Shown here: positions 1-64,000 of the stretch, piece after piece
Layout: each line of letters starts with the position of its first letter
How positions within the stretch are numbered: position 1 is the stretch's first letter
Origin: Eledone cirrhosa
Taxonomy: Eukaryota
Length of the DNA stretch: 64,000 bases
Assembly: GCA_964016885.1 (NCBI GenBank)
Contig: OZ024742.1
Span: 134,044,001 to 134,108,000, forward strand
Reading direction: 5' to 3'
Made by a program: the position numbers and the translations under genes
The notes under the pieces: model-generated
Told to the model about the DNA's origin: nothing
The model's input: only the letters and a program-made list of their open reading frames with translations
The model's database searches: none

Positions 1-531
1 GCTCAACAGTTTCAGGTTGATATATATAATAGTTCCGATTTGTTCTGTAATTTAAAGGTACTATTTGGCGGTTAAAACACCGGCCGCGCCCCAGGCCCCA
101 TGGCTAATTAAGCCACGCCGAGTATTTTCATTTACTGAAAGAAGGGGAATTTATTTTTCCAAGCACTCCAGGTGAGCCCGTTCGCCAGGGAGCTGGTCGC
201 GCCGCCGCCAAAACCCACCCAACGGTCCGACAGAAAGTTGGAACTTTAGAATTTTGCTTAACTCTATCGGATGAAGTTGAAAGAATTCAGAATAACATTC
301 AGAATAACATTCAGAATAACATTATGAAACTAAGGAGTAAGAGGATTGAGAATTGAACAAACAGAAAATTGAAGATTAGACATTCAAATAACTTCTATGA
401 GGTTTTGGGTTGCGGGGTTTAATTAAATAGTCTTTTATGAAGAAACGTTAATTGTATTATGTAGATCTGTAATTTATCCTAGTGGGATGTAGAGTGCGGG
501 ATATAGTCGTGTAATGTTTAATTTTTGTTCT

Positions 532-1075
532 CAGGAGGAGACATTCTAGTGTCGTGTGCTAATGGGTACAGGTCCCAATGTGAGGAGTAGAAATACATGG
601 ATACATAGAAGTGGAATACGTGGAAGAGCACATTGGTACAGCAGAGGTATAAATATATAAACATATCAATATATACGTATAAACATGTAAATAAACCAAC
701 AAGAGTGGTGTTGGAGTAAGATGGAGAAATCAGGACATTAATACAGCAAACAAAGATGTGAAGATATAGATAAACAAACAATAGTCGTTGTCTAGTAAAT
801 GTAGAGTTCAAGAGACAGGAGAAATACAATATAGTTCGGGTTGCGGTATTTATGTTCCCAGGGGGAAATATTCCAGTGACGTGTGCTGAGGGTACACGCG
901 AGTAAAAGTCCGAATAAGGGAAGTAGAAAGTACATGGATGTATAGAGGTAGAATACGTGGAGGAGCATCAATACAGCAAATAAAGATGTAAAGATATAAA
1001 TAAACAAACAAGAGTCGTTGTCTATTAAATGGAGAGTTCAAGACACAGGAGAAATATAATATAGTTCAAGTTGCA
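532..1075. repeat. Diverged internal tandem duplication
   Basis: 764-838 resembles 994-1067, and 532-660 resembles 855-975. Confidence 0.7.
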
Positions 1076-1567
1076 GTCAGATAATGCATATGGATGTGGA
1101 AACAGTGCGTGTTCGAGTCTGGGAGTTCAGTGTGAGTTATACATGCCCAGAAGTATAGGGTAGCCATTTAGTTAATTCAGTGCAGTACAATACATGTTAT
1201 GGTCCAGTCCGTGGAGTTTCGTCGAAGTTCGGATATTCTGTGAGGGGAGTAGCAAAGGGCCAGGCGAAAGCACCGGGTAGCCAAAGTTCGAATTGTGGTT
1301 AGATATATTCAGTCCCATGCCGCTGTTGATTATTACATTTTGAAGTGCTCAACATTTCAGGAGCGTTATTTATTCAGGTTTGAGGTTCACCACTGTATAG
1401 AGATGGTCTATTCCGTATGGTCAATCGTAATGCAATAATATAGAGAGTACTCAACGTAAAGCAGTTCAACCGTCTTTGTTTTTGTAGTTGGTGGTGCTAT
1501 TACGGAGTTAAATATTATAATGAAATGACAGGAGGCTGGATTTGTGTAAATCCTTGAAAGGTTTATT

Positions 1568-1625
1568 ATACTATGATCATTTCAATGACCGGGTTCCGTA
1601 TGAATCCGGTGATATCATCAGGTAT
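1568..1625 (-). ncRNA. Type I hammerhead ribozyme
   Basis: Minus strand: ATAC-CTGATGA-stem II (ACCGGATTC/GAACCCGGT)-GAAA-TGATCA-TA-GTAT. Confidence 0.85.
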
Positions 1626-2523
1626 TCGAAATATAATACGTGAATGTAATAGGTAAAATCCATGGGGCTGAAAATCGAGACCCGAGGGCGACCGCTATTC
1701 TGTTCCTTCAACCTCAGCCGGTCGCCCTGGAGTGACGTGGCTAAATTTTATAGTATGCTACTACCGGTCAGATGAACGAAAACAGAAAGAGATGGGAGCA
1801 TAGGTTAACGTCGATCCCATGACACAAGGTAAAAGAAAGAAAGAAAGGAAGGAGAAGAAGGGGGAAGAAAGAAGAAGAGAAGTCAGGGTTAATGTCAGCT
1901 AAAAGAGGAAGGTAACTACTACTGGTCAGATATAGGCAAGCAAGAGGGGGAAGGAATATAAGTCTGCAGGGAGGAGGAGAGGAGAGAAGGAAGGGAAGAG
2001 ATAAGTAGAAAAGTAAGGGTTGATGGCTACAAGAAGGAAGATAGAAAGGAAGAGGAAGAAAGGTCGATATTAATGTCAGACCACAGTCAAGCCAGGAGTG
2101 ACGCGAGAAAATTTTCACAGGGACCCGCATCTTAGCGGAAATGGATATATTGGGAGTCAGTGTTTTACAGTGTTTAGACTTCTAGGATGAAGTTAAAAAA
2201 ATTTAATAATCAATATTCAATATTAAAGAGATTAGAAAATTTAAAGTTCAACAGTTTAACAATTAATTATATAATAGTTCCGATTTGTTCTGTAATTTAA
2301 AGGTACTATTTGGCGGTTAAAACAACGGCCGCGCCCCGGGCCCCAAGGCGAACTAAGCCACGCCGAGTATTTTCATTTACTGAAAGAAGGGGAAATTTAT
2401 TTTTCCAAGCACTCTAGGTGAGCTCGTTCGCCACGGAGCTGGTCGCGTCGCCATTAAAACCCACCCAACAGTCCGACAGTAAAACCTGGATTTTACCTAT
2501 TACTTTCACGTATTATATTTCGA

Positions 2524-2581
2524 ATACCTGATGATATCACCGGATTCATACGGAACCCGGTCATTGAAATGATCATAGTAT
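2524..2581 (+). ncRNA. Type I hammerhead ribozyme (inverted copy)
   Basis: ATAC CTGATGA tatcaccggattcatacggaacccggtcatt GAAA TGATCA TA GTAT. Confidence 0.85.
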
Positions 2582-2629
2582 AATAAACCTTTCAAGGATT
2601 TACACAAATCCAGCCTCCTGTCATTTCAT

Positions 2630-2699
<70 letters not shown>

Positions 2700-2725
2700 T
2701 ATATATATATATATATATTTATATA

Positions 2726-2764
<39 letters not shown>

Positions 2765-2877
2765 GTTTGAATATGTATAATAAAGCCAAAACAATGCAGG
2801 TATGGACATAGAAAAATGAATGCAATTGCAAAAGATATTGTTGACAAATCGTCTTTTACCTTAGATTTATTTAAATG

Positions 2878-2914
2878 TCCTTAATTTTCGAGGTAATATC
2901 TCTTCTTCAGAGGG
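2878..2914 (-). ncRNA. Minimal type I hammerhead ribozyme downstream of a PLE EN ORF
   Basis: Minus strand: CCT-CTGAAGA-agagatattacctc-GAAA-ATT-A-AGG. Short stems. Confidence 0.6.
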
Positions 2915-3298
2915 AAATAAAGGTCTCAAACCAGCCATCTAGATATCTTGCCAAGCCACGCTGACAGGAAATAGTATAGAGTATCTGTTCTATCTCTAAT
3001 GTCAAAGAGTTAAAATTAGATGGATAAAGAGTAGTCTCCCTTTAAAAGGGGTTTGTTTAGGGTTTATTTTTTTTTTTTTTTATATATATGCCTCTTTAAG
3101 TGTGTGGGAGAAGGCATGAAGGTGTAAGTATGTGAGTGTGTGTGTGTGAGTGTGAGAAGATAAGTCTATTCGTAAATGTGGGGGATAGGTGTTATCTGGT
3201 GTTAGAACTGGTTTTGTGTGTGTATGTGTGAGAGAGAATAAGTGGATGTGTAAGCATGTGTGTGTGTAGGGTGTGTAAATATGGGGCTAGGAGCCCTA

Positions 3299-3761
3299 TC
3301 AGGTTATAAATTGGGTGTTGAGTTCTAGTCTATTATTGATTGGTGGTTGTGTTTTATCTATAATTAGTGCTTCCTTAATTCTAAGATTGCCGAGGTTTCT
3401 TTCCTTAGTTTCTATCCTAACTGTTATGGTTTTGTCGGTGTTTTTGCATTTAACTAGGTGTTTCTTAAATGAGGAAGCGTTAGTATTGAGGTGTTCTTTT
3501 ATTTTTATCTGGAGTGGTCGGGTGGTGCTACCTACGTAGAAGTTGTTGCATTTGTCACACTCTAGTCTGTATACGACGTAAGCCTGGTGGCATAGGTCTG
3601 TGTCGTTGATGGGGCAGTTGGCTAGTCTGCAGCAGTTGTCATGTCTGGTGGAGTGTCTTTTGGTTAGCTGTCCGCGTAGAGAAGGACCTGAGTGGGCCAG
3701 TTGGATATCTAGTCCCTCTCGTCTGATGGCTCTGCGGATGGCTGTTGTTGTTTCTTCACTG
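3299..3761 (-). pseudogene. Inverted copy of the PLE GIY-YIG endonuclease
   Basis: ORF 3299..3847: VVYRLECDKCNNFYVGSTTRPLQIKIKEH. Confidence 0.9.
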
Positions 3762-4426
3762 CCAAGTTCGGATACATAAAGAACGAACTGGCACGTATCC
3801 AGAACAAATGCACCGACGCAAGAGACCGAGACACACACACCACACATTTCCTGAAAGTACTCAAACTAAACGGATACACGACATCCACCACAAACCGTGC
3901 CAGAAAGAACAGAGGACACCACACCCGAGGCACTAACACTTGCTTCCTGAAGTTCCCACACTTCAGTGAAGAAACAACAACAGCCATCCGCAGAGCCATC
4001 AGACGAGAGGGACTAGATATCCAACTGGCCCACTCAGGTCCTTCTTTACGCGGAGAGCTAACCAAAAGACACTCCACCAGACATGACAACTGCTGCAGAC
4101 TAGCCAACTGCCTCATCAACGACACATACCTATGCCACCAGGCTTACGTCGTATACAGACTAGAGTGTGACAAATGCAACAACTTCTACGTAGGTAGCAC
4201 CACCCGACCACTCCACATAAGAATAAAAGAACACCTCAATACTAACGCTTCCTCATTTAAGAAACACCTAGTTAAATGCAAAAACACCGACAAAACCATA
4301 ACAGTTAGGATAGAAACTAAGGAAAGAAACCTCGGCAATCTTAGAATTAAGGAAGCACTAATTATAGATAAAACACAACCACCAATCAATAATAGAATAG
4401 AACTCAACACCAAATTTATAACCTGA
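3761..4426 (+). pseudogene. 5'-truncated PLE ORF: RT thumb/linker + GIY-YIG endonuclease
   Basis: Open frame without a start codon: ...LKLNGY...VVYRLECDKCNNFYVGSTTRPLHIRIKEH...LRIKEALII...INNR. Confidence 0.9.
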
Positions 4427-4753
4427 TAGGGCTCCTAGCCCCATATTTACACACCCCACACACACACATGCTTACACCTCCACTTATACTCTCTCACACA
4501 TACACACACAAAACCAGTTCTAACAGCAGATAACACCTATCCCCCACATTTACGAATAGACTTATCTTCTCACACTCACACACACACACTCACATAGTTA
4601 CACCTTCATGCCTTCTCCCACAGACTTAAACAGGCATATATATAAAAAAACAACAAAAAAACCCTCCTTTTAAAGGGAGACTACTCTTTATCCATCTAAT
4701 TTTAACTCTTTGACATTAGAGATAGAACAGATACTCTATACTATTTCCTGTCA

Positions 4754-5203
4754 TATGTATGTATATGTATGTGTGTATGGCTATGTTTGTGTATGTGTAT
4801 GCTTGTAGACATATATATATATGTATATGTATATATATATATACGTATGTATATGTGTGTATGTATATGTATATATATATATACGTATGTATATGTGTGT
4901 ATGTATATGTATTTATATTTATGTTTCTATGTGTATGTGAGTATATATGTGTGTGTGGTTGTATATATGCATGTGTATGTATGGATGTGTTGATATTTAT
5001 GTGCGTATGTATATATGTGTATATGTATGTTTGTGTGTATTTATATACACATATATGTGTGTATATATGTGTGTGTGTGTATGTATGAGTGTATGTATAT
5101 GTATATGTATGTGTTTGTGTGTATTTATATACACATATATGTGTGTATATATGCGTGTATGTATATGTATTTATATTTATGTTTCTATGTGTATGTATGT
5201 GTG

Positions 5204-5234
<31 letters not shown>

Positions 5235-5255
5235 ATGTATGAGTGTATGTATATG

Positions 5256-5322
<67 letters not shown>

Positions 5323-5370
5323 ATGTATGCTTTTGTGTGTGAGTGTGCGTGTTTATGTGTGTGTGGTTGC
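4754..5370. repeat. Degenerate (TG/TA)n microsatellite
   Basis: Direct reading. Confidence 0.95.
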
Positions 5371-5481
5371 ATGTGTAGTTTTATTTAATGTTTCCTTTCC
5401 ATCTTCCTTCTCCAGCCTCACTTTCATATAGATTGCATTTTTGTTTTTAAAATCCAAATTCAATAAAAAGACGAGGACTCT

Positions 5482-5538
5482 TTCATTCTGATGATTGAAC
5501 GCAAAATCTTTTGCTTTTAAAGAACATTGGTAAATGGA
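5482..5538 (+). ncRNA. Degenerate type I hammerhead ribozyme
   Basis: TTCATT-CTGATGA-stem II (GCAAAA/TTTTGC)-AGAA instead of GAAA-CATTGG-TA-AATGGA. Confidence 0.5.
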
Positions 5539-5576
5539 ATAATTGCCTTATGTTGTTTATTACATAACTATATAAT

Positions 5577-5577
<1 letters not shown>

Positions 5578-5628
<51 letters not shown>

Positions 5629-5642
5629 CAATATATATATAT

Positions 5643-5681
<39 letters not shown>

Positions 5682-5819
5682 CAATATATATATATATATC
5701 ATATATATATATATATATATATAACAATATATATATATATGATATATATATATATAAATATATGATATATATATATATATATATCATATATATATATATA
5801 TAACAATATATATATATAT

Positions 5820-5852
<33 letters not shown>

Positions 5853-6139
5853 CAATATATATATATATCATATATATATATATATATAACAATATATATA
5901 TATCATATATATATATAACAATATATATATATATCATATATATATATATATATAACAATATATATATATATATCATATATATATATATATATATATATCA
6001 TATATATATAACAATATATATATATATATCATATATATATATATATATATCATATATATATAACAATATATATATATATGTCATATATATATATATATAT
6101 CATATATATATATATAACAATATATATATATATATATAT

Positions 6140-6174
<35 letters not shown>

Positions 6175-6192
6175 TATATATATATATATATC

Positions 6193-6253
<61 letters not shown>

Positions 6254-6312
6254 CATATATATATATATATATCATATATATATATATATATCATATATAT
6301 ATATATATATAT

Positions 6313-6383
<71 letters not shown>

Positions 6384-6478
6384 TATATATATATATCATA
6401 TATATATCATATATATATATATATATATCATATATACCATATATATATATATATCATATATATCATATATATATATAT

Positions 6479-6510
<32 letters not shown>
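5578..6510. repeat. (TA)n with recurring TCATA and ACAATA interruptions
   Basis: Direct reading. Confidence 0.95.
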
Positions 6511-6517
<7 letters not shown>

Positions 6518-6583
6518 GTGAGGTTTTTTTTACAAAATGAAAAATAACCGAGGTGTCCTACACGAGTGAAAGTATAAAGAAAA

Positions 6584-6862
6584 GGAGATGAAATCGAAAA
6601 TGCAACTGAAGTCTATTTTTTTTAAAAATATATATATTTATTTGGTTCCTTTACCGGTTTCGCAGTTCTTCTGCTTTTCAAAAGGTGAGTTTAGATGGAA
6701 GGTCTGTGGTTTTTCTCACATCAGATGTGAGAAAAACCACAGACCCTCCATCTCAACTCAACTTTTGAAAAGCAGAAGAACTGCGAAACCGGTAAAGGAA
6801 CCAAATAAATATATATATTTAAAAAAAAAATAAGACTTCAGTTGCATTTTCGATTTCATCTC
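6584..6862. mobile_element. ~280-bp palindrome of PLE termini with a degenerate HHR in each arm (6648-6685 minus, 6762-6798 plus)
   Basis: Mirror centre ~6722. Motif CCTT-TTGAAAA-GCAG aagaa CTGC-GAAA-CCGG-TA-AAGG. Confidence 0.7.
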
Positions 6863-6868
6863 TTTTTC

Positions 6869-6959
<91 letters not shown>

Positions 6960-7074
6960 TATATATATATATAAATATATGTATATATCATGTATATATA
7001 TATATGATGATTTCTCACGAATGAAACAGTTATAAACCTGTAGAAGCTCTACTATAGTTATATTTATATATTAC

Positions 7075-7255
7075 TTAGTGATCAGGGTGTTGAACCTACG
7101 ATCATAATGCCGTGGGTTCGATTCATGGGTAGCATATTGTCTTGAGCAAAACACTTCATTTCACGTGGTTCAAATATACTCAGCTGAATAAAGTGAATAC
7201 CAGCAATAGCTGCGTGTTTAATAGTGCGATGGACTGGCGTCCTGTCCAGAGCGTG
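7075..7255 (+). mobile_element. Diverged tRNA-derived SINE (CORE-like)
   Basis: B box GGTTCGATTC, GTCTTGAGCAAAACACTT core, GCGATGGACTGGCGTCCTGTCCAG tail motif. Confidence 0.6.
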
Positions 7256-7258
7256 TTA

Positions 7259-7590
7259 CCCCAGAGTTTGATTATAAGTTGTTCCTTAATTTATGGTATT
7301 ATTCTGTCTAGTATAAACTTACTAATTCTGCCTATATCTGATTTTCAAGGACATATCAATGTAATAATAGGGTTAGTCTCGAAGTTACATTTATGATCCT
7401 TCAGAATAAAAGTGGGTTCACAATGTGTTAGAGGTTATTTTAAGTTTTTTACCATGTTAAGGCCTTCCTTGTTAATGCTTTTGAGTGCAGACTCAGTAGT
7501 CTTCTTGTATTTTTATGTAATTCCAGGCGTATAAAGCTGTATGTATTAAGGCTCATAGTGTATACGTTAGATGTTTTATCTGCCTTTCTC
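7259..7590 (-). pseudogene. Penelope-like RT N-terminal fragment
   Basis: Minus strand: ADKTSNVY ... FILKDHKCNFETNP..LICP*KSDIGRISKFILD. Confidence 0.75.
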
Positions 7591-7830
7591 TTCCTCCTAC
7601 TTCATACTTCTATTTTTCTTCTCTACCTTTACTACATCTATCCCCCCTCTTTTCGATCTATCTGTATCTTCATTATTAATATTATTTTTATTTTGATGTG
7701 ATAGTTTGATTTCGTAATTTTGCCGGTTATGCATATAACTGAATTTTCTATTTCTCTTATGTCTTTCTTTTCCTCCTCTCCTTTCCATCTGTCCCCCTTC
7801 CTTTATCTCTCTCTATATATTCATTATTAA

Positions 7831-7927
7831 TATTTTATCGACCCCTTACGGAGTCGATAAAATAAAGTACCAGTTATACACTGGGTAATTGCTGGCCTTG
7901 TACCACAAGTAGAAACAATTATTATTG
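7831..7927 (+). mobile_element. 5'-truncated Nin-domain SINE with short 5' inversion
   Basis: GTCGATAAAATAAAGTACCAG...GCTGGCCTTGTACC...GAAACAATTATTATT, preceded by inverted ATTTTATCGAC. Confidence 0.75.
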
Positions 7928-8311
7928 ATTTGGTAATTTGAATTTATAAATTTACTGTTACGCATATATTTTGTATTATTTCTCATTTTATGATGAAATG
8001 ATATAGGTAGCATGTATTTTAAATTGAGTGCCACTGCCTGCAGTGTTTATCAATTTTTAGACAACTCTATTATGGAAACAATTGTTAGACTTTAAATAAA
8101 TTTCCTTGTTTGTACTGTTGACCATGTTATTAATCACTTTTTTCAATTGTATTACTCCAAAATGTACTTACATTGGAATACATGTGAAGTCATAAACTCG
8201 TCATCCACGTAAACCTCTTGTTGAGTCACACAACACCGTTCGCTTAAACTATCCATGATAAGTAGTTTTCAGAACCTCTTATCGGATTACCTTTAACGAT
8301 ATATTGTTATC

Positions 8312-8359
<48 letters not shown>

Positions 8360-8367
8360 TGTATATG

Positions 8368-8439
<72 letters not shown>

Positions 8440-8442
<3 letters not shown>

Positions 8443-9652
8443 GCAGAAATCTGGGACCGCTATGGGAACGAAAACAGCCCCCACTTATGCCAACCTAGTC
8501 ATGGGATACCTGGAAATCCCCCTCTACACTAAAGTACTAAACAAATTTGGAAACACTCTCCACTTACACATAGAAAGGAACTGGAAGCGATATCTAGATG
8601 ACTGCTTCATCCTTTGGCACGAAAACATCGAGAAACTTAAATAATTTCACACCCGTATAACTGGGCTCAACACGAATATTAACTTCACGATGGAATACAG
8701 CCATCAACAACTCCCCTTCCTCGACATCCGCATTAAGATCCATAACAAAAAAATAGAAACAGGCATATACTACAAGCCCACAGACTCCAAGCAATATCTT
8801 CCTTTCAACTCTTGCCACTCTAGACACGTGAAAATTAATATTCCCTACAACTTAGCCAAGAGAATCTGTACTATAGTCTCCAATAAAAACACCTGCTACT
8901 TACGGCTACAAGAACTAAAGGACACACTCATAGGCAGATACTACCCTGCATCACTAATTGACAATGGAATCCAACGTGCCCTAAAACTCAGTACCCAGGA
9001 CCTTAGACACCCTAAAGTAAATCAACCGAAACTAAAAGCTCTTCCATACATCTCCACACACAACCCCCTCAACAATGAGGCCTTTGACACCATCCTCCAG
9101 AACATCACTGTGTTGAAAAAGGACCATAGAATGAACCAAATCCTTCGAACACACGATATCATAAAGAGCAAAAGACAATCTAAGTCAATGAAAAACATCC
9201 TAAGACATGCCAAAGTACTGCCAACCACAGCAACGAAACCCACAGTAAAAAAATGCGATAGACCCAGCTGTGGCATATGCATCAACCTAATAGAGGGTTT
9301 GGAATTATATTTCAAAGAAGAACAACGTTTTATAGTAAAACACAATTTTACATGCGCATCAGAAAATCTAATATATGTATTAATTTGCTCAGGTTGTCGA
9401 GAACAATACATAGGCCAGACCAAAAACAGCCTCCGCCAAAGCATGACTGTCCATAGATCCCAAATTAAAATACGGGAATACAAGAAAATACCAGTGAGTG
9501 AACACATTGATACCTGTGCCGCCCAAAATCATCCCAACTTCAGAAACTTTCCCCTCTACAAATTTAAATATAATGCCACCCACACACAGCGCATCAGCAA
9601 GGAATCTTACTTTATTACCAAATACGGACCCCATCTAAACACTTCTCCCTAA
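8440..9652 (+). pseudogene. Penelope-like (Neptune-type) RT + GIY-YIG ORF, 5'-truncated at (TA)n, one in-frame stop
   Basis: [25 protein letters not shown], Cys linker CDRPSCGIC, NLIYVLICSGC..YIGQT. Stop at 8642-8644. Confidence 0.92.
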
Positions 9653-10314
9653 GACGAACCCACAACATACACACGTCAACATACATACCTATATCAGCAT
9701 ACATCTCTACCCACATATAAACACAATGACATACGTAAACACACATGCTCTATGGTGCAACACAAGTATACACAACTTTGCATACCTTTTGATGTATATA
9801 GATATAAACGTGCCGACACACACACATACATAAACGCACACATGCAATGCACACTGATGGGCACATACATATTTGTACACAAGTATTCCAATACGGCAAG
9901 GTCTAATGGATTCCCCTTGCAGTACGTACAATCTGACCACACTCCAGATAACATATTTGTACACAGGTATACAATTTCTGGATACACTCCAGATATATAT
10001 TTGTACACAGGTATTCCAATACGTCAAGGCCTAATGGATTCCCCTTGCAGTACCTACAATCTGGACACACTCACACACACCTTGGTATTATGCCAATACT
10101 ATATATCATTACACACCTTTTATTATTAAGGTTTTTGATGTTCTATTGAGAGAATCGATTTTACTGAAAATATCGAATAATGTACACTATTTCACCAGTA
10201 CCACAAAAATAATGACTGCCCCCCCCCCCCCCCACACGTGTATGCGCACACACGCACATATATACACACACACATACACACGCGTACATTAACATACAAA
10301 GAGACATATATACA

Positions 10315-10359
<45 letters not shown>

Positions 10360-10369
10360 TTGTTTTGAA

Positions 10370-10778
10370 AGACTTATTTTTCAGTGACTTCTCAATCAGC
10401 CGACACAAACCTACATTTGGCACAAAATCAATTTTTAACATGCACATGACCTCTACCGACCAATCAAAATTGTTTTGACCACAAGAATTTTTGCAACACG
10501 AATTGGTGCAACACTAATTTTAATACCGCTGGAGCCACTTTTTTAACTTAAAAACAGGTAGAATTTCCAAAACTAATCAGATTAGAGCAAAGATCACGGA
10601 CGCTCTATCACAAAATTATTTTTGAAAAGCATTAGAAATGTGCAACCGGTAAAACTTAAAACCAGAACTGAATACTAACCAATTCTATTACTAATTCTCA
10701 CTGTGAACAATTTGTCAGCATTTTCTTTTCCGTTTACCAATATATCATAACTTGTGTGTTACACCTCTATTCTTTTAA
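10370..10778. mobile_element. PLE-like terminal fragment, homologous to 21906-22142
   Basis: Shared ACTGTGAACAATTTGTCAGCATTTTC...GTGTTACACCTCTATTCTTTTA. Confidence 0.55.
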
Positions 10779-12243
<1,465 letters not shown>

Positions 12244-12391
12244 AGATTTTGAGTTTATGTTGGTTGTATACCAATCCTCAGTATGCAGGCTGGAGCACTC
12301 GACGAAGTGCGCAGATTGGTTTGGTTACTCCGGAGTAGTGTAAAATAAAGTTAAATAAAAGTCAAATGATTAAAATTTAGCTTCGTTTATT

Positions 12392-12446
12392 ACTGCTATA
12401 TATATTTCAGTGACAGCCATCTTTGGCTGTGACCTCTTCAGGCAGT
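12392..12446 (-). ncRNA. Type I hammerhead ribozyme
   Basis: Minus strand: ACTGC-CTGAAGA-GGTCACAGCCA aaga TGGCTGTCACT-GAAA-TATATA-TA-GCAGT. Confidence 0.9.
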
Positions 12447-12955
12447 TTGAATTAGTATGGTATAGACAAGTACATATGTTGTTCAGGTGTATGATATTGT
12501 CAATACTCTGATATGCCCAGTTCCTTGCTGGGTTGTTAATTCACTGGGGAACTGGAGTCATATGAATTCAAACAAACGAATTTTCGTGTCGCAGGTCCCC
12601 TTCTCCTCTCATTGGTCAGTTATTAGTGTTCTCATTGTTGGATTTAGCTTAAAAATTGATAAAATGGTAGAAGGGACAAGGTGTTGAATGAACAAATTAT
12701 CAAAAAATGTGTCAAACTTCCCATTGTTCAGTTCTGAGAGCATTCCTCAGTCAGAAGTCTATAGAATTCTTTCTGGGGTGAGGCTCCCTGTAGTGTTTAT
12801 GCCTGCTATTGTTCAGTACATTTGACCTCCACCATTATTTTGGTACTGTTGTTGTTGTAGTGGTCAGCTTATACCTTGCTGCTGCTAACAATTTAGAAGT
12901 ACTTCTAAATTTAACCATCTTTTGATCTTATATTATATATATATATATATATGTG

Positions 12956-13123
<168 letters not shown>

Positions 13124-13135
13124 TATATATATATG

Positions 13136-13166
<31 letters not shown>

Positions 13167-13174
13167 GTATATAA

Positions 13175-13211
<37 letters not shown>

Positions 13212-13274
13212 TATAAATATATATATATATATGTATGAAGTATAAGAATCAAAGAACTGTTCAAAACATTATTG

Positions 13275-13321
13275 TGCTTACAGCTGTTTCCTCCAAACCG
13301 AGGTTTGGATTCTTCGGAGCA
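13275..13321 (-). ncRNA. Type I hammerhead ribozyme, CCGAAGA core variant
   Basis: TGCT-CCGAAGA-aTCCAAACC tc GGTTTGGAg-GAAA-CAGCTG-TA-AGCA. Confidence 0.75.
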
Positions 13322-14538
13322 ATTTATTAATGCATGGACAGTTATATGACCTCCTTTTCAGCCGAGAGACATACCAATACATATTCAAACATTGATACAT
13401 ATTCAAACATTGTGGGTCAACATTCATTACAGAATTTAGAGTGGCAGTACACACTTCGAGATTACATTTATATTAATAGGTACAATCAAAAATCAAAGAT
13501 ATAGGTTAAAGTACAACATGAAGATAAGTGGTTATATAGTGCAAATGTTATATGTGTGGCACGCATGTGCGTCTTGTTTATATAGTGTGGCAGAGAGATA
13601 TGTGTGGTAGAGGCACTTAGGTAGGTAAATAAGAGTGTTAGGTTGGTAGATCTGGTGGCAAAGTCTTTATATGATTGATATAGTCTGTGTGTGGAGAAAT
13701 ATTATAAGCATTAAAGATAGTGCAAGCATTAAAAGTGTTATAAGTATTGGAGATGCACAGCGCAGGGATGTCAAGTAATTCATGTACTTCGGCATTTTCA
13801 TGGTCAAGGGAGTGTATATTTCGATTATATGCCTTTCACATAATCCACGACAATCCAGTTAGAGATCGTAGTCTGGTGTTCTTTAGTTCGATACAGGAGG
13901 TTGTTACGTTTCGAGAAACGCCATTGAATACCGGAAGTGTGTGTGTGGCTAAGGGGAGTTAATGCATGCGGGGAGGTAACTCTGGGGTTTCTATATCTAG
14001 CCATTAAAATGTGTCCCAATATAGACCCTAAATTCTATGGTGAGGTGCACCTTCCAAGAGAGACTTTTAAAGCATAAAGTGTACTAACTATAGAGTAGTT
14101 TTAAAGCATAAAGTGTACTAACTATAGAGTAGTTTAACTAAATTATGCTGAAGGTGATCATATTATTATTAAGGTGGATTAATCCATCATAATCTGATTA
14201 ACCACCAGATCTACCAACCTAACACTCTTATTTACCTACCTAAGTGCCTCTACCACACATATCTCTCTGCCACACTATATAAACAAGACGCACATGCGTG
14301 CCACACATATAACATTTGCACTATATAACCACTTATCTTCATGTTGTACTTTAACCTATATCTTTGATTTTTGATTGTACCTATTAATATAAATGTAATC
14401 TCGAAGTGTGTACTGCCACTCTAAATTCTGTAATGAATGTTGACCCACAATGTTTGAATATGTATCAATGTTTGAATATGTATTGGTATGTCTCTCGGCT
14501 GAAAAGGAGGTCATATAACTGTCCATGCATTAATAAAT

Positions 14539-14585
14539 TGCTCCGAAGAATCCAAACCTCGGTTTGGAGGAAACAGCTGTAAGCA
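14539..14585 (+). ncRNA. Type I hammerhead ribozyme, CCGAAGA core variant (inverted copy)
   Basis: Same motif on the plus strand. Confidence 0.75.
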
Positions 14586-32605: not shown

Positions 32606-32999
32606 AATTGTTTCTACGTTTGGCACAAGGCCCGCAATTATCCCAGTGCATTACTGGTTCCTTATTTTATCGACCCCCGTAAGGATGAAAAGCAAATTTA
32701 ATCTCGACGGGGTTTGAACTCAGACCGGAAAGCGACATAACTGTTTGCTGGAAAGCATGGTCTCTGACTCTCTACCGATACTGCCAATACACCAATGATG
32801 ATTATGATAATTGTTTCTACTTTTGGCACAAGGCCAGCAATTATCCCAGTGTATTACTGGTAATTTATTTTATCGATCCAGTAAGGATGAAAGGCAAAGT
32901 TAACCTCGCTGGGATTTGAACTCAGACCATAAAAGGGCGGTAACTCTTTGCTGCAATGCATAGCGTCAGACCCTTTAACGATACTGCAAATCCACCACC
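32606..32999 (-). mobile_element. Two tandem Nin-domain SINEs
   Basis: Copies at 32606-32792 and 32808-32999 match 23505-23691. Confidence 0.88.
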
Positions 33000-33372
33000 T
33001 GATAATGATATTAATTAGGGTGATACTAATGTAAATGCCGATGATAATGAAGGCAATGATGATGGCGATAATAATGACTGCGTACTGCAGTTGCTGCTGC
33101 TGATGATGATGAATGATGACGATGATCGATGCTAATGATGATGATGAATGATGACGTTAATTGATGCTAATGATGATGATGATAAATGAGGACGGTAATA
33201 GATGCTGCTGATGATGCCCATTTTTAATTATCTCTCCAGATAGAATGAAACGAAAAATAAAACAAATTCGAAAAATACAGTAAGGAATAATTAAAAAAAA
33301 ATAATATATATTTGCGAAATACGTGGAAGAAGAGTGGCGATAAACATAACATTCATTACTATTATTATTATT

Positions 33373-34305
33373 AACTTCCACTCTCGAGTTTTATAGAGGA
33401 TTAGTGGTGGGCAAGTGCGATGACGCACTCGGAGAAGCTTTGGGCCTCGACGAAGTCGAACTGACCAGTCTGTACCGGAGGACTTTTGAGCCGGGGACGA
33501 TGGACAATTTCCAGAAATCCCTCGCTTGGCAGTGCTACCGGGGGGCACTGCCGGTTCGGGATAAACTCTACAGGCACGGAAGTGCTGTCAGACGGACCTG
33601 CCCAAGATGCGCACAGAACGACGAAACCGTTCTGCACGCACTTGTCCAATGTCCGTGCATTACTGACTTGTGGAGTTATGTCGAACAGCTACTGTCGCGT
33701 GTGGAACGAATCCAGTTATCGGCCGAGTCCATAGTGAAGATCGAGCCGCCACCTTCCTTAGGTCAGGAAGAGCAGGACATTTTCCTCTGTCTGGTGGCAG
33801 TTGCGAAAGAGATTATATGGTGGACCAGGTTGAAAGGACTAAAGACAGACACTTTTCTCTTCGGCCAATCCCTCATCAACTTCTTCAAGTTTCACCTGGA
33901 AAGGAGGGTGGGGGTGGAGAGAGAAGTGCTGCCCCCCAGTACATTTGCTAAAAGGTGGGTGAATGTGGCAAGAATGGCTCGTGTGAATGGGCCTACTCTG
34001 ACCATGCGCCTATAGGCTGGCTAACTTGAGGAGAGGGGTTCTCTCCTGGGTGCCCTAGAAGCGCAGGGTGGTTCAGGATTGGTGGGGTACCCGAATCACC
34101 CCAGGGTCCTCCAACCCCTATCGGGGAATTTATTTTGTTATATTTTGCATAGTTTATTTTATATTTTATATTTTCATTGTTAAATTAGTTTTGCCTTCGT
34201 GCACTTTTACTCAACCTTATTGTAAACCCCCACTGTCCCTGTCTTTGTATTGTCCCCTACATGTCGGCCCTTGTGGCTAATAAATGAAATCATTATTATT
34301 ATTAT
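33373..34305 (+). mobile_element. L1/Tx1-clade LINE 3' fragment (zf-RVT domain + 3' UTR)
   Basis: SLAWQCYRGALPV...CPRC..DETVLHALVQC. (ATT)n on both sides. Confidence 0.9.
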
Positions 34306-34324
34306 TATTTTTATTTTCTTTCAT

Positions 34325-35160
34325 TATTGTTTCTGAGATATATGCCGAGTGTCTTCCTGACACCTAGGGCAAATAAATTCCCAGTGTGCATTGGTAAGTC
34401 AGTTAATACAGCACATTGATTATAGTTAGAAAAAAAACAGTATACATATATACACATGTGCATATGCATATGTAAATACAAGAAGGGATATCAATCTTAC
34501 AGAGATAGAGCTCTTCTCAATACGTGTGCAGTACCAGTCAAAACAATTTTTTGCAGCTCGTGCAGAGAGGGTAAACCAGGAATCATTCGCAAATATTGTT
34601 CTGTTCCTTTCTTGATCATTCCCAGTCCTCCCACAATCACTGGTATTTAATGGCCTTAAGGTGCCACATTTTCTCAACTTGAATAAGCAGATCTTTATAT
34701 TTTCGTAGCTTGTCAAATTCTTTATCACAATATTGTGATCACATGGGATGCTCATATCTATCAATAAACAGACCTTGTTATGTTGATATTTTACAATGAT
34801 GTCAGGTCTATTTGTTTTTATGGTCCTGCCAGTATGTACAGGAAAGTCCCAGCGAATGGTTACTTCTTCTCCTTTAGTTACAGCCTCAGGGTGATGATTG
34901 TACCACTTGTCTTCAGCTTTGATTTTGTAATGACGACATATTACCCAGTGTAGATATTGGCCAACTGTGTCATGTCTATATTTGTATTCTACTGGTGCTA
35001 AAACTTTACATCCAGAGACTAAGTGATCCATTGTTTCAACCTCAGCATTGCAGAATCGGCATTTGGGTTTATTCCGTTTCTCATCACATTGGCCTGGTAA
35101 TTACGAGTCAATAAGCTTTGATCTTGGGCAGCTAAGATGAAGCCTTCACTCTCCGTCTTT
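34325..35160 (-). mobile_element. R4/Dong-clade non-LTR element 3' fragment (CCHC + restriction-like endonuclease)
   Basis: GFILAAQDQ, CRFC..ETMDHLVSGC, YKYRHD, WDF, NRPDII..LIDMSIP. Confidence 0.9.
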
Positions 35161-35217
35161 TATCATTATTACTATTATTATTATTATTATTATTATCATT
35201 ATTATTATTATTATTAT

Positions 35218-36350
35218 GGCGCTGGATTGGCAGTATTGGTAGAGGGTCGGACGCTATGCTTTGACGCATAGAGTTACGGCCCTTGGCATTCTGAGTTCGA
35301 ACGGGCCTTTCCGCAACTCGTTTCTTTGACTGAGCTGCAGTTTTGGGTCAAAAAGAGACCGAGACTGGGTGACTGGCACCTGGAATGTTGCCAGGCACTC
35401 ACTGCTCTCTACCAAGTGGGCAAAGCGATCTGTGGAACTTCCACTCTAGAGTTCTATAGATGATTAGTAGTGGCAAGTGCGATGACGCACTCGGAGAAGA
35501 TTTGGGCCTCGACGAAGTCGAACTGACCAGTCTGTACCGGAGGACTTTCGAGCCCGTGACGATGGACAATTTCCAGAAATCACTCGCTTGGCAGTGCTAC
35601 CGGGGAGCAGTGCCGTTTCGGGATAAACTGTACAGGCATGGAAGTGCTGTTAGACGGACCTGCCCAAGATTCGCACAGAACAATTTCCGTGCATTACTGA
35701 CTTGTGGAGTTATATCGAACAGCTACTGTCGCGTGTAGAACAAATCCGGCTATCGGCCGAATCTTTAGTGAAGATCGACCCGCTGCCTTCCTTCGGTCAG
35801 GAAGAGCAGGGAATGTTCCTTTCTCTGGTGGCATTTGCGAAAGAGGTTATATGGTTGACCAGATTAAAAGTATTGAAGACAGACACTTTTCACTTCGACC
35901 AATACTTCATCAACTTTTTCAAGTTTCACCTGGAAAGGAAGGTGATGGTGGAGAGAGAAGTGTTGGCCCCCGGTACATTTGCTAAAAGGTGGATTAATGT
36001 GGCGAGAATGGCCCGTGTGATTGGGCCTACTCTGACCATGCGCCTATCGTCTAGCTACCTTGAGGAGAGGGGTGCTCTCTCTGGGTGCCCTAGAAGCGCA
36101 GGGTGGTTCAGGATTGGTGAGGTACCCGAGTCACCCCAAGGTCGTCCACCCACTATCGGGGAATTTATTTTGTTATATTTATGAATAGTTTATTTTATAT
36201 TTGTATATCTTCATTGTTAAATTAGTCTTGCCATCGTGCACTTTTACTCGACCTTATTGTAAACCCACTTTCTCTCTCTTTGTACTGTCCCCTACATGTC
36301 GGCTCTTGTGGCTAATAAATGAAATTATTATTATTATTATTATTATTATT
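35218..36350 (+). mobile_element. Chimera: SINE tRNA head (35218-35301) joined to a Tx1 LINE 3' part
   Basis: SINE sequence stops inside the B box (GAGTTCGAA), followed at once by AFPQLVSLTELQ...zf-RVT and 3' UTR. Confidence 0.85.
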
Positions 36351-39300
36351 GGAGACCTACGTAGGAAATCGTATCATCGTGACATCCTCAAAGGGTTGTT
36401 GTTTTCGTTTGTTTAAAATTGCCATTTATGGAACATATTTTTTGTTAACTGTTTATAACGTCACAAAATATTCTTTCGGAAAAGGACACTCAAAAAGATT
36501 AGGGCCTTGAGCCCGAAATTATAACTTTTATAATTATCAAACAAAAAATTTCTGTAAAAAATCATGGACGATTCACAGCTAAACCAAGCAGCTGAGAGCC
36601 TTCCTCACTAACTAACATCTCACACCAACACCACCATTGTAAATATTACTAGGTTTGCAAACACAAAACATATAAGCAGTAGCAATAATTTAAATTTGTT
36701 TCATGCAGACATTCATTTCCCGCCATTACCAATGACTGCAGGGGTTGAAGCCGCCACTACTACCAACACCACAGCGACAACAGAAACATAAGAAAAAAAA
36801 TAAATTATCTCGTGACATCGAAATGGATTCAAACGGAATGGACTTTTCCACACCGAACACTTCTGACGCCACCACCACCACAACTGAAACTAAAAATAAC
36901 AATAACAAAATTAACAATAACAACAACAGCAACAACAACAATGATAATAACAACACCGTAATCAGCCAAAAAATGCGAAACAATCGAGGTAACTCAGGAG
37001 GAATTAGATGAAGCCAAGAGAATGGTAAAGGAAGATGGGTACAGGGTCATCCCCCCCATCAAATTAAATGGAGCATCGGCGCCTATGACTTATCTGACGA
37101 TTAACATAAAATCGCGCCGAGTGGAACGGGCATCCGAGTCCCAAATCCCAAAAGTTTTGAGACATGTGTGGGCAAAGAAAACGCACATCAGACGTGGGCA
37201 GAAATATGGAACCGTGGACATGTTCTTTGGAACACCACAGGAGGACAGAGAGCACTCCATGGACCCATTCAGAACCGACGACTTCACACTCGTCCCAAGC
37301 TATTGTGGCCAGAGACTGGTAAAGATCAGGGTGACCCACGTTCCACCGGCCATCGAAATTCCCTGGCTAATGGCTGCCGTCCTCGCCGGCAGCGAGGCCA
37401 ACACCCAAATAATAGAAATAGCAGAAGAAAAACAGGAGAACTGGTCCGGATCTGGGATGGAGGTCCTGATCCAAGCGGACCAAGAAAGTATTGAGGAGAT
37501 CCCAGAGGTAATAGACTTCATTGACGGCAGCAATCTCACCGTAATCGTCGAGGTTAGAAAGCACAGGCTAAAAAGTTGAAGTCACCTCTCTTACCCACCC
37601 CGGTGACTCAACCATCAACACCATGGCAGCAACAACTGTAGCAGCAACAACAGAAGCAACTGTAGCTGCAACATGCCCAGAAATCCAACGCCACCACCAC
37701 CCAACGCGACAGAACTAGCACCAGCGCCTACACAATCCACCACGCCACAACCAAAACCAACGCCTGTGGAGGATTTTCCACTCCGCGACCTATCGCAACT
37801 GGAGACAGATTCTGACGACGAGGAGTGGGAAACGGTATCAGGAAAAAAAGAAAAAAAGAAAAAAAGAAAAAAAGAAAAAAAGAAAAAGAAGCCAAAAAAG
37901 AAAAAAATTCTCTTCCTTCCCCCTCCAAAAACAAAATACAGAAGGAAACAAATAAACTATCAAAAAAACAAGTTAGGACATCTATGCCACCATCCACACC
38001 AACATCACCAACACCATCACCACAAACACCAACACCATCACCGTGATTAACCCCAACACCACCATCACCAACACCACAAAAGTCACCAAATAGCGAAACA
38101 GAAACAAACCCACAACAAACGCAAACAAAACAAAACAACCAAAACGATACACACTACACAACATTAACTTTGAACAACAACCAACTATTAAACTACATGC
38201 AACACAACACCAGCATCACAAAAAAGACTACACAACACCCCCAAAATTTCACACCACCTCCACACATACAAATCACTCGCACCACACAGAAAACGTACAC
38301 GACTCTAAAACAAAAATTCCCCAAAGACATCGGAGACTTCCGAGAAGCACTCACCAGGAGAATTTATGAGGACAGCCTTCCGGAGGAGACCACAAGCACT
38401 GAAAACAATGGAGAAACCACCCTTCCTCTACGAGAAGTAAGGTAAGTGATCTTTCCGATCTTTTCCACTCCATTTCAACATGACCTCACTCAGAATAGGC
38501 AGCATAAATGTGCGTAGCATGTGGTCGTCATGGAAGCAGGGCCACGTGCTCAACGACCTCAGGTCACTAAACATAGATGTAGAGGCCATCAGCGAAACCA
38601 GAATCTCCGAAGCACGGGCCTTCGCACCGATCTTCGGCGGCTACGATGTGTACGCATCTCCCAACCGTCTTGAATCGGGGGGAGGCGTTGCTGTGCTTTT
38701 TCGGAGAGGTTTGGATCTCGCCATACGGGCCATCTTCCTGGACCCAGAAAGTAAATTGGTGGTGCTGGACGTGACCAGCGGAGACAAGCAAGCTTTCAGG
38801 CTAGTGGCTGTCTATCCCCGACAGGAGCAGGGCGGCCTGATTTCTTCCGGCTTTGGAGACCTTTCTTGGAACGCCCCGATATTTAGTGTTAGTGGGCGAC
38901 TGGAACGGGATCTTAGATGCAGGTTGGGACTGTGTGGGATTAGCGGATAAGGGAGGAGGGTCCAAGAGCCTCACCAACCTGCTCAGGCGTTTTGAACTGT
39001 GTGACATGTGCCAATTGGATTTTCAGAAAGTGCCAATGTGGACTTGGACAAACCCATTGGGTCGTCCACATCATATCTAGATAGAGCATCTTGTAGAGAA
39101 ATAGATAGGTCTAGCATAGGCTGTCCACCATTCAAGATAGTCAGATACACGGACCACAAATTCGTGATCTGTGTGCTTGATTTAGATAGGCTTCATAGAC
39201 GAGGACCCGGCTACTGGAAGCTAAACGCGTCCTTATCAGCGCGCAAGACCTACATAGAACGGATTAGCGAACTAGTTAAGCAGGCGCTGAAGGGGCCATC

Positions 39301-42030
39301 GTAAACAACAAGTGGTGGTTTGCTCTGAAAACAGCGCTTAGAATAGAGTCCATTAGGTTTAGTAAGGCTTTAGCAATAGAGAAAAATAGAGCAGAGGGAG
39401 AACTAGTTAGAAAATTAGACGAGGCGCTTAGTAAAGGCATCGCGACCGACTTACTTGCGGCGAAATTGGCCTTTGACCAATTCTTCAATGCAAAGCACGA
39501 AGGCTGCGTTGTCAGAGCTAGGGTGCGTGCTCGCAGACACGAGGGGACGAAAGCCGTTAAATGGGCCCGAGTAGCGGAGGCGCGTCGTGGCAACAAAGAC
39601 ACGATCCGGTCTTTGGTGGACCACGACGGGCGCATGCTACTCGATCGCGGATAAATGTGTGAAGCTTTTCAGCGACACTTCGCTCAGCTGTTCTGGGGCA
39701 GCGGCGGGCCGGATCGAGGGATGGATTTTAATGTCTACCTCGACAGACTGCCGCGGCTCTCCGGCACTGAGGCGCAATGTTGCAAAAAGTCGATAACAGC
39801 CGCTGAAGTACGGGAGGCAATGAATGGCTGCACAAGGGGTAAATCGTCTTGTTTGGATGGTCTGTCCTATGAACTTTACGTACAGATTCCAGACTTGTTC
39901 GGAGGCCTCTTGGCCGACGTCTACTGCAACTGGCAACAGAGCGGGAAAATTCCCAAATATGTAAACCTAGGAGCGGGGGCGCTGCTGAGAAAGGATCCGA
40001 ACATGGGGGATAATATAGATAATTTCATGCCCATAACTCTGCTAAACACAGAGTTCAAGATTTTGGCCAAAGTGCTAGCATAGAGGTTGGAGCTTGACAT
40101 GCGCCATTCCCGACAGATCCATCCACGACAACCTCCACCTCGTGCGATACATCGTGGAGAGGGTAGCTAGGGAATCTAGCACGGGTGGGTCCTTTATCAC
40201 TTTAGATCAATTTCGAAAGCTTTCGATAGGGTCGACCACCGTTACCTAGCGGCAGTCCTGAGGGCGGCTCGCTTTGGGCCCGTCTTCAGAGGCTGGATCG
40301 CTACCATGCACAGCGACATCTTCTCTGTGGTGAGTGTGAACGGTCACCTTTCGGAACCGTTCAACATCATGCGCCCGGTCCGCCAACGATGTCCACTCTT
40401 ATCTCTCTTGTACGTATTGACTCTCGAGCCATAATTGCACGAACTGGAGACGTTGAGCGGGATCCCGCGCTTACTAGGATGCGGAAGATCCATGTCAGCA
40501 TAAGCGGACGATATCACCCTAGTGGTGTCGAAACGCCAAAAAACATGGAGGCGATCGGCACTACACTAAGAGAATACGAAGCGGTGACAGGAACAGTGAT
40601 CAACCAGGAAACGTCAGTGGGCCTGCAGCTCGGCACCTGGAGAGGCAGGTCCATGCCGTCCAACAACGTCGACGCGCGCTGGACGACGGACAGGTTAGAT
40701 TGCTAGGGGTCTGGTTGGGTCGCGACATCCAGACGTACAAAAGCTGGGTCGAGGTGACGAGCACGTTGGCTTCTCTCACCGAGAAATGGGCGGAGAGGAA
40801 GCTATCCCTGAAAGGTCGAGCGGAGGTGGCTAATGCGTACATCCGATGGTGAGGCGGTCCATCTGCTGTCAACACCCGCTACGTAGAGGACTGGTCATGC
40901 CGTGGCTGATGATGCGCTGACACGCGCCCAGGCTACGACATCTCCTCCTCTTCCTCGATGGTGATCAGGTGTGGTCACCGTTTGCTAGACGCGTCTTTCC
41001 CCAGCTCGTCTCCTTGACAGAGCTGCAGTCCTGCGTCAAGCGAAGACCGAGAGGGAGCGCTTGGAGACTGGAATGTATTCAGGCGTTCACATCCCTCGAC
41101 CAATCGGGCCATATGATCGGTGGAAACTCCACATTGGCGTTCTATAGAGGATTAGTGGAGGGGAAGAGCGACAACGTACTTGGGGAAATTCTAGGCGTCG
41201 ACGAAAATCAACTAGTCAATTTCTTCGGAAAAACTTTCGAGCCGGGGCCTATGGACAACTTCCAGAAATCCCTTGGCTGGCACTGCTACCGAGGAGCTTT
41301 GCCTGTTCGGGATAAACTCTACAGGCATGGAGGTGCCGCAGCCGAGCATGTCCGAGATGCGCGCAGGGCGACGGAACCGTCCTGCACGCACTCGTCCAGT
41401 GTCCGAGCATTGCTGACTTGTGGGTTTATGTCGGACACCTGCTGTCTCGTGTAGAAAGGATCCAGCTATCAGCTGAGTCCATCGTGGGGATTTCCCCGCC
41501 CTCTTCCTTTAGCGGGGAAGGGCAGGCAATTTTTATCTGTCTGGTGGCCATGGCGAAAGAGATAGTATGATGGACACGTTTGAAGGGCTGAAGACGAGCA
41601 CTTACTTCTTCGGTGATGCCCTGATTACCTTTTTCAAATTTCATTTGAAAAAGAAAATCAGGGTAGAGAGGGAAGTACTCCGTTCCCAGCATTTTGTTGA
41701 AGGATGGGTGAGAGAGGCAAGAATTTCACGAGTGAGTGGCTCTATTCTGAGTATGTGTCTGTACATTAAAGGGGGACAACTGGGAAGGGCACTTGCCCTG
41801 GTGGTCAGGGTCACTGTGGCTTGGTAATGGGCTTCTTCCACGAATGTCCCTCGGATGTCTCCCCCGTATTTGGGAATTTTTCATTGTTATTTTTTGTTAC
41901 ATCATCTGTTTTTTTTTGTTTTTTACACGCAGAAATGCCCATTTGTACCGTCCTGTATTGTCATGTACTGTCCTTAATGTCTACTTTATGTAAACCCTTA
42001 TGGTTAATAAATAAAGCATTATTAATATTA
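36351..42030 (+). mobile_element. Near full-length degenerate L1/Tx1-clade LINE (copy A)
   Basis: ORF1 remnant ~36823-38445. ORF2 38480-~41765 with APE (IGSINVR, SETR, GDWN, TDH), RT (PITLLNTEFKILAK, SKAFDRV) and zf-RVT. Many frameshifts. Confidence 0.92.
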
Positions 42031-42031
42031 T

Positions 42032-44102
42032 TGTTCCTTGAGTCTCAGTCATTGATGTTAGTTAACTGCATCCTCAGTTATTCAGGACGTACCGGAGGGT
42101 TCTTGCTGTTCCCAGCAAGCATTTCTTTTGAAGTGTTCCAAAAGCGGGGCGGCGCCAATTTTTTTAAACCATCCCTAGAAACTCTTTTAGATAGTACCTA
42201 GTGCGCCTATGACAACGGGACCACTTTGACTTCATGGCAGTTTCAAATCCTTTTTACCTCCCACTTTAAATCCTGGTATCGGTTAATTTTCTCCCTCTCC
42301 TTCTCTTGCACTCTCGTGTCGAATGGGCAGGCCACATCCACAATCAGGCACGATCTTTTTCCTTGTCCAAAACCACCAGGTCAGGTCTATTGTGTTCCAG
42401 TTTCTTGTCCGTCTGTATCCTAAAATCCCACAGCGACTTCACCTGATCGTTTTCTATCACCGACTCTGGCTTATGCTCATCCTACTTCTCAGAATGTGGT
42501 AAATTGTTTACTTTGCATAGGTGCCAGGGGAAAACCCTGTCCATCACATCATGTCTCCAGCCTTTATAGTGAGTCTGGGCTAGGTGTTTACACTCGGATA
42601 CAATGTGAGCCATACTCTCCTCTCTCTCTCCACAGATCCTGCACAGTGGGCTAGCCTCCTCCTTGTAAATATGGTGTTTCAGCCACTTCGTTTTGAGGGC
42701 ATGCTATTTCGCAGCCATTAGCATTCCTTCTGTAGCCTTTTTAAGGTCTCCTCTTTTCAACCAGTTCCATGTCTGTGGATCTCTAAATTCAGTTTTCTCA
42801 AAGAAGGTACTATGAAGGGATTTTTCATGAAGTCTGCTCTTTCTCCTTGTTGTTATTTCTTCCTTGGACATCCCCTGGTCTATTGTCCTCTCCTTCAGTA
42901 CAATTCTGAGCATTGGCTCCTTACTATCAGTCACGGATTTGTGTAGGTTGTTTTTATCCATCTGAACACAGTCCTCTATGCTGATAAGACCTCTTCCACC
43001 TTCAGATCTCCTTAAGTAGAGTCTATCGACATCACTCCTCCTGTGGAACATGTTGTAGATAGTCAATATCTTCCTACTCTTCCTATCCATTTCTTTTTGT
43101 CAGCAACATTCCATCTCGGAATCCCCGCAATGTACCTAATAATAGACACAGCTCGGAAATTTACTGCACTTATGGCATCCCTACTGTTCAGGTGAGACTT
43201 TAATACGCTCCTTACCCTCCGAATGTATTCAGATCTTATCAATTCCTTCATGTTTTTGTTATTGATCTCATCAGTCTCCAGAACAGTTAAATACTTGTAT
43301 CCTTCTTCTGTATCAATTTCCTTTATCATATCACCTGTTGGTACCTGGATTCCGTTGCTTCTGCTCAATTTACCCCTCTTCATCACAAGGACTCCACACT
43401 TACTAATACCAAATTGCATACATATATCATTGCTGAAAATACGAAGTGTCAACAAGCACATCCAACTCCTTCTCACTCTTCCCGAAGAGCTTAATATCGT
43501 CCATGAAGAGGAGGTGATTGATGGTAAGCTCTCCCTTTCCCAACTTGTATCGTGCTCTCACTTTTCGCAGTATAATGGTCAGGGGCATCAGGGCAAGGAC
43601 AAACCATAGAAGGGACCGACTATCTCCCTGGAAGATACCTCTCTTGATCTCCACGCCTCCCAAGGATTATCCGGCTGATGTTAACTCTGTTTTCTAGGAT
43701 TTCATACTTTTGCTCAACAACTGTCTGATGTTTTCTGCCACCTTGAAGATCTCTAGGCTTTTGGTGATCCAAAAAAGAGGCACCATGTCAAATGCCTTTT
43801 TATAGTCTATCCATCCCATGGCTAGACCAGTGTGTCCCCTCTTGCAATTCCTCATAACCATCTTATCAATAAGTAACTGGTCCTTTGTACCACGGGACTT
43901 CTTTCGGCATCATTTCTGTTCGTCCGGTAACAAGTTGTTTGTGTGGAGGTGATAGTAGATTTTCTCAGACACAATGCTTGTCAACATTTTCCAAATTATG
44001 GACAGACATGTGATAGGTCTATAGTTGGTAACATCATTACCCTTGATTCGGTCTTTCATTACCAGAACTGTGGTACCTTTTGTCAACCACTCTGGTAGAA
44101 GC
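42032..44102 (-). mobile_element. 5'-truncated R4/Dong-clade element (RT + RLE)
   Basis: [56 protein letters not shown] repeats at both ends. Confidence 0.92.
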
Positions 44103-44128
44103 ATTATTATTATCAATATTATTATTGT

Positions 44129-47100
44129 TGGTGAAGCCACGCTTCTTATCGCCTCCAGTTTTTTTCAACGTTTTACCTCGTTTTCAACCGTTCTAAACCT
44201 TTTATTCAAGTTTTAAAGTTGATAAAAGTTTAGAAGAGGTCACCCACCTAATGCAGGGGTTCAGTCGTAAATGATACGGCACCTGTTTACGGGATGTCGT
44301 ATTTGTGTAAAAATATTTTTTTGAAAAATTTCAACACGGATAACACAAGAAAGAGAGAGAGCTCTGTCAGACAACACAGAGAGAGGGATACTTTATCAGC
44401 GTGTCAACAAGACAGCGTTCCAGCGGAGGTAAATATAAACGAAAATATTACAAAGGAAAAGAAGATTGTTACAGATTTAAAATTAACAAATATTTCTAAC
44501 ACAAACAACAATAACACCAACAACAACACCAACAACAACACCATCAATAACAACAGCAACAACAAAAATAACAGCGGTAAAGTCGAGAACGACGATAACA
44601 AAAATAACAGCGGTAAGGTCGAGAACGACAATAACAATGACAATAACAACAGCCACAATAACAGTAACAACAGCAACAGTATCAACGAAAACAACAACAA
44701 CAATACCAACAACTGTACCAACGAAAACAAAAACAATGACACCGATACCTGTAATAACGATCTCAGCACCAGCAGTAAGACCTGTAGCGGCAGCAATAGT
44801 GGTGCTGCTGAAAAAGGGACCACTTCTTTTGCAGGTGTCGCCCGAAATATCGAGACAGTGTTAGTTACAGAGGAGGAGATGGCAGTCGCAAGGGCCATGG
44901 TGACAAGAAGCGCAAATAGAGTATCCCTGAAACCTCCACCCGATTTTTTCAATGACCAGCAGCTACGGACGGTGACTTACCGCACCGTAAGCAAAATCTC
45001 ACACCGCGTGGAGAGAGCCACGGAGGATTAAATCCAAAAGGCATTGGGGTGCGTCTGGGCACGCAAAACCCACATCACCCGAGGCAGAAAGTACGCCACA
45101 GTAGACGTACTTTTCGCCACCCCACAGGAAGCAAAGTCTCATTCGTTGGAAACCCTAAAGAGTGAAGAGATAGTCTTGGTGCCCTACTACTGCGGGCAAA
45201 TTGTGAGGGTCAAAGTGACCCAGGTCCCACCCGACGTGCCCATACCTTGGCTGGCCTTGTCTGTCCTTGCTGGAATCGAGAACAGGACGACCATGCTGTA
45301 AGTAGAACAAATGGGGAGAGAGAACTGGTCAGGTATAGGCATGCAAATGCTTATACAAACTGACCAGGAATGTATCGACGCTATCTCCGATATCATAGAC
45401 ATCGAGGAAGGACTCCAACTACCTATAAGTGTCGAAGGAAGATGGCCAAAATGTTATCTCTGTGGGTCGAAGGGTCACCTCGGGGCCTTTTGCCCGCAGA
45501 AGAGAGAGAAGAAGGCCCCTCTCCTTCCAATACCTGGCCCGCTGCTACCAAGAGCAGGGCAGGCAACACACGAAGAAGCCCCTTCAACGGTGAGTAGGAG
45601 GGCAACGACCGTAGCACCCGTACCAAGGCCACGGACAACTAAATCAGCATCATCAGAGGCGGCAACACCAATAGCTACATTTGAAGTAGCTACGCCAGCA
45701 ACAAAATTGCCGAAGAGAGCTCCACTACCACCACCGACAGCCATGGAGCACATACCCCTCCCAGACGCCACATAATCCGACATGGAGTTTGAGGCGGGAG
45801 TGAAGTAGCAAACGGTCTGCGACCAAAAACAAAACAAAATAAAAATCCCTTAGATTCACCCTCCAAAAGCGAAGGCATACAAAGAGGGGTAAAGGCAGCA
45901 AGGAAACTTGCAGCAACACCACCACCATCACCACGACAAGCACCACTGACAACAACAACCACACCACCATCATCATCACCAAAAACACCAACAACGCAAA
46001 CACGAGAAGACACACACACCAAACAGCAACAAGAAGAAAACAGCAACAAAATCACCTCTCCCCCCAAAAGATACACAGCCATAAACATGACAAAAAAAGA
46101 ACTCATACAATATATAAAGCAGCACACAGACATCACGAAAAAAACTACTACACTCCACCAACACCAAGAACTCTCCTGACAAATATAAGCATCATCGAAA
46201 TCTCAATAGAACAGTACAAATCTTTAAAACAAAAATTCTCCAACGCAGTTGGAGACTTCAGAGGGTCTGTTACCAAGAGGATATACACTGACATCCTCTT
46301 GGAAACACCCATTACTAGCGAAAGGGACGATCCTACTGTCCCTTCACCACACGATCAAGGTAAGTGACCCTTTCTCACTTGCCGCGTTTCTCATCCAACG
46401 TGGCCGTACTCAGAATAGGCAGTATAAAAGCACGTGGCCTGTGGTCATCTTGGAAGCAGGGTCACCTTCTCATCGACCTCAGGTCACTAAACATAGATGT
46501 GGTTGCCATCAGTGAAACCAGAATCTCTGAAGCACAAGCCTTCGCACCAATCTTTGGCGGCTACGATGTATACGCATCTCCCAGCTATCCAGGATCGGGG
46601 GGAGGGTTTGCCGGCCTTTTTCGGAGAGGCTTGGATCTCGCGATACGGGCCATCTTCCTAGAAGGTAAGTCGGTGGTGCTGGATGTTACCGGCTGCGAAG
46701 GCAATGCTTTCAGGCTAGTAGCCGTCTACGTCCCAGCAGAGGCAGGACGGCCAGATTTCTTCCGATGTCTAGAGACCTTTCTTGGAACGTCCCGCTTTTT
46801 AGCGTTAGTGGGCGACTGGAACGGTATCTTGGATGCACGCTGGGGTCGTGTGGGGCTAGTGGATAGGGGAGGAGGGTGCAAGAGCCTCACCAACCTGCTC
46901 AGACGTTTTGAACTGTCTGACAGGTATCGACTGGATCACCCGAATGTGCCAATGTGGACATGGACAAACCGCATAGAGTCATCCAGATCGTATCTCGATA
47001 GGGTATTCTGCAGAGAACTAGATAAGGCTAGTATAAGTTGTCCACAATTTAAAATAGTCGACTACACAGACGACACATTTGTGATCTGTGAGATCGACAT

Positions 47101-49710
47101 AGACGGACTTCAGAGACAATGGCCTGGTTACTGAAAGCTGAACGCGTCTTTCCCGGCGCGCAAAGCCTACAGAGACCGGATTAGCGTATTAGTTAAGCGG
47201 GCATTGACGGGAATGGTCGTCAACAACAGGTGGTGGTTCGCCCTGAAAAGAGCAATTAAAGTAGAGACGATTAGGTTTAGCAAAGGAGTAGTGATAGAGG
47301 AAAATATAGTAGAGGGAGAGCTAGTCAGAAAGCTAGAAGGGGCGTTTAGGACAGGCATCGCAACCGACATGCTTGCGGTGAGATTGGCACTCGACCAATT
47401 CTTTAACGCAAAACACGAAGGCTGCGTTGTCAGAGTTAGAGTGCGTGCTCTGAAACAGAAAGGGATAAAAGCCGTCCATTGGGCCCGGGTGGCAGAGGCG
47501 CGACGTGGCAACAAAGCCACAATTAGGTCTTTGTCTGACCAAAACAGGGGCGTGATGTTCGAACCCGAGCGGATGTGTGAAGCTTTTCAGCAACACTTTG
47601 CTGAACTGTTCGGGAGCGGCGGCGGCCCGGATAAGGGCTTGGACTTCAGTGCATACCTCAACGGACTGCCTCGACTCTCGACGACCGCAGCACAGTGTTG
47701 CGAAAAGCCAATAACAGCCGGTGAAATATGGGAAGCGAGGGCTAACTGCACAAGAGTTAAATCGCCGGGTTTGGATGGTCTGCCGTACGAGCTTTATGCA
47801 TTTATGCCAGACTTGTTCGGTGACCTCTTGGCACACGTCTTATTCAACTGGCAGCAGAACTGGAGCATTCCCAGTTTTGTGAGTCGGGGAGCAGTGACGC
47901 TGCTGAGAAAAGACCCGAACAAGGGGGATGTTATCAATAATTTCAGGCCATAACCCTGCTAAACACAGAGTTCAAGATTTTGGCCAAGGTGTTAGCAACG
48001 AGGGTGGCCCTTGTCGTCAAGGGTCTGGTGGGAGAGGCGCATACATGCGCCATTCCGGACAGATCCATACACGACAACATCCACCTCATGCGATACATCA
48101 TAGAGAGGGTGGTTAAGGAACCTGGAACAGGTGGGGCTCTTATCAACTTGGATCAATCCAAAGCATTCGATAGGTTCGACCATCGGTACCTGGCGGCGGT
48201 CCTTGAGGCAGCCGGTTTCGAGCCCGTTTTCAGGGGTCGGATTGTAGCAATGTACAGCGACATCTGCTCAGTTGTGAGGGTGAACGGTCACCTGTTGCAG
48301 CCGTTTAGCATCATGCTCTCAGTCCGCCAGTGTTGTCCCCTCTAGTCCCTCTTGTATGTATTGCCTCTCGAGCCGTTACTGCACAAACTGGGGACGATGG
48401 GGGCGTCCCACGCGAGCTAGAATGCGGGAAATCCGAGTCGGCTTACGCTGACGATGTCACCGTGGTGGTGTCGAGCACCAGACACGTACAGATGCTCGGC
48501 ACCGCTGTCAAGGAATATGAAGCAGTGACAGGAGCAAAGATAAACCAGGAAAAGTTGCTGGGCTTGCACCTCGGCAGCTGGGCAGGCAAGTCGATGCCGT
48601 CCGACAGCGTCATGGGACGTTGGACGGACCGGTTAAATTCCTCGGGGTCTGGTTCGGACCGGACCTCTAGATGGAGAAAAACTGGAACGAGCTGACGAGC
48701 AGGGTGGCCTCCCTCACCCAGAAATGGGCCGAGAGGAAGCTGTGCCTGAAAGGCCGGGCGGAGGTGGTGAATGCATACATAGCATCCGTCATCTGCTACC
48801 GCCTCACCGTCGTCCCTTGCTCCAGCCCAACTCTCACCAAAATGGAGCGCCTTCTCTTCCGCTTTTTGTGGAAGGGACGCGCTCCCATGTACAGACGATC
48901 CATCTGCTGTCAACACCCGTTGCGTGGAGGACTGGGCATGCCATGGCTGATGATGCGCAAACATGCGCTGAGGCTGCGACATCTCTGGTGCTACCTTGAT
49001 GGTGAACAGGTGTGGTCGCCGTTCGCCAGGCACGTTTTCCCACAGCTCGTCTCTTTGACGGAGCTGCAGTCCTGGGTCAGAAATAACCGAGGGGGTAGCG
49101 CTTGGAAACTGGAATGTCTCCAGGCGCTCACTGCCCTCTGCCAGCTGGGCATCCGTATCGGTGGAACATCCTCCTCGGCGTTCTATAGAGGACTAGTGGA
49201 GGAGAAGAGCGACGACATTCTCGGAGAGATCCTGGGCGTCGAAGAAGATCAGCTGTTTGCTACTCCGGTTGTCGACTGAGACCATTGTGCAGATAGTCTA
49301 GCTGTCTTCCTTCGAGGAGGAAGGGCAGGTGGTTTTCATCTGCCTTGTGACCATGGCGAAAGATTGTGTGGTGGACAAGGTTAAAAGGGTTAATGACAGA
49401 CACTTTCCTCTTCGGCGAATCCTTAATAACTTTTTCAAGTTTCACTTGAAGAGGAACATCAGGGTGGGGAGGTAAGTGCTGCCTTCTAGCAAGTTTGTTG
49501 AAAGGTGGGTGAATGTAGCGAGAATGGTCCGAGTGAACGGGACCACTCTGAATATACGTCTGTAGTTTGAGAGATGGAAACATTGAGAGAGCGCGCTTGC
49601 CCTGATGGTCAGGGTTGCCGTGGTCTTTTGTGTGGTTTTTGCCACGAGTAACCCTCGGAGGTTTCCCCCCTATTGGGGAATTTTTCATTGTGTCAATTTT
49701 CATTTTTATT

Positions 49711-49745
<35 letters not shown>

Positions 49746-49900
49746 ATGTTATATATATATATATATATGTTTGTATGTCCTTTTTTTTCATTTCTTATAT
49801 AAATAATAAAAATATTTACACGCACAAAACCCACATCGTACCGTCCTGTGCCGCCTGTAATGTTTTTCTTGATGTCAGCCCTTGTGCCCAATAAAGAAAT
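44129..49900 (+). mobile_element. Near full-length degenerate L1/Tx1-clade LINE (copy B)
   Basis: ORF1 with Asn-rich N-terminus and zinc knuckle CYLCGSKGHLGAFC. ORF2 with APE and RT (SPGLDG, KAFDR, AYADD). zf-RVT deleted near 49260. Confidence 0.93.
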
Positions 49901-49934
49901 AATAATAATAATAATTATTATTATTATTATTATT

Positions 49935-50105
49935 GTGTTATTTCGTTTAGCTCAGTTCTGTTTCTTTATTGCCCGGTTCAGGCCTTGAACCTAGTTCAAT
50001 ATAGATTTTCATTGTAGAGAGAAAACTAGACTGAGAATGTGTGCTGTTCCTAGTAGCCAGATCTTCTGTAGCTCATATCTGCTGATCTTGCAGGAAAGGA
50101 CGCTA
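49935..50105 (-). mobile_element. R4/Dong 3' terminal fragment
   Basis: ELQKIWLLGTAHIL C-terminal motif. Confidence 0.75.
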
Positions 50106-50184
50106 AGGTGCAGGTCTGATGATTTGGATATTAATGTTAATGCTCCTATTTCCACAGTTACAGTGTTCGGACATCCTCCACATG

Positions 50185-50486
50185 CGGTGAATATGGCGTG
50201 TATAGTCTGTATCAATGGGCCTATTCTTAACACGCGCTGTAAACTGGTTACTTTGAGGAGGAGAGAGGTGCCCTTCCCGGATGTACTCGAAGAACGGGTG
50301 GTTCAGGATTGATGGTGTACCCGAGTCCAACCTATGTTATTCGGCCCTCTATTGGGAGATTTATTTTGTTATATATTTTTTGTTAATTGTTTTTGTTGTA
50401 ATGTGTTTTTTTTTTCGATTTTATTGTAAATATCCACCGTCCCTCTTTTTTTCTTGACGCCCATATGCTGGCTTTTATTATTATTA
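50185..50486 (+). mobile_element. Diverged Tx1 LINE 3' end
   Basis: VNMACIVCINGPIL, and 3' UTR GGGTGGTTCAGGATTG matching 34066-34140. Confidence 0.75.
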
Positions 50487-50513
50487 GGGTGGTATTATAT
50501 CATATATTATTAG

Positions 50514-50940
50514 GGTGGTAGATTGGCTGAATCGGTAGAACGTCGGACACCCTGTTTCACGGCATATTGTTACGACCCTTTACATTATGACTTCTAATCC
50601 TGCCGAAGTTAGCTTTGGCTTTTATCCTTACTGAATCAATAAAATAAAGCACTATAATGCATTGTAATCTATTTAATCGACTTACCCCTTCCCTTCAAAT
50701 TGCTGGGCTTGTGCATGAAGTAGAAATAATGCGGCGTTGGATTGGCAGTATCGGTAAAGAGTCGGATTGCGTGCTTTGCAGCATAGAGTTGCGAGCCTTT
50801 AGGATCTGAGTTCAAATCCCGCCGAGGTTACCTTTGCCTTTCATCCTTATGTTGTCGATAAAATAAAGTACTTGTCACGCACTGGAGTCGATTTAATCGA
50901 TGTTCCCCACCCCACAATTGCTGGCCTTGTGCCTATATTA
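50514..50940 (+). mobile_element. Two tandem Nin-domain SINEs
   Basis: Copies at 50514-50730 and 50733-50940 with A/B boxes and Nin motif. Confidence 0.85.
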
Positions 50941-51289
50941 TTGCTGCTACTCTTTGGACTACTACTATGATGGAACAGACGAGTATCACGATGGCGATGA
51001 CAACGACAACGACGATGTTGGTGATGAAGTCGATTATGATGGTGAAGTTGATGATGATGCTGACGGCGACGATGATGAGGATGGCGGCATTACTAGTGGT
51101 TAGGGTGATTAGAATGATGAGCAGCATTCTGTTTTTCATGTTCTTAATTTTGGCGTTAGTGAATATGGTAGGTTGGATGAGAATGAGAAGTGGTTGAGAT
51201 ATGACGATGTCGATGATAATGATGATGATGGGGGTAATAGTGGACAGAAGAAATAAGTGAACGTGGAGGCATATATATACATATAATCA

Positions 51290-53670
51290 TTATTTCTACT
51301 TTTGACACAAGGCCAGCAATTATCCCGGTGCATTACTGGTACTTTATTTTATCGACCCCGTAAGGATGAAAGGGAAAGTTAACCTCGGCGGGATTTGAAC
51401 TCAGACCATATAATAATATAATAATAATTTCTGATCTAGACACGTGGCCAAACATTTCTGGGTTGGGAAAAGTTAATTAAAAGATGAAGATGGTTATCAT
51501 AATGTGGAGGATGGTGTTACTGATGATGATGATGATGATGATAATGATAATGACCATGATGAAGATAATGTTTATGACGAAAACTATAATATTGATAATA
51601 TGCATGAGTATAGTAATTAGGATTTTACCTGAATGATGATTATATCCATTTCTGATGTTTCACAATAATGTAGCAGTAATGTACTGGGTTATTGCTGGCC
51701 TTGTGCCAAAAGTAGAAACAATTATTTCAGAAATATTCATGAGATGACAACTCTAGCAGTGATATTGGCTGCAGATGAGACTATTGAAGACATCGATGGT
51801 GCTGTAGGGGATATATTGGCACTGATAGTGTTACTAGTGGTGAGATTCTTAGAAATTTCGCATTTTTCACAAGGATAGCTTTGATTTTAAAACTACCAAG
51901 GAAGACCAGGCTCTGATACAGGTGACATAATGATAATAATTGTTTCTACTTTTGGCACAAGGCCAGCAATTATCCCAGCTTATTACTGTTACTTTATTTT
52001 ATCGACCCCGTAAGGATGAAAGGCAAAGTTAACCTCGGCGGGATTTCAACTCAGATCATAAAGAGCCGTAAGTCTTTGCTGCAAAGCATGGCGTCCGACA
52101 CTCTACCGATACTGCCAATCCACATGTTTCTACATTTTAGCACAAAGCCAGCAATTACCCCAGTGCATTACTGGTACTTTATTTTATCGACCCCATAAGG
52201 ATGAAAGGCAAAGTTAACCTCGGCGAGATTTGAACTCAGAATGCCAAGGGCCGTAACTCTATGCGTCAACGCATGGCGTCCGACCCTCTACCGATACTGC
52301 CAATCCACCGCCACATGATGATAATAATGACGACACCGATGGTGAATTGATAAACGAAGTTGATGATGATAATGATGATATGGAGAAGGAGGAAGAGGAA
52401 GGGGAAGAGGAAGGGGAAGAGGAAGGAAGGAAATGTATAGGAAGGGGATAAGGAGGATTGGGATGATAACGATGATAATGATGCTGATGATGATGAAAAT
52501 GATGATAATGATGACGGTAATGTTCATGATGATGTATGCGCCTCTGTGGATGATGCAGAAGCTGAGGAAGATAAGAATGAGGGTGATAATAATCTGAGGA
52601 GGTATATGATGATAATGATGATGATGATATTGAGGAGGAGAGCGACTAGGTGGAGGAGGGGGAATAAGGATACTGAAATTAAGTAGGATGATGGCGTCTG
52701 TAATTATAACAACATTTGATGGCTTAATATGTATAGTTGTATATAGTTGAAGCTGAGGACGATAACGACAGTGATGATGGTGATGATGATGATGATGATG
52801 GTGGTGATGATGATGATGATGATGGTGATGATGGTTATGATGATGGTGATGATGATGATGATGGTGATGATGGTGATGATGATGATGGTGATGATGGTTA
52901 TGATGATGGTTATGATGATGATGGTGATGATGGTGATGGTGATGATGATGATGATGATGATGGTGATGATGAAGATGATGATGATGGTGATGACGGTTAT
53001 GATGATGATGATGATGATGATGATGGTGGTGATGATGATGATTGTGATGCTGCTGCTGCTGCTAATGATGATGATGATGATGATGATGATGATCGTGATA
53101 ATAATAACTGTTTCTACTTTTGACGAAAGGCTAGCAATTACCCCAGTACATTACTGGTACTTTATTTTATCGACCCCCGTAAAGATGAAGAGCAAAGTTA
53201 ACCTCGGCGGGATTTGAACTCAGAACGTAAAGGGCCATAACCCCATGCTGCAAAGCATGTTATCTGATGCTCTACCGATACTGCCAGATAATAATAATTG
53301 TGTCTACTTTTTTGGCACAAGGCCAGCAATTATCCCAGTGTATTACTGGTACTTTATTTTATCAGATCATAAAGGACCGTAACTCTTTGCTGCAAAGCAT
53401 GTCGTCCGACCCCCTACCGATACTGCCGATTCACCGCTCTCAATTACCCCAATGTATTACTGGTATTTTATTTTATCGACCCCCGTAAGGATGAAAGGCA
53501 AAGTTAACCTCGGCGGGATTTGAACTCAGATCATAAAGGACCGTAACTCTTTGCTGCAAAGCATGTCGTCCGTCCCTCTACCGATACTGCCAATTCACCG
53601 CTCTCAATAACCCCAGTGTAATACTGGTATTTTATTTTATCGACCCCGTAAGGATGAAAGGCAAAGTTAA
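51290..53670 (-). mobile_element. Cluster of Nin-domain SINEs among (GAT)n
   Basis: Copies at ~51290-51408, 51938-52121, 52125-52311, 53107-53288 and rearranged 53296-53670. Plus-strand tail at 51676-51726. Confidence 0.88.
52760..53105. repeat. (GAT/GGT)n microsatellite
   Basis: Direct reading. Confidence 0.95.
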
Positions 53671-53970
53671 ATGAAGATAATGATATTGGGGATGATGATG
53701 AAGAGGAAGTGGAGGATAAAGTCGGTGAACATGTTGACGACCATGTTGACATTGGAAATTGTAGCAAAGTTTAAGTGCGGTGAATGTGCTGTTGTTGATG
53801 TAGAGAGTTTATATGATGTTGAAAACAACGAATGATAAACAAGGACGTAGGATAATGAACAAACAGTTGCTTCTAGTGTCAATCAGTTATTACAGTAACA
53901 GTAATGATGATAATGAGAGGAGTTGTTTACCGACTGCTTCATTGAAGATGGTGATAATTGCGGCGATTTT

Positions 53971-55705
53971 GGTGGTGGTGGTGTTGGTGGTGGTGTTGGT
54001 GGTGGTGTTGTTGGTGGTGGTGTTGGTGGTGGTGTTGGTGTTGGTGGTGGTGTTGGTGGTGTTGGTGTTGGTGGTGGTGGTGGTGGTGGTGGTGTTGGTG
54101 GTGTTGGTGTTGGTGGTGGTGTTGTTGGTGGTGGTGTTGGTGGTGGTGTTGGTGTTGGTGGTGGTGTTGGTGGTGTTGGTGGTGTTGGTGGTGTTGTTGG
54201 TGGTGGTGTTGGTGTTGGTGTTGGTGTTGGTGGTGTTGGTGGTGGTGTTGGTGGTGGTGTTGGTGGTGGTGGTGGTGGTGGTGGTGGTGTTGGTGTTGGT
54301 GGTGGTGGTGTTGGTGGTGGTGTTGGTGTTGGTGGTGGTGTTGTTGGTGGTGGTGTTGGTGTTGGTGGTGGTGTTGGTGGTGTTGGTGGTGTTGGTGTTG
54401 TTGTTGGTGGTGGTGTTGGTGTTGGTGGTGGTGTTGGTGGTGGTGGTGGTGGTGGTGTTGGTGTTGGTGGTGGTGGTGTTGGTGGTGGTGTTGGTGTTGG
54501 TGGTGGTGTTGGTGGTGGTGTTGGTGGTGTTGGTGTTGGTGGTGGTGTTGGTGGTGTTGGTGTTGGTGGTGGTGTTGTTGGTGGTGGTGTTGTTGGTGGT
54601 GTTGTTGGTGGTGGTGTTGGTGTTGGTGGTGGTGTTGGTGGTGGTGTTGGTGTTGGTGTTGGTGTTGGTGGTGTTGGTGGTGTTGTTGGTGGTGGTGTTG
54701 GTGGTGTTGTTGGTGGTGGTGTTGGTGGTGGTGTTGGTGGTGTTGGTGTTGGTGGTGGTGTTGTTGGTGGTGGTGTTGGTGGTGTTGGTGGTGTTGGTGT
54801 TGGTGGTGGTGTTGTTGGTGGTTGTGTTGGTGGTGGTGTTGTTGGTGGTGGTGTTGGTGTTGGTGGTGGTGTTGGTGGTGGTGTTGGTGTTGGTGGTGGT
54901 GGTGGTGGTGGTGTTGTTGTTGGTGGTGGTGTTGGTGGTGGTGTTGGTGGTGTTGGTGTTGGTGGTGGTGTTGTTGGTGGTGGTGTTGGTGTTGGTGGTG
55001 GTGTTGGTGGTGTTGGTGGTGTTGGTGTTGTTGTTGGTGGTGGTGTTGGTGTTGGTGGTGGTGTTGGTGGTGGTGGTGGTGGTGGTGTTGGTGGTGGTGT
55101 TGGTGGTGTTGGTGTTGGTGGTGGTGTTGGTGGTGTTGGTGTTGGTGGTGGTGTTGTTGGTGGTGGTGTTGTTGGTGGTGTTGTTGGTGGTGGTGTTGGT
55201 GTTGGTGGTGGTGTTGGTGGTGGTGTTGGTGGTGGTGTTGGTGGTGGTGGTGGTGGTGGTGGTGGTGTTGGTGTTGGTGGTGGTGGTGTTGGTGTTGGTG
55301 GTGGTGTTGGTGGTGTTGGTGGTGTTGGTGGTGTTGTTGGTGGTGGTGTTGGTGTTGGTGTTGGTGTTGGTGGTGTTGGTGGTGTTGTTGGTGGTGGTGT
55401 TGGTGGTGTTGTTGGTGGTGGTGTTGGTGGTGGTGTTGGTGGTGTTGGTGTTGGTGGTGGTGTTGTTGGTGTTGGTGTTGGTGGTGGTGTTGTTGGTGGT
55501 TGTGTTGGTGGTGGTGTTGTTGGTGGTGGTGTTGGTGTTGGTGGTGGTGTTGGTGGTGGTGTTGGTGTTGGTGGTGGAGGTGGTGGTGGTGGTGGTGTTG
55601 TTGTTGGTGGTGGTGTTGGTGGTGGTGTTGGTGGTAGTGTTTTTGGTGGTGTTGGTGGTGGTGTTGCTGTTGGCGGCAGTGGTGTTGGTGGTGGTGTTGG
55701 TGGTG

Positions 55706-55737
<32 letters not shown>

Positions 55738-55960
55738 GGTGTTGGTGTTGGCGGTGGTGCTGGTGCTGGTGTTGGCGGTGGTGTTGGTGGTGGTGGTGGT
55801 GGTTATGGTGATTGTGGGCGTGGTGCTGTTGATGATGATGACGATGATAATGATCATGCTGGTGGTGGTGGTGTTGGCGGTGGTGGTGTTGGTGTTGGTG
55901 GTGGCGGTGTTGGCGGTGGTGGTGTTGGTGGTGGTGTTGGTGGTGGCGGCGATGCTGATT
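53971..55960. repeat. Mixed (GGT/GTT)n trinucleotide satellite
   Basis: Direct reading. Confidence 0.97.
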
Positions 55961-57613
55961 GTGGATGTGGTGCTGCTGATGATGATAATGATGAGATGGT
56001 GGAAGAGATGGTGTTGTTGTTGTTGGTGTTGTTGTTGTTGATGATGATGATAGTAGGAATAATAAATAGGTTGTTCATGTTGGCGTTAGATACGGTGGTG
56101 TTTGCAGTAATAATGATGAAGATGACGATGGAGATGTTGATGGTGAAGTTGATGATAAAGATGATGATGATCAGAAGATATATCTCGATGATTACTGTCG
56201 AAGAGAATGTGGAGGTAGTGTTGTTTTATTTTAATTGTGTTACACTAGTGATGATAATGGATGCAAATCTTAATGATGATTGCGTTGACGTAAAATTATG
56301 AATATATTACATTGGCGTTATCGGTGTTTATACTAACGATGCTGGCATGGGGGAACATGAATACAGTGATTATATCAATGATGATGATTTTGATGTTGCT
56401 TATCCACATTCACTTTGTCATTATCATCAACATTTTTCTCATCGTCGTCGTTGTGATCATCCTCGCTAGCAACAGTTGCTACATAACGACATTTACGTAA
56501 TGCTTTTTATTGCACCCACAATATTCGTTCATTGTGGAGACAATTGGGTTCAGAATGAGAGAGGGGAATATATAATTAGAGGACATACGGCTCCTTGTGG
56601 AGAACATCATTTATATATATAATATATTCCACCTCTTATGAAATAGCCATACAAATAAAATGACTTTTGAATCGACACAACCAGATAAATATGGTAACAT
56701 AATCAACATATCTGAATATGGGTACTAACCAATGATTCAATCATTTTTATTTTATTCATTCATACGAATACATATCCAGAGATAAATTACAACATCCATA
56801 AAGAAACACACATACACACACCCAACCACACAAACATTCACACACACACACACAAACGCCAACACACACACTTACACACACACAAACACACACACACTCA
56901 CTAACACATATATAGGTATGTATGTATATTGACATCTTCTCAATACACTCCGACTTGTAGATCAAAGACAAGGTGGTTCAATGCCGCCGTTACTCAACAC
57001 GATAACTTTTTGAGAGAAAGTGAAGAAATAAAAACTAACAAACTAATAATCATAATATGTGACATTGATTGAAAATGAATACGGTATCTGGATTCAATCG
57101 TGCTTTTTTCATACCGCTTATTATATATGCGAGAGAATAAACACCTCACGTACATTAACTCTACATCAAATAACGTCTACTTGTAAATCACCAAAAGTAA
57201 TATTTCATTTCAGCAAATAGCTTATTCTATTATATTTACTTCTTACACAGATATTTTTTCTTGTAACTTCCTACGTATACATCTAAGTCACTACAAACAT
57301 TCTAACAAGCAAAACTTGCATGCCTTTTTTTTAAAAACACCCAATGTTGGCGCTTTCACAAATTTTAGGCGTTAAAATTCGCAACGGTTTTTCAGCGCCC
57401 TAAAAACCAGTGCATGCCTCAGAAAAGTAGGGATATTAGTTATTGCTTTCTGACAGGTCATGCAATAGGACTACTCCCACTTTGTTTATCTTTTATTCTC
57501 ACTTTAAATTTTCCCAACCATATATATCTCTTTCCCTAAACTAACTTCGCTGTAATATTTCTCATATTCATAATTATTTACCCATGGCCTATTTGTTTTC
57601 TTCTGAAAGTATG

Positions 57614-57824
57614 GTTTCTGATGCAGGCACAAATCAACAATATTTGGGAGGAGTAGAGAAACGATTAAATCGACTTAGTGCCTTACTTGTACTTTATTTT
57701 ATCACTCCCATTAGGATGAAAGCCAAAGCAAATTTCGGCGGGATTTGAACACAGAATGTAAAATAACGTAATTATATTTCACAAAGAATGTTGTCCGATG
57801 CTATACCGATATTGCCAATCCACC
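57614..57824 (-). mobile_element. Older Nin-domain SINE
   Basis: Diverged match to the SINE: AGGATGAAAG..CGGCGGGATTTGAAC..GCCAATCCACC. Confidence 0.8.
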
Positions 57825-58370
57825 TATGAACATTGTTTTAAATGACATTAAACAATCATTTCTAAACACGTGGTTTCTTTTGGTGAGTGGTTTGTTAAAT
57901 ACTAAATATATTCCAAGATTTATATCAATGCGCATATTTTGAGTTAGATGTTGTTTTCAAATTTACATTAAATTAATTTCCAATATCTATACAATATGGT
58001 TATAAATATATTAATTTAGATACAGCATAGAATGTTATTCTTCCTTCAATTCTATCGTGATACAAAAACACTTTTCTGTTATCGTTAATATTTTTAGAAG
58101 AAAACCTACTTACAGGAAGTAAATAATTTACACGTTGACACGAAGGAAGTGTTATCATTATTTAAATTAGGATATATTCATTATATATATATATAGGGAC
58201 TGCATTTACGCGTAGTAAATATCAACATAAGCCAACATTGTTCTCATCTATTATATACACACCGAAAGACATTCACACACACACACAAACATAAATCCAC
58301 AAACACACGAACACACATGCACAAATATACCAACAAATGAACGCATACACACAGACATAAATATATGTAT

Positions 58371-58950
58371 TAAGGTGGTCGATCCAACATATGAATATGT
58401 GGATTTTGTGCATCTAATTATATACAGTATGTTTACAAATAAACTTTTGAAAGTCTGTAGCTATCAATCTTGGAAACTGATAATGTAAAGCATATCTAGC
58501 GGATTCCAGCTGAGACAGGGGCATCTAACTATCAATGATCATTGTTTCTGACGCTGGTAGATATCAAGACAGTGCTTCCTTACCCTGTTCTCTGCTCGAA
58601 CTCAATACCAGTGAAAACATAGTTCTGACACCTATTTACATGGGCTGATTAAAATCATTTGCATATGGATCTGTCAGACGCCGCGGCCTGAATATAGCTT
58701 TAAGGTGCTTGCACTAACACAGCTGCCTACATATGAGTATGTGTATTTCGCATATCTAGCCGAATAGTGTACTTTTACTAATAAACATTTGAAAGCCAAT
58801 AGCTATGAATTTTGGAAGCTGAGGATATACGGCCCTCTAGCAGATTCCAGCAGAATCAGAGGCGGGTAACTGTCGCCGATCAACGGATCTGACTCTAGTC
58901 GTAATCAAGACAGGGCTCCTTTACCCTGCTTTCTGCTGGAATCCACTAGA
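58371..58950. repeat. Diverged ~340-bp tandem dimer with internal hairpin
   Basis: 58388-58610 resembles 58729-58945. GATTCCAGCAGAA/TTCTGCTGGAATC stem. Confidence 0.6.
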
Positions 58951-59630
58951 TAGGTTCCAAAATACATAACTAAGTCTTTCAATTGTTATGTAGCAAACAC
59001 ACCGTATATCGCTGGATATATAAAATAATTACACACACACACACGCACAAACACACACGCGCGCGCGGACACACATAGATTTATATATATATATATAATA
59101 TACACAGTGAACATGATCTAAAACGTACCAACTAATGTAAGAGAGTTAATTTATTTATATCATTTATATAGCTATTATGTATGACACAACTGTAAGTTTC
59201 AACGACTAGGTATGGCAGTAAACGTAGTGAAATTCTTAGCCCTTTTCCTCCCGGTGATATAGGCCTATGACTTGCAATCTTCCATACGTCCGCCTTGGAA
59301 ACTATTGCAGGGCAATGTATGGCATATGTATGAATCTTGATACATAAATATTAAAGATTGTAATAACTAACGTTTATTCATATATATGATACTGAAGATA
59401 TTTCGCAATTGATTACATATTCTCATTCTAACGTTTCCACTTCCTTGATTATATATACTAAAACAAAAACAAAAAGAAATTTGTATGCAGGTATTGTAAA
59501 GTTTTAACGTCGATCGATATCTGCTAATTACCTTGTGTAAGATAAATATATGTCCCAAGCCATCACTTCATGTAAAGGAGTGAAGTGATTGAATTATGGT
59601 GTACAATTTAAATTATACACACACAGGAAT

Positions 59631-59669
<39 letters not shown>

Positions 59670-60649
59670 CATATATATATATCGATGCTGTGACCATGTC
59701 CTTAGCTATGCTATGTCAATATCTATGAGAGTGCCAGATATCTGTTTCCGGAGTTTTATCTGACATGTGCTCACTTATTACTGAGACAGGAAAATGCTAA
59801 AGCTCATATGGATTTTACAATAAGAAAGATTAGTTTGATACACGCATTTACATATTTAGCGGACTTGCATGTGTAAAGGTCGTAATTAGTGAGATCTACG
59901 CTTTATTCAAATGTGCTGTCATGTCAAACTGTGAGTTTCCCGCAATGCTGAACATCTTGAATGTAATTTTCACTAGTTTTAAGCCACGTTTTTAGAGCAA
60001 CTGGTTATCTCACGGTCGGTACAGCCACATATCGAAAGTCAACGTACGTATCTACATATCAACATCTTTAGATAATCACATTAATGCATCCCTTAACGAG
60101 GTAGAATTCTTACTCTTCATTTGCACCACTACCAGGGAATATGTTAGGTGGTGATGTTAGAAGATAATTATTTTACATTTTCAAACAAATATAGGGGGGA
60201 TTATATTACATTTCCGTCTCGATATATTTGTAATGGCCCCTTAGCGATTTGCAGCGTCACTTCGGCATTTCAAATTTTCTGAAGTCTATTCCTCTCTTGA
60301 TCGGAACAAAAGAAATAGAGTGAGAAGAAGTTATATAGCTATATTTGGCACGATATTAACGAACACAAAAAACATGGTAAGCAAGTTGTTCGAGAGAGCA
60401 AATATTGAAATTGATTGTCTAAATACTATCAACTTCCATATGTGGTGTTTGCTATTTATTTCTCCTGTTCTCACCTATAGATGTATATGTTTGCATATTT
60501 ATAACATAATTAAGAATGACAATTGTTTTAACATGAATATAAAAACAGGTAGTACAGATCAAAATTATCAACACACTCATTCAAAGTTGATCTATAAATC
60601 TATATTTCACTCAACATACTAAGCCATTTTCCTCAAGGAAACGTTAAAA

Positions 60650-61510
60650 TCACATACGTCCTTTTAAGCATATGCCAGCACTCCTAACAGAAGTAACAGC
60701 AACATCTACCAGTTACTGTTATGAGGGCGAAACTTGTCATTAGGTTGCAGTTCGCGTATTTCTTAGATTCTATAACATCTGCAATGAGTACGATATCATA
60801 CCTAATACGTGTAAACAACAGAAATATTCTTTGAGTATATACCAGAAAGAGATATGCCACGAGGTGTAGGTGGTACTCACCGAAATAAGCACAAACTCAA
60901 TAACCAGCACCTAAATCAACCGAACAAACACTCTGGAATCCCCAATTACCTAAACTAAAATATATCCCGGCTAACCCAATAACGTAATCCAAAGCCCATT
61001 CAGTTTAACAAACCGATAAAACTGATCAAATTGACGGAGAGAATCTACAGGCTCAGGAAAAACATAAATTACAATAGAATATAAATTCACATTTATCGGT
61101 AAGACGTTAACAACAATGAGAAAAAGACAACGTCTTAACTATAAACAGATTTCAAATCTAAAATCTATTAAATCGAACCGAGATATAGTTAAAAAATAAA
61201 AGGTACGAAAACTTATATCAGAAAGCTTTAACAATCCAAATAAAATATATCGAACACTATTTCACATAAAATATATCTCCGTCCAACGATGATTCGAGCA
61301 TGTAAAATAATAGAAACCGTTGAATGATGAATACATATTTTCCAACAGAGAAAGTGGCTGATCACAGTGTCTACAAAAATTACTTGAAAACAACTTCGAG
61401 AACTAATCGTGTTTCACCCTACATTCTCACCTATAAGAATACTTAGCAAAAATCCAAAACATCCCAGAAGATCACGCAACAATCATAGTCATCAAAAACT
61501 TATCAAAACT
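60650..61510 (+). pseudogene. Possible very degenerate LINE APE-endonuclease remnant
   Basis: A-rich strand with only RGVG and ADH-like motifs. Confidence 0.25.
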
Positions 61511-61663
61511 CATGTATGCATGTATCTATAGATTTATCTATCTATCTATCTTCCCCTTCACACTCTCTCTCTTTCGCTCTCTATATCCCTCTATCTCTCT
61601 CACTATCTCTCCCTCTCTCTATCTCTGTATATATAGATTATATATATATATATATATTATATA

Positions 61664-61721
<58 letters not shown>

Positions 61722-61893
61722 ACAGCCGTACAAAGAGTGAGAAATGAAATTTCGTTTCATTTTTTCCGTTTATCGTTTTCGGTGCGCCGGGCGGATTAAC
61801 TCACTCGATATGCAAATTAGGCTGCTCAGCCGTTAATATCCATAAGGAAAGTATATACTTTCAGACTTTCAATCATCTGCCAGGAGGGTATAC

Positions 61894-61932
61894 GTTGCTG
61901 ACGATAGCTAATAAGCTTGAAACTAGTACAGC
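61894..61932 (+). ncRNA. Minimal type I hammerhead ribozyme
   Basis: GTTG-CTGACGA-tAGCT aata AGCTt-GAAA-CTAG-TA-CAGC. Confidence 0.88.
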
Positions 61933-62144
61933 TTGCCTTTGTCAGTGTTGAACAAACGAGCAACGATGGTTGCTAGACACTGTACGGCTCAATTCGGGAT
62001 GTTTGTTTACAAACACACCGAGCATTATAATAAATGTTCGGTGAATCCATACGTACATATATATGTGTGTGCATGTATGTATATATATATTCATATACTG
62101 TACTTATACATACTTATGTATATATATACATATATATATATATA

Positions 62145-64000
62145 GGTGTATTATACTATGAACATTTCAATGACCGGGTTCAGTATGAATCCGGTTATAT
62201 CATCAGGTATTCAAAATATAACAAAGGAATATAACAGATAAAATCCATGGGGCTGAACATCAGAGACAAGAGGATGACCGACTATTTAGCAGCTTCTACC
62301 TCAGTCGGCCGCCCTCAAGTGTTGATTATTAAGTCTACTTATGACCATCTGTTGATGGGCGCAAGCTTATAATGTGCTACTACCTTCCCGTCAAAGAGAA
62401 ATGTCAGCATTGAGGTCATGCCACAATAAAGTTGACTATGCGTGCTAGAAATTACCGCGAAAAATGTTTTTTCCAAATAACATATATCTTTAACAAAGGT
62501 ATATATAGTGGGCGCCTGTATGGTATAATGTGTGGACAGAAACTTCGGTTAGCAATTAGAAACGTTAAACTTATGTTTAGAGTTATATGATGAAATAAAA
62601 TTTAATATTTGGGTTGTGAGATTTAGTTAAAGAATTTACAGAAATAGTCTTTTATGAAAAAGTTTAAGTGTATTATAGATAGTCTCGATAAGTTTTCAGG
62701 GTAGGATATATAGTAAAGATTAAGCCCTTGTTTAGCAGTCAATAACCAGCGACGACTGCAGACCCTGGCCAGACCTCCCTAACCACGTGTCAGCCGTTCC
62801 GAGTAATATCGTCTAGCGAAAGAAATGGAAATGGGAAGCACTCCAGGAATGTAACTGTCTTAGGCGTCGGGTGTGTAAGCGGGAAGTCAGCCATCGCCGT
62901 CAGGCCATCGTTTATACCAAACGAATACTATTAATTCACACAGGAGGGGAATTTAGTTACATGCCACTAGGGGGAGGCATGATACAGCTAATAGTTATGA
63001 TTAAGCCTATAATTTAAAGGTACTATTTGGCGGTCAAATCCGGCAGCGCGGCGAGTTCCAAGTCCGACTGGGCCCCGGGGCGAAGCAGCCGTTCCGAGTA
63101 ATTTCGATTACCGTAAGGAGGGGAAATTTAATTTTCAAAGCATTCAAGGAAGTCTTATCAACCCGAGTGCGTGGCGTGCAGTCGGGAAAGCCGCCACATC
63201 CATCGGATCATCGCGTGTTACCAAACGATTATTATATATTCACACCCGTGATGTGAAGTTGGAAGTGGTAAAACCCGATGTAATGCGCAAATAGACTATA
63301 TTTAGTCACCAGTTAATCCGGGTTATAAGTAGTGTGGTTCTTGGGTGGGTAGGGGGAGTGAATAAAGATAAACAGATATGAGGGTACAGAGAGTAATATT
63401 CTAGGGCCGTGTGCTAATGAGCACAGTGATTAGTATATAATGTGAGTAAAGCGAGTAGATAAATAGCTAAATAGAAGGAATAATAAGCAAAATAAATAAA
63501 TAAAAAGCAAAATACAAAAATACAAATACATACATACAGATACATAAATAAAACGCCGTCATAACTAGGGTGGTGATGGAGTAAAACGGAAGTATATAAG
63601 AACATATCGGAGAAATCAAAACACAGGGGAAATACAATATAGATCAAGGTGTAGTTGGATAATACAATGTTATACATATAGATATAGAGGATGGACGAGA
63701 TGGAATGGTATCAGATGATACATAGTGTATGTTCGAGTCTCAGAAATCAATGTGAATCACAACGGCGCTGAAGTATAGGATAGAGAATTCAGTCAATACA
63801 ATACAACTCATAGTATAATACGTAGAATGTTGTCGGAGTCTGAATATTCCCGACAGGGAAGCAGCAGTGGACCAGGTGGGCGGTAGACAAAATCCGAATG
63901 TTGTGTAGATCAGTTAGTCCCATGCTGGCGAAAGCTGTACACTGGAGTCAGTGCCGCTGTTCATTATTACAACTGAAAGCCCTCGACATTTCTGGAGCAT
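62145..64000 (-). mobile_element. Diverged relative of the 1-2633 non-autonomous HHR element
   Basis: 62153-62320 resembles 1568-1735, 63011-63035 resembles 49-73, and 63952-64000 resembles 1319-1366. Confidence 0.75.
62153..62210 (-). ncRNA. Type I hammerhead ribozyme
   Basis: Minus strand: ATAC-CTGATGA-tataACCGGATTCatactGAACCCGGTcatt-GAAA-TGTTCA-TA-GTAT. Confidence 0.82.

What the first reader, a model, noticed from the sequence alone, without database searches (positions are those of the whole stretch)
1..2633. ~2.25-kb non-autonomous HHR-bounded tandem element (large retrozyme-like family)
Seen: direct repetition with period 2245 bp, one HHR at the unit boundary, a 147-bp inverted copy of the HHR segment at the end, and no RT/EN motifs. 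A diverged relative lies at 62145-64000. Established: partial tandem plus inverted pLTR is PLE architecture, and animal retrozymes are usually much shorter HHR tandems that yield circular RNAs. Inference: HHR-to-HHR cleavage would release a ~2.2-kb monomer or circRNA mobilised in trans by PLE RT.
Basis: partly seen in the sequence, partly recalled or inferred. Interest (0 to 1): 0.72.

Follow-up and report, generated by a model that had tools for sequence, protein, structure and literature searches.

The report
Large hammerhead parasite of Penelope retroelements
This is one copy of a young, protein-less jumping element with a 2.76-kb repeat unit and a predicted self-cutting RNA motif; it likely borrows the enzyme of Penelope-type retrotransposons, and the layout of its copies suggests the enzyme copies more than once round a single RNA unit, probably a circle, which is a long-proposed but unshown step.

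Summary
The element is real, but the period is 2758 bp, not 2245. The 2245 offset comes from an internal 507-bp duplication. The insertion starts 1.39 kb before the window. A second hammerhead lies exactly 2758 bp away.
The unit has no RT/endonuclease. The ribozyme 30-mer has 2895 exact matches in the genome. Of 72 loci that run past the unit boundary, none joins a PLE ORF, so this is not a PLE's UTR.
Insertions sit in (TA)n as two back-to-back arms. In 74 of 88, one arm ends at each of two fixed points 144 nt apart, and never both at the same point. Each point lies a few bases before a bulged hairpin shared with coding Hydra-clade PLEs.
Both hairpins together occur only once per arm, just behind the 5' ribozyme. 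Units within one insertion share alleles and deletions. One locus repeats a new 467-bp deletion unit three times. This points to re-entry on one monomer RNA, by circle or by jump.
Cleavage, circles and expression are untested. The scan already found this architecture and the hairpins in smaller families of this genome. Verdict: a new, large variant of a known kind.

The parts
1..1366 (-). Second half (unit positions 1393-2758) of the complete 2758-bp unit; the first half lies upstream of the window (G000:C3:134042609-134044000) and ends in (TA)n at the tail end point
1367..2482 (-). 5'-truncated second pass of the unit (unit positions 1-1116), 99.3% identical to the first
2487..2633 (+). Inverted second arm (unit 296 to about 150), holding a second ribozyme copy and ending in (TA)n at the no-tail end point
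1568..1625 (-). Type I hammerhead motif: stem I 4 bp, long stem II opening with a U-U mismatch, palindromic stem III; predicted cut between 1572 and 1571; activity untested
   Evidence: 65 of 68 positions identical between families A and B against 77-86% in the flanks
2524..2581 (+). Same hammerhead motif in the inverted arm
1446..1508 (-). Hairpin 1 (ACUC/GAGU stem, 2-nt bulge, second stem, long AC-rich loop), just 3' of the no-tail end point
1344..1364 (-). Hairpin 2 (GCUC/GAGC version), just 3' of the tail end point; never part of an insertion's 3' end
1367..1513 (-). Tail: the about 145 nt between the two fixed end points, present at one end of an insertion only
3..260 (.). End of module copy 2 of the 507-bp internal duplication; core 18-172 is conserved in family B (possible promoter, inference)
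1999..2482 (.). Module copy 1 of the 507-bp duplication (cut at the 5' break); its match to 3-236 gives the apparent 2245 period
2634..2761 (.). (TA)n target tract flanking the insertion
62144..64000 (-). Copy of sister family B (2077-bp unit, same ribozyme, end points and hairpins); runs past the window end

Best explanation
It is a non-coding, 2758-bp-unit retroelement with Penelope-type insertions in (TA)n that is likely copied in trans by a Hydra-clade PLE protein, probably from one ribozyme-cut RNA monomer closed into a circle. Shown: unit, lack of ORF, two-armed layout, two fixed ends, hairpins shared with coding Hydra PLEs, shared alleles within an insertion. Inferred steps: (1) a promoter in the upstream partial unit (perhaps the duplicated module) makes minus-strand RNA through both ribozymes; (2) the two ribozymes cut, probably as a dimer through the palindromic stem III, and the 2.76-kb monomer is ligated; (3) the PLE protein, perhaps a dimer, binds hairpins 1 and 2 on that RNA, nicks both strands of (TA)n and starts one cDNA a few bases before each hairpin; (4) each cDNA crosses the ligated cut site after about 60 or 200 nt and runs on, mostly a few hundred bases, rarely more than once round; (5) the two cDNAs are joined at their broken 5' ends, giving one tailed and one tail-less arm.
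For: Ends: 74 of 88 two-armed insertions among 131 loci have one tail end and one no-tail end, 0 have two alike, 14 have an off-site end; 65 of the 74 have TA runs on both sides. Family B: 10 of 14, 0 alike. Last matching base lies 2-8 nt before hairpin 1 in 58 of 64 ends and 1-7 nt before hairpin 2 in 70 of 73. Hairpin 1 across 16 sequences: 94.5% of 127 cells paired, 3 of 8 pairs changed on both sides, slid controls 24-58%; motif scan 247 hits against 0-3 in three shuffles. A coding family with the DKT and CxCX5C marks that PMC8557442 gives for Hydra carries both hairpins behind its own two ends. Re-entry: 71 of 72 loci that pass the unit boundary hold the post-tail sequence once only, so the hairpin pair sits only behind the 5' ribozyme, and a linear RNA copied from there could not yield a full unit. 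Units of one insertion are closer than the median between loci in 35 of 38 tandem and 31 of 31 inverted pairs, with no 5'-unit or 3'-unit lineage (1.32, 1.39, 1.35% between loci, 0.91% within). L165 carries one deletion junction three times (467-bp unit); L037 carries a 122-bp deletion in both units; a family B locus has two full units 0.10% apart against at least 4.6% to other loci. 141 of 143 segments cross the cut site without a gap.
Against: No direct trace of cutting: 0 of 95 arms end within 200-212. The single ribozyme folds no better than shuffles (z -0.52; active fold -4.0 kcal/mol) and has a U-U pair where G-C is usual. In PMC11167929 ribozyme cleavage was not needed for insertion in vitro and no reads ended at the cut site; in the 2026 preprint 8 of 9 dimers did not cleave in vitro. 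Homogenisation is not absolute: only 11 of 38 tandem pairs are closer than every other locus, and gene conversion could contribute. That the hairpins are required is inferred from position and covariation. The census finds only loci within 1 mismatch of one 30-mer, in one assembly; multi-unit sources could be missing. The exact partner family was not found: the active Hydra unit has no alignable DNA with A or B (best E 0.37).
Confidence: 0.55

Rival explanations
1. Same non-autonomous Hydra-type element, but the template is linear: the RT jumps from the RNA 5' end to its redundant 3' end or to a second RNA, with the ribozyme idle or cutting only the 5' end.
For: Explains re-entry without ligation; no arm ends at the cut site; PMC11167929 found uncut RNA to be the main substrate in vitro; template-switch deletions with 3-nt microhomology occur (L165).
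Against: Jumps would have to be seamless in 141 of 143 crossings. The redundant part (unit 12-205) should keep separate 5' and 3' lineages, but it is as alike within a locus as the rest (0.78% against 0.78%; 0.92% within against 1.31% between loci); power is modest. The ribozyme is the best-kept part between A and B.
Confidence: 0.25
2. Copies come from long read-through RNA of rare multi-unit master arrays, and units look alike because masters are homogenised at the DNA level.
For: This is the model in PMC11167929 (mRNA of several copies). Family B and the coding Hydra family do have arrays of 2 to 4.5 units.
Against: Family A has no locus with two full passes among 72, yet has several sub-lineages with their own indels in both units; inverted arms share the alleles too.
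Confidence: 0.12
3. The sequence is only the long UTR/pseudo-LTR of an autonomous PLE whose ORF-bearing copies were missed.
For: Coding Hydra-type PLEs here have 1.4-1.6-kb 3' UTRs ending in a similar ribozyme (L080, L087). Genome searches score only the best candidates.
Against: The unit closes on itself without an ORF in the long copies; 0 of 72 loci passing the boundary join a PLE ORF (nearest hit 385 bp outside one element); no alignable similarity with three such UTRs (best E 0.009, low-complexity).
Confidence: 0.05
4. A satellite-like DNA repeat spread by DNA-level duplication, with a chance ribozyme look-alike.
For: No Rfam hit; weak monomer fold.
Against: Fixed 3' ends, variable 5' breaks, steep 3' bias (2895 against 74 matches), (TA)n targets and the one-tail rule are retrotransposition marks.
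Confidence: 0.03

Closest known systems
Metazoan non-LTR retrozymes (PMC7229834, passages; bioRxiv 10.64898/2026.07.22.740005, parts 1-3 of 5)
   Same: Non-coding head-to-tail units, one type I hammerhead per unit, low GC (39.8%), proposed PLE dependence and circular RNA intermediate.
   Different: Unit 2758 bp (sister 2077 bp) against about 300 bp typical and 51-972 bp in the 2026 survey, whose repeat finder was capped at 1000 bp; here arrays stay under 2 units, most copies are short two-armed stumps; circular RNA is shown for coral, mussel and axolotl, not here.
Hydra-clade EN+ Penelope-like elements (PMC8557442, section 11 and passages)
   Same: Partial tandem, inverted 5'-truncated arm, tail at one end only, (TA)n target, hammerhead in the pseudo-LTR; both start hairpins shared with a Hydra-type coding family of this genome.
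   Different: No ORF; tail about 145 nt against the 30-40 bp given for PLEs; no alignable DNA with the coding families checked.
Non-autonomous Chlamys PLEs such as MRC1 and Chlamys-N4 (PMC8557442, PMC9977147, bioRxiv 2022.06.16.496473; passages)
   Same: Non-autonomous PLEs that form pseudo-LTRs and head-to-tail insertions in microsatellites.
   Different: Green algae, N-terminal-EN clade, mostly without canonical hammerheads; they resemble their partners in 3' sequence, whereas here only a structural signal is shared.
Poseidon_Ac of Anolis (PMC11167929, parts 1-2 of 4)
   Same: Two internal RT start sites downstream of the hammerhead that bracket the tail; both target strands extended; AT-rich target; AC-rich RNA near the start.
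   Different: Autonomous, Poseidon clade; starts lie close together in one stem-loop; a multi-copy linear mRNA was proposed and ribozyme cutting was dispensable in vitro.

Membership tests
Non-autonomous Penelope-like element | Partial tandem forming pseudo-LTRs | tested here: met
   1.4 units at this locus; 72 loci pass the unit boundary
Non-autonomous Penelope-like element | Inverted 5'-truncated arm | tested here: met
   88 of 131 loci two-armed
Non-autonomous Penelope-like element | Tail at one end only | tested here: met
   74 of 88 one tail plus one no-tail end, 0 alike; tail about 145 nt, longer than the published 30-40 bp
Non-autonomous Penelope-like element | No RT/GIY-YIG ORF of its own | tested here: met
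Non-autonomous Penelope-like element | Identified autonomous partner | tested here: inconclusive
   Hairpin pair shared with Hydra-type coding families; no family with alignable 3' sequence found
Hydra clade (as partner) | DKT, RWK-like and CxCX5C motifs, C-terminal EN, (TA)n target | tested here: met
   P0001 shows DKT, RWR and CNCPDRSIC, read by eye against PMC8557442 section 11; no tree was built
Metazoan non-LTR retrozyme | Type I hammerhead in each tandem unit | tested here: met
   Core at 1621 and -1137, 2758 bp apart
Metazoan non-LTR retrozyme | Short unit (about 150-1000 bp) | tested here: not met
   2758 bp; one locus shows a 467-bp derivative
Metazoan non-LTR retrozyme | Self-cleavage of the RNA | not testable with these tools
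   Motif only; U10.1-U11.1 is reported as tolerated in PMC3088659 (one passage) and opens stem II in several other ribozyme families of this genome
Metazoan non-LTR retrozyme | Accumulating monomeric linear and circular RNA | not testable with these tools
   No run with raw RNA reads was offered; DNA footprints only

The most novel reading that the evidence does not exclude
A multi-kilobase non-coding circular RNA, cut out by dimeric hammerheads, is the transposition template of a Hydra-clade PLE enzyme that starts two cDNAs at twin hairpins on one circle; and small animal retrozymes are born from such large parasites in a single deletion, caught in the act at L165 where a 467-bp unit was copied round more than once into both arms.
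Probability: 0.4. Interest if true: 0.75.

Novelty: new variant of a known kind. Interest (0 to 1): 0.52.

Why it matters
How PLEs regenerate their more-than-unit tandem copies is open: PMC4209133 proposed ribozyme-cut circles, PMC11167929 a multi-copy linear RNA. This family separates the two on DNA alone, because it has almost no multi-unit loci and its start signals lie at the 5' end of the monomer. It is young (best copies 98-99% alike), has a 72-locus census, and sits beside an intact, abundant Hydra-type family, so the question becomes testable with one RNA gel and one reconstituted reaction. It also extends ribozyme-bearing PLE parasites to nearly three times the largest unit in the survey read, which could not see units over 1 kb, and links large parasites to small retrozymes. 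The kind of element itself is known.

Tried and rejected
2245-bp period: rejected once upstream DNA was read. Rfam: no hit. Expression: no RNA holder listed; four contig runs of one study and unknown kind were laid and say nothing on strand, ends or expression. Pile-up of 5' breaks at the cut site: 0 of 95; the two gapped crossings are in 82% and 92% copies. Splicing as the cause of the L165 deletion: junction is not GT-AG, has 3-nt microhomology. RNA editing scars: alleles shared by both copies of a locus are rich in AT>GC transitions (22 of 48 against 37 of 182, p 0.0007) but lean T>C, not A>G, on the ribozyme strand (17 against 5, p 0.08), so A-to-I editing of the template is not supported. 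Neptune-type neighbours as partner: three 3' ends read by eye show no such hairpin. Neighbour at 2962-4753: separate PLE fragment, no DNA match to the unit. Direct search for a partner by 3'-end sequence: a family-wide degenerate pattern count could not be run, so the total for A plus B is not known. Earlier findings by sequence: none. Squid genome paper: two passages, nothing relevant. One script line comparing the L165 units without gaps was offset by a 1-nt indel and was redone by alignment (433 of 437).

Full report
1. Observation. The window lies at G000:C3:134044001-134108000 in a 3.0-Gb animal genome. DNA upstream of the window changes the reading. The insertion begins at window -1391, after a long (TA)n tract. 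Positions -1391..-276 match 1367..2482 at 99.3%, so the unit is 2758 bp. A 507-bp module is duplicated inside the unit at 88.7%, and this gives the 2245 offset. The insertion is thus 1.4 units on the minus strand plus a 147-bp inverted arm, flanked by (TA)n on both sides.

2. Ribozyme. The minus strand holds a type I hammerhead core: CUGAUGA at 1621-1615, a 31-nt stem II region, GAAA at 1583-1580, a palindromic stem III, and a predicted cut between 1572 and 1571. The upstream copy is 2758 bp away. Rfam does not detect it. As a monomer it folds no better than shuffles (z -0.52); the active fold scores -4.0 kcal/mol and the stem III palindrome pairs with itself at -9.2. This fits the dimer-type motifs of PLEs described in PMC4209133 (passages). 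Stem II opens with U-U instead of G-C. PMC3088659 reports that mismatch in natural ribozymes (one passage), and several other families in the fetched loci have it. Between this family (A) and its sister (B) the motif is 65 of 68 identical, against 77-86% in five flanking segments. Activity is untested.

3. Family. A 30-mer from the ribozyme has 2895 exact matches (two per two-armed copy, close subfamilies included). A 30-mer just past the unit boundary has 74 matches within 1 mismatch, at 72 loci. I fetched all 72, plus the first 60 loci of the list on contig C1; with one overlap that gives 131 loci. A few lie on small contigs and could duplicate chromosomal loci. The unit has no long ORF (149 aa at most), no Pfam hit in its two longest frames and no tblastn match to four PLE protein pieces. 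None of the 72 loci runs into a PLE ORF. The relative at 62144 belongs to family B, unit 2077 bp, 85% identical to A over the 3' 370 bp and alignable only in patches elsewhere.

4. Ends. Most copies are short, 5'-broken and two-armed. The outer ends are fixed at two points 144 nt apart. Of 88 two-armed insertions, 74 have one end at each point, none has two alike, and 14 have an off-site or cut end; 65 of the 74 have TA runs on both sides. Family B gives 10 of 14, none alike. This is the PLE pattern of partial tandem, inverted arm and one-sided tail (PMC8557442, passages), and it matches the two internal RT start sites found for Poseidon_Ac (PMC11167929, parts 1-2 of 4). The tail here is about 145 nt, not 30-40.

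5. Start signal and partner. Each end point lies a few bases 5' of a bulged hairpin: 2-8 nt for 58 of 64 no-tail ends, 1-7 nt for 70 of 73 tail ends (AT-rich microhomology blurs the exact base). Hairpin 1 aligns across A, B and ten sequences of other families, with 94.5% of cells paired and 3 of 8 pairs changed on both sides; slid structures reach 24-58%. Five of the eight pairs never vary and say nothing, and I drew the structure from these sequences. A motif scan gave 247 hits against 0-3 in shuffles. An abundant coding family (148 scored matches, 95-100% identical, 784-aa frame) shows the DKT, RWR and CxCX5C marks of the Hydra clade (read by eye, no tree) and has both hairpins behind its own two ends. 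So the partner is likely a Hydra-clade protein. They are not independent support.

6. Template. Hairpin 2 lies beyond the tail end, so no insertion ends with it. The complete pair exists only where a copy runs through the unit boundary, that is just behind the upstream ribozyme. In 71 of 72 such loci this happens once (fetched stretches reach one period to each side). If both starts need their hairpins (inferred), copying a linear transcript from there would give only the upstream fragment, never a full unit. Yet 72 loci exceed one unit. The enzyme must therefore pass from the RNA's 5' end to its 3' end. Sequence data agree. Units of one insertion are closer than the median between loci in 35 of 38 tandem and 31 of 31 inverted pairs, and in the lowest tenth in 24 and 25 of them (segments under 88% identity or 100 bp and overlaps under 300 nt were dropped). 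There is no 5'-unit or 3'-unit lineage. In the first 80 loci, tandem pairs shared 242 non-majority alleles and differed at 168. L037 has a 122-bp deletion in both units. L165 has a 467-bp deletion unit whose junction occurs twice in one arm and once in the other, units 433 of 437 identical, and no other locus of the census has it. One B locus has two full units 0.10% apart, against 4.6% or more to other loci. The cut site is crossed without a gap in 141 of 143 segments. A ligated circle explains all this most simply, as PMC4209133 proposed. Against: no arm ends at the cut site (0 of 95); only 11 of 38 tandem pairs beat every other locus; conversion or missing master arrays could mimic part of the signal; cleavage was dispensable for Poseidon_Ac in vitro; and 8 of 9 retrozyme dimers did not cut in the 2026 preprint.

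7. Promoter. The duplicated module has a GC-rich core kept in family B (70-74%). Fifteen of the 72 loci have an upstream fragment long enough to include it, and 47 include the upstream ribozyme. That it is the promoter is a guess from position and conservation.

8. Comparison and novelty. It works like a metazoan non-LTR retrozyme (PMC7229834, passages; bioRxiv 10.64898/2026.07.22.740005, parts 1-3 of 5) but fails their size feature: 2758 bp against 51-972 bp in a survey capped at 1000 bp. It meets the testable features of a non-autonomous PLE, a kind known from Chlamydomonas (passages). Seven paper searches (listings only, apart from the papers named) showed no multi-kb ribozyme-bearing non-coding PLE in an animal. 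Subscription papers, Repbase, Dfam and supplements were not seen. The scan has noted the same two-armed architecture in 310-1000-bp families of this genome, but no stretch like this one. Verdict: new variant of a known kind. My odds: non-autonomous PLE 0.93, Hydra-clade partner 0.8, re-entry on one monomer 0.75, covalent circle made by the ribozyme 0.5-0.55. Interest 0.52.

Noticed in passing
L158+L159, G000:C1 about 91489116-91492741: In an insertion of the active Hydra-type PLE, after 4.5 tandem units, a 55-bp piece of the ORF is repeated about 66 times (58 exact) between the 5' break and the inverted arm. It looks like reiterative, telomerase-like copying by the PLE RT; slippage or an assembly artefact is not excluded.
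   Followed up: partly
L156+L157, G000:C1:437198300-437214400; also L160, L161: Intact Hydra-type PLE (784-aa frame, 3531-3544-bp unit) forms arrays of up to 4.5 units that are 99.8-99.97% identical within an array and 98.1-99.9% to the reference unit from another array. Its hammerhead, read by eye, has a U3-A8 core variant.
   Followed up: partly
L165, G000:C1:164674230-164675604: 467-bp mini-unit of family A (unit 1-388 joined to 2680-2758) in tandem and in the inverted arm: a retrozyme-sized derivative that keeps the ribozyme and both hairpins but lacks the putative promoter module.
   Followed up: yes
window 2962-4753: Separate two-armed PLE fragment (701-bp arms, 97%) encoding a GIY-YIG-like endonuclease end; no hammerhead core seen in 4380-4800.
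   Followed up: partly
window 12241-12441 (minus), 27334 (plus), 61898 (plus): Three more hammerhead cores of other families; the one at 12441 is followed by the same bulged hairpin.
   Followed up: partly
family A loci L021-L100: Alleles shared by both copies of one locus are rich in AT>GC transitions (22 of 48 against 37 of 182), leaning T>C on the ribozyme strand; possibly RT misreading of U; unexplained.
   Followed up: partly
L037, L082, L090 (about 310-bp period); L033, L066 (about 447-bp period): Small hammerhead tandem arrays of other families lie in the fetched flanks.
   Followed up: no
window 521-1077: Older nested internal repeats in the unit (521-671 with 848-1002, 72%; 732-847 with 961-1077, 89%), with copy-number variants among subfamilies.
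   Followed up: no
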